The notes under the pieces: model-generated
Seen by the model: only the letters and a program-made list of their open reading frames with translations
Told to the model about the DNA's origin: nothing
Databases searched by the model: none
Source of the DNA: an uncultured Candidatus Saccharibacteria bacterium
Lineage (GTDB): Bacteria > Patescibacteriota > Minisyncoccia > Phycocordibacterales > UBA9973
Direction: 5' to 3'
Assembly (NCBI GenBank): GCA_964532495.1
Contig: CAZHJZ010000006.1
Coordinates: 1-53,487 of the forward strand
DNA length: 53,487 bases
Part shown: piece by piece, positions 1 through 53,487 of the stretch
Position numbering within the stretch: position 1 is the first letter of the stretch
Layout of the letters: every line of letters starts with the position of its first letter
Made by a program: the position numbers and the translations under genes

Positions 1-68
1 ATATCGATGCAGCAATGAAGATCATTGCAGGATCAGCTCGCTCAGCAGGATTCACAATCGTAGACTAA
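1..68 (+). CDS. rplK: 3' end of ribosomal protein L11 gene (partial, continues upstream of the window)
   Basis: The frame starting at nt 3 reads IDAAMKIIAGSARSAGFTIVD then stop (66..68). This fits the conserved L11 C-terminal pattern AAM-x-x-I-x-G-[ST]-ARS-x-G. Only 21 aa are visible. Confidence 0.55.
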   Translation, partial: IDAAMKIIAGSARSAGFTIVD

Positions 69-76
69 ATACTCAG

Positions 77-97
77 AGGCCCCGAAAGGGGCTTTTG
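77..97 (+). terminator. Intrinsic terminator after rplK
   Basis: GC stem aggcccc/ggggctt with a GAAA loop, followed by TTTT. Confidence 0.7.
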
Positions 98-113
98 TGT
101 TATTATTATTTAT

Positions 114-722
114 ATGAATATTCCTAAAATAGTTCTTCCTGCGGCGCTTGTTATTATAATCGGCTGCTTGGTTGCATATGGTATCTTGCGAGAAAAGTCT
201 AAACCACTTCCTGTGGTAGAGCAGCAAAGTGTAGTTTCTAATACGCATCCGTATGTCGAGCTTCAACCAGGGGAACGTATTGTTTGGGAAAATAATGATA
301 CAAGCTTTACGATTTACAATGAAAATAGCTTAAAATCAAATGAACGTATTATTACTATCTCACAAATTACAAAAGTTGCCGGTGGGTATGCATTGAAAGT
401 GCAAGACCATATGTATGTAAGCTATGGCGGGGTAATGGATGACGGTACTATAGAGGAAACGAACGGCGGATATGGAGAAGTTTCATTGCGTGGATCACAA
501 GAATTAGTATTGCCTAATGCTACGAATGGTTCGTATATAGGAATAAGTGCCGATGAACCACTCGGCGATGTTTCGCTTACTGCAACGTCATTTGCCAGTC
601 ACTTTACTAAAAAGGAATGTTTTACCGATCAATATAGTTGTCTGGATTTTAGAAACCTGTACTGGTTTGTCACTGTTGATGGAGACACAATTGTTTCCTT
701 TAAACAAGCGTATCAGGAATAA
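114..722 (+). CDS. Hypothetical membrane-anchored protein
   Basis: 202-aa ORF with an N-terminal hydrophobic helix (IVLPAALVIIIGCLVAYGIL). No recognisable catalytic motif. Confidence 0.6.
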   Translation: MNIPKIVLPAALVIIIGCLVAYGILREKSKPLPVVEQQSVVSNTHPYVELQPGERIVWENNDTSFTIYNENSLKSNERIITISQITKVAGGYALKVQDHMYVSYGGVMDDGTIEETNGGYGEVSLRGSQELVLPNATNGSYIGISADEPLGDVSLTATSFASHFTKKECFTDQYSCLDFRNLYWFVTVDGDTIVSFKQAYQE

Positions 723-728
723 TTATTT

Positions 729-1142
729 ATGTATTTTATGAAAGACATATATCTTACTTCAACTTTTACTAATCCATGGAATGTTGCTTTTAATCCTGTG
801 ATCGGCGAAGCTCTAGAAAAGAAAGGATTCACTTGTTATTTGCCTCATCGGGATACTAATCAACAAGCTTCACTAGAGGAGAAATTTGAAAGCAATATGG
901 TTGCAATGCGGAACGCTTCAATTATCTTAGCAATTGCTATGAATGAAAGCCCTAATTTTGGAGCAGAAGTTGGTTACATGCATGGAATTGGAAGACCAAT
1001 TATTGCGCTCACCAGTAATGAGCATGCGATTCCTTTAATGTGTGACAAAATGATGCAAGCAGTGATTCGTGTAGAAAATCTAGATGATGTGGAATCATAT
1101 ATTGATTCACTAGCTGAAAAATTGCGAGCCGTTCTTGGTTAG
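729..1142 (+). CDS. Nucleoside 2-deoxyribosyltransferase-like protein
   Basis: 137-aa ORF. The pattern IYL..(N-terminal strand)...GF.CYLPHRD...ASIILAI...NFGAEVGYMHGIGRPIIAL resembles the NDT-family fold and its acidic-residue/Gly-rich motif. The start could be 729 or 738. Confidence 0.5.
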   Translation: MYFMKDIYLTSTFTNPWNVAFNPVIGEALEKKGFTCYLPHRDTNQQASLEEKFESNMVAMRNASIILAIAMNESPNFGAEVGYMHGIGRPIIALTSNEHAIPLMCDKMMQAVIRVENLDDVESYIDSLAEKLRAVLG

Positions 1143-1762
1143 TGATTGTGCTGCTCAGTTTTGAATACGTGTGTATCTTCCGGTCCTGAGTCTTCGGAAA
1201 GCAGCAATAGTTCCGAGTTTCCGAAATGAAACATCATCAGTACATCTTTCCAGTCTAGATTGTAATACGCAGCGTAGAGCATCTTGCCGAAGTCGCCGTG
1301 TGTGGCGAGGAGCACTGATCCATCCGGATGCAGTGCTTTTACTTTTGCCAATACTTTTTTCGCACGCTCGATCATATCAGGAAATGTTTCCGCGCCTTCC
1401 ATTTCTAAAAAATAGGTGATGAGTTGAGGTGTTTTGAGAATGTTAGGCGAACAGAGCTCAGGAATGTCTTTGATCAATTTACCGGTCATGACGCCGAAAT
1501 TTCGTTCGATCAGTTCATTCCAAACAGTTGGTTTCTCCAATCCCAAGGCATCAGCAACCGCTTCGCCGGTTGTGTAAACGCGAGACAGGGGAGAACTATA
1601 TACTTTGTCAAAAGTAATACCGCTTTCCTTGATGTGTTTCGCCAATTGCTGAGCCTGGGATATTCCAAGTTCAGTCAGTGGTGTATCACGGTGGCCGTTT
1701 AAAATACCGGCTGCGTTGTCGCAGTCTTGGCCGTGCCGAGTGAGGTATATTTCGAGAGACAT
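1139..1762 (-). CDS. Histidine phosphatase family protein (phosphoglycerate-mutase-like)
   Basis: Motifs LTRHGQ (RHG), SSPLSRVYTTGE and LATHGDF. 207 aa. Overlaps the stop of the convergent 729..1142 gene by 4 nt. Confidence 0.85.
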   Translation of the reverse strand: MSLEIYLTRHGQDCDNAAGILNGHRDTPLTELGISQAQQLAKHIKESGITFDKVYSSPLSRVYTTGEAVADALGLEKPTVWNELIERNFGVMTGKLIKDIPELCSPNILKTPQLITYFLEMEGAETFPDMIERAKKVLAKVKALHPDGSVLLATHGDFGKMLYAAYYNLDWKDVLMMFHFGNSELLLLSEDSGPEDTHVFKTEQHNH

Positions 1763-1870
1763 GAAATTACTCTAGCATAAGTGCTTGCTCGGATGCCAAG
1801 TTGACCGTAAGGCTTTTCGTGGTAGTATCAAGACAATTCACAATTAAAAACAAAAAACCAATTTATACTC

Positions 1871-2803
1871 ATGAACACAAGTAAAGCACCTCAAACAAAC
1901 TTGCATCCAGGATTGATCAAGTACCTTTCCGAAAACAACATTTTAACCAGTTGGATCGATGTTAAAAAATCCCAAATAGACCGGAAAAAGAGATACCAGG
2001 TATTGGTGTTACAAAAACCGGAAGAAATAATAAGTGAGCTGGAGAAAATCCAGTGGGAGTTTACACCCGATACTAGCATCCTCTTGGTGTTCGATAGCAC
2101 AACAGGCGAAACAAAGCAGCAAAGGCTTAATTTTACTATTGAGGATCCAAACCCTGGCCCATTTGCTAAGGATAAGAAATTCGATTTCGGCTCTTTCTGC
2201 GCTATGGTGGTGAATGATGAGCAAGGCCTTATTATGCTCTCAATAAATGGTACGGAAGGTTTTACTTCAGGTGGAAATCACTGCACAGATATTGTACTTC
2301 TGACAACCCAAGGACAATTCGTAAAATTGTGGCAAATTGGCGTAGCAGGAGGAAATAAGTATGAATACATCAGAAAAATTCGCCAAGTGCGGGAAGGTTA
2401 TTGGCTGCTGGAAATTGAAGAGACTTTTAAGTTTAAAAGTGCTCTGATGCTTTCTCGGCATAAGATTGGATATGATAGTTATTACGTAACTATAAGTTCC
2501 GAAAATGATCTTAAGCCCAATACTTCCTTTGACGAAACAAGTGTTGAAAAGATACAAACCTGGTTTAGCAATTCAGAGGGCATAGCTAACTTCTGTATAG
2601 TTACTTCGTACCATGCCTGTAAAATTTTCAGTTTCGAAAAACATGGTGCTTCTGTCGAGTATTGTAAAGTTGTATCAACTAATTACTTTGAAGGCTATAT
2701 ACGAGAAATAAAAGTAGTGCACGAAGAAAACAAAATTACCGTTGATTTTGTGGATACCCTGCCTGACAGAACATTTGCGTCTCTGACTTACATTCAAAAG
2801 TAA
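1871..2803 (+). CDS. Hypothetical protein
   Basis: 310-aa ORF with no recognisable motif. TTGACC-type promoter about 60 nt upstream. Confidence 0.55.
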   Translation: MNTSKAPQTNLHPGLIKYLSENNILTSWIDVKKSQIDRKKRYQVLVLQKPEEIISELEKIQWEFTPDTSILLVFDSTTGETKQQRLNFTIEDPNPGPFAKDKKFDFGSFCAMVVNDEQGLIMLSINGTEGFTSGGNHCTDIVLLTTQGQFVKLWQIGVAGGNKYEYIRKIRQVREGYWLLEIEETFKFKSALMLSRHKIGYDSYYVTISSENDLKPNTSFDETSVEKIQTWFSNSEGIANFCIVTSYHACKIFSFEKHGASVEYCKVVSTNYFEGYIREIKVVHEENKITVDFVDTLPDRTFASLTYIQK

Positions 2804-2832
2804 ACTTACTATAACGATTATATAAACAGTAA

Positions 2833-2867
2833 CAGCTTCAGACTTCGGTTTGGGGCTGCTTTTTTTG
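2833..2867 (+). terminator. Intrinsic terminator (stem includes G-U pairs)
   Basis: cagcttcag / ttggggctg stem with G-U pairs, followed by a T7 run. Confidence 0.5.
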
Positions 2868-2986
2868 TATGGAGTATTTTGGGGGGTGTAAGATTTTATT
2901 ATCCACAGCGTCATTAGATATAGCTATCCTTATACTCTCTTGAAGGATATAATGAATCTATTATAAAGTTACGCTAATATATCAGC

Positions 2987-4963
2987 ATGAAAAAATACCT
3001 AGTTGCTTTCTTAGTGCTCGGAGCGATCGTAGGAGGAGCGGTGCAAGTTAAGGCTGCAAGTCTCGAGGATTTATGGAAAGAAGTAATGGGTCTCAAACAG
3101 GAAGTCACAGCGCTCCAAGCGCAGCTGCCTGCGCAGGCTCTCACAGGCATGCGAGCTGCAACCTCTGTTGAAGCAGGTGCTTCTGTTTCAGTTGAAAAGA
3201 GAGATACCTCAGCTTCTGTCATGGCTGGCATGAAAGTGCCACTTAGTATTTCCGCAACCCCAGCACAAGCTCCGCGAGCAGCCCTTACTAAGACATTACA
3301 GTCTGGCGTTACTGATGCGGAGGTGAAAGTGGTTCAATCAATCCTTAAAGATACTGGTTATCTCAAAGCAGAAGCGACAGGTTATTTCGGCAAAGCGACT
3401 GAAACAGCATTAAAGCAATACCAGGCAGCAAATGGATTGGAGGCAACAGGAACTGTTGGTCCTCGAACACGCACAATTCTCACTGCTACTACTTTGTCAG
3501 CTACTGCTAAGCCTTCTGATACTTTATCTATTATGGCTCAAAGCGCGGGCTGTTCCGCGGGTGCACGCTTTAGTGCCTCGACGGGCAAAGCATGTCCTGG
3601 CACCGAAGTTACTACTCCTAGCCGAACTACAGCTGAAACTCCAGCGAAAAATTCAGTAGCATGTTCAGCTTCTTCAGGATATGTTTACTCAGGTAAGTGG
3701 GGATCATTCGGATCTGGTAATGGGCAATTCGATATGCCGTATGAACTTGATGCTGATGCAAACGGAAATGTATATGTTCCGGATACTCACGCTAACACTG
3801 TGCAAAAATTTGATGCTAATGGAAAGTTTGTCCTAGCGTTCGGGTCAATCAGTTCAGGAAACAGCCAGCTCGACCGACCGTATGGATTGGGCGTAGATGC
3901 TTCAGGTAATGTGTATGTTGCTGATACATACAATAGCCGTATCGTAAAATTCTCAGGAAACGGTGTATACATTTCTCAATTCGGTAGCGGCGTACTCAAT
4001 CACCCAGGAGCAGTTAAGTTCGATAAGTCAGGAAATATCTATGTCTCGGATATCGATAATCTCCGTATCGCTAAATTCGATGTGAATGGAAACTTGCTCC
4101 TTACCTTCGGTTCCGCTGGTACCGGTAATGGACAATTCACGGATATTCGCGGTATCGCGATCGCAGCAAATGGAAACATCTATGTCGCAGATAACGGAGG
4201 AGATCGTATTGAAATATTTAATTCAAATGGAACATACGTCAGTCAGTTCGGAACTCGAGGTACTGGCAATGGACAATTTATGAATCCTGCTGATCTTCAT
4301 TTTGATTCAAACGGTTTTCTCTATGTTGTTGAAGCTCAGGGCAATCGCATTCAGAAATTCGACGCTAACGGAACATACCTTGGACAATTCGGATCACTCG
4401 GTTCAGGAAGCGGCCAAATTTCTTACCCGCTCGGAATGACTATCGACGCTGCAAACAACCTCTATGTATCTGATTGGAAAAATAGCCGCATCGTGAAGTT
4501 TTCACCATGCTCTACAAGTGTGCTCACTACTCCACTAACTACAACTCCTACGAAAACTTCAGCTACAATTCCTGCATGTATGCAGGGGGTTCCAAGTATT
4601 ACTTCAGTTGATTCTCCGATCAATGGCGGGAGACTCAACCACGGTGGAAATGTCACTGTTACTTGGAAATGGTGTAACATCCCAGTTGCATCAGAAGTAC
4701 TGATTGCGATCGAACCTCCTACTGGATTGGTGCAAAATGGTCCGAACGGATACACTTCAATTTTAGCTACATATAACTACAGTACTGCCGTTCCTGGTTC
4801 AACAACTGGTTACTATCAGGCAACCACGGCTGGCGGATCTGACCTTGCCGTTATTCCTGCAAATATTCCACCTGGACAGTATCGAATTAATGTTTACGGA
4901 AAGACAAGTCCAAATTTCTCAAATGAGTTTGGAAATCATTCGGGAGTATTTACGGTTCAGTAA
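2987..4963 (+). CDS. Secreted protein with a peptidoglycan-binding domain and an NHL-repeat beta-propeller
   Basis: Signal peptide MKKYLVAFLVLGAIVGGAVQVKA. PG_binding_1-like segment (DAEVKVVQSILKDTGYL...GYFGKATETALKQYQAANGLEATGTVGPRT). At least 6 repeats of the NHL type (GxGNGQFxxPxGxAxDxxGNxYVxDxxNxRIxKF). Thr/Pro linker and a C-terminal Ig-like region. Confidence 0.8.
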   Translation: MKKYLVAFLVLGAIVGGAVQVKAASLEDLWKEVMGLKQEVTALQAQLPAQALTGMRAATSVEAGASVSVEKRDTSASVMAGMKVPLSISATPAQAPRAALTKTLQSGVTDAEVKVVQSILKDTGYLKAEATGYFGKATETALKQYQAANGLEATGTVGPRTRTILTATTLSATAKPSDTLSIMAQSAGCSAGARFSASTGKACPGTEVTTPSRTTAETPAKNSVACSASSGYVYSGKWGSFGSGNGQFDMPYELDADANGNVYVPDTHANTVQKFDANGKFVLAFGSISSGNSQLDRPYGLGVDASGNVYVADTYNSRIVKFSGNGVYISQFGSGVLNHPGAVKFDKSGNIYVSDIDNLRIAKFDVNGNLLLTFGSAGTGNGQFTDIRGIAIAANGNIYVADNGGDRIEIFNSNGTYVSQFGTRGTGNGQFMNPADLHFDSNGFLYVVEAQGNRIQKFDANGTYLGQFGSLGSGSGQISYPLGMTIDAANNLYVSDWKNSRIVKFSPCSTSVLTTPLTTTPTKTSATIPACMQGVPSITSVDSPINGGRLNHGGNVTVTWKWCNIPVASEVLIAIEPPTGLVQNGPNGYTSILATYNYSTAVPGSTTGYYQATTAGGSDLAVIPANIPPGQYRINVYGKTSPNFSNEFGNHSGVFTVQ

Positions 4964-4973
4964 ATACATGAAT

Positions 4974-5008
4974 AAAAAAAGAGCGGCGCCGAAGGCGCCG
5001 CTCTTTTG
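4974..5008. terminator. Strong bidirectional-type intrinsic terminator
   Basis: A-run, 11-bp GC stem agagcggcgcc/ggcgccgctct with a GAA loop, then a T-run. Confidence 0.85.
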
Positions 5009-5034
5009 CATTTCAGTTATATTCCTGCTACTCT
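5006..5034 (+). promoter_or_regulatory. Candidate sigma70 promoter (TTGCAT-N17-TACTCT, TGC extended -10)
   Basis: Hexamers at 5006..5011 and 5029..5034, with TGC immediately 5' of the -10. Confidence 0.4.
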
Positions 5035-5040
5035 AAGCCT

Positions 5041-5174
5041 ATGTTACTCACTCGCAACAAAGCAATCTGGGCAGGGGAAGTCGGGACAGCAACCGCTTAA
5101 CGAGGCCGCTTTGTTTTAGTCGAACAAGCCGCCTCTTTGGGCGGTTTTTTCTTATCTCTTAAACAATTCCAATC
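5041..5174 (+). promoter_or_regulatory. Structured 5' leader with an intrinsic terminator (5129..5150) directly upstream of the YhhQ-type transporter gene; candidate riboswitch or attenuator of unassigned class
   Basis: Terminator ccgcct/gggcgg plus T6 at 5129..5150. An alternative imperfect hairpin at 5102..5135 shares the aacaagccgcc segment, so the two structures are mutually exclusive. A G-rich segment ctgggcaggggaagtcggga lies upstream. Confidence 0.4.
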
Positions 5175-5819
5175 ATGGAACAAATTACTCCTTCCGACTA
5201 TAAAAAAATAGTCATTTGTCTCACGCTTTACATTACTGCTCTCATTGCCGCAAATACGCTTGGCGTCAAAACTATGCCGTTTCTCTTTGGTACGCATCTT
5301 TCAGTTTCCGTCTTTTATTTTCCAATAGTTTTTCTTATGACTGATATCATCGGAGAAGTGTATGGTAAAAGTATGGCACGCAATTTTGTCCTCGCTGGAT
5401 TTTTGGCAACGCTTGCTTTTACGATCTTTAATATTATTTCTGTTGTTACTCCATGGTCGCCGGCAAGTCTCTGGGCACACGATGCGTACAATATGCTTTT
5501 CGGGGTTTCCATCCGAATCTCGGTCGCTTCGCTGCTGGCATTTGTGATTGGCGAATACCAGGATGTTTTTACCTTTTTCTTATTGAAATGGAAGACGGGC
5601 GGCAAATATTTCTGGCTCCGTTCCAATCTCTCAAATGTATGGTCGCAATTCCTCGATACGGTGATTTTCATGGTCGTCGCTTTTGCCGGCATTTATTCCG
5701 TACCGGCGCTGATCGGCATGATCATCCCGTGGTGGATTTATAAAGTAATAATGGGAATTGCTTATACGCCGCTTTCGTATGTCGGTATTCATTTCCTCAA
5801 AAAGAACTATGATCATTAA
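5175..5819 (+). CDS. YhhQ/VUT-family (DUF165) queuosine-precursor transporter-like membrane protein
   Basis: 214 aa, about 6 TM. N-terminal pattern ...ALIAANTLGVK...FPIVFLMTDIIGEVYGK is typical of the YhhQ family. Confidence 0.75.
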   Translation: MEQITPSDYKKIVICLTLYITALIAANTLGVKTMPFLFGTHLSVSVFYFPIVFLMTDIIGEVYGKSMARNFVLAGFLATLAFTIFNIISVVTPWSPASLWAHDAYNMLFGVSIRISVASLLAFVIGEYQDVFTFFLLKWKTGGKYFWLRSNLSNVWSQFLDTVIFMVVAFAGIYSVPALIGMIIPWWIYKVIMGIAYTPLSYVGIHFLKKNYDH

Positions 5820-6525
5820 TCCAATTAAAACGAGGATATTCCAGCCCGAGGAAAATTTGTTTGCATTTATAATCGAACATATTTCTGATTTGAAAGAAGG
5901 CGACATATTAGTGGTAACTTCAAAAATAATTTCGTATGCCGAAGGACGATATGTGTTTCCATATACTGAAAAAATGCGCGATGAAATTATCGCCAAAGAA
6001 AGCACATTCGTCCTCCGAACCAAATACACTTGGCTGACGATCAAAGATGGCACGGTCATGGCCTCGGCGGGAGTGGATGAGTCGAATGCAGATGGAAGAT
6101 TACTTTTGCTTCCAAAAGATAGCTGGAAAACAGCAATGCTGCTTCGCAGGAAACTGATGAAGTGCTTCGGATTGAAAAAACTTGGCATTCTGATAACTGA
6201 TTCTCGTCTTCTGCCCCTTCGGGCAGGAGCGGTGGGCGTAGCGCTCGGCTATGCAGGGTTTAAGGGCATTCGTGATTACCGCGGCAAAGAGGATTTGTTT
6301 GGCCGGAAATTGAAACTCTCACAAACTGATGTTGCAGATAGCTTGGCAACTGCTGCCGTCCTTTGTATGGGTGAGGGAAGTGAATCAATTCCATTGGCTC
6401 TTGTCCAGAATGCCCCAGTCGAATATTCCAATAGCACCAATAGAAAGGAACTGATTATAGACCCTGCCGAAGACGTCTATGCACCGCTTTTCCAAACTCT
6501 TCCGAAAACCCGCAAAATGCGCTAG
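5809..6525 (+). CDS. CofE-like (F420-0:gamma-glutamyl ligase family) protein
   Basis: MIINPIKTRIF...GDILVVTSKIISYAEGR...ASAGVDESNA...GILITDS pattern. I place the start at the ATG overlapping the yhhQ-like stop (ATGATCATTAA). The ORF track offers an earlier start at 5758. Confidence 0.7.
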   Translation: MIINPIKTRIFQPEENLFAFIIEHISDLKEGDILVVTSKIISYAEGRYVFPYTEKMRDEIIAKESTFVLRTKYTWLTIKDGTVMASAGVDESNADGRLLLLPKDSWKTAMLLRRKLMKCFGLKKLGILITDSRLLPLRAGAVGVALGYAGFKGIRDYRGKEDLFGRKLKLSQTDVADSLATAAVLCMGEGSESIPLALVQNAPVEYSNSTNRKELIIDPAEDVYAPLFQTLPKTRKMR

Positions 6526-6536
6526 ACTAACTCTAT

Positions 6537-7025
6537 ATGACAGATGTCCACAAGCGCCCATCCTGGGACGAATACTTTATGGAAATAATGGATGCTGTGG
6601 CAAAGCGCGCTACGTGCGACAGGGGCCGCTCAGGCTGCGTTATAGCCCATGACAAGCGCATTGTAGCTACGGGTTACGTAGGCTCAGCTGCGGGCACTAA
6701 GCACTGCGATGAGGTGGGTCACGAGATGGCAACCGTCATGAATGATGATGGCACTGAGAGCAAGCACTGTATCCGTACCGCCCATGCTGAACAAAACGCT
6801 ATTGTCCATGCTGCACGCGTAGGAGCGGCTTTGGAGGGTAGCACACTCTACTGCAATATGACGCCATGTTACGCCTGTGCCAAGATGATCATCAATGCTG
6901 GTATTATCCGTGTCGTCGCCAAGAAAGACTATCACGCTGGCGGACGATCAAAGGAAATTTTCAAGGAAGCAAATATCAAATTCGAACTTTTAAACGACGT
7001 TGTCGAAGCGTATACTAATCAATAA
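6537..7025 (+). CDS. Deoxycytidylate (dCMP) deaminase
   Basis: Zinc motifs HAEQNAI and PCYACAKMI. The N-terminal WDEYFM motif is typical of ComEB/dCMP deaminases. Confidence 0.9.
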   Translation: MTDVHKRPSWDEYFMEIMDAVAKRATCDRGRSGCVIAHDKRIVATGYVGSAAGTKHCDEVGHEMATVMNDDGTESKHCIRTAHAEQNAIVHAARVGAALEGSTLYCNMTPCYACAKMIINAGIIRVVAKKDYHAGGRSKEIFKEANIKFELLNDVVEAYTNQ

Positions 7026-7034
7026 TTTTATAGT

Positions 7035-7367
7035 ATGTCAGTCAACCTAAACGATCTTCAAAAAGAGGTGATGCGCAATAAGCTTGAGAAAGGTTTCAAT
7101 ACCACTGATGTGGCATTGGAATTTTGCCGCGCGCATGAAGAGCTTTCGGAAGCATTCTCAAAATTCAGCAAGCATCAAGATGGGGTAGCTGAAGAATTTG
7201 CCGATGTAGCCATCTTTCTTCTCGGCATGTGCGAAATTCTTGGCTACGACCTCGAAAAAGAGCTTGTGAGAAAAATAGAAGTAAACAAATCTCGCGTCTA
7301 TAAAAAAGGGAAGACACCGGACGGGAAAGATATTTTCATCCGAGAAAAAACAGATATCGATCCGTGA
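7035..7367 (+). CDS. MazG-like nucleotide pyrophosphohydrolase domain protein
   Basis: 110 aa. EELSEA...EEFADVAIFLLGMCEILGYDLEKELVRKIEVNKSR matches the MazG four-helix motif pattern. Confidence 0.7.
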   Translation: MSVNLNDLQKEVMRNKLEKGFNTTDVALEFCRAHEELSEAFSKFSKHQDGVAEEFADVAIFLLGMCEILGYDLEKELVRKIEVNKSRVYKKGKTPDGKDIFIREKTDIDP

Positions 7368-7369
7368 TT

Positions 7370-7398
7370 AAAAAAAACCGCCTAAGCGGTTTTTTTTA
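7370..7398. terminator. Intrinsic terminator
   Basis: A8, stem accgc/gcggt with a CTAA loop, then T8. Confidence 0.8.
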
Positions 7399-7428
7399 AT
7401 GTGGTTGACTCATGGCGCTAGAATGGTA

Positions 7429-8013
7429 ATGAAAAGAAAAACATATATTGCCATGAAAATAAACTATCTAACACCCGAAAAGATTGAAGCAATACAGAAA
7501 GCTTCAACTATTACTGAATTGACCGAAATCGCCCTTGAGGTTGTTTCTCGGATGCCCAAAAAGAGTATTGGAATATGCGGGCCACTATCGCATACCAAGT
7601 CCCCAAATTTTGAGGAATACAAACAGGGATTAATTTCGTTTGGAAACATAACAGGACGTTTGGTGAACGCAGGCTATCCCGTTTTTGATGAGCGGCCGTA
7701 TTTAAATAAAATGTTCGAATTAAAAAAAGAATATTTTATCCAAAACCCGGGCGCAACCCAGTACACTCCGCTTATAAAGGATTTTTACGAACCAATTTTA
7801 GAAACCGGCAAGATTACAAAGATGATACTGCTTACCAAATGGGACGAAGGCTTTGTATATTACTGGAAAGCAACGTATGGCCACGGTATAAAAAATATCA
7901 GCCTGCCTGCTGGTTGGGAGGAAGGCTTTTCTTTAAGTGATATCCATGACTTGGGAGAACCCCTATCATCTTCAGAAGGAAATTCGGAACAATCAGTAAC
8001 CTCCGGAGCATAA
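7429..8013 (+). CDS. Hypothetical protein (possible DUF4406 / deoxyribosyltransferase-like fold)
   Basis: The ORF is open from 7399. Candidate starts are 7399, 7429 and 7453. The IGICGPLS...N...F...LVNAGYPVFD pattern is weakly reminiscent of DUF4406. Confidence 0.45.
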   Translation: MKRKTYIAMKINYLTPEKIEAIQKASTITELTEIALEVVSRMPKKSIGICGPLSHTKSPNFEEYKQGLISFGNITGRLVNAGYPVFDERPYLNKMFELKKEYFIQNPGATQYTPLIKDFYEPILETGKITKMILLTKWDEGFVYYWKATYGHGIKNISLPAGWEEGFSLSDIHDLGEPLSSSEGNSEQSVTSGA

Positions 8014-8068
8014 CAATATATTTAATTTTTAGAAACACATACTTAATAGATCATCCCTCAGGGTTGGT

Positions 8069-8554
8069 CTATTTTTTTATGTATACAGTAAATGTCATTG
8101 GATACAAATTATCCTCATCAGGCAATTGTGCGTTTTCTGATTCTTTCTGCCATGAGCTGTCGATGGCGGGGAAATAACTATCAGCATCAAACGAGGCACC
8201 GATATGGGTGACATACAATTTATTTGCAAAGGGCATTCCGAGTTTATACAGTTCCGCTCCGCCGATGTCGAATATTTCTTCGTCGGTGTTTTTGAAAAGA
8301 TCCAATGCTTCTTGTATTGAATGCACAACTTCAATTCCTTCCGCAGAAAAATTCTGATCGCGCGTGACAACGATATTGCGGCGATTGGGAAGCGCGCGGC
8401 CAATTGATTGGAAAGTCTTGCGTCCCATGATAACGGCATGTCCTCGCGTAGTATCGCGAAAGTGCTTCATATCAGCAGGAAGGTTCCAGAGCAGCTGGTT
8501 GTTCTTGCCGAGTTCGTTGTTTTGGCCGACGGCGGCGATGAGGGAGAGGGTCAT
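8069..8554 (-). CDS. folA: Dihydrofolate reductase
   Basis: MTLSLIAAVGQNNELGKNNQLLWNLPADMKHFRDTTRGHAVIMGRKTFQSIGRALPNRRNIVVTRD is the canonical DHFR N-terminus. Start taken at the internal Met (8554) rather than the ORF-track 8620. Confidence 0.9.
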   Translation of the reverse strand: MTLSLIAAVGQNNELGKNNQLLWNLPADMKHFRDTTRGHAVIMGRKTFQSIGRALPNRRNIVVTRDQNFSAEGIEVVHSIQEALDLFKNTDEEIFDIGGAELYKLGMPFANKLYVTHIGASFDADSYFPAIDSSWQKESENAQLPDEDNLYPMTFTVYIKK

Positions 8555-8582
8555 ATGACTATAGTAGCAAAATAACGGACTT

Positions 8583-8611
8583 TTGACAAAGGATATGGAT
8601 CGTGCTATAAT
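8583..8611 (+). promoter_or_regulatory. Consensus sigma70 promoter TTGACA-N17-TATAAT with TGC extended -10
   Basis: TTGACA at 8583..8588 and TATAAT at 8606..8611, 27 nt upstream of the 8638 ATG. Confidence 0.65.
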
Positions 8612-8637
8612 ACAGCCCAAATAAACCCTTTCACTTT

Positions 8638-9318
8638 ATGAAAAAACATTTTCAGTATTTGCCGTTAGGAATTTTTGTGATTACACTTGCGTTACTCGGT
8701 CCTCTTAAGCTTTTAATTGGCTTAGGTATATCAACCGTTGCCCAGTTAATGGGATTGCAGTATTTCCGTTACAAAGGTTTACGAGAAGTATTCCAAACCA
8801 CATCGTCTCCCCACAAATGGGAAAACAGAGTGGATCTCTACATATCGTACTTTTACGCTACGATACCAGTGTCAGTGGGACTTATAGCCACTACTTGCTT
8901 GGTTATGTATGTTGTCGGAGTATATTATGAGAAATTAAAAATCATCGTTTTGGGAGCTTCGGCTTTCGTTTCGTTGTATTATATGAGTATTCAGCTTATA
9001 GAATTTTTCACCACAATTCCTAAAACAGCGCCCGTCATCAAAAAAATTCGCGGACCATTCTGTGCTGATTATGCGATTGTTGTCTTCCCGGTAACTTATG
9101 GATTAGAAATCGATAATCTAGAGATAATACGCTTTAATACAAAAGCCGAACAGGATCTTTACTTAGAAAATAAGTTAAGAGAAAAACACAGCACATACTG
9201 CATATTATCTACTTACCAGAATACTGTTTTTCTTCATCATCTCAGGACTGAATGGAAACAAGTGAGCTTTGAATATATTGGAACAGTTGTAGATCTAACA
9301 AACAGCTATAGAAAATAA
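8638..9318 (+). CDS. Hypothetical polytopic membrane protein
   Basis: 226 aa with about 5 hydrophobic helices. Confidence 0.6.
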   Translation: MKKHFQYLPLGIFVITLALLGPLKLLIGLGISTVAQLMGLQYFRYKGLREVFQTTSSPHKWENRVDLYISYFYATIPVSVGLIATTCLVMYVVGVYYEKLKIIVLGASAFVSLYYMSIQLIEFFTTIPKTAPVIKKIRGPFCADYAIVVFPVTYGLEIDNLEIIRFNTKAEQDLYLENKLREKHSTYCILSTYQNTVFLHHLRTEWKQVSFEYIGTVVDLTNSYRK

Positions 9319-9330
9319 AAGTATATGTTA

Positions 9331-9366
9331 TAACCCGCGAGTAATTACTCACGGGTTATTTTTTTA
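9331..9366 (+). terminator. Intrinsic terminator between convergent genes
   Basis: 13-bp near-perfect stem aacccgcgagtaa/ttactcacgggtt, then a T-rich run. Confidence 0.6.
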
Positions 9367-11061
9367 TTGTATCGCTTGCTGATAGCAATCAACGCAAAAG
9401 ATGGTTTTGCTTGTATCTGCAGGGAATGCTGTCGTGATGGGCTTTTCACAATTTGCGCAGGTGCTTTCACGCAAGATTGGCAAGTTCATCTTCTTGAACC
9501 TGTCAGCTTCGCGGCATTTTGGACAGCGAGTCGGGAGAGGGATATTGAGCTTGCGGAGGATGGAAAGCTCGAGGTTTGCGATGCGGTATTTGCGATCGCA
9601 GGTTGTGCAGGCGATGTTGTGCTGCATGATTTCGTCGGTGACTTCGCTCTGTCGCTGCGGCAGATCATTTCCAGAAATAGTCGCTTCAACATTCTGAGTC
9701 TCTTCTTCATTCCAAAAATATCCGCCAGCGGTCGCTTCGTCTCGTGTCTTTGGAAAAAACTTTGAAGCGTTGCAATTGTTGTACGCGAATTTTGAAAACT
9801 CTGGCGGGAAGAATTCCCCATAGCCGAATTGTTTCCCCGTTGCGTCTATGTACGGATTCTGTTTCATATCTTCGATGATCTGGGCACGCAATGTTTCGTA
9901 CTCTTCTTTTTCATATACTTTATTGAGGATGGCGTATTTTTTGCGTTTCAAGTTCACGCAGCCAAGATTGTACTTAGATCCGATGCACCACATTGAATAT
10001 TCTGTTTCCATAACATCTGGGAAACAATAACCCGAGAACTTTGAGTTGGTAACATTGTCTCCGAGGTTTGCGGATTCATAGATGAGTTCTGCGCCGTTGC
10101 CCCAGCCTGAATAATCCATGCAATCGCGGGCTGGAGAAACGGTTATAAATTGGCAATAGGAAGAATCTTCAACTCCATTCGAAAGAAACATTTCTTTAGA
10201 ATTTTTTGATTGGTATGTGTATTCCCCCGTGACATTCACGTTTAACGTATTGCCGCTGTATTCACGGTAGGGGAAACGATCCCAGAATTCTTGGAGCTGT
10301 CCCTTGAGGGCTTCGATGCCGTCGCGAGTATCGAGATTCCATTCTTTTAACTTTTCAAAATATTCTTCCTTTGAATATTTTTCATTAAAAATGCAGTATG
10401 ACGCTCCTCGCATATTTGCGCAGCCTACGCAGTTGATGCAGCCGGACAAGTTTCGTGAAAACCATACATCAGTGCTTGAGTCGCATTCTTCGGAGTAAAA
10501 AACTCGGTAGCTTTTATTTTGTCCGCTTGATTCATAGCAAAGCTCTGACTCCTGCATGCGCAGGCAGTCTGATGTGTCTTTGACGCCGTTCAAAAATGAA
10601 GAGAAAGAAACATTTTCACAATAGTCAGACCAGGTCGCAAGCATGCAGTTTTTACCGTAGGCGATGGCGTTGCAGTATTCGCAGTCTTTCAAGGTGAGAT
10701 ACGTTGTTTCAAGGGCGCAGTAGGGAGTTTTGTTTGAAAGCTCTTTCACCTGATCCAAAAAAGGCCGCGAAGGATCATAGTCCATAGCGTATTCAGCTCC
10801 GTCCCATGAATCGCCCCACCAGCATGGCTGGCAGTATACAGTAATATCTTGTGTCGGCGGATACATAGACAGCGTCCGTTTTTCGCATTTGTCGCAGTTA
10901 CGCCAGAACAATGACCAGCCGTTCACAAAAGAAATGCGGCGGATGAGGCGGCAGAGCGGGCACCACGTTGGGGCGGGGACGCTGATCTTTTGGTAGTAAT
11001 CAAAATCGCGCGCCTCGATAGTGAAGGTTTGTTTGCAGTTTTGGCAGGAATGGGTTTCCAT
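9364..11061 (-). CDS. Cysteine-rich protein with duplicated terminal zinc-ribbon modules, function unknown
   Basis: 565 aa. N-terminus has CQNC...CPLC, CDKC...CQPC. C-terminus has CTTC...CPKC, CANC...CVDC. The central roughly 350 aa is Cys-rich and repeat-like. Confidence 0.75.
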   Translation of the reverse strand: METHSCQNCKQTFTIEARDFDYYQKISVPAPTWCPLCRLIRRISFVNGWSLFWRNCDKCEKRTLSMYPPTQDITVYCQPCWWGDSWDGAEYAMDYDPSRPFLDQVKELSNKTPYCALETTYLTLKDCEYCNAIAYGKNCMLATWSDYCENVSFSSFLNGVKDTSDCLRMQESELCYESSGQNKSYRVFYSEECDSSTDVWFSRNLSGCINCVGCANMRGASYCIFNEKYSKEEYFEKLKEWNLDTRDGIEALKGQLQEFWDRFPYREYSGNTLNVNVTGEYTYQSKNSKEMFLSNGVEDSSYCQFITVSPARDCMDYSGWGNGAELIYESANLGDNVTNSKFSGYCFPDVMETEYSMWCIGSKYNLGCVNLKRKKYAILNKVYEKEEYETLRAQIIEDMKQNPYIDATGKQFGYGEFFPPEFSKFAYNNCNASKFFPKTRDEATAGGYFWNEEETQNVEATISGNDLPQRQSEVTDEIMQHNIACTTCDRKYRIANLELSILRKLNIPLPTRCPKCREADRFKKMNLPILRESTCANCEKPITTAFPADTSKTIFCVDCYQQAIQ

Positions 11062-11124
11062 ATACTTGTATTAGTATTGTCTCATAATTAATCCGCAAGT
11101 GATAGCTTGTGAACTAAATAATGA

Positions 11125-11153
11125 GAGTGATTAGCATATAGTGCTAATCACTC
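11125..11153. repeat. Perfect 12-bp inverted repeat (gagtgattagca / tgctaatcactc, 5-nt loop) at the 3' end of the 124-aa ORF
   Basis: Read directly from the sequence. Spans the stop codon of 11131..11505(-). Confidence 0.8.
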
Positions 11154-11505
11154 GTAATGGTATTTCAAGAGGCATAAAGTGTTTTTGTACGATAAGCCAG
11201 CCTAGTGTAGATCTTTTTATAATGAATTCTTTGCCATTCGCGATGATTGTAAAATTGTAGTCACCACCCCTTCGGTTGGAAACAGCGGGCGTAATTGCAA
11301 TTATCGTAAAAATGGTATTTTGTTCGAACATAAATCGTTCACAGCCATGTTTCTCTGGGTTTTTCCCGCAACAGAAACCGCATCTGGAATTGTGGGCGAA
11401 GGCGTAATCTGCAGTAACAGTGTATGAAGTAAAGAGAAATCTGATGAGCTCGCAAGAGTTGATAGGTACTTGAGCTGTAAGATTGGATGTGTCTGGTGTA
11501 TTCAT
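11131..11505 (-). CDS. Hypothetical protein (contains CGFCCGKNPEKHGC)
   Basis: 124-aa ORF, co-directional with and upstream of the Cys-rich gene. A promoter lies just upstream. Confidence 0.5.
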   Translation of the reverse strand: MNTPDTSNLTAQVPINSCELIRFLFTSYTVTADYAFAHNSRCGFCCGKNPEKHGCERFMFEQNTIFTIIAITPAVSNRRGGDYNFTIIANGKEFIIKRSTLGWLIVQKHFMPLEIPLRVISTIC

Positions 11506-11522
11506 GTTGTACGTTTTCTTTT

Positions 11523-11551
11523 ATAATACAACATTTTATAAATAACGTCAA
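11523..11551 (-). promoter_or_regulatory. Candidate promoter TTGACG-N17-TATTAT for the 124-aa / Cys-rich operon
   Basis: On the minus strand the hexamers map to 11546..11551 and 11523..11528. Confidence 0.45.
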
Positions 11552-11630
11552 TTAATATTACATTATATATTTATAAAAGCGCTTAAAATAAAGACTATAT
11601 TGTGTATAAATAATTATTTCGTCAAAAATA

Positions 11631-11659
11631 TTGACACTTTTTACCACATCGTCTATACT
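11631..11659 (+). promoter_or_regulatory. Promoter TTGACA-N17-TATACT for the TrmB-like regulator
   Basis: Hexamers at 11631..11636 and 11654..11659. Only 9 nt separate the -10 from the ATG at 11669, which implies a near-leaderless mRNA. Confidence 0.6.
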
Positions 11660-11668
11660 GAAAGGGTA

Positions 11669-12415
11669 ATGAATATTCAAAAAACACTTGAAAAAATAGG
11701 GCTTACTCAAAAGCAGTCATATGTGTATCTCGCATTGCTCGATCTTGGAGAAGCTAAGATGACTGATATCGCCAAGAAAGCCGCAATGAAACGGCCGACA
11801 GTGTATCTGATAATTGAGGAGCTTGAACTTCTCGGTCTCGCTTCAAGTGTTCTCAAGGGAAAGAAAAAAGTATATTCAGCTGCTCATCCAAAACGTCTTG
11901 CGGAGCTAACAAAATATCGTGCCAACCAAGTAGAAGAAAGCATGCCTGAGCTTTTGGCTCGTTTCGGTAAAGACAGTGAAAAACCAAAAGTGCAGATGTT
12001 CGAAGGAGTGCAAGGAATAGATAAGGCGTATCACGAGGCATACACCATGCTTTCAAACAAAGAAGAAGGATTATGGTTTGGCGATGTTACATTCCTGCAG
12101 GAACAATTCCCAGAAGTGCTCCGAACATACAACAAGCTGATAGGGGAAATCCGTGACCCGAAAATCCGCGAACTCGTTTATGGCGGACCAGTCGCAAAAA
12201 AGTGGGCTGCCGATATGCAGCCCACCCTCGGGAAAAATCATCAGATAAAATATATTGAGGGAAAAGAATTCGGTTTTACCGACCAGCTTATTATCGGAAA
12301 CAAGGTAATGTACTTTTCATTCGGCGAAAAAGTATTCGTGCTCATTGTTGAAAACAAAGAACTCGCGCAAACACAGCGCGGACTCTTTGAAGTAGCGTGG
12401 AAGGCGACGAAGTAG
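11669..12415 (+). CDS. TrmB-family winged-helix transcriptional regulator
   Basis: N-terminus LEKIGLTQKQSYVYLALLDLGEAKMTDIAKKAAMKRPTVYLIIEELELLGL is the typical TrmB HTH. Start moved to the ATG downstream of the promoter. Confidence 0.75.
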   Translation: MNIQKTLEKIGLTQKQSYVYLALLDLGEAKMTDIAKKAAMKRPTVYLIIEELELLGLASSVLKGKKKVYSAAHPKRLAELTKYRANQVEESMPELLARFGKDSEKPKVQMFEGVQGIDKAYHEAYTMLSNKEEGLWFGDVTFLQEQFPEVLRTYNKLIGEIRDPKIRELVYGGPVAKKWAADMQPTLGKNHQIKYIEGKEFGFTDQLIIGNKVMYFSFGEKVFVLIVENKELAQTQRGLFEVAWKATK

Positions 12416-12432
12416 TACAGTTTTTAGAATTC

Positions 12433-13257
12433 TTATATCGTCTGTCTGATTTTTTCCATCAGTAGATCGTATTTTTGCAAATCAATTTTTACTGAATCCT
12501 GGGTGGGTATACCTGTCGCTTTAAATACCCTCTGAACCATATAGTCTTCGTCGCCTGTAAATCCTAATTTATTTTTGTTTCCAAAAATTGACTGCCATCT
12601 TTTATATTCTTCGGCTTGATTTTCAGCTACTTTTTTAAGTTCCTCGAGTTTATTTTTGTCGATGTTGGGATTTTTTTCTGCATCTTCAAATTCCATTCTT
12701 GTGTCAGTTAGTAAAGTCATTGGACCGTTTATTGCTTCCTGAATAATGACTGTTTTTTTATTCTCTTTTGCCAAACTTTGATTAGTGTATTTTTCTGAAA
12801 GATTTTGAAGTACGACTTGCAAAGCGCGCTCGGTCGCTGACCCGGCGCCAATATCACGGAATCGGGTAATAATATCAGTATTGCCAGTAATAACTTTTGT
12901 ATCTTCCGGCGACTCTGCTTTATCCATGTATGTGCTAAATTTGAATTCCTCGAGAGCCGCTAGTTTCCTGGATATTTTGTCGATAGTAAGCAGGCGAACC
13001 GAACTTCCGGCAAGTTCGTCAGGTCTTGATTTATTTGCTGGTATCCAGAGACTTTCAACTTCAAACTCACGTCCAGAAGTTCCTTTGATTTCAATCTTAC
13101 CTAGGTCCAAAATCAGACCTTCTTCCGCAAGGCCGCGGTTTTGTTTTAATTCTTTGTTGTACAATTTTGCATGCGCTGAAAAATCTTCCGCAGGCGGAGG
13201 TAGTTCTGGTACCCATTCATTCTTTCTTAGGTTTTCGCTTGGATTTTTAGGGGGCAT
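12433..13257 (-). CDS. Hypothetical protein, tightly linked to thyA
   Basis: 274-aa ORF starting 3 nt after the thyA stop. No recognisable motif. Confidence 0.6.
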   Translation of the reverse strand: MPPKNPSENLRKNEWVPELPPPAEDFSAHAKLYNKELKQNRGLAEEGLILDLGKIEIKGTSGREFEVESLWIPANKSRPDELAGSSVRLLTIDKISRKLAALEEFKFSTYMDKAESPEDTKVITGNTDIITRFRDIGAGSATERALQVVLQNLSEKYTNQSLAKENKKTVIIQEAINGPMTLLTDTRMEFEDAEKNPNIDKNKLEELKKVAENQAEEYKRWQSIFGNKNKLGFTGDEDYMVQRVFKATGIPTQDSVKIDLQKYDLLMEKIRQTI

Positions 13258-13260
13258 GTA

Positions 13261-14220
13261 TTAGACAGCTATTGGTGCTTTAATCGCTGGATGTGGATCA
13301 TAATTTTCCAAAGTGAAATCTTCGTATTTGAAATCAAAAATATTTTTCACTTCAGGATTGAGCTTCATTGTTGGCTGTGGTCGTGGCTCTCGAGAGAGCT
13401 GCTCCTTTGCCTGTTCAAGGTGATTGAGATAGAGGTGAGTGTCTCCGCCAGTCCAAATGAAGTCACCAACTTCGAGTCCGGCAACTTGCGCCATCATCAT
13501 AGTGAGAAGGGCATATGAAGCAATGTTAAAAGGAACACCGAGGAAAAAGTCTGCGCTTCGCTGATAGAGCTGGCATGATAATTTTCCGTTGAGTACGTGG
13601 AATTGGAAAAGGGAATGGCATGGTGGCGGCGCATGATTGTGATCATGAATGAGCTCGAAGATTTCTCCGACGTTCCAGCCCGAGACCATGATGCGTCGTG
13701 AAGACGGATCGTTTTTGAGCATGTCTACAACGTTCTGAATCTGGTCAATCTCGTTTCCTTTGCGTGTTTCCCATCGGCGCCATTGTTTGCCATAGATCGG
13801 ACCAAGTTCGCCCCATGCGTTTGCGAATTCGTCGTCAGCTTTGATCTGTTCAACAAACCATACAAGTTTCGCGTCCCATTCAGGAGAGTATCGAGGAAGA
13901 GTTTCAGTCAGGCCATTTTTTTCGAGATATACTTGAAATGCCCATTCGTTCCAGATCTTTACGTCGTTGCGAACCAAATATTTGATATTAGTATCGCCTG
14001 TAAGAAACCAAAGGAGTTCGTGGATGATTCCGCGAATGAATACTTTTTTGGTTGTGAGGAGGGGAAAGCCTTTTGAGAGGTCGAACCGCATCTGATGTCC
14101 GAAGACGCTTCGTGTACCCACGCCTGTTCGCTCGGAACGGTCCGTTCCGTGGTCGAGAATATGTTGCATAAGCGACAAGTATTCTTTGTCGGCGTGTTCG
14201 TGAGCTTCGTACGATTTCAT
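13261..14220 (-). CDS. thyA: Thymidylate synthase (ThyA type, with the small-domain insert seen in long ThyA forms)
   Basis: Motifs [15 protein letters not shown], catalytic [34 protein letters not shown], and C-terminal KAPIAV. Confidence 0.95.
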
Positions 14221-14418
14221 ACTAAAAGTGTACCAGAAAGAGGGAATAGATTCTAATTTGACGCTATAGATTATAGATGGTATTTTAACTTCAATTTACA
14301 CTACCTGAAAATCCCAAGCTATATTTTTGTTTGAATGTTTTTCTCCCTTTCTAAAATATAAAAGTTATTAATTGACGCTCTTCATATGCTGTGATAGTTT
14401 TAAAAAAATACAAAAAAT

Positions 14419-14841
14419 ATGAGCGCGTTAAAAATTCAAGAATTACAAAAAGGGGAGTACAAATCTTACAATCAAAGCAATAAGTGGGAAATACTGAGTT
14501 ACCAGATTTTGGCATGTATTTTTATACTGATTAACTACAGCTTTGTGGGAGTACTGCTGTATTTGCAATATACACAGAACCACCCGATCTTATACGAGAT
14601 AAGCATACATTTTTATTTCTTTATCGGCCTCGGATTTTTTGCTTACACACTGCATTCTTTTTTTAACCATCATGTTATTGAAAAAGATTTTGATGGAGCA
14701 GAAAAGCACACAATACAGCTGGGGATTAGCGAACCGGCGCAACTTGATAGGATTAAAAATATGGTAACTAAACTTATTCAGCTTATGTACCTTTCGGTAG
14801 CATGGTTGGGTATTTCAGCGCTTGTGATTGCTTTTGTTTAG
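14419..14841 (+). CDS. Hypothetical membrane protein
   Basis: 140 aa with 3 to 4 hydrophobic helices. Confidence 0.5.
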   Translation: MSALKIQELQKGEYKSYNQSNKWEILSYQILACIFILINYSFVGVLLYLQYTQNHPILYEISIHFYFFIGLGFFAYTLHSFFNHHVIEKDFDGAEKHTIQLGISEPAQLDRIKNMVTKLIQLMYLSVAWLGISALVIAFV

Positions 14842-14921
14842 CAGGCTATGATTAAAATGCTAGTATGTTATTTTTCTAAAATTTGATTTCCACTCATCTC
14901 CTTACACAAAAAAAAGAAAGT

Positions 14922-15146
14922 ATGAAAGATTTTTTCCTGAAACACTCATTACTGATTATTTTTCTAACAGTTTGCTTTCTTGCTATGGCCACCTGGGCTG
15001 GAGTGGATTTTTCCACTTTCTCTATGGTGTATAGCAAGGGGATGCTTAAACTTGTTTCTTTGATAAAAGATGTTTTTATTACCCTCGGATGTATCGGAAT
15101 AATAGCGGTGATCTGGTTGGTAGTGGAATGGTCTTCAAACCATTAG
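14922..15146 (+). CDS. Hypothetical small membrane protein
   Basis: Two hydrophobic helices. ATG at 14922 preferred over the TTG at 14883. Confidence 0.45.
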   Translation: MKDFFLKHSLLIIFLTVCFLAMATWAGVDFSTFSMVYSKGMLKLVSLIKDVFITLGCIGIIAVIWLVVEWSSNH

Positions 15147-15163
15147 TGTATATAAGCAAATTG

Positions 15164-15190
15164 GCCTGGGATTTAATCCCAGGCTTTTTT
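15164..15190 (+). terminator. Intrinsic terminator
   Basis: Stem gcctggga/tcccaggc, then T6. Confidence 0.8.
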
Positions 15191-15192
15191 AT

Positions 15193-15221
15193 TTGACAAT
15201 TATATTGATACATGTTACGAT
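15193..15221 (+). promoter_or_regulatory. Promoter TTGACA-N17-TACGAT (TGT extended -10) for the DEAD-box helicase
   Basis: Hexamers at 15193..15198 and 15216..15221. Leaves a roughly 165-nt 5' UTR. Confidence 0.55.
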
Positions 15222-15394
15222 AGCTCTATCATTCTCACTTTATCTTAACGGGAATGCGATTGTGGCATTGCCCCTCTATATTATTTATGTGTTGTCTTGA
15301 CCCAGAACCTATTGGTCATGCGACACTCTGTCGCGCATATTTTTTGCCTGACCAAAGGTAACTATCGGGTCCTGACCATAACAACATAATAATC

Positions 15395-16819
15395 ATGCCT
15401 ATACAGCATTCACGCCCCTCATCTGGAGGAGCACCGAAGCGTACCTTTTCAGGTTCGTTTCGAGCGGAACCGTCACGCGGTCCGCGCAAATTCGGTAGTA
15501 GTTCTTCACCTGCTTCATCAAGCACAGGAAGCGCTCCGCGCCGATCATTTAGCAGCCCATCACGACCAGCATTTGGCGCAAAGCCATCGTTTGGTTCTAA
15601 GCCGTTCAACGCAGGTCGCAAGACTTTCGGCGGTAGCACTGGCGCACGAGGAGGATTCAAATCTTCATTCGGCGGCGGAGGGGGAGGACGCGGCGGTCGC
15701 CGAGGAGGAAATCCTGAGCGCATCGACACTTCTCGCTTCATCCGCAAAGCAGAAAAAGTTGAATTCAAGCCGTACGTAGCAACTCACAAGTTTGCTGATT
15801 TTCCATTTGATCCAAAACTTCACGCAGCAATTGCGAAAAAAGGTTTTGAAAATCCGATGCCAATTCAGGATCAGACTATTCCTGGCGCACTTGCAGGACG
15901 AGATATTCTCGGACTCGCAAACACAGGTACTGGTAAGACGGCAGCATTCTTGCTCCCATTGATCCAGAAAGTAATTCTCAACAAGCGCGAACAGGTTTTG
16001 ATCCTCGCTCCAACTCGAGAGTTGGCGGTACAGATCGAAGCTGAATTGCTCGACTTCGTTCGAGTCCTCGGAATCTACTCAGTTTCTTGCGTTGGCGGAA
16101 TGCCGATCACGAAACAGATTCGTGAACTCCGACGCGGCGTTTCATTTGTCATTGGTACTCCAGGCCGCGTTCGCGACTTGATCGACCAGAAGGTTCTCAA
16201 ACTCGACACATTCAAGAGCATCGTCCTCGACGAAGCTGACCGAATGTTGGATATGGGATTCCGAGACGACATGGAATTCGTTATGAAGCTTATGCACGCT
16301 GAACGTCAGACACTCTTTTTCTCTGCGACGCTTTCACCGGACATCAAGAAATTGACTGAAAAGTATTTGAAAAATCCTCTTTCAGTTTCAGTTGTCGTTC
16401 GCGACACTTCAAAGAACGTTGACCAGGACGTTATCCGCGTTATGGACCGAGCAAAGAAAATTGATCAGCTCCATGATGTGCTTATCGCTGAAGGTTCAGA
16501 CAAGGTGTTGATCTTCCGCGAAACCAAGCGCGACGTAGACGAACTCGAGCGAGAATTGCGAGCACGCGGATTCAAAGTTGGAGCAATCCACGGCGACAAG
16601 CGTAACCGCGATCGCGTCCGAACGCTTGATTCATTCAAGAACAACAGTGTTGCAATCTTGATCGCGACTGACGTTGCTGCTCGAGGTCTCGATATTCCAA
16701 ACGTTTCTCATGTTATCAACTACGATGTGCCACAGACATATGACACGTATGTGCACCGTATTGGACGAACTGGACGTGCTAACCAGAAGGGTAAGGCGCT
16801 TACATTCGTACGAGGGTAA
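15395..16819 (+). CDS. DEAD-box ATP-dependent RNA helicase with a roughly 130-aa N-terminal Ser/Gly/Arg-rich low-complexity extension
   Basis: Q-motif region F..F.....GF..PMPIQ, then NTGTGKT, DEAD, SAT and HRIGRTGR. Confidence 0.9.
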   Translation: MPIQHSRPSSGGAPKRTFSGSFRAEPSRGPRKFGSSSSPASSSTGSAPRRSFSSPSRPAFGAKPSFGSKPFNAGRKTFGGSTGARGGFKSSFGGGGGGRGGRRGGNPERIDTSRFIRKAEKVEFKPYVATHKFADFPFDPKLHAAIAKKGFENPMPIQDQTIPGALAGRDILGLANTGTGKTAAFLLPLIQKVILNKREQVLILAPTRELAVQIEAELLDFVRVLGIYSVSCVGGMPITKQIRELRRGVSFVIGTPGRVRDLIDQKVLKLDTFKSIVLDEADRMLDMGFRDDMEFVMKLMHAERQTLFFSATLSPDIKKLTEKYLKNPLSVSVVVRDTSKNVDQDVIRVMDRAKKIDQLHDVLIAEGSDKVLIFRETKRDVDELERELRARGFKVGAIHGDKRNRDRVRTLDSFKNNSVAILIATDVAARGLDIPNVSHVINYDVPQTYDTYVHRIGRTGRANQKGKALTFVRG

Positions 16820-16837
16820 TTAAATAACTTTAAACAA

Positions 16838-16861
16838 AATCCCCTAGCAATAGGGTTTTTT
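16838..16861 (+). terminator. Intrinsic terminator
   Basis: Stem cccta/taggg, then T6. Confidence 0.55.
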
Positions 16862-16899
16862 GTTGTTTTAGCCCAAGTAAGTTGCTATGATTCTTTTAT

Positions 16900-17478
16900 A
16901 TGAAAAATAACGAAAATAATGCAGCGGCAAAAATTGTCGGCTTAGTAGTTTTATTAGTTATAGTAGCTGGAATTGCGTATTATGCTGGAACAAAGAAGAA
17001 TTCTGTGATTAAGAATAATCCACAGGTTATTCAGAATGAGCAAAATCAAATTCCGTCACCAGCAACTCCTGCTGTAGCAAACGCAACAGAAAAAGATTTC
17101 AATAGCAAGGAATTTTCATTTCGTTATAATCCAAATGCAGAAATCACAACTCAGTTAACTTCCTTAACTCAAAATGGTTCAGTAATACATATTGCTTCTA
17201 AGGGAGAAACAAATAAGGAAAAAGGAATAAATATTTATTACTATACTGCTGGTCATGCTAACTATCAAAATTATCAATGTCCGACTAATAATTTGGTAAA
17301 AATAAACGGCAAAGACTTTTGTGAATTTCCTGCAACTTCTCCTAATATGACTGGTTCTGATGGAGTGTATGTTTACACAAAGGATGGAAAGCAGGTCCAA
17401 ATAGCGTTTAGTGCTCAAGATGCTAAGTCATTGTCTGATAGCCGCTATATAAATCTAAGTTCAATCGAAATTTACTAG
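16900..17478 (+). CDS. Hypothetical membrane-anchored or secreted protein
   Basis: 192 aa with an N-terminal TM helix (IVGLVVLLVIVAGIAYYAG). Confidence 0.6.
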   Translation: MKNNENNAAAKIVGLVVLLVIVAGIAYYAGTKKNSVIKNNPQVIQNEQNQIPSPATPAVANATEKDFNSKEFSFRYNPNAEITTQLTSLTQNGSVIHIASKGETNKEKGINIYYYTAGHANYQNYQCPTNNLVKINGKDFCEFPATSPNMTGSDGVYVYTKDGKQVQIAFSAQDAKSLSDSRYINLSSIEIY

Positions 17479-17506
17479 TACTTGTAGCTATATGCTCTCA
17501 ATGCAA

Positions 17507-17530
17507 GCCCCGCTTTGTCGGGGTTTTGTG
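17507..17530 (+). terminator. Intrinsic terminator
   Basis: Stem ccccg/cgggg, then TTTTGTGTT. Confidence 0.7.
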
Positions 17531-17647
17531 TTGTCCGAAAAAACGGGTATACTTGGGTTAGTTAAACGAAAACCGGCTTATGATATAACACCTTCTCTTC
17601 TTCAATTATCCAACTAACTGCGGCATAGCCGCATATTCCATTTTCCT

Positions 17648-18823
17648 ATGAAAGACAAACAAATTGAAAAGCTTATCAAAGCAGAAGAGAAGCGACAAAA
17701 AAGTGTTATCAACCTCATTGCGTCTGAAAACTATGTTTCGGATGATGTGCTTAAAGCTCTCGGTTCAAAGCTCACCAACAAATACGCCGAAGGATATCCT
17801 GGCCGACGTTACTACGGCGGTAATTCGATCATCGATAAAGTTGAAGTGATCGCCCAGGAACGCGCGCTCAAACTTTTTAATCTCAAACCCGCGAACTGGC
17901 ATGTGAATGTTCAGCCGCTTTCTGGTTCACCGGCAAACCTCGCAGTGTATTCTGCGCTTGTTCCACTTCACGCAAAGATCATGGGAATGAAGCTTTCTTC
18001 GGGCGGACACCTCACGCACGCGCAGCCGATGTCGATGACAGGAAAAATTTGGACACCAGTTCAGTACGAAGTTGATCCTGAAACTGGATTGCTCGACTAC
18101 AAAAAATTGAAAGAGCAGGCAATCGCTGAAAAACCGGCGATCATCGTTGCTGGTTTTACTGCCTATCCTCGAACAGTAGATTGGAAAAAGTTCCGTGAGA
18201 TCGCTGACGCATCTGGCGCGCTTCTTATGGTAGACATGTCTCACATCGCTGGCTTGATCGCCGGGGGAGTGTATCCATCTCCATTTCCATTTGCTGATGT
18301 TGTCACCACCACTGTCCACAAAACACTTCGCGGTCCTCGTTCGGCGCTGATCTTCGTTCGCAAAGACGAACGTGAATTCGAAAAGAAAATCGACAAGACT
18401 ATTATCCCAGGACTGTTTGGAGGTCCGCATGAAAACCAGATCGCTGCAGTGGCTATCGCACTTCGCGAAGACGCAACGCCGGCTTTCAAAAAATACGTGA
18501 AGCAGGTTGTGAAAAACGCCGCAGTTCTTGCTAAAGAACTCCAGACACTCGGATGGCGCGTTATTACTGGCGGAACGGATTCACACTTGATCCTCGTTGA
18601 TACATATATGAATGGCGCAGGTCCTGTCGGAAAAGAAGCCTCAGCACTTCTTGAAAAAGCTGGAATAATTGTGAACATGAACACCATTCCAGGCGACCCT
18701 CGCGGACCGATGGATCCTTCAGGTATCCGTATTGGTACAGCGGCTGAAACCACTCGCGGCAAGAAAGAAAAAGACATGATTGCCGTTGCTCGAAAGATGG
18801 ATAAAGTTTTGCGAGGAAAATAA
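17648..18823 (+). CDS. glyA: Serine hydroxymethyltransferase
   Basis: LIASENYVS, YAEGYPGRRYYGG, and the PLP-lysine motif TTTVHKTLRGPR. Confidence 0.95.
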   Translation: MKDKQIEKLIKAEEKRQKSVINLIASENYVSDDVLKALGSKLTNKYAEGYPGRRYYGGNSIIDKVEVIAQERALKLFNLKPANWHVNVQPLSGSPANLAVYSALVPLHAKIMGMKLSSGGHLTHAQPMSMTGKIWTPVQYEVDPETGLLDYKKLKEQAIAEKPAIIVAGFTAYPRTVDWKKFREIADASGALLMVDMSHIAGLIAGGVYPSPFPFADVVTTTVHKTLRGPRSALIFVRKDEREFEKKIDKTIIPGLFGGPHENQIAAVAIALREDATPAFKKYVKQVVKNAAVLAKELQTLGWRVITGGTDSHLILVDTYMNGAGPVGKEASALLEKAGIIVNMNTIPGDPRGPMDPSGIRIGTAAETTRGKKEKDMIAVARKMDKVLRGK

Positions 18824-18824
18824 T

Positions 18825-19346
18825 ATGGATGTACGATTGGTTGAGATCAAGGCGCGATGTGCTGATCAGGAAAAAGTCCGAGGAATTTTGAAAGCACAAA
18901 ACGCTGATTTTAAGGGAGTAGATCATCAGATAGATACATACTTCAACATTCCAGATGGGCGCATGAAGTTGCGAGAAGGGAACATCGAAAACTACTTAGT
19001 GTTTTACAAAAGAGCAGACGCCGCTGGTCCAAAAGAAAGCGCCTGTACTCTGTTGGAAATTAATCCTGCTGCTTCGCCAAAACAAATTCTCACTCAAGCA
19101 TTGGGCGTATTTGCTGTTGTCGATAAAAAAAGAGAAATTTATTTTATTGAAAATGTGAAATTCCATCTCGACATCCTCGAAGGTTTTGGGACATTTGTCG
19201 AGATAGAAGCGCGAGATACGACCGGTACATTGAGCAAAGAAAAATTACAAGAGCAGTGCAGTCATTATCAAGATCTTTTTGAAATCAAAGAAGAAGATTT
19301 AGTTACGGGATCGTATAGTGATATGGTGTTGAAAGGTAATCTTTAA
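18825..19346 (+). CDS. CYTH-domain protein (CyaB / class IV adenylyl cyclase-like)
   Basis: N-terminal VEIKA (ExExK-type) motif and the alternating beta-strand acidic/basic pattern ...FVEIEA... Starts 1 nt after the glyA stop. Confidence 0.7.
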   Translation: MDVRLVEIKARCADQEKVRGILKAQNADFKGVDHQIDTYFNIPDGRMKLREGNIENYLVFYKRADAAGPKESACTLLEINPAASPKQILTQALGVFAVVDKKREIYFIENVKFHLDILEGFGTFVEIEARDTTGTLSKEKLQEQCSHYQDLFEIKEEDLVTGSYSDMVLKGNL

Positions 19347-19348
19347 CT

Positions 19349-20041
19349 ATGAACATCAAAGATAAAATTATCGTTATAACTGGCGGGACAAAAGGCTTAG
19401 GGAAAGCTTTGGTTTTGCAGTTTACTCAGAAGGGTGCGCAGGTGATTACTACGACCCATACAGGAGATTCAACGGGAGATTTCCCTAGTAATGTCCTTCT
19501 TGTTAAGACTGATGTACGCAATGAAAAAGACGTAATCGGACTTGCTAAGACGGTTATGGAAAAGTTTGGCCGTATTGATATTTGGATCAATAATGCCGGC
19601 ATGCTGTATTCTTTTTCAAAGGAAGATGAATTCATCGATATGGAAAAAGCGCATGAGATCATGGACGTGAATTTCTTCGGTACTGTGTTTGGCTGCCGTA
19701 CGGCTCTCAGATATATGAAAGAAGCAAAAGAGGGTATTATTGTGAATATTCTTTCAACAGTAGCACTTGATGCAAGCGGAGCAAAAAATTTGAAAATATA
19801 TGGAGCAAGCAAGTGGGCAGTAAAAGGTTATTTACAGGGTCTCGAAGCTGAAAATATCGGCTCTGGTATTTCTTTGATTTCAGTATACCCAGGAGGAATG
19901 CAGACTGATCTATGGAGGGAATACAAACCTGAGAAATTCCCTGATTATATGGATGCTGATTCTGTCGCTGAAAAGATTATTGCAAATCTGCAGGCTGAAA
20001 TTCCAGAGAAAGAGCAAATTATAAAACGACCTGCGAAATAA
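19349..20041 (+). CDS. Short-chain dehydrogenase/reductase (SDR)
   Basis: TGGTKGLGKAL (TGxxxGxG), NNAG, and YGASK (YxxxK). Confidence 0.85.
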   Translation: MNIKDKIIVITGGTKGLGKALVLQFTQKGAQVITTTHTGDSTGDFPSNVLLVKTDVRNEKDVIGLAKTVMEKFGRIDIWINNAGMLYSFSKEDEFIDMEKAHEIMDVNFFGTVFGCRTALRYMKEAKEGIIVNILSTVALDASGAKNLKIYGASKWAVKGYLQGLEAENIGSGISLISVYPGGMQTDLWREYKPEKFPDYMDADSVAEKIIANLQAEIPEKEQIIKRPAK

Positions 20042-20047
20042 CTTAAT

Positions 20048-20629
20048 ATGCAAGACCAACTCGCCAAATTCAAAGCTGTTACCAAAGAGAATTTCTCTCG
20101 GCCAGACTTCGAATACCACGAATGGCTGTTTGAATACCATCTCGAAATTGTCAAAAAGATCGCGATGGAACTATGCGATATTTACAAAGATGCTGACCGT
20201 GACCTGGTAGAGGCGATGGTGTGGTTCCATGATTTTGGTAAGCCGCTTGATCGCAACAACGAGCGAGCGGTTACCGTTGTTGAAGGTCCGCGAGTGATGA
20301 GAGAATGCGGATTTCCTGAAGAGTTCATTCAGAAAACGATCGAGTACTGGAAGCTCATGGAACAGAAGAATGACATAGATATCCGCACTACGCCGATCGA
20401 GGTTCAGATCGTTTCGACTGCTGATGGGGCATCGCATTTTACTGGAGTATTTCATCCGAGTTACTGGTCCGATGGACTTTCACTTATGGAGACTCAGGAA
20501 GCGCTTCATGTTAAGATAAAGAAAGACTGGGAGCGAAAGATCGTCCTGCCAGAAGCAAAACAGGCCTTCGAAGGACATTACAAGCGCGCATTAGAATTAA
20601 TAGGGGAATTCCCGGAACGATTTATATGA
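20048..20629 (+). CDS. HD-domain phosphohydrolase
   Basis: H...HD...D pattern: EYHLE, WFHDFGK, STADGASH. Confidence 0.7.
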   Translation: MQDQLAKFKAVTKENFSRPDFEYHEWLFEYHLEIVKKIAMELCDIYKDADRDLVEAMVWFHDFGKPLDRNNERAVTVVEGPRVMRECGFPEEFIQKTIEYWKLMEQKNDIDIRTTPIEVQIVSTADGASHFTGVFHPSYWSDGLSLMETQEALHVKIKKDWERKIVLPEAKQAFEGHYKRALELIGEFPERFI

Positions 20630-21180
20630 TTGAAGTAGAGAAGAAATTTCGCCCAACAGAAGAACAGCTCAAAAATCTGGTTGCAGGCGCAGAGTTTTTG
20701 GGTGAGAAAATTGTGCATGATGTGTACTATGATTATCCCGATCTCCGATTGTTCAAGCAGGAAGTTCGATTGCGCAATCGTAATGGAAGCTATGAATTAA
20801 AAATAGGTGACGATGAGGGCGTTGGAGTTGCTGAAGAAATTGAAGAGGAAGCAGCAATCATGGCATATCTGAAAACAGAGTTGCCACTCCTCGATTTTAT
20901 AAAAGAAAATCTCACCGAGATCATTAACTATAAGCAAACTCGGAATAAATATAAAAAAGGTGATTTTACAATTGACGTAGATGTTATTGATTTCGGCTAT
21001 TCATGCGTTGAAATTGAGTTGATGGTGAAAGAAGAAAGCGAGATAGCAGGAGCACAACGGAAAATCTTTGAACTCGCTACTTCGTTTGGAATTGAAATAC
21101 AAGATGTTCCTTCTAAGCGAAATGAATATCTAAAATTGCGAAATCCGGAAGTGTATAAGATTCTTTATTCAAGTAACTAA
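20626..21180 (+). CDS. CYTH-domain protein (thiamine-triphosphatase-like subtype)
   Basis: N-terminal IEVEKKF (ExExK) and later VEIELMV. 4-nt ATGA overlap with the HD gene. Confidence 0.7.
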   Translation: MIEVEKKFRPTEEQLKNLVAGAEFLGEKIVHDVYYDYPDLRLFKQEVRLRNRNGSYELKIGDDEGVGVAEEIEEEAAIMAYLKTELPLLDFIKENLTEIINYKQTRNKYKKGDFTIDVDVIDFGYSCVEIELMVKEESEIAGAQRKIFELATSFGIEIQDVPSKRNEYLKLRNPEVYKILYSSN

Positions 21181-21187
21181 TACTTAT

Positions 21188-21619
21188 ATGGAAAACCACC
21201 CAAAAATCGGTATCGGCGTCATGATTTGGAAGGAAAACAAAATCCTTCTTGGCAAACGCAAAAATGCCCATGGGGCAGGCGAGTACTCGTTTCCGGGTGG
21301 GCGATTGGAATATGCAGAAACGTTAAAAGATTGCGCACGGAGAGAAACAAGAGAAGAGACAGGATTAGAAATTGAAAATATCCGTTTCAATTATCTTGCC
21401 GACGAACATGAACATATGCCGAAGCATTTTGTGCACATAGGTTTCATCGCCGATTGGAAAAATGGAGAACCTCAGACTCTAGAACCGGAAAAATGCGAAG
21501 GATGGAATTGGTATGCCATTGATCAGCTGCCTGATCCGCTTTTTCTCAAAACAAAAACCGCGATTGATGCCTTTATATCAGGAACGAAATTCCTTGATAT
21601 GGAAATTGAGCAAAAATAA
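21188..21619 (+). CDS. Nudix hydrolase
   Basis: Nudix box GGRLEYAETLKDCARRETREETGL. Confidence 0.85.
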   Translation: MENHPKIGIGVMIWKENKILLGKRKNAHGAGEYSFPGGRLEYAETLKDCARRETREETGLEIENIRFNYLADEHEHMPKHFVHIGFIADWKNGEPQTLEPEKCEGWNWYAIDQLPDPLFLKTKTAIDAFISGTKFLDMEIEQK

Positions 21620-21645
21620 ATGGCCATGCGGGTGCATAGCCATTT
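21618..21645. terminator. Hairpin terminator between convergent genes
   Basis: aaatggc-c-atgc / gcat-a-gccattt stem, T-rich downstream. Confidence 0.5.
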
Positions 21646-21664
21646 CTGTCTTTAGGTTTTTTCC

Positions 21665-22156
21665 TTAAATTAAAAATTCTGCAATAGTGCATGCATGTCT
21701 GCCAGTAAGTCCTGGAAGGGGAAGTTCAGCACTGGCGCCAACTTTTTTGTTCCGTAATTGGGAAGCAATAGGTGCAAGCGAAGTTATGCGCACTGCGTCT
21801 TCTCTGGTTAAGCCTGTGGGCTTGGTTTCACTTTTGGGGATCCATGCTCCGGCCATATTGAACCAGAAAGATTTGCCTTTGTTGGTTTTTACCCGTACAT
21901 CGTGGCCGATAGTGATAGTCAACCGCGAAGGGTCGGGAGTATATACTACCGAACTGGCAAATTCTTGTTGCAGCCTCTCTAGTTTTGCGGCATCAGAATC
22001 TATTGAAAACGGAATCTGTCCAGCAGAGAACGAGTCGTCATAGTTATCTGTTCCCGCAGCGTGCGCTTCAGCAAGCTCTGCTTTAATACTTTTTTCTAAT
22101 AATTCAATCTCTCTTCGTAAGGCGTCATAGTCCCCCTGTAATAGTTGTAAAGCCAT
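21665..22156 (-). CDS. GreA/GreB-family-like protein (divergent)
   Basis: N-terminal coiled coil. The C-terminal segment ITSLAPIASQLRNKKVGASAEL resembles the Gre C-terminal SPLGxALLGKKVGD motif. Confidence 0.45.
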   Translation of the reverse strand: MALQLLQGDYDALRREIELLEKSIKAELAEAHAAGTDNYDDSFSAGQIPFSIDSDAAKLERLQQEFASSVVYTPDPSRLTITIGHDVRVKTNKGKSFWFNMAGAWIPKSETKPTGLTREDAVRITSLAPIASQLRNKKVGASAELPLPGLTGRHACTIAEFLI

Positions 22157-22257
22157 TCTTTCTTGATTTTTTTGTTGGTGAATTTTCTATATATTACCAC
22201 GCTTTTATCAATAAGTCCATTTTTGACTATCGGCCAGTAAATAGCTACTATAGATGC

Positions 22258-22923
22258 ATGTCTTTCCTACAAAACACCGCAAATAGAACGCTTTTTTTGC
22301 TGACAGCACTTGCGGTCGCCCTCAATCTTGGCAGGGCGGTAGCAACGCATCAGACAGGCGATCTCTACCTTAGTTGGAATATTTTCTTGGCACTGCTCCC
22401 GTTTGCAGTAAGTACGTCCTTGCTCTGGTATTCCAAACAGCCGAAAGTTTCACTTTTTGTACTTGTGTTCGGATTGCTAGTCTGGCTGGCGCTTTTTCCT
22501 AACGCTCCATATCTTCTGACTGATTTTATCCATGTTAGAAATGGTGCCATACTTTCGATTTGGTATAACATAATCATGTTTTTCTCTGCTGCTTGGGTTG
22601 GTCTCTTTGCAGCTTTCTATTCGCTTTCGCATATTGAAACATTGCTAGGGAAATATTTCAAAAAGCTCGTCGTATGGGTGCTGCTTTCAGCGGCGCTCAT
22701 TGTAAGCAGTTTTGGCATTTACATCGGACGCTTCCTTCGCTGGAATAGCTGGGATGTTTTTGTGAATCCTCGCGAGCTCGTCGCAGATATCTGGATCGTT
22801 TTTACAAAATCTGGGCAGCATCAAGATGCGTTTTTCTTCACCTTTATTTTCTTTATCTTTATGCTTGTCTCATATATTGCGCTGAGAACTCCTAATAGGG
22901 AATTCGCATCGACCAAGGTATAA
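22258..22923 (+). CDS. DUF1361-like polytopic membrane protein
   Basis: 221 aa, about 6 TM. The WNIFLALLPF motif resembles DUF1361. Confidence 0.5.
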   Translation: MSFLQNTANRTLFLLTALAVALNLGRAVATHQTGDLYLSWNIFLALLPFAVSTSLLWYSKQPKVSLFVLVFGLLVWLALFPNAPYLLTDFIHVRNGAILSIWYNIIMFFSAAWVGLFAAFYSLSHIETLLGKYFKKLVVWVLLSAALIVSSFGIYIGRFLRWNSWDVFVNPRELVADIWIVFTKSGQHQDAFFFTFIFFIFMLVSYIALRTPNREFASTKV

Positions 22924-22930
22924 TCCTCTC

Positions 22931-23626
22931 ATGAAAAAGAAGGGAACATTCATCGTTATTGACGGCACTGACGGGAGCGGAAAGGCAACACAGGTTGACC
23001 TGCTCTTGAAGCGCCTCAAAAAAGAAGGAAAGACAGTAAAGGTTGTGGATTTTCCTGATTACTACAAAAATTTCTTCGGCGCGTTTATCGGCCACTGCTT
23101 AACTGAGCAGTACTACAATTTCTCACACCTGCACCCTAAGATCGCCTCGGTTCTTTATGCAGCGGATCGATGGGAATCATCAGAAGAAATTAAGGGCTGG
23201 CTTCAAAAAGGATACATTGTTCTTGCGAACAGGTATGTGTCCGCAAACCAAATTCACCAAGGCGGAAAAATTACTGATTCAAAAAAAAGAAAAGATTTCC
23301 TCAAATGGCTTGATCAGATGGAATACGGCGTTTTTAAAATTCCAAAGCCCGATGTCGTTCTCTATCTTTCTGTCCCGCTCGCAGTTTCTCAGAAGCTTAT
23401 GAAGGAACGCGATAAGCAGTCTTCTCGAACCTACAAAGGAAAAAAGAAAGATGTGCACGAGGGAGATCCTGTCCATCTTGAGAATGCCCGAACAAGCGCG
23501 CTGAAGCTTGTAAAAGAACTGAATAATTTCGTAAAGATAGACTGTGCGCCAAAAGGCGAATTGCTTTCCCGCGAAACTATTCACGAGCAAGTATATGCTC
23601 AGGCAAAAATGATCATAAAAAAGTAA
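22931..23626 (+). CDS. tmk: Thymidylate kinase
   Basis: P-loop FIVIDGTDGSGKATQ, DRW/DRY-type motif AADRW, and a lid region. Confidence 0.85.
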   Translation: MKKKGTFIVIDGTDGSGKATQVDLLLKRLKKEGKTVKVVDFPDYYKNFFGAFIGHCLTEQYYNFSHLHPKIASVLYAADRWESSEEIKGWLQKGYIVLANRYVSANQIHQGGKITDSKKRKDFLKWLDQMEYGVFKIPKPDVVLYLSVPLAVSQKLMKERDKQSSRTYKGKKKDVHEGDPVHLENARTSALKLVKELNNFVKIDCAPKGELLSRETIHEQVYAQAKMIIKK

Positions 23627-23684
23627 AAAACTGCCTCGTTTGACGAATGTCTCTTTTGTGGTATGGTAAAGAAAAGACCTTACT

Positions 23685-24617
23685 ATGAAAAACAAAATAA
23701 CGTATACGCCAATTTTTGTTGGCCTCACTGCGAGCGGGTATGATGTTAATGGAGTGAAGGAGGAATTAGCACTTGAGATAATTAAAGCGCAACATATCGT
23801 TGAAAAAATTGCATCGTATTACCAGCTCACCTTTGAAGAAGTTGTTAAGTCCGGACGAAAGGGAGCTATCGGTGTTGCTCGGAGAGCAGCTATCTATAGA
23901 ATCATATACGAGACTAAGTTGAGCAAAGTTGCAATCGGCTCTTTATTTATTGGAGAAAGCAAGAAAGAAAAGGTGCCTGCCAGGGTTTCTGGCATGAGTC
24001 ACGCAACAGTGAGCGACATACAGAAAAAGATCAATCTCGCAAAGAAACTGCTGGTTCGGCAAGAACGGCTTCGCCCAAAACTGTTAGCGATACTGCAATT
24101 GATCAAACAGACAGGGACTGAAGACTCAAATGGTGGCATGCCTGAAGTTATTGATTTGGAAAGTACTCCGCAGCATACTGGCAACAAAAAAATAACCAAA
24201 GAGCTTATGGTGCCTTTCTTATCCAATCACATCAAAGAGCCACAAGGGATTGAGGTATTGAAAAATATTGGAGGCATCGAAGTATTGCAGGCAATACAGG
24301 AAGTCAGTGCTCTTACGGAAAAGGAGCTTTTAGAAATTGGAGAAGGCAATCCGCACAGGGAATACCACCAGATTTTGATTGCTTGTATAAAAAGCAGATT
24401 CCGCCATTTTCCCTTAGAGAAATATGCTGAAATGTTTACTATTGTTTCTAAAGAAGTAGCTCACTATACTGTTGAAGACATAACTGAGTTTTTGGTAAAC
24501 CATGAGCAGAAAATGACTTTTGGGAAACTGCCAATGCTCGAGTATGCAACGCACGAACCATATCGGAAATTGGTTCAAAAAATCGAAGCTACAGTTTTGA
24601 GAAACATGAAATTTTGA
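23685..24617 (+). CDS. Protein with a DnaA domain-IV-like helix-turn-helix (no AAA+ module)
   Basis: IVEKIASYYQLTFEEVVKSGRKGAIGVARRAAIYRIIYETKLSKVAIGSLF...GMSHATVSDIQKKI parallels the DnaA C-terminal DNA-binding domain (R..i..aRq.amyl...t..s...IG..f...dHtTV.ha..ki). Confidence 0.55.
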   Translation: MKNKITYTPIFVGLTASGYDVNGVKEELALEIIKAQHIVEKIASYYQLTFEEVVKSGRKGAIGVARRAAIYRIIYETKLSKVAIGSLFIGESKKEKVPARVSGMSHATVSDIQKKINLAKKLLVRQERLRPKLLAILQLIKQTGTEDSNGGMPEVIDLESTPQHTGNKKITKELMVPFLSNHIKEPQGIEVLKNIGGIEVLQAIQEVSALTEKELLEIGEGNPHREYHQILIACIKSRFRHFPLEKYAEMFTIVSKEVAHYTVEDITEFLVNHEQKMTFGKLPMLEYATHEPYRKLVQKIEATVLRNMKF

Positions 24618-24638
24618 TTTATATATTATACAGTTACT

Positions 24639-24667
24639 ACTCCCCAAAACAGCGGGGAGTTTTTTTA
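24639..24667 (+). terminator. Intrinsic terminator
   Basis: Stem actcccc/ggggagt, then T7. Confidence 0.8.
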
Positions 24668-24678
24668 TTGCCATTTTT

Positions 24679-24687
24679 TGCTACAAT
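24679..24687 (+). promoter_or_regulatory. Extended -10 promoter element TGCTACAAT for dut-argS
   Basis: TGC plus TACAAT (24682..24687). No good -35. Only 9 nt to the dut ATG. Confidence 0.45.
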
Positions 24688-24696
24688 GCACTCACT

Positions 24697-25119
24697 ATGC
24701 AGATCAGAGCGAAGCGGTTGAAGCCAGAAGCTATTATGCCCAAATACGCGCACCCAGGCGATGTTGGCCTGGATCTTTACGCTGTCGAGACTGTTACTAT
24801 TCCTCCAGGCGGGCATTACCGCTTGTGGCATGGCTTTGCGTTAGAGTTTCCAATAGGCTATGCAGCAACTGTGAAGGATAAATCAAGCATTTCTAAAGCA
24901 GGCCTGCATACCATGGGAGGTGTTTTTGATGCCGGATACCGCGGAGAATATAATACGCATCTCGTAAATCTCAGCACTGAGCCATATACGATAGAGGCGG
25001 GCGACAAAGTGTCCCAGTTGGTCATTTTCCCTGTAGCGATTGCAGAAATCGAAGAAACTGATACATTAAGTGAATCCAGCCGTGGCGAAGGAGCCTTCGG
25101 TTCGACGGGAAAGAAATAA
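24697..25119 (+). CDS. dut: dUTP diphosphatase
   Basis: PKYAHPGDVGLDLYA, GVFDAGYRGE, and the C-terminal SSRGEGAFGSTG motif. Confidence 0.9.
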   Translation: MQIRAKRLKPEAIMPKYAHPGDVGLDLYAVETVTIPPGGHYRLWHGFALEFPIGYAATVKDKSSISKAGLHTMGGVFDAGYRGEYNTHLVNLSTEPYTIEAGDKVSQLVIFPVAIAEIEETDTLSESSRGEGAFGSTGKK

Positions 25120-26832
25120 ATGAAAGAAAAACTCGAAGAGAACATCAAGCAAGCCCTCTCCAATCTCGGCATCTCCGTCGAGGCTGTTTCCATTGAGCAT
25201 CCAGCAGATATTAAAAACGGCGACTATTCTACGAATACCGCCCTTGCCGTTTCAAAGCAAGCTGGCAAAAGCCCTCGTGAAATAGCTGAACTTCTTGTTA
25301 CTGAACTTTCAAAAAATCCAATTGCGGAAATAGCAGCAATTGAGATCGCTGGTCCAGGGTTTATTAATTTCCGATTGACCAAAGAATTCTTTTCAAAAAG
25401 CGTGGCAGAAATTTCAAGCCTTGCTTCGATATGGGGAACTAATACAATCGCGGAAGGCAAAAAAGTAATGGTTGAATATACCGACCCAAACCCGTTTAAG
25501 CCTTTTCATATCGGACATCTCATGACGAATGCTATTGGCGAATCCATTGCTCGCATCCATGGTGCATCGGGCGTGCACGTTGTTCGCGCAAACTATCAGG
25601 GCGATGTTGGCCTCCATGTTGCCAAGTCTATCTGGATGATTCTGAAGAAAGGGAAAGGCGATACAAGCGTTTCAGTCGGAGCACAAGCACAATATATTGG
25701 CGCGTGTTATGCCGAGGCTTCTAGTGCATATGACGAAGATGCAACTGCAAAAGCGGAAATCGATGCTATCAACAAAAAAGTGTATGAACGAAGCGACGCA
25801 GATGTTAACGAAATATATGATTGGGGAAGAAAGGTAACCCTCGAAGCATTTGAAGAAATTTACAAAACGCTTGGGACAAAATTCAACCACTACTTTTTTG
25901 AAAGCGAGATGGCTCCAATCGGTGCTGCTATCGTCAGAGAAAACACAGGCAACGTGTTTGAGGAATCAGATGGTGCCATTGTTTTTCATGCTGAAAATTA
26001 CAACCCAAAACTGCACACTCGAGTGTTCATAACGAAGCAAGGTTTGCCAACATATGAGACAAAGGAAATCGGCCTCACTACTAAAAAATTCGAAAAGGAA
26101 TCAAACCTAGATCTTTCAATTGTGATTACCGCTATTGAGCAAGGGGAATACATGAAAGTAGTCCAGAAGGCTATTTCGCTCATTCACCCGGAACTTGAAT
26201 CACGCATGAAGCATCTTACGCACGGCATGATGCGTTTTGCTTCAGGTAAAATGAGCTCACGAAAAGGGAATGTTATTACCGGAGAATCATTGATGAATGA
26301 CGCTCGGGAGCTTGTGCATGAAAAAATGGCTGATCGAGAATTGTCAGCAGAAGAACGAGAAACGATCGCCTCTCAAGTCGGGGTGGCTGCTTTGAAATAT
26401 TCTATTTTGAAACAATCGCTTGGAGGGGATATCATTTACGATTTTGAAAAATCAGTTTCATTTGAAGGTGATTCAGGTCCGTATCTTCAGTACACTGCAG
26501 TTCGCGCGAATGCGGTGCTAGAAAAGGGGAAACAAGCAGGACTTGTTCCTGATGCCGCTTTGCCTGAAACATGGCAAACAACCGGACTCGAAAAACATTT
26601 GTACCGTTTCCCTGAAGTGGTGATGCATGCGTATACCTTGCTTGAACCGCACCATATCGCCACCTATCTCACGGAATTGGCTTCGCTTTTTAACTCATTG
26701 TATGGTGAACACCAGATCGTAAACAAAGAAGATTCGGCCTCTCCATACAAGATGGCAATTACCCAGGCATTTGTCATTACAATGAAAAACGGCTTGAATT
26801 TACTGGGCATTTCAGTGCCTGAAAAGATGTAG
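25120..26832 (+). CDS. argS: Arginyl-tRNA synthetase
   Basis: PNPFKPFHIGHLM (HIGH), the MSSRKGN region, a DALR-type C-terminus ending in M. Starts immediately after the dut stop. Confidence 0.92.
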   Translation: MKEKLEENIKQALSNLGISVEAVSIEHPADIKNGDYSTNTALAVSKQAGKSPREIAELLVTELSKNPIAEIAAIEIAGPGFINFRLTKEFFSKSVAEISSLASIWGTNTIAEGKKVMVEYTDPNPFKPFHIGHLMTNAIGESIARIHGASGVHVVRANYQGDVGLHVAKSIWMILKKGKGDTSVSVGAQAQYIGACYAEASSAYDEDATAKAEIDAINKKVYERSDADVNEIYDWGRKVTLEAFEEIYKTLGTKFNHYFFESEMAPIGAAIVRENTGNVFEESDGAIVFHAENYNPKLHTRVFITKQGLPTYETKEIGLTTKKFEKESNLDLSIVITAIEQGEYMKVVQKAISLIHPELESRMKHLTHGMMRFASGKMSSRKGNVITGESLMNDARELVHEKMADRELSAEERETIASQVGVAALKYSILKQSLGGDIIYDFEKSVSFEGDSGPYLQYTAVRANAVLEKGKQAGLVPDAALPETWQTTGLEKHLYRFPEVVMHAYTLLEPHHIATYLTELASLFNSLYGEHQIVNKEDSASPYKMAITQAFVITMKNGLNLLGISVPEKM

Positions 26833-26860
26833 TTGACAAAACGTTTTGATGCTGTACTAT
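26833..26860 (+). promoter_or_regulatory. Candidate promoter TTGACA-N16-TACTAT
   Basis: Hexamers at 26833..26838 and 26855..26860. Confidence 0.45.
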
Positions 26861-26928
26861 AGAGTAAACCTACGGCCATTCTATTTTTTCACAGGTTCCT
26901 AAGCGAACTTTAAAACCTACATAGCCAC

Positions 26929-27183
26929 ATGAGACCGATTACACCAGTTTTTGCCAGCGATGTTAAACTCGCAAAGCCTTTTTCATTTTCAAACGAGTTA
27001 TTAGAACTAGCAGCCGGTGCCCCCGATCTGAGAGTTTTAAAAAAGTTTATTGATGTTATACAACTTTCCAAAATCCCTAAAAGCTACAAATTATTTACTC
27101 GTGTTTTTGAAAACGGTAAAATAGTATCTAAGGCATTACCGGTAGAACACTTTTTAATGTTAGCCAACATTATACAAAGTTAA
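26929..27183 (+). CDS. Hypothetical small protein
   Basis: 84-aa ORF flanked by a promoter and a terminator. No motif. Confidence 0.4.
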   Translation: MRPITPVFASDVKLAKPFSFSNELLELAAGAPDLRVLKKFIDVIQLSKIPKSYKLFTRVFENGKIVSKALPVEHFLMLANIIQS

Positions 27184-27250
27184 TTACCTGCCGTGCGGTC
27201 CTCGCACATTTCTCTTACGTGGCATCCTGCCGCGCTTCTATATAGCCAGT

Positions 27251-27282
27251 CCCATCCACTATCTGTGGGTGGGCATTTTTTT
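27251..27282 (+). terminator. Intrinsic terminator (plus strand)
   Basis: Stem cccatccac/gtgggtggg, then T7. Confidence 0.7.
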
Positions 27283-27286
27283 ATCT

Positions 27287-27317
27287 AAAAAAACAAGCTA
27301 TACATATGTATAGCTTG
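27287..27317 (-). terminator. 24-bp perfect palindrome (27294..27317) that reads as an intrinsic terminator on the minus strand (followed there by T7)
   Basis: caagctatacat|atgtatagcttg preceded on the plus strand by A7. Lies tail-to-tail with the plus-strand terminator at 27251..27282. Confidence 0.5.
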
Positions 27318-27403
27318 AGGAGAGATGGGGAATAGGGAGTAAGGATAGATAATAGAATAAGAGAGGAGGGAAAAGAAATGTATGGGTTAGAGGTGTAGTT
27401 TAA
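27315..27403 (+). other. 89-nt cytosine-free, roughly 79 percent purine tract
   Basis: Direct count gives no C between 27315 and 27403. There are 10 GGA motifs between 27315 and 27560. No ORF of 60 aa or more on either strand. Confidence 0.9.
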
Positions 27404-27562
27404 CGGATTAATTGATGGCGAGCTAAAAGGGGTACGTTAATGGGGCACTACAGGGATACATTTCAAGAAATTCTATTAAAGTATGCTTAGGTCGGTATTC
27501 CGATATATGAGTACTCGAACTGGTCGAGAGAACTGTCTGTGAAAGGACTGAGGATTACTTTA

Positions 27563-27584
27563 TTTATATCATATATGATATAAA
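27563..27584. repeat. 22-nt perfect AT-rich palindrome (tttatatcat at atgatataaa)
   Basis: Read directly. Followed by aaatgcacaaata. Related to the repeat at 27633..27658. Confidence 0.85.
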
Positions 27585-27632
27585 ATGCACAAATAAAGCT
27601 GTGGATAACTCTAAAATAGCTAATAAATCAAG

Positions 27633-27658
27633 TTTATATATCATACTTGATATATAAA
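27633..27658. repeat. 11-bp inverted repeat (tttatatatca / tgatatataaa, 4-nt loop), a second copy of the 27563 element
   Basis: Read directly. Followed by aaatggtgcaaata, which parallels the tail of the first copy. Confidence 0.85.
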
Positions 27659-27690
27659 ATGGTGCAAATACCACATTGAACCAAGAAGCC

Positions 27691-27719
27691 TTTACAAACC
27701 AAGTCTTTTTAAGTACTAT
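27691..27719 (+). promoter_or_regulatory. Candidate promoter TTTACA-N17-TACTAT for the ileS T-box leader
   Basis: Hexamers at 27691..27696 and 27714..27719. The predicted start is near 27726, just before GCGATGA. Confidence 0.5.
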
Positions 27720-27725
27720 TTCAAT

Positions 27726-27934
27726 ATAAGCGATGACGAGGCCATCACCTCTGAGCTCCGGAAAGAACATCTCGAAAGAGATCAGTAGATTCTGGCGGGT
27801 AAGCCCGTTAGCGCAGTAATAAGATGCCTTGAGAATATTCTCTCGGCGAAATAAGGTGGTACCGCGAGGGTCAGCAAGAAACTCGTCCTTATACAAGAAT
27901 TTATTTTATTGTATAAGGACGGGTTTTTATATTT
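27726..27934 (+). promoter_or_regulatory. T-box riboswitch leader with terminator/antiterminator, upstream of ileS
   Basis: T-box core AAGGTGGTACCGCG at 27853..27866. Antiterminator geometry is AAGG / bulge TGGTACC / CGCGAG...CTCG-T-CCTT. Terminator is cgtccttatacaa/ttgtataaggacg plus T5 (27884..27927). The 5' GCGATGA is a K-turn-like start. A CCGTTA (F-box-like) and two AGTA motifs are present. Confidence 0.85.
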
Positions 27935-30900
27935 ATGGATACTCAAAACACCAACAACAAATCTGAGGCTGCACTTCGCGAAGAGCGAGTGATGGCTTTT
28001 TGGAAGCAGAACAATACGTTTCAAAAATCTCTCAGCAAGGAATCGCCGAAAGGGAATTATGTTTTTTATGACGGTCCGCCGTTTGCTACTGGAGTGCCGC
28101 ACTACGGACACATTCTCGGCTCCACTGCTAAAGACGTTATTGGCCGCTACAAAACTATGCAGGGATTCAATGTCCCTCGAAAGTGGGGATGGGATTGTCA
28201 TGGTTTGCCGATTGAGAACATCGTTGAAAAAGACCTTGGCATTTCAGGGCACGTTGAAATTGAAAACTTCGGCGTAGAAAAATTCGTCGAGCATGCTCGA
28301 AGTAAAGTTCTTACTTATGTTTCTGAATGGAAAAAAACAGTTGATCGTATGGGTCGCTGGGTCAATTTCGACGGATCGTACAAGACCATGGATAACACAT
28401 TCATCGAGTCTGTCTGGTGGGCGCTGGGAGAATTGCATAAAAAAGGTTTGATATATGAAGGCGTGCGCGTGCTTGCGTACTGTCCTCGCTGCGAAACTCC
28501 GATCGCCAAGTCTGAAATTGCCATGGATAATTCCTACAAGGATATTTCTGATATTTCAGTGTACGTAAAGTTCGAGCTTGTTGATGAGCCAGGAACATTT
28601 TTGATTGCATGGACGACGACACCATGGTCATTGCCGGGAGATACTGCCGTTGCTATCAATGCCGAGGCGATATATATAAAAGCAAAAATTGAAACTGAAT
28701 TTTTCATCGTTGCAAAAGATCGCGCGGAAACTGTATTTAAGGATAAGGCATATGAAGTTGTAGAAGAATTTCCCGGCTCGCATCTTGTCGGTAAAAAATA
28801 TCTTCCGCCGTTTGATTACTACGCAAATAGCGAAGCCATCCTTTCCAACCCAAAATCTTGGACTGTTGTTGCGGCTGACTTTGTCACCACAACAGACGGT
28901 ACCGGTATCGCTCACGAAGCTCCGGCTTTTGGTGAAGACGATGCCAACCTCGCTAAAAAAGAAAATCTTCCGTACATCATCCACGTTACACCAGAAGGAA
29001 AGTTTGCGCCTGAAGTTACTGATTTTGCCGGCATGCCGATCAAGCCGAAATCATCTGAAAAAGACGGACATATGGTTGCCGATATCGAGATCATCAAATA
29101 CCTTGCTGCGAAGAATCTCCTTTTCAAAAAAGAAAAGATAGTGCACTCGTACCCGCACTGCTACCGTTGCGATACGCCGCTCTTTTATTACGCACTCCCA
29201 TCATGGTTTATCAACATCCAAAACGTAAAGCCGCACTTGCTCGAAAACGCAAAAGCTATGGAGTGGATACCATCCCATCTTAAAGATGGCCGCTTCAAAC
29301 ACACAATGGAAAGCGCGCCAGACTGGAATATTTCCCGCAATCGTTACTGGGCATCACCGCTTCCAATTTGGAAATCTAAAGAAGGGAAGCTGTTGTTTGC
29401 AAATTCAATTGATGATTTGAAGGCAAAAGCAAAAAAATCTGGCAATACATACTTCGCTATGCGTCACGGCTATGGCCAGCACATGGATGCGGGCGTAATG
29501 AGCGGTCTTGATCATGATTCATATCATTTGACCGAAGACGGCAGGAAGGGAGTTCTTGCACAGGCAGAAAATCTCAAAAAAGATGGCATCACAAAAATTT
29601 TCGCATCGCCGCTGATCCGAACTCAGGAAACTGCAAAAATGGCAGCGGAGATACTTGGCGTGCCTGCGGAGTCAATCATCACTGATAACCGTTTGCGAGA
29701 ATATGATTTCGGCGAATGGGACGGAAAGCCTTGGCAGGATTATGTAAACTACCGCAAGGACCATCTTGGATCATATGATGAAAAACTTGGGGGATCATCG
29801 CTTCTTGAAACCAAGCAGCGTTTTGGTGATTTTATGTACGATCTCGAATCAAAATATCAGAACGAAAGAATCTTGATCGTTACGCACGGCATATTCTTTG
29901 AAACGGTTGCTGCTGTTGTTGCTGGAGCTGACAATAAACAATCACTTGAAATCCTCTTTACACAGTTTACTGGTAACCGTATTCAGCCAGCCGAAATCCG
30001 AAATATTCCATTTATTCCGCTTCCTCATAACGCCCGCTACGAACTAGATCTCCACCGTCCGTACATCGACGCAATCAAGCTTGTCGATGAAGACGGCGCT
30101 GAATACGAGCGCATTCCCGAAGTGATCGACTGCTGGTTTGAATCTGGCTCCATGCCGTTCGCACAAGATCACTATCCGTTTGAGAATCCAAACTGGAAAG
30201 AGAATAATTTTCCGGCTGGCTTTGTCGCTGAATATATTCCGCAGACTCGAACGTGGTTTTATTATACCCATGTTATCTCGTCAATTCTTTTCGGCCACGC
30301 GCCGTTTGAGCACGTGGTGACGACGGGAACAGTTCTCGCTGAAGACGGGCAGAAAATGTCCAAATCAAAGAATAATTTCCCTGACCCGTGGGTCTTGTTC
30401 GACAAATATGGCGTTGATCCGCTTCGCCTCTATCTGATGTCATCACCGCTTATGAAAGGAGAGGATGTGAACTTTTTGGAAAAGTCCGTCGCTGATATTG
30501 CAAGCAAAATTATCGGCCGCCTATTCAACGTTTTGTCTTTCTACGAATTATATCGAGATGTCTCTCTTGAAAAAGAAACAGTTTCTTCTGACAATGTGCT
30601 CGATATGTGGATATTGTCTCGTCTCAATCAGGTTGTCGCAGAAGTAACAAAAGGAATGGAAGCGTACGACCTGCCAGAAGCGACGCGACCGTTCGATCTT
30701 TTTGTCGACGACCTTTCTACTTGGTATCTTCGACGATCACGCGATCGCATCAAGGACGGAGATGTTGGCGCCAAGCAAACTCTCTATACGGTCTTGAAAA
30801 CAATAGCAGTGACGCTTGCTCCGTTCGCGCCATTTACTGCCGAAGAAATGTGGATGCGCTTGAAGAATGAACAAAATGAGGAAAGCGTGCATCTTGCTTT

Positions 30901-31393
30901 ATGGCTAGAGAAAACCGGCACAGCATCGGACGCAGTTCTTGAATCAATGAAGAATGTCCGCGATTATTGCGCTGCCGGCCATATGATCCGCCAGAAAGCC
31001 TCTATTCCGGTTCGCCAGCCACTCGCAACTCTATACATTCCTGAAGTTCCAGAAGCAGCATATCTTGAAATTCTCAAAGATGAATTGAATGTCAAAGCGA
31101 TTGAAAAAGGAGAAGCCGTAGTCTTTGATGAGACTATTACTCCTGAATTGAAATTGGAAGGAAATTACCGCGAGCTTGTCCGAGCAGTGCAAGATATGCG
31201 AAAGAAAGAAGGCTTGACTCCAAGTGATCGAATCAACGCCTCTCTTTCACAAGAAGCCGAAATATTGGTTGCTCCGTTCATGGATGACTTCAAGAAAACA
31301 GTGCAAGCGGATGGAGTTTCATTTACCGACACGGATGGGACTGAAATTACTGTCGGTGAAACTAAGCTCACAGTAAAAGTTGCTAAGATATAG
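27935..31393 (+). CDS. ileS: Isoleucyl-tRNA synthetase (type 2) carrying an internal histidine-phosphatase-like domain insertion
   Basis: PHYGHIL (HIGH), GWDCHGLPIE, WNISRNRYWASPLPIW, DLHRPYID, WFESGSMPF, and KMSKSKNN (KMSKS). At 1152 aa it is longer than I recall for type-2 IleRS. Confidence 0.95.
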   Translation: MDTQNTNNKSEAALREERVMAFWKQNNTFQKSLSKESPKGNYVFYDGPPFATGVPHYGHILGSTAKDVIGRYKTMQGFNVPRKWGWDCHGLPIENIVEKDLGISGHVEIENFGVEKFVEHARSKVLTYVSEWKKTVDRMGRWVNFDGSYKTMDNTFIESVWWALGELHKKGLIYEGVRVLAYCPRCETPIAKSEIAMDNSYKDISDISVYVKFELVDEPGTFLIAWTTTPWSLPGDTAVAINAEAIYIKAKIETEFFIVAKDRAETVFKDKAYEVVEEFPGSHLVGKKYLPPFDYYANSEAILSNPKSWTVVAADFVTTTDGTGIAHEAPAFGEDDANLAKKENLPYIIHVTPEGKFAPEVTDFAGMPIKPKSSEKDGHMVADIEIIKYLAAKNLLFKKEKIVHSYPHCYRCDTPLFYYALPSWFINIQNVKPHLLENAKAMEWIPSHLKDGRFKHTMESAPDWNISRNRYWASPLPIWKSKEGKLLFANSIDDLKAKAKKSGNTYFAMRHGYGQHMDAGVMSGLDHDSYHLTEDGRKGVLAQAENLKKDGITKIFASPLIRTQETAKMAAEILGVPAESIITDNRLREYDFGEWDGKPWQDYVNYRKDHLGSYDEKLGGSSLLETKQRFGDFMYDLESKYQNERILIVTHGIFFETVAAVVAGADNKQSLEILFTQFTGNRIQPAEIRNIPFIPLPHNARYELDLHRPYIDAIKLVDEDGAEYERIPEVIDCWFESGSMPFAQDHYPFENPNWKENNFPAGFVAEYIPQTRTWFYYTHVISSILFGHAPFEHVVTTGTVLAEDGQKMSKSKNNFPDPWVLFDKYGVDPLRLYLMSSPLMKGEDVNFLEKSVADIASKIIGRLFNVLSFYELYRDVSLEKETVSSDNVLDMWILSRLNQVVAEVTKGMEAYDLPEATRPFDLFVDDLSTWYLRRSRDRIKDGDVGAKQTLYTVLKTIAVTLAPFAPFTAEEMWMRLKNEQNEESVHLALWLEKTGTASDAVLESMKNVRDYCAAGHMIRQKASIPVRQPLATLYIPEVPEAAYLEILKDELNVKAIEKGEAVVFDETITPELKLEGNYRELVRAVQDMRKKEGLTPSDRINASLSQEAEILVAPFMDDFKKTVQADGVSFTDTDGTEITVGETKLTVKVAKI
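29432..30040 (+). other. In-frame histidine phosphatase (PGAM-like) domain inserted in IleRS (about residues 500-702)
   Basis: FAMRHGYGQH (RHG), ASPLIRTQETA, REYDFGEWDGK, and LIVTHGIF. Flanked by the IleRS blocks PLPIW... and ...DLHRPYID. Confidence 0.8.
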
Positions 31394-31399
31394 ATATAT

Positions 31400-32605
31400 A
31401 TGCCACTCGAGAAAGTACTAAAACTATTTCAGCCGAAGAGCGTTGAAGAACATGAGCGAATAGTAGATACGCAGATGCTATCGCTTCAGCTAAAGTACGC
31501 CGATCGAGTGTTTTCTGGCGAGATACCCGTTCTCGGAAGTGAAAGAAAGAGTGGGAAGGGTTTCGCAACTCTTATGCTTGAAAGTTCTTCGATCCTCCAC
31601 TACGCTTCAAAGCTATTGCGAGAAAAAGCTAACTACGACAATAAAGAAATACGAGATACCTTAGGGCAAATAATAATGCTCGAGGCATATCAAATTCACA
31701 GAGACCATGCTCCTGATTGGATAGATAGAATTCAGAAAATGATTATTGATGTTACCGATGAGGAGGCAAAAAAGATAAATGAAAAGATCAATACGCGAAT
31801 CAAACCGCAAGAAGACATGAAGAGTGAGATTGGGTTGCTGAATTATGCGACCAATCATGATCCCGAAGAGATTACCGCTATGGGATTGGATCCCAAAGAT
31901 GATTATGTTTCTGTTCATTTTGAGGCGCTGTATAAGCAGCGAGCAAAGGGAGAAGTATCGCTTACAATTGAAGAATCACTTGAAAAATTAGCAGTCGTTA
32001 TCCTTGAACAATATCCGCAAACACGCGCAGTGATTGCTCATTCATGGCTGGTAGAATCTCACTATGCGGCAGCGCTTGGATTGCAAAATATCAAGCGAGA
32101 TTACTCTCCGAATTGGACACTCTCTTTTTGGGGTCAATTCTTAAATAAAAAGGGTGAGATCAATCAGGAGCGAGCGGCAAAGTTCTTGGAGACTGGTGTT
32201 CCAGAGTACTATGTTTCTTACGGTTCTGTGCCCATTGTTGATTTTCTTAAAAAATATTTGCCGCAAGAAAAGAAAGGCTCTGTTGTTCTAAAAGAAATCC
32301 GTCCTGGTTTTTACGAAAAGTTTCAGCATGATACAAAGGTCATAAAAGACATACAGGAAGAATGGGATACGATTACCCCAGAAGAGATAAAAACTCTAGT
32401 TGAAACATGCGAGGTGATTGGAGAATTTGAACAAAGTGGCAATGGTAATCAATCTGGCCATATCGCTCGTATGTTATGTGAATGGAAGGATGCAAAGTTG
32501 TCTGTACAAGAAATGGAGCATCAATTTTCTACTGATGAAAAGATTGAAGAATTTAAGAAATGGTATGAAGATTATAAATATATAAGTAAGGAATATACGA
32601 TTTAA
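31400..32605 (+). CDS. Hypothetical protein, co-transcribed with ileS
   Basis: 401-aa ORF starting 6 nt after the ileS stop. The segment VSVHFEAL...AVIAHSWLVES is faintly reminiscent of a GNAT-like acyltransferase C-terminal domain. That resemblance is not secure. Confidence 0.55.
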   Translation: MPLEKVLKLFQPKSVEEHERIVDTQMLSLQLKYADRVFSGEIPVLGSERKSGKGFATLMLESSSILHYASKLLREKANYDNKEIRDTLGQIIMLEAYQIHRDHAPDWIDRIQKMIIDVTDEEAKKINEKINTRIKPQEDMKSEIGLLNYATNHDPEEITAMGLDPKDDYVSVHFEALYKQRAKGEVSLTIEESLEKLAVVILEQYPQTRAVIAHSWLVESHYAAALGLQNIKRDYSPNWTLSFWGQFLNKKGEINQERAAKFLETGVPEYYVSYGSVPIVDFLKKYLPQEKKGSVVLKEIRPGFYEKFQHDTKVIKDIQEEWDTITPEEIKTLVETCEVIGEFEQSGNGNQSGHIARMLCEWKDAKLSVQEMEHQFSTDEKIEEFKKWYEDYKYISKEYTI

Positions 32606-32611
32606 ACAATT

Positions 32612-32713
32612 ATGAAAAAAGTATTTATCATTCACGGCTTTGGTGGAATGCCTAACGGAGGATGGGGTACAATGCCATGTTCTTGTTACTATCACTTCCC
32701 AAAATACGTCTGA
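32612..32713 (+). pseudogene. Possible remnant of an alpha/beta-hydrolase gene (first about 18 codons only)
   Basis: MKKVFIIHGFGGMPNGGW looks like the N-terminal strand and oxyanion loop of YdeN/RBBP9-type serine hydrolases. The frame then runs into unrelated sequence and stops after 33 codons. Confidence 0.25.
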
Positions 32714-32758
32714 GTGATATACTCTTTTTATTAGTCAGTAAGATATATTGAATATTAT

Positions 32759-32992
32759 ATGTCACACGAATCAGCGCACGGCCATCATATACGTTTCGAA
32801 GCTACTAAGGGAAGCGATGAAGAAAAAGCATTCGAGGCAGCAGCTTCGCATTTAAGAGGAATGTCATTTGAGGCCGCAGAAAAAATTTTTAACAAATCTC
32901 GAGACGAACACCGCATAGATATTTCAGCCGGCGGGCATACTGTGACTTTGGTTACAGAAGCGGACAACTATCGATTTGACTTTAAGCACTAA
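32759..32992 (+). CDS. Hypothetical small protein
   Basis: 77-aa ORF, His-rich N-terminus, no motif. Confidence 0.4.
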   Translation: MSHESAHGHHIRFEATKGSDEEKAFEAAASHLRGMSFEAAEKIFNKSRDEHRIDISAGGHTVTLVTEADNYRFDFKH

Positions 32993-33039
32993 TATACTGA
33001 AAATGAAAAAAGAATCAGTACTGCGACCGCATAACTAAT

Positions 33040-33936
33040 ATGTGGCTCCTTCTTTCACTTATCGGACCCATTTTATGGGCAGGTATCAATCACGTCGACA
33101 AGCATCTGATGTCGCGCTATTTCGACGATGTTCCGGCTCCGGTGCCGATCATGTTTACGTCGGCCTCAGCGGGACTTTTCGCGATCTTTTTCGGAGTCTT
33201 TTTCAAGGTTACAGATATTACTGCGATGCAAGCATTGATAGTGGCACTTTCTGGCGCAGGATTGGTTTGTGCGTACATACCATATATGTCTGCACTTCGA
33301 AATGAAGAAGCGTCTACGGTTGCGCCGCTCTGGCAGCTGATCACAGTATGTACCTATTTCTTGGGACTGATTTTCCTCCATGAATCCCTGACTCTTCACC
33401 AGCTTCTTGCTGCGCTCCTCATGATCGGAGCAGCGGTACTGTTTACGCTTGATACCAAAAAATATATTTTTAAAGCCCGAACATTCTTTTTAATGCTCCT
33501 CGGTTCGTTTCTGATCTCATGCAATATTGTCGCGTTCAAAGTAGTCGCGCTCCAGACCTCATTTACTGTTTCAGCTTTCTGGGAGTATATCGGAGCTGTC
33601 GGCGTTCTATTTCTTTTGGCATGCGTGCCATCATATCGGAAAGGTTTCGTAATGGTTATCAAAAAGTATAAAAGGCCGCTCCTCGGCTGGGCTTTTTCAA
33701 CCGAAGCGCTCAATCTCTTCGCTCGACTTTCCGTAAACTATGCGGGGCTTCTCGTTCCCGTTGTGTTTGTTAATTTGGTAAATAGCACCCAGCCAATATT
33801 CATACTTTTGTACGGAGTCATCATGGCTCTTGTGTTCGGATATAAAAAAGATCTTGTCATCTTAAAGCGCGACCTTATTCAAAAAACTGTGGCCGCGCTC
33901 CTCATAGTCCTCGGCGCCTACCTGCTTTTCTTTTAA
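33040..33936 (+). CDS. EamA/DMT-family transporter
   Basis: 298 aa with about 10 TM in a two-fold 5+5 arrangement typical of EamA domains. Confidence 0.7.
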   Translation: MWLLLSLIGPILWAGINHVDKHLMSRYFDDVPAPVPIMFTSASAGLFAIFFGVFFKVTDITAMQALIVALSGAGLVCAYIPYMSALRNEEASTVAPLWQLITVCTYFLGLIFLHESLTLHQLLAALLMIGAAVLFTLDTKKYIFKARTFFLMLLGSFLISCNIVAFKVVALQTSFTVSAFWEYIGAVGVLFLLACVPSYRKGFVMVIKKYKRPLLGWAFSTEALNLFARLSVNYAGLLVPVVFVNLVNSTQPIFILLYGVIMALVFGYKKDLVILKRDLIQKTVAALLIVLGAYLLFF

Positions 33937-33953
33937 GGTATAATACTCGTGCG

Positions 33954-34541
33954 ATGTATCACATCCACCATACTAATGCTCTTATTCTCAGCAGCCGAAA
34001 CCGAGGCGAAGCCAATCGGGTCTTTACGCTGCTTACTCGGGAAATGGGATTGGTTCATGCGGTGGCCCAAGGAGTCCGTCTCGGCAAATCAAAGCTTCGC
34101 TACGCGCTGACAGATTATTCATATGCAAAGATCGACTTGGTAAAAGGGAAGGAGGTATGGAGAATCACTTCGGCTACGCCCGTGAATTCCTTTGCGCAAA
34201 TACGCCAAAATCCCCGCGGCATCCAGCTCTTGGCGAGCGTGTCCATGCTCCTGCGTCGTCTTATTCGAGGAGAATCCGAAACTCAAGAATCTATTTTTGA
34301 CGATACGCTGCTAGCGTATACCTATCTTGAAAGTGTTCCTCATGACGCTTCGATATATGAAGTTGTCGAGCTTGTATTGGTGCTGCGCATTCTTAAAATG
34401 CTTGGGTATATCAGCGATAACTCATTTGCAGAAGAATATACCAGTGCGCCGTTTGCTCCAGCATCTATTGATGTGGCGAGATTTGAGAAAAAGACTATCG
34501 TCTTTGAAATCAATAGAGCGTTGCGAGAGAGCCACTTGTGA
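33954..34541 (+). CDS. recO: DNA repair protein RecO
   Basis: N-terminal OB-fold pattern ALILSSRNRGEANRVFTLLTREMGLVHAVAQGVR..KSKLRYAL. Size and helical C-terminus fit RecO. Confidence 0.7.
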   Translation: MYHIHHTNALILSSRNRGEANRVFTLLTREMGLVHAVAQGVRLGKSKLRYALTDYSYAKIDLVKGKEVWRITSATPVNSFAQIRQNPRGIQLLASVSMLLRRLIRGESETQESIFDDTLLAYTYLESVPHDASIYEVVELVLVLRILKMLGYISDNSFAEEYTSAPFAPASIDVARFEKKTIVFEINRALRESHL

Positions 34542-34556
34542 TATACTTTACGGTAT

Positions 34557-36491
34557 ATGATGTCCGAAGATAATGAAAAGCCGCATCGGCTTGATGATAT
34601 TGAAAAAAAATTATATAGCCCCAATCCAAATGCGCTTCCAAAACGGCGTACAGGAATGCTGCATCAAGTAAACCATGCTGTTTCATCAGTGTGGAACAAT
34701 CAGCACACCGTTGCAGCTGTAGATACCGTAAAGACGATATCTATGAAAACATCATTCTTCAAAAAATTCTTCATCGGATCAATGGTCTTTTTCACGATTG
34801 CTATCATGATCGGACTCTTCCTGTTCTTTGGCGGAAGCGGCGGTGTTTCTTCTGACAACGTCACTATCAATGTTCTTGGTAACGCATACACCCCCGGCGG
34901 CGAAGCATTGCCTCTCACTATTGAAATCGCAAACTCCAATCCAACCGATCTCGAGCTTGCTGATCTGATTGTGCAGTATGGACGAAACAAGCCAGATGTT
35001 ACTGATCCTTCAGATATCGTTACAAACAGAATCCCAGTCGGAACTATTGCTGCAGGAAAAGCGGTAAACCAAAAAGTTGATCTCACGTTGTATGGGGCAG
35101 AAGGCACTAACAAGCAGGTGAAGTTTACACTCGAATATCACATCGCAGGTTCCAATGCCGTGTATCAGAAAGACAGAGTCTTTTCCGTTGTTATCAATAC
35201 CGCTCCGATCACGCTTGCTATCGATGCGGCTACATCGGTTACAGCAGGACAACCGTACACTTTCGTAGTAAAGGTAACTTCAAACGTCCGCAAGGTTATA
35301 CCTAACATGATGCTCAAGGTTGATTACCCAATCGGTTTTGGATTCTCAACCGCAGAGCCTGCCCCAACATACCTTTCCAATGTATGGAACTTGGGCGATC
35401 TCAATCCTGGGGAAACAAAGCAAATAAAAATAATGGGATCTATCACTGCTGAAGATGGCGAAGAGCGGTCATTCCGTGTCTATGCCGGATCGCAAAGCGA
35501 TACTGACAGAAATGTCATCGGCGTCACATTTACTTCAGTTTTGCATACGGTGGATATCGTTAAGCCATTCCTCCAGGCAAAACTCAAAGTTAATGGCCAG
35601 CAAGGCGCGCAAGTTTCAGTCCCATCACGATCGACAATCAACGGTACAATCAACTGGAGCAACAATATCCCGGTACGAATTTTAAACGCTCGCATCTCAG
35701 TCAAGCTGACAGGTACGCTCATCGATCGTTCTTCGATTGAAGCTCTCGGAGGATTTTACAACTCAGTTGACAGCACTATTACCTGGGATCGTAACACCAT
35801 GCCTGAACTTGCAAACGTAGAACCGGGTGCGAACGGATCGCTCGGATTTACCTTCTCTACTTTGTCTCTCTATCAAAACGGTGGATTTGTAAACAATCCG
35901 CAGATTATGCTGGATGTTTCAATTACCGGACAGCAGCCGCAAGAGGGAACCAATAGCCAGTCAGTGAACAATATTGAACGCACGATTATCAAACTTGGTA
36001 CGGATTTTCAAATGACGGCAGCTGCTTCATATACTGGACAGCCATTCATCAACAATGGTCCGTTGCCTCCCGCAGCAAATAAAAAAACAACATACACTAT
36101 CAAATGGACGCTTACGAGTTCGGCGAGCGATGTCACGGGCGTCCGAGTAAAAGCAACGCTCCCTTCATTTGTTCATTTCCTTAACGCTGTTTACCCATCA
36201 AACGCAAATCTCAAGATTGATCCGCTCACTGGCGATCTTATCTGGGATGCTGGAACAGTCACCAAGGGATCGGGATTCGGTTCCGAGCCTAAGACCGTAT
36301 TTTTCCAGGTTGAACTCAGCCCTTCATCGTCCCAAGTAGGTTCAGTTCCTGTACTTATTAATGCCATGACGGCAACTGGAGTTGACTCATATACAGGAGC
36401 ATCAGTTAGTTCTGGCTCGCGAGAAGTAAACACTCGACTCTTTAACGATCCCGTCTTCCAGCAAGGTGATGAGACTGTGGTATCGCAATAG
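34557..36491 (+). CDS. Large membrane-anchored extracellular protein with repeated Ig-like (CARDB/DUF11-like) beta domains
   Basis: One TM helix (FFIGSMVFFTIAIMIGLFLFF) followed by about 540 aa of beta-rich repeated segments. Confidence 0.65.
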   Translation: MMSEDNEKPHRLDDIEKKLYSPNPNALPKRRTGMLHQVNHAVSSVWNNQHTVAAVDTVKTISMKTSFFKKFFIGSMVFFTIAIMIGLFLFFGGSGGVSSDNVTINVLGNAYTPGGEALPLTIEIANSNPTDLELADLIVQYGRNKPDVTDPSDIVTNRIPVGTIAAGKAVNQKVDLTLYGAEGTNKQVKFTLEYHIAGSNAVYQKDRVFSVVINTAPITLAIDAATSVTAGQPYTFVVKVTSNVRKVIPNMMLKVDYPIGFGFSTAEPAPTYLSNVWNLGDLNPGETKQIKIMGSITAEDGEERSFRVYAGSQSDTDRNVIGVTFTSVLHTVDIVKPFLQAKLKVNGQQGAQVSVPSRSTINGTINWSNNIPVRILNARISVKLTGTLIDRSSIEALGGFYNSVDSTITWDRNTMPELANVEPGANGSLGFTFSTLSLYQNGGFVNNPQIMLDVSITGQQPQEGTNSQSVNNIERTIIKLGTDFQMTAAASYTGQPFINNGPLPPAANKKTTYTIKWTLTSSASDVTGVRVKATLPSFVHFLNAVYPSNANLKIDPLTGDLIWDAGTVTKGSGFGSEPKTVFFQVELSPSSSQVGSVPVLINAMTATGVDSYTGASVSSGSREVNTRLFNDPVFQQGDETVVSQ

Positions 36492-36528
36492 TTTGAATTT
36501 CTTCGGAAATACAGTAAAGTAGTCCTAT

Positions 36529-37920
36529 ATGGCAGAAAAAGAAATGACACTCATGGAAAAGATCGAATCGCTCTGTAAGCGCCGCGGCTTTATTTTTCAA
36601 GGCTCGGAGCTTTATGGCGGCCTTGCTGGTACCTGGGACTATGGTCCTTTAGGAGTGGCACTCAAGAAGAATATCGAGCGTCTTTGGTGGAATCGATTCG
36701 TCGAATCCCGCGAAGACATGTACGGTATTGAATCTGCAATCCTTATGAACCCTCGAGTATGGGAAGCTTCAGGTCACGTTGCAGGATTTTCTGATCCGCT
36801 GGTGGATGATGTAAAAACCAAGAAACGGTATCGAGCCGACCACCTTCTCGAAGAAGCGGGAGTAGATGTCAAAGGAATGACTCTGACAAAAATGAGCGAA
36901 GAAATCCGAGCTCGAAAATTGAAAAGCCCAGAAGGCAACGATCTTTCAGATGTCCGCCAGTTCAACATGATGTTCGCAACGCAGATCGGTGCGGTTGAGG
37001 ATTCTTCTTCAAAGATATATCTTCGTCCAGAAAATGCCCAGGGTATGTTCATGAACTATAAGAATATTTTAGATTCTCTTCATCCGAAATTGCCATTCGG
37101 TATCGCTCAGATGGGAAAGGCATTTCGAAATGAGATCACTCCTCGAGACTTTACATTCCGAACTCGCGAATTCAATCTCATGGAATTCGAATACTTCGTT
37201 AAGCCCGCTGAATGGGAGCGTCATTTCGAATACTGGAAATACCAGATGATCGAGTGGATCGAACAGATCGGTATTGATTCGTTTAAAGTCCATGAACTCG
37301 AAGTCGCGCCAGAAGATCGCGCTCACTATTCACTCCGCACTACTGACTTTGAATTTGATTTTCCATTTGGAAGAAAAGAATTGTACGGACTCGCGTGCCG
37401 AGGGGACTTTGACCTTACGCAGCATCAGAAAAATTCTAGTGTAAACCTGGAGTACCTCGACGAAGAAGCAGCGACTGACAGTCCAGACCGAAAATTCTTG
37501 CCATTCTGCGTCGAGCCAACATTTGGAATCGATCGCACAATATTGGCTGTCCTCGCTTCAGCTTACAAAGAAGATCTTTCAAAGCCTGACGATGTCCGCT
37601 CATACCTCGCCCTCAAACCTTCAGTTGCTCCCGTGATCTGCGCAGTTTCTCCGCTCCTCAAAAACAAGCCAGAGCTCGTTGCTATGGCTCGCCGTGTTTA
37701 CGATATTCTCAAAACCGAGTTTGGCCGGGTTATGTGGGATGACAATGGAAACATCGGAAAGCGCTACCGCCGACAGGATGAAATCGGAACACCATGGTGC
37801 ATCGTTATCGACTTTGATTCGCTTACAAATGACGACGTAACCGTTCGCGACCGCGACAACGGAAACCAAGAGCGAGTCGCTATCGGGGATTTGGTGGCGA
37901 AGATTAAAGAGCAGCTGTAG
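36529..37920 (+). CDS. glyQS: Glycyl-tRNA synthetase (alpha2 dimeric type)
   Basis: RRGFIFQGSELYGGLAGTWDYGPLG, class II motifs, and an anticodon-binding C-terminus. Confidence 0.92.
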   Translation: MAEKEMTLMEKIESLCKRRGFIFQGSELYGGLAGTWDYGPLGVALKKNIERLWWNRFVESREDMYGIESAILMNPRVWEASGHVAGFSDPLVDDVKTKKRYRADHLLEEAGVDVKGMTLTKMSEEIRARKLKSPEGNDLSDVRQFNMMFATQIGAVEDSSSKIYLRPENAQGMFMNYKNILDSLHPKLPFGIAQMGKAFRNEITPRDFTFRTREFNLMEFEYFVKPAEWERHFEYWKYQMIEWIEQIGIDSFKVHELEVAPEDRAHYSLRTTDFEFDFPFGRKELYGLACRGDFDLTQHQKNSSVNLEYLDEEAATDSPDRKFLPFCVEPTFGIDRTILAVLASAYKEDLSKPDDVRSYLALKPSVAPVICAVSPLLKNKPELVAMARRVYDILKTEFGRVMWDDNGNIGKRYRRQDEIGTPWCIVIDFDSLTNDDVTVRDRDNGNQERVAIGDLVAKIKEQL

Positions 37921-38451
37921 ATGAAAGAAATCGAAGTTAAAGCATACCTCAAAGACAAAGAATCTGTAATCAAAAAATTGACTGACCTCGGTGCCACATT
38001 CGCCAAACCCATCCGTCAGGTTGATAGTGTTTTTGAGTGTGAGGAAAAAGTCTCAGAAAATGAGACTAAACACTCGGTGCGTATTCGGTACCTTGATGAC
38101 GGCCGATGTATTTTCACAGCCAAGGATCGGATGAAGCAGGTGATGGCCAACTCTGAATATGAAACTGAAATCAAAGACGGAAAAGCGATGGAGCAGGCTC
38201 TTGCGCTTATGGGCTATGCAATTACCAGCACGCTCGATAAAGTTCGCCTAGTTGCTCACTATCAGGATTTGGACATCTGTTTGGACGATGTTGAGGAGCT
38301 TGGATCGTTTATCGAGGTGGAAAAATTTTCAGACGAAGATCCCCATCAAGTAGTAGAAGAATTATTTCAGTTTCTAATGACTCTCGGAATCTCAAAAGAA
38401 GATCAAGTGTTCGAAAAATATGACACTATGATGGAAAAATTACAAAAATAA
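37921..38451 (+). CDS. CYTH-domain protein (CyaB-like), third copy in the window
   Basis: MKEIEVKAYL (ExExK) and later SFIEVEKF. Starts on the nucleotide after the glyQS stop. Confidence 0.7.
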   Translation: MKEIEVKAYLKDKESVIKKLTDLGATFAKPIRQVDSVFECEEKVSENETKHSVRIRYLDDGRCIFTAKDRMKQVMANSEYETEIKDGKAMEQALALMGYAITSTLDKVRLVAHYQDLDICLDDVEELGSFIEVEKFSDEDPHQVVEELFQFLMTLGISKEDQVFEKYDTMMEKLQK

Positions 38452-38464
38452 AAAATAAAAAAAT

Positions 38465-38905
38465 ATGCAAAAAGGAATTGATTACATAGGCATTTCCGTT
38501 TCTTACTTTGTCCATGACGGCAAAGGAAATTACGTGATGCAAAAGCGCGGCGTGAATTGCCGCGATGAACATGGAAGATGGGATTTCGGAGGCGGAGGAT
38601 TGGACTTCGGCATGACCGCTCTCGATCAGCTCCGCACGGAACTGCAAGAAGAGTTTTGTATTGAAAAGTACAAAGCAGAATTTGTTGGCTTTAATGAAAC
38701 CTTTCGCGAAATAGAGGGCAAAAAAGCCCATTGGGTGCATCTGCACTATTTAGTGGAAGTTGATCCATCTGAAGTAAAGAATGGCGAGCCGCATAAGTTT
38801 GATGAAATCCGCTGGTTTAGATTAGACAATCTGCCATCTCCGCTTCACTCGGCGACAGCTGCTGACCTCCAGCAATTCAAAGACCAAATGCCATTCAGTT
38901 CATAA
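38465..38905 (+). CDS. Nudix hydrolase
   Basis: Nudix box GGGGLDFGMTALDQLRTELQEEFCI. Confidence 0.8.
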   Translation: MQKGIDYIGISVSYFVHDGKGNYVMQKRGVNCRDEHGRWDFGGGGLDFGMTALDQLRTELQEEFCIEKYKAEFVGFNETFREIEGKKAHWVHLHYLVEVDPSEVKNGEPHKFDEIRWFRLDNLPSPLHSATAADLQQFKDQMPFSS

Positions 38906-38920
38906 ATAATTCAATACACA

Positions 38921-38943
38921 AAACCCGCCTAAGGCGGGTTTTG
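38921..38943 (+). terminator. Intrinsic terminator
   Basis: Stem aacccgcc/ggcgggtt, then TT(G)T. Confidence 0.75.
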
Positions 38944-38961
38944 TGATATACTCTCCCACAT

Positions 38962-40230
38962 ATGCAGTATCACAAATCCAAGCTCAAAAACGGCCTTCGC
39001 GTCATCACAGTACCGATGAAGGACAATCCTACGGTCACAGTACTAGTTTTGGTGGAAACAGGCTCTAAATACGAAAATAAGCGCAATAACGGCCTTTCTC
39101 ACTTCCTCGAACACATGTGTTTCAAGGGAACTGCAAAGCGCCCGAACGCCCACGCTATTTCAGCTGAACTCGACGGTATCGGCAGCCAGTACAATGCATT
39201 TACTAGCCAGGAATACACGGGCTACTATGCTAAAAGCGATGCAAAACATTTCAAGCAGGTTTTTGACGTTGTTTCAGATATTTATTTGAATTCAACATTT
39301 CCAGAAGCAGAAATGGAAAAGGAAAAGGGTGTCATTGTTGAAGAGATCAATATGTACGAAGACATGCCGCACCGACATGTGCAGGATTTGTTCATGTCGC
39401 TCTTGTATGGAGATCAGCCAGCCGGCTGGAACATTGCTGGTACTCGCGAGAATGTTCGCGCAATGACTCGCAAAGATTTCGTAGACTACAAGCATGCCCA
39501 CTATGTTCCAAAAGCGACAGTGGTTGTCGTCGCCGGAAAGGTGAATGAAAAAATGGTTCAAAAAGAAGTGGCCGCTATTTTTGGCGGTTTGAAAAATACC
39601 AAGAAAGACACAAAGCTCAAAGTAATTGAAAAACAGACAAAACCAGAAATTCTCGTTAAGCATAAAAAAACTGACCAAACGCATTTTGTGCTGGGCGTGC
39701 GTACGTTTGACCTCTACGACAAGTCTAACCCAGCGCTGACGGTCCTCTCAACAATTCTTGCTGGCGGCATGAGCTCGCGCTTGTTTATCAAGCTCCGTGA
39801 AGAAATGGGAGTAGCGTATTATGTCCGAGCTGCAAACGATCCGTTCACTGATCACGGCTTCCTTGAAATTTCAGCAGGCGTTTCGAACAACCGTGTTTCC
39901 GAAGTCATTACTGAAATTTTGAAAGAATGCAAAAAACTTACAACTGAACTTGTTTCAAAAGAAGAACTCGCTAAAGTAAAGGAATATTTAGCAGGGAACT
40001 ATAAACTCGAACTCGAATCATCCGATGCTTGGGCTTCATATTACGGCGGACAAGAAATTGTTCACCGAAAGATAAAGAATCTTGAAGAAGGGGAGAAGTC
40101 TCTTCGCAAAGTTACCGCGAAGCAGGTTCAAGAAATGGCTAAGAAAATTTTCACTAATAAGAATTTGAACCTCGCAGTTATTGGTCCGTTTGAAGATAAA
40201 AAGGAATTCGAACCAATTTTGAAGTGGTAA
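38962..40230 (+). CDS. M16-family (pitrilysin/insulinase-like) zinc peptidase
   Basis: Inverted zinc motif HFLEH (HxxEH) followed by MCFKGT. Confidence 0.85.
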   Translation: MQYHKSKLKNGLRVITVPMKDNPTVTVLVLVETGSKYENKRNNGLSHFLEHMCFKGTAKRPNAHAISAELDGIGSQYNAFTSQEYTGYYAKSDAKHFKQVFDVVSDIYLNSTFPEAEMEKEKGVIVEEINMYEDMPHRHVQDLFMSLLYGDQPAGWNIAGTRENVRAMTRKDFVDYKHAHYVPKATVVVVAGKVNEKMVQKEVAAIFGGLKNTKKDTKLKVIEKQTKPEILVKHKKTDQTHFVLGVRTFDLYDKSNPALTVLSTILAGGMSSRLFIKLREEMGVAYYVRAANDPFTDHGFLEISAGVSNNRVSEVITEILKECKKLTTELVSKEELAKVKEYLAGNYKLELESSDAWASYYGGQEIVHRKIKNLEEGEKSLRKVTAKQVQEMAKKIFTNKNLNLAVIGPFEDKKEFEPILKW

Positions 40231-40284
40231 CAGCCGCTGCCGAACTTATTTCGCTTTGGAGTCTAATCCTGTATACTCAATTAT

Positions 40285-41352
40285 ATGGAAGAACCACGAC
40301 AGTACATAGTCAAAATTGAGACGAGGACGATCATAAATATCGTTATGATTGTTCTCTTGTTGCTCAGTCTCTATTACCTCCATGAATTGGTTCTTGTCAT
40401 CCTTACATCAATTGTCTTAGCGTCATTCAATGAATCTGTAGTCCGCAAGCTTGCCGTGTACAAGATTCCTCGCACAATTTCCGTAGTGATTGTGTACCTC
40501 GTTTCCCTCGGCTTCACGTTCTCGCTCTTTTACGTTTTTGCTCCGATTTTGATTACTGAAGTATCATCTCTCGTTCAATCCCTCGGAAACTATTTGCCAC
40601 AAAGCAGCGTACTCCAAGTATTCCAGCAGTCGAACATTACAAGCACACAAAATGTCATTACAACCGTATCAGGAACTACTTCGTCACTTGCCGATGTCAT
40701 CAGAAGTGTTCAGACGCTCTTGAACAGTGCATCTGGTGGATTTGTCCAAGCAGTCACCATTATCTTCGGCGGCATGCTGAACGTTGTCTTGATTGCTGTT
40801 ATCACGTTTTATCTATCGATCCAAGATCATGGTATCGAGTCATTCCTCCGCGTCATTACTCCAATCAAGCATGAAGAATACATCGTCGGACTTTGGAAGC
40901 GTTCAGAGCGCAAGATCGGGCTCTGGATGCAAGGACAGATGCTCCTCGGTATCATAATGGGCGTTATAGTTTATCTCGGCCTGACATTGCTCGGGGTAAA
41001 GTACGCATTGGTGATTTCATTGCTGACAGCGATGCTTGAGCTCATTCCGTTCGGCATCATTCTCGCCGGCCTCGTAGGGTGTCTGTTTGCATATTCTGTC
41101 GGGGGCATATCGCTTGCAGTCAAAGTCTTTTTCCTCTACACTATTCTTCAGCAATTTGAGAACTACTTGATTGCGCCACTCATCGTAAACAAAGTCATTG
41201 GGATCTCGCCGCTCGTTGTTATCCTCTCACTTTTGATTGGAGCCGAACTTGCAGGGATCTGGGGATTGCTTCTCGGAATTCCTGTTGCAGTTTGTTTGCT
41301 TGAATATCTTTCCGACATAGAAAAAGGGAAGAGTATCCGTTACACATCATGA
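40285..41352 (+). CDS. AI-2E/PerM (UPF0118) family transporter
   Basis: 355 aa, about 8 TM. The C-terminal G..LGIP..A motif region fits the family. Confidence 0.7.
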   Translation: MEEPRQYIVKIETRTIINIVMIVLLLLSLYYLHELVLVILTSIVLASFNESVVRKLAVYKIPRTISVVIVYLVSLGFTFSLFYVFAPILITEVSSLVQSLGNYLPQSSVLQVFQQSNITSTQNVITTVSGTTSSLADVIRSVQTLLNSASGGFVQAVTIIFGGMLNVVLIAVITFYLSIQDHGIESFLRVITPIKHEEYIVGLWKRSERKIGLWMQGQMLLGIIMGVIVYLGLTLLGVKYALVISLLTAMLELIPFGIILAGLVGCLFAYSVGGISLAVKVFFLYTILQQFENYLIAPLIVNKVIGISPLVVILSLLIGAELAGIWGLLLGIPVAVCLLEYLSDIEKGKSIRYTS

Positions 41353-42836
41353 ACCAAAAACCTTTTTATATAACAACCACATTGCCGTATGTAAATGCTG
41401 ATCCGCATGTTGGTTTTGCAATGGAATTGATCAGAGCTGACGTTATTGCCCGAGCAAAGAAGCTTCAGGGTTACGAAGTTTTTTTTAATACCGGAACTGA
41501 CGAGCATGGCTCAAAGCTTTTCAAAGCGGCTGAGAAGGAAGGCATTCCAGTCCAGGAATATGTGGATGGCTACGCTGCACGATTCAAAGGCCTCGCAGAA
41601 TTATTGGGCATAGATTCAAGCGTGCACTTCATCCGCACCACTGATGCGCATCATGAGTCCGCAGCTCAGGAATTCTGGAAACGCTGCGAAAAGAATGGCT
41701 ATATTTACAAGAAAACATATCAGGTAAAATATTGCATCGGCTGCGAACTGGAAAAAACTGATTCAGAACTTGTGGATGGCAAATGCCCGATTCATCCAAC
41801 ATATGAAATAGAATTGATTGATGAAGAAAATTATTTCTTCAAGTTTTCAGCTTTTCAGCAGCCTCTCCTTGATTTCTACGCCAAGCATCCCACATTCGTC
41901 ATTCCTGATTTTCGTTTCAATGAAATTCGCGCGTTTGTCGAACGAGGTCTTGAAGATTTTTCTATCTCTCGTCTCAAGTCAAAAATGCCTTGGGGAATTC
42001 CGGTTCCAGGCGATGAAAACCAGGTGATGTATGTATGGTTTGATGCGCTCGTAAACTATATTTCAACACTTGGCTGGCCGGAAAATACAGAGCAATTTGA
42101 AAAATTCTGGCACGGCGGAATGCCAACTCAATACTGCGGCAAGGACAACCTGCGTCAGCAGTCAGCAATGTGGCAGGCAATGCTCATGGCCGCAGACCTC
42201 CCAAACTCTCACCAAATCGTTATAAACGGTTTCTTTAACGGCGAAGGTGGCGTCAAAATGTCGAAATCCATCGGTAACGTTGTTGATCCGTACGCCGTGG
42301 TGGAAAAGTTTGGCCTTGATGCGCTCCGCGTATATGTACTTTCAGAAGTTTCAATGTTCGAAGACAGTCCTGTTTCTATGGATCTTATTGGAGCATCATA
42401 CAATGCTAAGCTTGCGAACGGCCTCGGCAACCTCACCTCACGTATCATGAAGATGGCTTCGACCAACCTCGAAAATGCTCCAGAAATAGCCGAGTCAGAA
42501 ACTGAGGGAACTATTTCTCGCCAGTATTTTGACTATCTTGATGGGTTTGAAATTAACAAAGCTATACAGATGGTATGGACTGAAATAACCGCGCTCGATA
42601 CCTTGATCCAAGACAAGCAGCCGTTCAAACTCGTAAAAACAGAACCCGAAGCAGGAAAAGAAATCATCGGCGAACTCGTTACGCGCCTGTATACTGTTGG
42701 CCGCATGCTTGAGCCGTTTTTGCCAGAGACTTCAAAAATAATTAAAGATTTGGTAAAGGCAAACAAAATGCCAGATCAGCCGCTCTATGCCCGAAAAGAC
42801 GAATTGCCGAAAGGCGATTCGGATCGAGCAGCGTGA
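41349..42836 (+). CDS. metG: Methionyl-tRNA synthetase
   Basis: PYVNADPHVGF (HIGH variant), zinc knuckle CIGC...CPIH, and KMSKSIGN. 4-nt overlap with the upstream gene. Confidence 0.92.
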   Translation: MNQKPFYITTTLPYVNADPHVGFAMELIRADVIARAKKLQGYEVFFNTGTDEHGSKLFKAAEKEGIPVQEYVDGYAARFKGLAELLGIDSSVHFIRTTDAHHESAAQEFWKRCEKNGYIYKKTYQVKYCIGCELEKTDSELVDGKCPIHPTYEIELIDEENYFFKFSAFQQPLLDFYAKHPTFVIPDFRFNEIRAFVERGLEDFSISRLKSKMPWGIPVPGDENQVMYVWFDALVNYISTLGWPENTEQFEKFWHGGMPTQYCGKDNLRQQSAMWQAMLMAADLPNSHQIVINGFFNGEGGVKMSKSIGNVVDPYAVVEKFGLDALRVYVLSEVSMFEDSPVSMDLIGASYNAKLANGLGNLTSRIMKMASTNLENAPEIAESETEGTISRQYFDYLDGFEINKAIQMVWTEITALDTLIQDKQPFKLVKTEPEAGKEIIGELVTRLYTVGRMLEPFLPETSKIIKDLVKANKMPDQPLYARKDELPKGDSDRAA

Positions 42837-42873
42837 CACTCATAAATAATCATTACCAGGCGACACTAAACAT

Positions 42874-43653
42874 ATGAATTTTGATTTTATCGACATCCAC
42901 TCGCACCTCAATATTTCTCCGCTTTCTGAAGACACAGAAGGCGTTTTGGCGCGCATGAAGGAAAATAATGTTGCCTCTATTACTGTTGGGGTAGATTTTG
43001 AAACTTCAAAACAAGCTATCCATATAGCAGAATCATTGGATTTGTGGGCAACAATTGGATTGCATCCCACTGACAATGACAAAGAAGTATTTAATTACGA
43101 GGCATATCTCGCACTTGCCCGGCATCCTGAAGTGGTTGCCATCGGCGAATGCGGCCTTGATTATTTCCGGAACCAAGATCCAGAAATGAAAACAAAGCAG
43201 GAGGCTTTGTTCCGCCAGCATATCAAGCTCGCACAAGAAGCAGGGAAGCCGCTCATGATCCATGCCAGACCAAGCAAGGGGAGCATGGACGCATATGAAG
43301 ATGTTCTCAATATTTTAGAAAATATTCCTGAAGCTCCAAAAGCGAACTTTCATTTCTTTGTCGGCAATATTGAAATCGCACAACGCATTCTCGCGATTGG
43401 CGGAACTATGTCGTTCGACGGACCGATCACATTCACAACTGACTATGATGAAGTGATCGCATTTGTTCCGCTCGAATCTATGCATGCCGAAACTGATGCA
43501 CCATTTGCCGCGCCTGCTCCATATCGGGGGAAGACGTGCGAGCCGTGGATGGTGATAGAGGTGGTACGCAAAATCGCACAAATAAAAGGGCTGTCACTTG
43601 ATCAAGTCAAGCAACAGCTCCTGCAAAATGCTATCTCTTCTTTTTTTTCCTAA
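42874..43653 (+). CDS. TatD-family metal-dependent hydrolase
   Basis: FIDIHSHL, GECGLDY, IHAR, and HAETDAP motifs. Confidence 0.85.
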   Translation: MNFDFIDIHSHLNISPLSEDTEGVLARMKENNVASITVGVDFETSKQAIHIAESLDLWATIGLHPTDNDKEVFNYEAYLALARHPEVVAIGECGLDYFRNQDPEMKTKQEALFRQHIKLAQEAGKPLMIHARPSKGSMDAYEDVLNILENIPEAPKANFHFFVGNIEIAQRILAIGGTMSFDGPITFTTDYDEVIAFVPLESMHAETDAPFAAPAPYRGKTCEPWMVIEVVRKIAQIKGLSLDQVKQQLLQNAISSFFS

Positions 43654-43924
43654 CTCCTAACTTATGGGCAATGCGCTGGGGTATGTGGAATTTAGCAGCG
43701 GCGTCATCTTCCATTTCAACAACTGTTGGTTCGTGGAAAAAAATCCTTTCTTTGCCTCCGATTCCTGGGGCAACAACGATGTTCGCTACTGCGAACGCTG
43801 TGGTGGTAACTTTCATACAAAAAGAGTTTAGGTGAAGTATTGTTATATATTATACTACTTTTAATTTATTTGTCAATACACAGATAACTAGTGAAAGTAT
43901 ATATCAAGCATGCAGTAAAAACCA

Positions 43925-43952
43925 TTGACAATACAGGTTTTTCTGCTAATAT
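43925..43952 (+). promoter_or_regulatory. Promoter TTGACA-N16-TAATAT (TGC extended -10) for rpsF-ssb-rpsR
   Basis: Hexamers at 43925..43930 and 43947..43952. Confidence 0.55.
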
Positions 43953-43958
43953 AACCAC

Positions 43959-44101
43959 ATCTCTCGTTTGGTGCACTCATTGCGTAGCTGCACTACATTT
44001 AGTCCGTAACGAGCAGACTTTCAGCCTTATTTTATAAGGTTTTAAGCAATCTATTATTTTATTAATAGGTCAGGCGGACTGCCTGATTTTTTTTATTGCA
44101 T
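43959..44101 (+). promoter_or_regulatory. Structured rpsF 5' leader ending in an intrinsic terminator (44070..44094) 7 nt before the start codon
   Basis: Nested hairpins (ctcgtt...aacgag enclosing gtgca...tgcac; ccttat/ataagg; ctatta/taatag), then tcaggc-ggact-gcctga plus T8. Confidence 0.45.
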
Positions 44102-44581
44102 ATGTCAGAAGACACACAAGAAAAAGACGGACGCGTGTATGAGCTCTCATACCTCTTCGTCCCGCTTCTAGCGGAAGAAACTGTTGCCGCATCATTCGGC
44201 AACTTGAAGGCCCTTCTCGAAAAGCACGGCGCGACATTCATCGGCGAAGAAATGCCGAAGATGATCGAGCTTGCATACGAAATGAGCCGCGTTATCGAAA
44301 ACAAGAAAACTTGGTTCGACAACGCATACTTTGGTTGGATCAAGTTCGAAATCGATCCATCTGAGATCGCAGCGATCGAAGAAATCTTGCTCCGAGACGA
44401 GCAGGTTCTCCGATACATGACGCTCAAGACTGTTCGCGAAAACACTATGGCCTCAAAGAAGCCATTGCGCGAATACCGAAAGCGTACATCTGACAAAGCA
44501 GAAGGAGGCGAAGAAGCTCCAGCTGCTCCGATGAACAAGGAAGAAGTAGACAAGCAGATCGACGCTCTTGTCACTGAATAA
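44102..44581 (+). CDS. rpsF: Ribosomal protein S6 with an acidic C-terminal extension
   Basis: GRVYELSYLFVPLL...IELAYEM pattern, and position upstream of ssb-rpsR. ATG at 44102 preferred over the TTG at 44096. Confidence 0.85.
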   Translation: MSEDTQEKDGRVYELSYLFVPLLAEETVAASFGNLKALLEKHGATFIGEEMPKMIELAYEMSRVIENKKTWFDNAYFGWIKFEIDPSEIAAIEEILLRDEQVLRYMTLKTVRENTMASKKPLREYRKRTSDKAEGGEEAPAAPMNKEEVDKQIDALVTE

Positions 44582-44674
44582 CCCAGGCCGAATTGCTTAT
44601 TGAAATATAGTAAGCAGGTAGGTATACTAGGTACGTACTCATAGATATCAATTAAGTAATCAACAAAAGCACAT

Positions 44675-45160
44675 ATGTACATCAACAAAGTCACTATCTT
44701 GGGAAATCTCACTCGCGATCCAGAGATCCGAGCGCTCCCGTCAGGCATCAAGGTTGCAAGCTTCTCGCTTGCGACAAACCGCACATGGAAAGACCAGAGC
44801 GGCAAGAAGCAGGACGCAACCGAATACCACAACATCGTATCATTCGGCAAACTCGCCGAACTGATTGCTCAGTATTCAAAGAAGGGAAGCTCGCTCTATG
44901 TTGAAGGACGCCTTCAGACACGAAGCTGGGATGACAAGGCAACTGGCGAAAAGAAGTACCGCACAGAAATCGTCGTTGAGACATTCCAGTTCGGACCTCG
45001 CCCGGCAGCGGGAGGAGGGGACGGAACAGGAACACGAGTCTGGCGAAAGGAAGATGACGCCAAGAAGCCGGCAGCCGGCAGCGCTCCATCTGAAGACGAA
45101 GGAATGGATACGATCGAATACCCAAGCGAAGACATCAACGCCGAAGACATTCCCTTTTAA
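44675..45160 (+). CDS. ssb: Single-stranded DNA-binding protein
   Basis: [21 protein letters not shown] fold. Gly-rich linker. Acidic tail ending in DIPF. Confidence 0.92.
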
Positions 45161-45183
45161 TTATTAGCTCACAGAACGCATCA

Positions 45184-45384
45184 ATGAAACAAGATTATTT
45201 CAGCTCAAACAACGTCAAGTACATCGACTACAAAGATGTCGATATCTTGAAAAAGTTCATCAACCCTAACGGCCGTATTTTCTCACGAAAAAAGACAGGC
45301 GTTACTATGAAGAACCAGCGCAAGCTCGCACTCGCGATCAAGCGTTCACGATTTATGGGACTTCTCCCATTCGTCGCGAAATAA
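45184..45384 (+). CDS. rpsR: Ribosomal protein S18
   Basis: [46 protein letters not shown]. Confidence 0.9.
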
Positions 45385-45394
45385 AGAAACGCAA

Positions 45395-45430
45395 GAAAAA
45401 AACCGTCAGTCTCAGGGCTGACGGTTTTTG
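45395..45430. terminator. Bidirectional intrinsic terminator
   Basis: A8, stem ccgtcag/ctgacgg, then T5. Confidence 0.85.
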
Positions 45431-45451
45431 CGTTGTATTATGCGTTGCTAG

Positions 45452-46285
45452 TTAGCGTTGGTACAGTTTTTGAGCCGCACCGCGCCTGCCATATGGTACT
45501 GAGTACCTTCCTCTGGGGCCTTCGCCTCTGGTAAGTAATGTTGATTCAATCGTAGTGAGTTCAAACGATAATGTACATACTGAACCGAGTGCCTCTTTGC
45601 CTTTTTGTGAAAATTCTTTCAGAGAAGCTGGGTTTGTTGCCAAATCTCGCAGTGGAACTCTTTCTTCGCTGGTGGCTGAGTAGAGTACTGCCCAATACAG
45701 ATTTTCAAACTTAGCTAGTTTCTTGTTGAATTCGAACGTAATAGTTCCATTTTTCTTCTCAACAAAAGATTCAATTTTTGTGATAAGGGTCATGAAAATA
45801 TTCGCTGAAAGTTCGCTGTGCTTAATAATGATATCGGGCGACAGCGGAATGTTCCTGCAAACAATTCTGGTGCTTTCTTCAATATCAAATAAGCAGTTTT
45901 CAATCACTTTTTCTTCTGGTCCAAGTTTCAGCAATACCTTTTTTTTGCCGTCCTCTTTATCCTCTAAGCTACTCGCGCATTTTGCAGTCATGTCTGAAAT
46001 AAACTCCTCGCAGCGTTCAGGGTGTTTAGTAAAGTGGCCTTGAGCAATGAGATAGGATTTTATTCCACCAAGGAATGCTTTGTTGAGCATTTCTTTTTTT
46101 TCTTCGTTGAAATCTCGCGAGCCGTTATAGAGATAGCTGATGCTTGGCCTGATGGTTGATACATCTTTACCTTTATAGGGGCTGTCTTTAGTCGCAACCA
46201 TCTGTTCCAGGATAGGGGTAATGGTAGTAAAAACAGGCTTTTCATCTATCGAAAACGATAGGATGTATTTAATGACAATATTCAT
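45452..46285 (-). CDS. Hypothetical protein
   Basis: 277-aa ORF, no motif, basic Gly/Arg C-terminus. Confidence 0.55.
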   Translation of the reverse strand: MNIVIKYILSFSIDEKPVFTTITPILEQMVATKDSPYKGKDVSTIRPSISYLYNGSRDFNEEKKEMLNKAFLGGIKSYLIAQGHFTKHPERCEEFISDMTAKCASSLEDKEDGKKKVLLKLGPEEKVIENCLFDIEESTRIVCRNIPLSPDIIIKHSELSANIFMTLITKIESFVEKKNGTITFEFNKKLAKFENLYWAVLYSATSEERVPLRDLATNPASLKEFSQKGKEALGSVCTLSFELTTIESTLLTRGEGPRGRYSVPYGRRGAAQKLYQR

Positions 46286-46341
46286 ATGTATAATGGTTTT
46301 TTATGAAATTACCACATTTTTTGTTACAGGACAAGGGTTAA

Positions 46342-46370
46342 TTGACAAAATAGGTATTTTATGCTACAAT
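46342..46370 (+). promoter_or_regulatory. Consensus promoter TTGACA-N17-TACAAT (TGC extended -10)
   Basis: Hexamers at 46342..46347 and 46365..46370. The -10 overlaps the ORF-track ATG at 46369, so the real start is more likely 46390. Confidence 0.6.
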
Positions 46371-46389
46371 GCAAAAAAAACTATTTACC

Positions 46390-47382
46390 ATGAAAAAAAG
46401 TATTCTTGCTGCGGCAATCGTAGCAATTACAAAAGACATGCGTGATAAGAGCAATGGTGAGAATCCGACGATGTCGGGATTTTTAAACCATGATCAGACC
46501 ACGCTACCACAGACGAAAGAACTTCAGACAATTTTGTCGGCTGAGCCCGTGTGCCTCTCAAAGTTCTATGAGCTTATCGGCGTAACCTTCAATTCCGTGT
46601 ATGAAATGGAAATGATGGCTAGCCTTGATCTCGGAAGAATTGCAGCAATGGAATTCAAGATTTTATTGCGCACTTTGTTTATTAACTATAAACAAGGAAG
46701 GTACGCTACTATGCCTGCCGTGTTTAGTAAGGAATGCAGAAGAGTATGCGAGCTGGCTGATTACCCATATATAGATATGGTTGATGAAATGGTTACAGAT
46801 TACCTGGCTGAGAATGAAACATCGCCATTGTTTATAAGAAAAATATGGCAATTCTTGTTCACAGGCAAGAAATACTTAAAAACACAAAAGACGCGCTTGT
46901 TGCAGTATTTATACCAGCAAGTGAAGCAGCCTTCGCAGCCCGACCATCTAGCTGCCTATGCTATTGGATATTTTATGGAGCTTGGGTATGGCATTGAACG
47001 CCGGGGTGCAGCACCGAGAACTCTTCCTCAGTTGATATTGCAGCTTGAAGATGTGCTGTTTCTCGCGCGCCAGTGGTCATATTCAAAAGTGCCCTTTACT
47101 CTGGAGCAGTTTGATAGGCTCATCGGCTATTTTTTCGAGAATAGGAAACATCTGCGCATGCATGGGCATAATCTCATTATTTCCAGCATTATTTTAGATA
47201 ATGCTTCACGTGCCCGCCGTTCGTGCATTGCTCAGAAGATTTCTTTCTATGAAGCACACATGGGAATAAAAGTAGCCCTGAATGCTGCTGAACTAGAAAG
47301 AACGCTGAACCTTTTAGAGATTAAAGACCTAACAAAAACAGCTACAGTTAGAAACCTAGTAGGAATTTTCCAGGTAGAATAA
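46390..47382 (+). CDS. Hypothetical protein
   Basis: ORF open from 46369. Start set at the first ATG downstream of the promoter. No motif. Confidence 0.55.
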   Translation: MKKSILAAAIVAITKDMRDKSNGENPTMSGFLNHDQTTLPQTKELQTILSAEPVCLSKFYELIGVTFNSVYEMEMMASLDLGRIAAMEFKILLRTLFINYKQGRYATMPAVFSKECRRVCELADYPYIDMVDEMVTDYLAENETSPLFIRKIWQFLFTGKKYLKTQKTRLLQYLYQQVKQPSQPDHLAAYAIGYFMELGYGIERRGAAPRTLPQLILQLEDVLFLARQWSYSKVPFTLEQFDRLIGYFFENRKHLRMHGHNLIISSIILDNASRARRSCIAQKISFYEAHMGIKVALNAAELERTLNLLEIKDLTKTATVRNLVGIFQVE

Positions 47383-47404
47383 CGTATAGTATTTTAGTAA
47401 AAAA

Positions 47405-47442
47405 CAAAAACCCCTTCAAGTATTGAAGGGGTTTTCTTTTTG
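47405..47442. terminator. Bidirectional intrinsic terminator
   Basis: A-run, stem ccccttcaa/ttgaagggg, then a T-run. Confidence 0.85.
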
Positions 47443-47449
47443 CGGGGTA

Positions 47450-48031
47450 TTAGACTCGTTCGTAGTATTCTCCTGTTTCAGTGTTCACGCGGATCGTTTC
47501 TCCTGCTTCGATGAAGAGGGGAACGTTGACCACTGCGCCGTTTTCGAGCGTGACAGGCTTGTTGCCGCCTGAGGCAGTGTTGCCTTTGATTGCTGGAGGA
47601 GCTTCCTTGATCTTGAAGTCCATCTTGATAGGGAGCTTGATGCCGATAGTCTGTTCTTCTCCGTCGTTATCAAAGATGAGGGCGGTGACAATAGTATTGT
47701 CTTTGAGGAACTTTAGAGACTTTTCGCCGATAACTTTTTCATCGAGCTTAAAGCGGTTCTTTGGGTCTTCTGGATCTGAGAACCAGAATTCGCCGCGGTT
47801 TCCGTAGAGGAACTTTACTTCGCGCTTTTCAATATCAGCTTCCTGAACTGTGTCAGAACCCTGAAATGTTTCGTTGTAAGTGCGTCCAGTAATGATGTTC
47901 TTGAGCTTGGTGTGGTTCTGAGGCTTGCGCTGCTGCGTGCGGGCGACATGGGCCTCGAGGACCTCGCAAGGCTCGTTGTTATAGATAACGATCTTGCCTT
48001 CTTTTATTTCATTGTATTCAAGTAGTGCCAT
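47450..48031 (-). CDS. efp: Elongation factor P (atypical beta3-beta4 loop)
   Basis: MALLEYNEIKEGKIVIYNNEPCEV..., TKLKNIITG, and the C-terminal GNTASGGNKPVTLENGAVVNVPLFIEAGETIRVNTETGEYYERV. Start at the internal Met (48031) of the 278-aa track ORF. Confidence 0.9.
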   Translation of the reverse strand: MALLEYNEIKEGKIVIYNNEPCEVLEAHVARTQQRKPQNHTKLKNIITGRTYNETFQGSDTVQEADIEKREVKFLYGNRGEFWFSDPEDPKNRFKLDEKVIGEKSLKFLKDNTIVTALIFDNDGEEQTIGIKLPIKMDFKIKEAPPAIKGNTASGGNKPVTLENGAVVNVPLFIEAGETIRVNTETGEYYERV

Positions 48032-48096
48032 ATGCGGTATTGATTTATTCCTTGCTAATGCCTTGCATTCTAGCCGAAATAGGCGAAAAAGTCCAT

Positions 48097-48125
48097 AAAA
48101 ACAGCCCTCATCAAAAGATGAGGGC
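48097..48125 (-). terminator. Intrinsic terminator after the 48147 gene
   Basis: Minus strand: gccctcat/atgagggc stem, then T5. Confidence 0.7.
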
Positions 48126-48146
48126 ATGGTTGTGAATATAGTAATC

Positions 48147-49001
48147 TTACCTTTCTTTAGGCAAAATTTCGTCATTGTTGAGCCACAGTGGCTTTGGTGT
48201 CGCTGCGAGGATGATTCCTTTTGCAACTGCAGGGCAATTGCGGTATGAGGTTTCGATCGCAACTTGGTTCCATTCCTTGAAGCCAATTACTTGGCCTACC
48301 GGAAGATAACGAAAGTCTTTGCCAGATGGCAGATCTTCCCAGCTTACTGATGCATAACCTAGCTTGCCGCGGATGATGCCCTTGCCGTCTGCATCGCTCC
48401 AGAACGCAACTACGCCGGTGTTTTGGCAGAGCAAGCCTTTGTCTACTGGTCTCGGTGTGGGCGGTATTTCAGTCGCTAAGGGTAAAAAATTAAGGATACC
48501 CAGAGTGTCGATATACTTTTTAATCTCAGGATAGTAATAGCTTATCCCGTGTACGAATGGCACATGCTGTTCATTGATCTTTTTCATATAGACAGTACCG
48601 CTGGCTATTTTTTGAGTTCGAAGGAAATACATATCGCACTGGGTAGCAAACGATGTTTGCCAAATCCTGTATTTTCCTGTTGTCCGTTCAATACTGAGCA
48701 GGCAGAGATTGTTTGCTCGTGGCTTTTGGGCGCGTATGTTCGGGTATTCTGTTACTAGCTGGCGGTAATAGATTTGATTCTGGTCTTGATCAAAAGCTGC
48801 CACATCGTAGATTTCCTTATTCTCATTTTCATAGAAAAAATAGAATTCGGTGTTGGGGAATGCTTTCTTTATATTCACAGGTTGAACTGCTTCTATCTTC
48901 AGGGCTTCATTGTCCCAAAGCAGTTCAAGCTGTTTGTCGCCTGGGCGTCCTACTATTCTACCTGCTTGCAATAAACGGCTTTCAAAGGGAAGTGTTTCCA
49001 T
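48147..49001 (-). CDS. Hypothetical protein
   Basis: ORF open to 49091. Met at 49001 preferred because it leaves room for the divergent promoters. The C-terminal segment GVVAFWSDADGKGIIRGKLGYASVSWEDL is loosely like a cold-shock or OB fold. Confidence 0.5.
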   Translation of the reverse strand: METLPFESRLLQAGRIVGRPGDKQLELLWDNEALKIEAVQPVNIKKAFPNTEFYFFYENENKEIYDVAAFDQDQNQIYYRQLVTEYPNIRAQKPRANNLCLLSIERTTGKYRIWQTSFATQCDMYFLRTQKIASGTVYMKKINEQHVPFVHGISYYYPEIKKYIDTLGILNFLPLATEIPPTPRPVDKGLLCQNTGVVAFWSDADGKGIIRGKLGYASVSWEDLPSGKDFRYLPVGQVIGFKEWNQVAIETSYRNCPAVAKGIILAATPKPLWLNNDEILPKER

Positions 49002-49148
49002 GGTATAGCTGGTTGTGTTAAAAAATAGGTCTTTAAGCGAATAGTATAAGGGAAAGGACGGGGAGTCAAGTAGTACTATTGACATTGACATTCAGATATT
49101 ATGATATAAAATGTGAATAATTACATTCATAACAGAAAAAGCAATCCT

Positions 49149-49376
49149 ATGGCAAAAGTATCAACTGTTTACCTGCCTACTGGCAGTCTCACCATTTCTC
49201 AGGAACTTGATTTGCTTAAAAATGCCGCTTTGGCAGTGAACTTTATTACCTTGCCTGCAAAATACTGCTGGAAAGATAAAGATCCATTTAGGGACTATTT
49301 CGATGCAATTTTCGGTTTTATGAGCACCGCTCAGCATTTTTGGGAACTAATAAGCTTACAAGCATTCAGTCTATAA
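49149..49376 (+). CDS. Hypothetical small protein (possibly the 5' part of a frameshifted gene)
   Basis: ATG at 49149 downstream of the tandem TTGACATTGACA and TGATATAAA promoter elements. Overlaps the next ORF by 37 nt. Confidence 0.35.
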   Translation: MAKVSTVYLPTGSLTISQELDLLKNAALAVNFITLPAKYCWKDKDPFRDYFDAIFGFMSTAQHFWELISLQAFSL

Positions 49377-49669
49377 GTAGCGATAAGGAAAAACTTGTTC
49401 TCAGCGTGTTTGAGCGGACAGTAATGCAAGCCATTTTATACAAAGTTGTATTTAAAGAATTGGACGCCAAGCTAAAAATCGAAGTTTTAGCTGAATATTT
49501 AACAACAAAATGTACTGATGATGTTGTTAGTTGTATTTACGCCGGCTTAACAAAAGACTTCGAAACACAGATTAAAGAATGTGCTGCTAACGTTGTAATC
49601 GGTTGCGTAAAAGCAAGAGCGATTCTCGAAGACGGTACTGACTTTAAGGAAAGAGATGAATTTGAATAA
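49340..49669 (+). CDS. Hypothetical small protein (TTG start at 49340 or ATG at 49424)
   Basis: 109-aa ORF in a different frame from 49113..49376. Confidence 0.4.
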   Translation: MGTNKLTSIQSISSDKEKLVLSVFERTVMQAILYKVVFKELDAKLKIEVLAEYLTTKCTDDVVSCIYAGLTKDFETQIKECAANVVIGCVKARAILEDGTDFKERDEFE

Positions 49670-49691
49670 AAGTAATAGTGATATTGTAAAT

Positions 49692-49727
49692 AAAAACACC
49701 CGGCAAAACCGGGTGTCTTTTTTTTTG
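49692..49727. terminator. Bidirectional intrinsic terminator
   Basis: A5, stem acacccgg/ccgggtgt, then T9. Confidence 0.85.
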
Positions 49728-49732
49728 CGTGG

Positions 49733-50779
49733 TTATTCTCCAGAGCTTGCAACTTGGATTTCTCCAAATCGTGCGCGGATTTCCTTTTCGAATTCTTTGA
49801 CGACTTTAGGATTTTCTTTGAGCCAAGTACGAGTTGCATCGTAGCCGCGGCCCATAGGGATTTTTTCGCCTTCTTTGTTTTTGTACGAGTATGATGAGCC
49901 GGATTTCTCGACAATGCCGAGCTTTTCTCCGAGAGCCATCATTTCGCCTTCGCGTGAGATGCCTTCGCCGTAGATGATATCGAATTCAGTCTGCTTGAAT
50001 GGGGCAGCAACTTTGTTCTTGACTACCTTAACGCGAGTGCGTCCTCCGACAACTTCTTCGCCTTTTTTGATCTGAGCAATGCGTCGGATATCGAGACGGA
50101 CTGAACAGTAGAACTTCAGAGCTTTTCCTCCCGGAGTTGTTTCTGGGTTGCCGAACATGACGCCGATCTGCATGCGGATCTGGTTGATGAAGATGACAGT
50201 TGTCTTGGAACGAGCAACGATAGCGGTAAGTTTGCGGAGTGCTTGTGACATGAGGCGAGCCTGTTTGCCCATGTGCTGCTGGCCCATATCGCCTTCGATT
50301 TCGTCTTTTGGAGTGAGTGCTGCTACAGAGTCGATGACGATGACATCGATCTTGCCTGAGCGAACCAATGATTCGCAAATCTCAAGACCTTGTTCTCCTG
50401 TGTCTGGCTGAGCAATGAGGAGTTCATTGATGTTTACGCCAAGGTTGCCTGCGTATACAGGGTCCATTGCGTGTTCTGCATCGATATATGCGCAAACACC
50501 GCCCGTCTTTTGAGCTTCGGATACGATGTGAAGAGCGAGAGTTGTTTTACCAGAAGATTCTGGACCAAAGATTTCGATGATGCGACCACGGGGAACTCCG
50601 CCGACGCCGAGCGCCATGTCGAGTCCGAGTGAGCCAGTAGGGATGACGTTGATATCTACTTTTGGAGCGTCGCCAAGCTTCATGATGGCGCCTTCTCCGA
50701 ATTTCGTCTGAATAGACTTGATGGTGGCTTCAATTTCTCCGCCCATCTGTTTCTTTTCTTTTTCTTTCTTTTTAATCAT
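49733..50779 (-). CDS. recA: Recombinase RecA
   Basis: [28 protein letters not shown] (Walker A), [10 protein letters not shown], and the L2 region [22 protein letters not shown]. Confidence 0.95.
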
Positions 50780-50791
50780 AGGCTGGATTGC

Positions 50792-51202
50792 TTAGTTGAT
50801 AATCGTTTCTGAGAGAGATGCTTGCGGCGATGGAGGAATGTTTGCAGCAGTTCGTGCTGTCGGTGTGTGATATGTATAGAGTGTTTCGCTTTTTGATTTT
50901 CCAAATGAATCTGTTGAAGCAACGGTGATGACGTTAAGGCCTGGAAGAAGAGCGATGGATTCTGAAAATGTACCAGTCGCGTCGAGCGGTGCTGGTCTTC
51001 CGTTGATTGTGATTTCTCGAGCATGTCCTGCGATTCCTGAAAGACTGAGGACAGGAGCATCAGTGTTGTACTCTATTGGAGCCACGCTGAGCGGGGATCC
51101 AAAAAGGACACTGCGTCCCTGATACAGGCTATAGGAAACAAGCACTATCAGAAATGCTAGTCCACCTCCGATTGTAAGCAATTTCTTTATATCTTCTCGC
51201 AT
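50792..51202 (-). CDS. Hypothetical membrane-anchored protein upstream of recA
   Basis: 136 aa. One TM helix (LLTIGGGLAFLIVLVSYSL) followed by a beta-rich domain. Confidence 0.55.
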   Translation of the reverse strand: MREDIKKLLTIGGGLAFLIVLVSYSLYQGRSVLFGSPLSVAPIEYNTDAPVLSLSGIAGHAREITINGRPAPLDATGTFSESIALLPGLNVITVASTDSFGKSKSETLYTYHTPTARTAANIPPSPQASLSETIIN

Positions 51203-51371
51203 ATTCTCATGTTTTTCGCCTCGTAAGAGACATGCCTATTATCGCATGTTTTTTGAAACAATACCACCTGGGGATTACTCGGTTTTTTTGTGTCTGAATA
51301 TTACTTTTTGATCTCCTTGACTTATGTTTAGATTGTTGTAGTGTAAAGGACAAATTAGGCATCTTGAAATG

Positions 51372-51423
51372 GTAGTTTAGTGACCAGAGCCGGCTTTGCA
51401 GTCCATTCTGGTCACTAAACTAC
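51372..51423. repeat. Perfect 17-bp inverted repeat with an 18-nt loop, ending 7 nt before the 51431 start codon
   Basis: gtagtttagtgaccaga (51372..51388) and tctggtcactaaactac (51407..51423), read directly. Confidence 0.9.
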
Positions 51424-51430
51424 TAAAAAC

Positions 51431-52012
51431 ATGAACGTAAAAGCACGCGAAGTCCAAGGAATTTGGAAAAAAAGATATGACCAAATTGTCTTGATGGCAA
51501 AGGAGGTAAACGCAACCGAATTTATTGATAAGCTGACCCGGTTTGTTAATCTCTCACCAGAAACAATGGTAGACAGCAAAATAATTTTAGAACTTACCGC
51601 TGGCTACCAGAATATAGCTACCGAGGCTAAGGCAAACGCTGGCATTGGCCTTCATTTAGATAAGGAAGAATTTTCTGAAGCAGCGGTAGTTGCGGCGGGA
51701 ACATTCCAGGAACCAAAAAAGACTGAAGAACTTTTTAAAATCATTGATAAAGCCCTCGAAGTAAAAACTTTCAAGGCTGCGCATGAAGTTCAAATTATTT
51801 TAATGGCACTCCTGTTCAATAACCCGAATTTTATTCTATATTTGGAAAAAGTACTTGCTATTTATATTCAGCAAGGAAAAGTGGATAGCGTAGTAGCCCT
51901 CGCAGCTCAATTTTCCCGTCTACTTACCAAAAAAGAGTTGATGGTTCTAAAAAGGAAATGCGAACAGAAAGATAGAAAACAAGTTGATCAACTGATCCTG
52001 CTGGCAGGATGA
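51431..52012 (+). CDS. Hypothetical protein (helical)
   Basis: 193-aa ORF, no motif. Confidence 0.5.
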   Translation: MNVKAREVQGIWKKRYDQIVLMAKEVNATEFIDKLTRFVNLSPETMVDSKIILELTAGYQNIATEAKANAGIGLHLDKEEFSEAAVVAAGTFQEPKKTEELFKIIDKALEVKTFKAAHEVQIILMALLFNNPNFILYLEKVLAIYIQQGKVDSVVALAAQFSRLLTKKELMVLKRKCEQKDRKQVDQLILLAG

Positions 52013-52049
52013 TATATAGATGATATATAGAAGAAGCAAAGAATTAGCA

Positions 52050-52078
52050 AAAAGCGGGACTACCATCCCGCTTTTTTA
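52050..52078. terminator. Bidirectional intrinsic terminator
   Basis: Stem gcggga/tcccgc flanked by an A-run and T6. Confidence 0.8.
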
Positions 52079-52095
52079 TTTGCTTGTTTAATCTG

Positions 52096-53487
52096 TTATC
52101 CAATATTATCTACTGGTTTCTCGAGCACTTCGCGCGGTTTTGCACCGTTTCCTGCGCTCACGATACCGTGCTCTTCAAGCATGTCTATGAGACGTGCAGC
52201 ACGGGCATAACCAATACCGAGCTTTCGCTGAAGGAATGATGTAGAGGCTTTTTGGGTTTCAATCACGATCTGACGGGCTTCCTCGTACATATCGTCGTCC
52301 GGTTCATCGCCAACGCCGTCTATTTGTGCTTCAAAGATTGATTTGTCAGCTGAAATGTTGCTTCCTGTGAGGTTCAGTTCGTTTTGGATCTCATCAGCGT
52401 AGTTATCGACGAGGAACTTAACAACTTTCTTAACTTCATCTTCTGAGATATATGCTGATTGGAGACGCTCCGGTGATGACATTTCGCCGGATGAATAGAG
52501 CGTATCGCCGGCACCGAGGAGTTTTTCAGCACCAGGAGTATCTAGAATAGTTCGTGAGTCGATTTGTGAAGCCACCTGAAGAGCGATACGAGCAGGGACG
52601 TTAGCTTTGATCAAGCCGGTAACGACGTTAACCGAAGGACGCTGAGTAGAGAGAATAAGGTGGATACCGACGGCGCGTGACATTTGGGCGAGGCGAACAA
52701 TGCCAGATTCAAGTTCGCGAGGGTATGTTTGCATGATATCTGCCAACTCGTCGATAATAATGACGATGAATGGAAGCTTCTCAAGACCCCCTTCTTTCTG
52801 TGCGTCATCTTTGCCGCGCTTTTTGTTGTATGACTCAATATCTCGTACTGCTTCTTTTTCGAGCATGTTATAGCGTCGATCCATTTCTTTGGCTGCCCAC
52901 TTGAGCGCGAGGATGGCTTTTTTAGGATCGGTGATAACTGGAGTGAGAAGGTGAGGGATCTTGTTATAAAGGGTAAGTTCCACTCGCTTTGGGTCTACGA
53001 AAATGAAACGAAGATCTTCTGGGCCGTTCTTATAGAGAAGTGACGTGATGATGGTATGGATGGTTACTGACTTACCTGATCCTGTTGCTCCAGCAATAAG
53101 CGCGTGAGGCATTTTTGCGAGGTTAGCAACGATAGATGTTCCAGCAACGTTTCTACCAAGGGCGAGCATGAGCGGCTTCTCTGCGTGACTGAACTTTTCA
53201 TCAGCGAGCAGGGAAGCAAGCCCGACCATGGATTTTTCTTTGTTTGGGATTTCAATACCGACGAGGGACTTTCCAGGGATCGGAGCCTCAATACGAATTG
53301 TCTTTGCGGAAAGGGCGAGGGCGAGATCGCTTGAGAGTCCGGTGATGCGTGAGAGCTTAACACCTTGTGCAGGCTTGAGTGCATACCGAGTAATGGAAGG
53401 ACCGACAGTGATCTCATCCATTTCAACTTCAATGCCGAAGTTTTGAAGTGTTCGCTTGATGATGTTTGAGTTTGCTTTGATGTCTCC
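52096..53487 (-). CDS. ftsK: FtsK/SpoIIIE DNA translocase, C-terminal motor and gamma domains (partial; the N-terminus lies beyond the window)
   Basis: Walker A GATGSGKS, IIIDELAD (Walker B), the RIALQV region, and a winged-helix gamma domain (ASTSFLQRKLGIGYARAARLIDMLEEHGIV). The reading frame stays open to the window edge. Confidence 0.9.
   Translation of the reverse strand, partial: GDIKANSNIIKRTLQNFGIEVEMDEITVGPSITRYALKPAQGVKLSRITGLSSDLALALSAKTIRIEAPIPGKSLVGIEIPNKEKSMVGLASLLADEKFSHAEKPLMLALGRNVAGTSIVANLAKMPHALIAGATGSGKSVTIHTIITSLLYKNGPEDLRFIFVDPKRVELTLYNKIPHLLTPVITDPKKAILALKWAAKEMDRRYNMLEKEAVRDIESYNKKRGKDDAQKEGGLEKLPFIVIIIDELADIMQTYPRELESGIVRLAQMSRAVGIHLILSTQRPSVNVVTGLIKANVPARIALQVASQIDSRTILDTPGAEKLLGAGDTLYSSGEMSSPERLQSAYISEDEVKKVVKFLVDNYADEIQNELNLTGSNISADKSIFEAQIDGVGDEPDDDMYEEARQIVIETQKASTSFLQRKLGIGYARAARLIDMLEEHGIVSAGNGAKPREVLEKPVDNIG

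Follow-up and report, generated by a model that had tools for sequence, protein, structure and literature searches.

The ileS gene described in this study probably (about three chances in four, in our judgement) encodes a housekeeping isoleucyl-tRNA synthetase (IleRS) that carries a complete nested histidine phosphatase (HP) and is functionally coupled to it. The gene lies in the window, that is, the whole stretch of 53,487 nucleotides of DNA that was analysed. Aminoacyl-tRNA synthetases (aaRS) are among the most conserved enzymes, and domains added to them have repeatedly revealed editing, signalling and complex formation; here an essential synthetase holds, within its catalytic body, a second enzyme that appears to be active. 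The HP-synthetase association appears to be real, conserved and so far undescribed, and to represent a multidomain aaRS variant.

The ileS gene and its nested phosphatase

The synthetase is encoded by a single uninterrupted frame, in which the following features were recognized.

27935..31393 (+): ileS, type-2 isoleucyl-tRNA synthetase of 1152 aa with the nested phosphatase (ORF, NCBIfam, Pfam, AF2 and Foldseek)
27935..29380 (+): N-terminal synthetase part, aa 1-482, aligning to chain residues 5-460 of structure 8c8u
28100..28111 (+): HYGH, aa 56-59, first half of the catalytic fold (motif position)
28610..28627 (+): WTTTPW, aa 226-231, CP1 editing domain (motif position)
28898..28942 (+): GTGIAHEAPAFGEDD, aa 322-336, CP1 editing domain (motif position)
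29324..29371 (+): WNISRNRYWASPLPIW, aa 464-479 (motif position)
30023..31390 (+): C-terminal synthetase part, aa 697-1152, aligning to 8c8u chain residues 479-848 and 936-1026
30353..30367 (+): KMSKS, aa 807-811 (motif position)

The product matched the NCBIfam equivalog model for ileS (TIGR00392) with 833.6 bits against a cutoff of 621.4, in an alignment of two stretches that breaks at about aa 506, and the valS, leuS and metG models all scored below their own cutoffs, as did the mupirocin-resistance models for MupA and MupB (NF000257 and NF000258, with 699 and 744 bits against 1900). The Pfam domains detected are tRNA-synt_1, Anticodon_1 (aa 890-1031), DUF5915 (aa 1057-1151) and His_Phos_1. 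Assignment to type 2 is based on the presence of DUF5915 and on the best matches, which are IleRS2 structures, with the type-1 structures 1ffy and 8c9e far lower; the top Foldseek matches of the full-length AF2 model (mean pLDDT 87.2, pTM 0.75) were the IleRS2 structures 8c8v, 8wnd and 1ile. Besides the anticodon-binding domain and the C-terminal DUF5915, the C-terminal part holds DLHRPYID (705-712) and WFESGSMPF (734-742). HYGH, KMSKS, WTTTPW and GTGIAHEAPAFGEDD were invariant in 118 homologues. By its equivalog score and its intact synthetase and editing motifs, the gene is confirmed as encoding a type-2 IleRS, which is predicted to charge tRNA-Ile; the leader with its AUC specifier and the synteny with insert-less ileS orthologues, both described below, lend this indirect support.

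The phosphatase is inserted at the tip of a hairpin, between WxISRNRYWxxPxPxW and DLHRPY...WFESG. In the best solved structure, the P. megaterium IleRS2 (8c8u), chain residues 5-460 correspond to residues 7-482 of the query and 479-848 to 697-1057, so that about 214 residues here stand against about 18 at the same place, about 196 extra. The nested unit and its predicted catalytic residues are given below, with conservation among the 120 nearest homologues.

29432..30010 (+): nested branch-1 histidine phosphatase unit, aa ~500-692 (PF00300, AF2, Foldseek and colinearity)
29462..29467 (+): R510-H511 of RHG, H511 being the predicted phospho-accepting nucleophile (120/120)
29618..29620 (+): R562, second phosphate-binding Arg, in SPLIRTQETA (120/120)
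29699..29701 (+): E589, predicted proton donor (Glu in 119/120, Asp in 1)
29885..29887 (+): H651, second catalytic His, in VTHG (120/120)

In the whole protein, His_Phos_1 (PF00300) was detected at aa 509-671 with E=4.1e-26 and 92.3 bits, against a cutoff of 21.7, and 29432..30040 alone gave E=1.2e-27 and 97.3 bits. The motifs follow in the order RHG (510-512), SPLIRTQETA (558-567), REYDFGEWDGK (588-598) and VTHG (649-652). Among the wider relatives, RH was kept in every complete HP domain examined, and in about 170 complete domains the pentad R510/H511/R562/E589/H651 read RHREH in 157 and RHRDH in 9. With a mean identity among the 120 homologues of 42% for the insert against 70% for the synthetase core, this pattern in the aligned residues marks the catalytic pentad as maintained by purifying selection across deep divergence. 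The predicted structures agree with the alpha/beta fold of the branch-1 HP superfamily as the pentad does with its catalytic core: the domain has a pLDDT of 92-97 within the full-length AF2 model, where the linkers are also high, and the insert modelled alone (pLDDT 94.8, pTM 0.91) matched 4ij6 (PspA), 9mmh (HFP) and 1h2e (PhoE) in Foldseek with a probability of 1.00 and TM 0.77-0.79. The insert is colinear with an entire stand-alone HP protein of 195 aa, residues 4-185 of this Staskawiczbacteria protein aligning to aa 503-689 of the window. The subclade of the window has replaced two second-shell active-site residues (N517M and E621S), the usually conserved Asn of RHGxxxxN and Glu of GES, changes which could alter or reduce activity.

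Residues at the junctions are strongly conserved, namely K496, K498, K500-N504 and Y506 on the entry side and P697-H-N and Y702-E-L-D on the exit side, where the conserved P-H-N superficially resembles an intein C-terminus. In Thermus IleRS the hairpin at the insertion site binds zinc via four cysteines, and these zinc-ligand cysteines are absent from the hairpin in the Paceibacteria HP-IleRS (KSKEGK... and VDEDGAEY).

The sequence-only reading of this DNA had described an ORF of 1152 aa with phosphatase and synthetase motifs in a given order, a complete HP domain in frame within it, and a segment that ordinary type-2 IleRS do not have. The motif positions and the PF00300 match bear out the first two claims. 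The third agrees with the solved IleRS structures, none of which has an insert at this place, and with 43 IleRS without the insert, taken from species-representative genomes, in which the site spans 22-45 aa, except for two with partial HMM matches. It had further called the domain catalytically competent, and this stands as far as the pentad and the confidently predicted fold go, the activity itself being a prediction.

Recurrence in related synthetases and the gene neighbourhood

The HP was present in 34 of 80 species-representative loci and, across the ultra-small CPR bacteria, occupies three different IleRS loops (sites 1 to 3). In P0248, from Abawacabacteria, site 2 is filled while site 1 is empty; P0165 has the HP at sites 3 and 2 and represents a cluster of 6 members with contigs up to 1.06 Mb, and sites 1 and 3 in P0257. 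Tandem copies, in arrays of 2-4, were observed in Peregrinibacteria loci, P0221 and P0219, and one relative (P0237) harbors an HP together with a GNAT domain in one IleRS. Valyl-tRNA synthetase (ValRS) is a host as well: P0258 scores 956 bits on the valS model, against a cutoff of 704, and carries the HP in the homologous CxxC...CxC (zinc) hairpin, about 20 further HP-ValRS relatives of it were found in Falkow-, Kuenen- and Uhrbacteria, and P0150 is a ValRS-like fragment with 4 HP domains. The ValRS hosts retain the hairpin cysteines. At the level of lineages the two hosts are complementary, since IleRS loci of Falkow- and Uhrbacteria (L032, L054 and L074) have no HP and some ValRS there have one. 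Among the best 150 insert relatives in a search of 1.84 billion representatives, each identifiable multi-domain partner was IleRS or ValRS. In an NJ tree of the HP domains, the ValRS copies form a group, as do the first and second Peregrinibacteria copies and the copies at site 3; its branches are long and its deep nodes unreliable. The same HP clade has been attached repeatedly to class Ia synthetases, and this recurrence argues for a functional coupling of a small-molecule-type phosphomonoesterase with them. The pairing at several sites, in two synthetases and between operon neighbours, throughout a large radiation of uncultivated bacteria, makes up a 'Rosetta stone' signal of a functional link.

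No account of a histidine phosphatase joined to IleRS or ValRS was found in the literature, which agrees with the earlier statement that no such aaRS was known to have been described, and a 2026 preprint annotating 96,219 IleRS sequences leaves the HP insertion unmentioned. The NCBI label for many such proteins is only 'class I tRNA ligase family protein', which gives the finding a relevance for annotation.

Four further elements of the window bear on the neighbourhood of ileS and on the origin of the insert.

25120..26832 (+): argS, conserved upstream neighbour (Pfam Arg_tRNA_synt_N, tRNA-synt_1d and DALR_1)
27724..27893 (+): T-box leader-like element with truncated Stem I (RF00230, 64.3 bits, E=2e-13)
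27884..27928 (+): terminator-like hairpin CCUUAUACAAG...UUGUAUAAGG followed by a U-run (read from sequence)
1139..1762 (-): stand-alone HP gene, 207 aa, distant relative of the insert (PF00300, E=7e-37)

The order argS then ileS, on the same strand, was observed in about 30 related loci, and the synteny argS-ileS-recO is common to the window and to insert-less orthologues. In Staskawiczbacteria, a stand-alone HP gene stands between argS and an insert-less ileS. Such stand-alone orthologues, 188-200 aa long and colinear with the insert, score 164-166 bits on the insert HMM, equal to the nested copies, and all those looked up from the Staskawiczbacteria-type search show the order argS-HP-ileS (L057, L062, L083-L088 and probably the P0233 contig), the genes overlapping slightly or lying up to about 20 nt apart; in L086, as an exception, a 279-aa gene lies before ileS. 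The cluster also includes unrelated housekeeping genes (AA_kinase and recO), so that adjacency by itself carries little weight. In the 1.1-kb argS-ileS gap of the window itself (26833..27934), neither six-frame hmmsearch nor tblastn found a remnant of a stand-alone HP. The HP gene at 1139..1762, which the sequence-only reading took for a stand-alone paralogue of the insert, is indeed a stand-alone HP; the paralogue label does not hold, as its 26% identity to the insert makes it a distant superfamily relative. Recent duplication from this gene was rejected on the same identity and on its position in another NJ cluster, outside the aaRS-associated ones.

The leader-like element sits at the 3' end of the argS-ileS gap. 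Its match spans the full RF00230 model (1-219), although only 6 nt stand in place of 76 Stem I positions, and its score lies below the gathering score of 93 because most of Stem I is deleted. The terminal loop of Stem I, CCAUCA, holds the Ile codon AUC and then A, the conserved T-box sequence AAAUAAGGUGGUACCGCGAG is present, and the specifier AUC matches ileS. The terminator-like hairpin overlaps the 3' side of the T-box helix, just ahead of the ATG at 27935.

Explanations for the nested domain

The assignment of the HP within its superfamily was investigated with curated models, and for the characterised subfamilies (dPGM, CobC, PspA, SixA and GpmB) all scores fell below the cutoffs. The dPGM model NF038349 gave 63-68 bits against 225, other dPGM models (TIGR01258 etc.) 18-45 against 261-320, the alpha-ribazole phosphatase CobC (TIGR03162) 63-68 against 162.9, and the phosphoserine phosphatase PspA (NF045917) 44-49 against 350, despite 4ij5/4ij6 being the closest solved structure. 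The phosphohistidine phosphatase SixA (TIGR00249) reached 27-30 bits against 74.5, with only the N-terminal ~70 residues matched. The best NCBIfam match of HP type was PRK07238, an RNase H/acid phosphatase, with 71-73 bits against a cutoff of 326. By Foldseek, the nearest structural neighbours are metabolite phosphatases rather than RNA or protein phosphatases, so a generic metabolic role fits equally well as a tRNA-linked one.

In the explanation that we favour, the housekeeping type-2 IleRS of the host, a Paceibacteria-type CPR/Patescibacteria bacterium, would have taken up a PhoE/PspA/CobC-like HP of about 190 aa, in frame, at the hairpin tip. The resulting protein would be bifunctional, with the HP predicted to be an active, metal-independent phosphomonoesterase working through a phospho-His511 intermediate, and selection would retain the HP in physical or stoichiometric coupling to IleRS or ValRS. 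One may speculate that, as several insertion sites are tolerated, tethering probably outweighs precise geometry; three distant loops, one of them beside the anticodon-binding domain, speak against any fixed channel leading into the synthetic or the editing site. It is speculative and, in our view, on the unlikely side that the HP acts on a nucleotide or a tRNA end which carries a phosphate and is encountered in the course of aminoacylation; candidates would be a 2'/3'-phosphorylated or pyrophosphorylated CCA end, cleared before charging, or a nucleotide monophosphate by-product. Bolder, and a little less likely again, is the proposal that the HP provides class Ia synthetases with a third catalytic site, healing tRNA CCA ends blocked by a 2'/3'-phosphate or pyrophosphate, or removing some other phosphorylated poison of aminoacylation. 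The blocking group might then be left by RNase damage or be added by toxins that phosphorylate the ends of tRNAs, and CPR bacteria might have hard-wired the HP into IleRS or ValRS several times independently. If this were true, the HP would form a new class of aaRS-integrated quality control and repair, beside editing; more generally, a link through tRNA or nucleotide repair would mean that translation has a new quality-control step.

A somewhat unlikely but serious rival is that a broad-specificity metabolite phosphatase of PhoE/GpmB/PspA type, acting for example on phosphoserine, a sugar-phosphate or a nucleotide, has hitch-hiked with the synthetases and has no mechanistic link to aminoacylation. 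An argS-ileS neighbour gene would then have been fixed in permissive loops of large essential synthetases, with guaranteed co-expression in streamlined, regulator-poor genomes as the benefit. This fits the closest structures and profiles, all of them metabolite phosphatases (PspA, HFP, PhoE, GpgP, CobC and TIGAR), as well as the mixed housekeeping cluster that holds the stand-alone gene and the tolerance of several unrelated insertion sites; one relative with an in-frame RAYT/IS200-like segment and a GNAT domain also suggests that IleRS loops accept foreign domains. However, the restriction of all identifiable multi-domain hosts among the best 150 insert relatives to IleRS or ValRS counts against it, and neutral fusion would not lead one to expect that two paralogous synthetases captured the HP repeatedly and independently, that it was amplified in tandem to 2-4 copies, and that it lies next to ileS specifically. 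If co-expression were nonetheless the whole benefit, extreme genome streamlining would be seen to build enzymes via nested domain insertion.

The other rivals are much less probable. HipA-type kinases phosphorylate GltX and HipT phosphorylates TrpS, and an HP that reverses such inhibitory phosphorylation of the synthetase or a partner by kinase toxins would find precedents in SixA, PGAM5 and Sts-1, which are protein phosphatases among the branch-1 HPs; tandem arrays and lineage-specific hosts also resemble conflict-driven evolution. We consider this protective role improbable, since the SixA match is weak, SixA-like structures are absent from the top 50 structural neighbours, and no kinase toxin gene was seen beside the locus in the window and the related loci looked at. 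Marginally less probable still is a pseudo-enzyme or structural module that replaces the lost zinc knuckle in stabilising the hairpin or adds a surface for tRNA or ligand, its pocket serving for binding only. The loss of the four hairpin cysteines in the Paceibacteria HP-IleRS, the highly conserved junctions and the changes at N517 and E621 in the window subclade would suit such a module, but the pentad is kept in ~98% of complete copies, tandem and stand-alone ones included, ValRS hosts keep their cysteines and yet carry the HP, and the stand-alone orthologues mean that the fold is independent of the synthetase. An artefact (mis-assembly or a mis-called fusion) or a removable intein-like element is effectively refuted. 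More than 120 independent assemblies share frame and junctions; PF00300 occurs together with IleRS domains in 120/120 of the top homologues, which come from the independent NCBI, ENA, JGI and Logan assemblies, and the GC of the insert (0.42-0.48) is the same as that of its flanks. An assembly chimera is therefore ruled out in practice. As for an intein or mobile element, the insert has the entire HP fold and is colinear with a protein that exists on its own, no Hint/intein Pfam match was detected, and the junctions ...KKSGN|TYF... and ...LPHN|ARYE... are without nucleophiles, Cys, Ser and Thr being absent at the required positions; insert-less IleRS, P0248 among them (KELPRNDAGEVDLHRPY), have the 'LP.N' stretch natively.

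Comparison with known systems

The synthetase parts are similar to those of the IleRS2 structures 8c8u and 8c8v and of T. thermophilus IleRS (1ile), as they display HxGH, the CP1 editing domain, WxISRxRxW, WFxSG, KMSKS, the anticodon-binding domain and the C-terminal ARD/DUF5915; phmmer with the ORF gave E=2.8e-209 to 8c8u and 2.5e-185 to 1ile, and Foldseek E ~1e-77. What sets the protein apart is a stretch of ~196 extra residues, folded as an enzyme of its own, at the place between residues 460 and 479 of the 8c8u chain, together with the loss of the hairpin cysteines. This guest domain shares its fold, its length of ~190-200 aa and its RHG/R/E/H set with PhoE (1h2e/1ebb), PspA (4ij5/4ij6), the riboflavin-pathway HFP (9mmh) and CobC (3hjg/6e4b), from which it differs in its 17-24% identity, in being nested in another enzyme and, in the window subclade, in lacking the Asn of RHGxxxxN.

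The leader resembles the ileS T-box riboswitches with an ultrashort Stem I that Sherwood, Grundy and Henkin reportedly described from Actinobacteria in 2015, in having the T-box sequence, GA motifs and the AUC-A specifier in a short terminal loop. It differs from them, in which the RBS is sequestered, by being apparently followed by a terminator hairpin, by its sub-threshold score and by belonging to a CPR genome.

A second enzymatic domain within IleRS has a precedent in the NF040702 'ileS_w_GNAT' family, in which both the guest domain and its position differ; with 320 bits against a cutoff of 1999, the IleRS of the window is not a member. PRK07238 (Rv2228c-type RNase HI-CobC) likewise joins a CobC/PhoE-like HP to a nucleic-acid enzyme, although end to end and with another partner enzyme, whereas the HP of the window is a nested insertion. 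Two branch-1 HPs of yeast, Det1 and YOR283w, liberate Pi from ATP, 3-PGA and 5'-labelled DNA (PMC2737285), and this activity makes HP chemistry on nucleic-acid ends feasible.

Histidine phosphatase nested in the window IleRS

The isoleucyl-tRNA synthetase (IleRS) of the window is encoded by the following gene.

27935..31393, plus strand: ileS, 1152 aa, a single uninterrupted ORF (NCBIfam TIGR00392)

The product matched TIGR00392 (isoleucine--tRNA ligase) with 833.6 bits against a cutoff of 621.4, the match splitting in two near residue 506, and Pfam assigned tRNA-synt_1, Anticodon_1, DUF5915 and His_Phos_1 to the same ORF. His_Phos_1 (PF00300) was placed at aa 509-671 (E=4.1e-26, 92 bits, gathering score 21.7), between the two tRNA-synt_1 halves. 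The closest solved structure, P. megaterium IleRS2 (8c8u, E=2.8e-209), aligned in two blocks (query 7-482 with chain 5-460, and query 697-1057 with chain 479-848), and the gap between them thus comprises approximately 214 residues in the window protein versus about 18 in 8c8u. No extra segment was seen at this position in the IleRS, ValRS or LeuRS structures retrieved by Foldseek, and base composition is level throughout the insert. The family model, PF00300, the 8c8u alignment and composition thus bear out the sequence-only reading, which had claimed a complete branch-1 histidine phosphatase (HP) inside ileS at 29432-30040; exactly those coordinates scored as a PF00300 domain (E=1.2e-27), and every motif it had quoted was found in the protein. 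The gene was shown to be the orthologous housekeeping IleRS, a type-2 member, while the insert (aa ~500-692) is a branch-1 member of PF00300 belonging to no characterised subfamily, as it reached no curated HP subfamily cutoff in NCBIfam.

The insert is entered after WNISRNRYWASPLPIW(479)-KSKEGKLLFANSIDDLKAKAKK and left before LPHNARYELDLHRPYID...VDEDGAEYERIPEVIDCWFESG. The corresponding region of Thermus IleRS is a hairpin with zinc ligands CxxC and CxC on its two sides (Cys461/464/502/504), and the alignment to 1ile agrees with these positions. The hairpin cysteines are kept in insert-less relatives, such as the Staskawiczbacteria enzymes and the relative P0248, and are gone from the window protein as well as from the 117 homologues aligned with it. 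By the published P. megaterium IleRS nomenclature, the second half of the HUP core spans residues 513-632; the insertion site precedes it and would thus lie in the CP2 region.

Both PF00300 and IleRS domains were found together in all 120 best homologues (58-81% identity), which carry the record names Pacebacteria, Nomurabacteria, Paceibacterota and Patescibacteria. Since these were drawn from several assembly sources (NCBI, ENA, JGI and Logan), a chimeric assembly is in practice ruled out. In their MAFFT alignment, the catalytic residues R510, H511, R562 and H651 are present in 120/120 and E589 in 119/120, with one Asp, and mean identity to the window protein is 42% for the insert versus 70% for the synthetase core. 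A wider set was taken from species-representative genomes and the best 150 of 5451 matches from 1.84 billion representatives; in its approximately 170 complete HP domains the pentad reads RHREH in 157 and RHRDH in nine, with three deviants. The insert was thus shown to be a complete enzyme fold with catalytic residues held by purifying selection. A caveat concerns the window subclade (16/120), which has RHGYGQHM and GGSS versus RHGExExN and GGES in the others; these changes are conserved inside the subclade, and they would point to a shifted pocket rather than to decay.

The AlphaFold2 model of the whole protein has a mean pLDDT of 87.2 and a pTM of 0.75, with pLDDT 92-97 across the insert and its linkers, and the insert modelled alone reached pLDDT 94.8 and pTM 0.91. 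Its nearest solved folds are small-molecule phosphatases of about 200 aa (TM 0.77-0.79, 17-24% identity), including PspA phosphoserine phosphatase, the riboflavin-pathway HFP, PhoE, mycobacterial GpgP, CobC and TIGAR.

Distribution, other insertion sites and free-standing copies

Among 80 species-representative loci, the HP was found in 34 IleRS and was absent from 43, the remaining three being truncated; the HP-less enzymes have 22-45 residues at the site, except two with partial HMM matches. The carriers included Nomura-, Pace- and Taylorbacteria, Peregrinibacteria and Peribacteria, and the non-carriers Morani-, Falkow-, Kaiser-, Staskawicz-, Magasanik- and Uhrbacteria, DPANN archaea and Simkania, though some lineage names of metagenome-assembled genomes, for example 'Saccharibacteria', may be unreliable. 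Most of the Peregrinibacteria and Peribacteria loci (L024, L025, L036, L037, L050, L051, L060 and L070; ORFs of 1246-1487 aa) harbor two tandem HP copies at one hairpin, each with the full pentad. In a neighbour-joining tree the first copies group together and the second copies likewise, which suggests an old duplication.

Other positions are also used. In P0248, which lies next to a gene whose product shares at least 90% identity with an Abawacabacteria protein, the hairpin is empty with its cysteines present, and the HP follows the helix that corresponds to LFNVLSFYELYRD and precedes LDMWILSRL, directly ahead of the anticodon-binding domain. The relative P0165 (1419 aa; its cluster has six members, found on independent contigs of up to 1.06 Mb) has two HPs, the first behind WFESGSMPYA and the other where P0248 has its own; P0257 has one in the hairpin and one at the WFESG-proximal site, and P0221 and P0219 have two or three copies. 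In P0237, an IleRS relative of 1066 aa from a JGI metagenome that also has an HP domain and a C-terminal GNAT domain, residues 326-472 form in frame a REP-associated tyrosine transposase/IS200-like Y1 domain within the editing-domain region (NF047646, 81 bits versus a cutoff of 80; Pfam Y1_Tnp). This segment may be a genuine mobile-element protein in a nested position or else an error of gene calling.

The same layout was observed in valyl-tRNA synthetase. P0258 is a full ValRS (PRK05729, 956 bits versus a cutoff of 704) with the HP inside the homologous hairpin (...WYCRDCKEIV...MRHGQ...THGD...VKCKCGSNN...DTWFSSG), and about 20 Falkow-, Kuenen- and Uhrbacteria relatives share its arrangement, their nearest HP-less ValRS being 870-950 aa; a ValRS-like fragment, P0150, has four HP domains. 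As the IleRS of the Falkow- and Uhrbacteria loci is without HP and the ValRS of relatives there carries it, the host seems, at the level of lineages, to differ.

In Staskawiczbacteria and relatives, argS and an insert-less ileS flank a stand-alone HP gene encoding 188-200 aa. These proteins score 164-166 bits on the insert HMM, equal to nested copies, and residues 4-185 of the Staskawiczbacteria type are colinear with window aa 503-689, so that the nested unit corresponds to a whole free-standing enzyme. The three genes are co-directional, with spacing that ranges between a short overlap and about 20 nt, except at locus L086, where a 279-aa gene separates the HP from ileS. This order was seen in all stand-alone orthologues looked up from the Staskawiczbacteria-type search (L057, L062, L083-L088 and probably the P0233 contig), and argS-ileS-recO synteny is common to these loci and the window. 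Another stand-alone HP found separately, P0166, has neighbours without recorded Pfam matches, making its context uninformative.

T-box leader and gene neighbourhood

The surroundings of ileS and of the stand-alone HP in the window comprise the following.

27724..27893 (to 27928 with hairpin and U-run), plus strand: T-box leader-like element upstream of ileS (RF00230)
26929..27183, plus strand: 84-aa ORF, the sole ORF in the gap between argS and the T-box, no Pfam match
31400..32605, plus strand: 401-aa ORF directly downstream of ileS after a 7-nt gap, no Pfam match
1139..1762, minus strand: stand-alone histidine phosphatase
729..1142, plus strand: nucleoside 2-deoxyribosyltransferase-like gene (PF05014)

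The leader scored 64.3 bits on RF00230 (E=2e-13), missing the gathering score of 93 because Stem I is shrunk to a short hairpin, GCGAUGACGAGG-CCAUCA-CCUCUGAGC, with the Ile codon AUC followed by A in the terminal loop. The canonical T-box sequence AAAUAAGGUGGUACCGCGAG is intact and is followed by a terminator-like hairpin and U-run ending 7 nt before the ileS ATG. Such a leader with an AUC specifier supports a putative regulation of ileS by tRNA-Ile charging. The element is similar to ileS T-boxes of the 'ultrashort Stem I' kind known from Actinobacteria; T-boxes are not known to have been reported in CPR bacteria.

Neither a long ORF nor an HP gene remnant was found in the gap between argS and the leader (26833..27723, ~890 nt), whose length is unusual in a compact genome. 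In the close relatives L089 and L090, a 78-aa gene is called at the relative position of the 84-aa ORF, and a 193-aa Ser_hydrolase-family gene takes the place of the 401-aa ORF. The stand-alone HP gene converges on the deoxyribosyltransferase-like gene with a 4-nt overlap, and tmk and dut lie near argS (22931..25119). The neighbourhood is nucleotide-salvage flavoured.

Possible function and comparison with known systems

HP domains of the insert type were shown to be joined repeatedly to IleRS or ValRS, whether nested in several loops, amplified in tandem or placed next to them as separate genes. The window protein is probably bifunctional, and selection has probably favoured a phosphatase that is coupled to IleRS and ValRS, both of class Ia. 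Because the insertion sites vary, tethering or stoichiometry is suggested to matter more than a fixed channel; however, the junctions of the hairpin-inserted family are strongly conserved and the linkers are modelled confidently.

The structural neighbours of the modelled insert favour small phosphomonoesters as substrates, and a protein phosphatase is less likely. Our preferred guess, with a chance of roughly one in four, would be a nucleotide or tRNA end that bears a phosphate and is encountered during charging; branch-1 HPs are also able to remove terminal phosphates from nucleic acids in vitro (PMC2737285). Its main rival, that a generic metabolite phosphatase became fixed in permissive loops because this ensures co-expression, is a serious possibility, if itself a doubtful one; the varied sites and small-molecule neighbours are consistent with it. 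A pseudo-enzyme is less likely given the near-invariant pentad, as is an artefact given the 120 shared architectures.

The HP-bearing sequences are public and annotated only generically, and for many of them the NCBI name goes no further than 'class I tRNA ligase family protein' or 'hypothetical protein'. The insert presumably upsets the naming rules for IleRS and ValRS, and these essential genes may consequently be under-annotated in CPR genomes. No account of an HP within IleRS or ValRS came up in our literature searches, and a 2026 preprint annotating 96,219 IleRS architectures makes no mention of one. The HP-bearing IleRS is a variant within the multidomain aminoacyl-tRNA synthetases, with an HP guest that we did not find described before. 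A second enzyme within IleRS has a precedent in NCBIfam ileS_w_GNAT, and the fusion of a CobC-like HP with a nucleic-acid enzyme has one in the RNase H/acid phosphatase PRK07238, but both are unlike the window IleRS in guest domain, position or topology.
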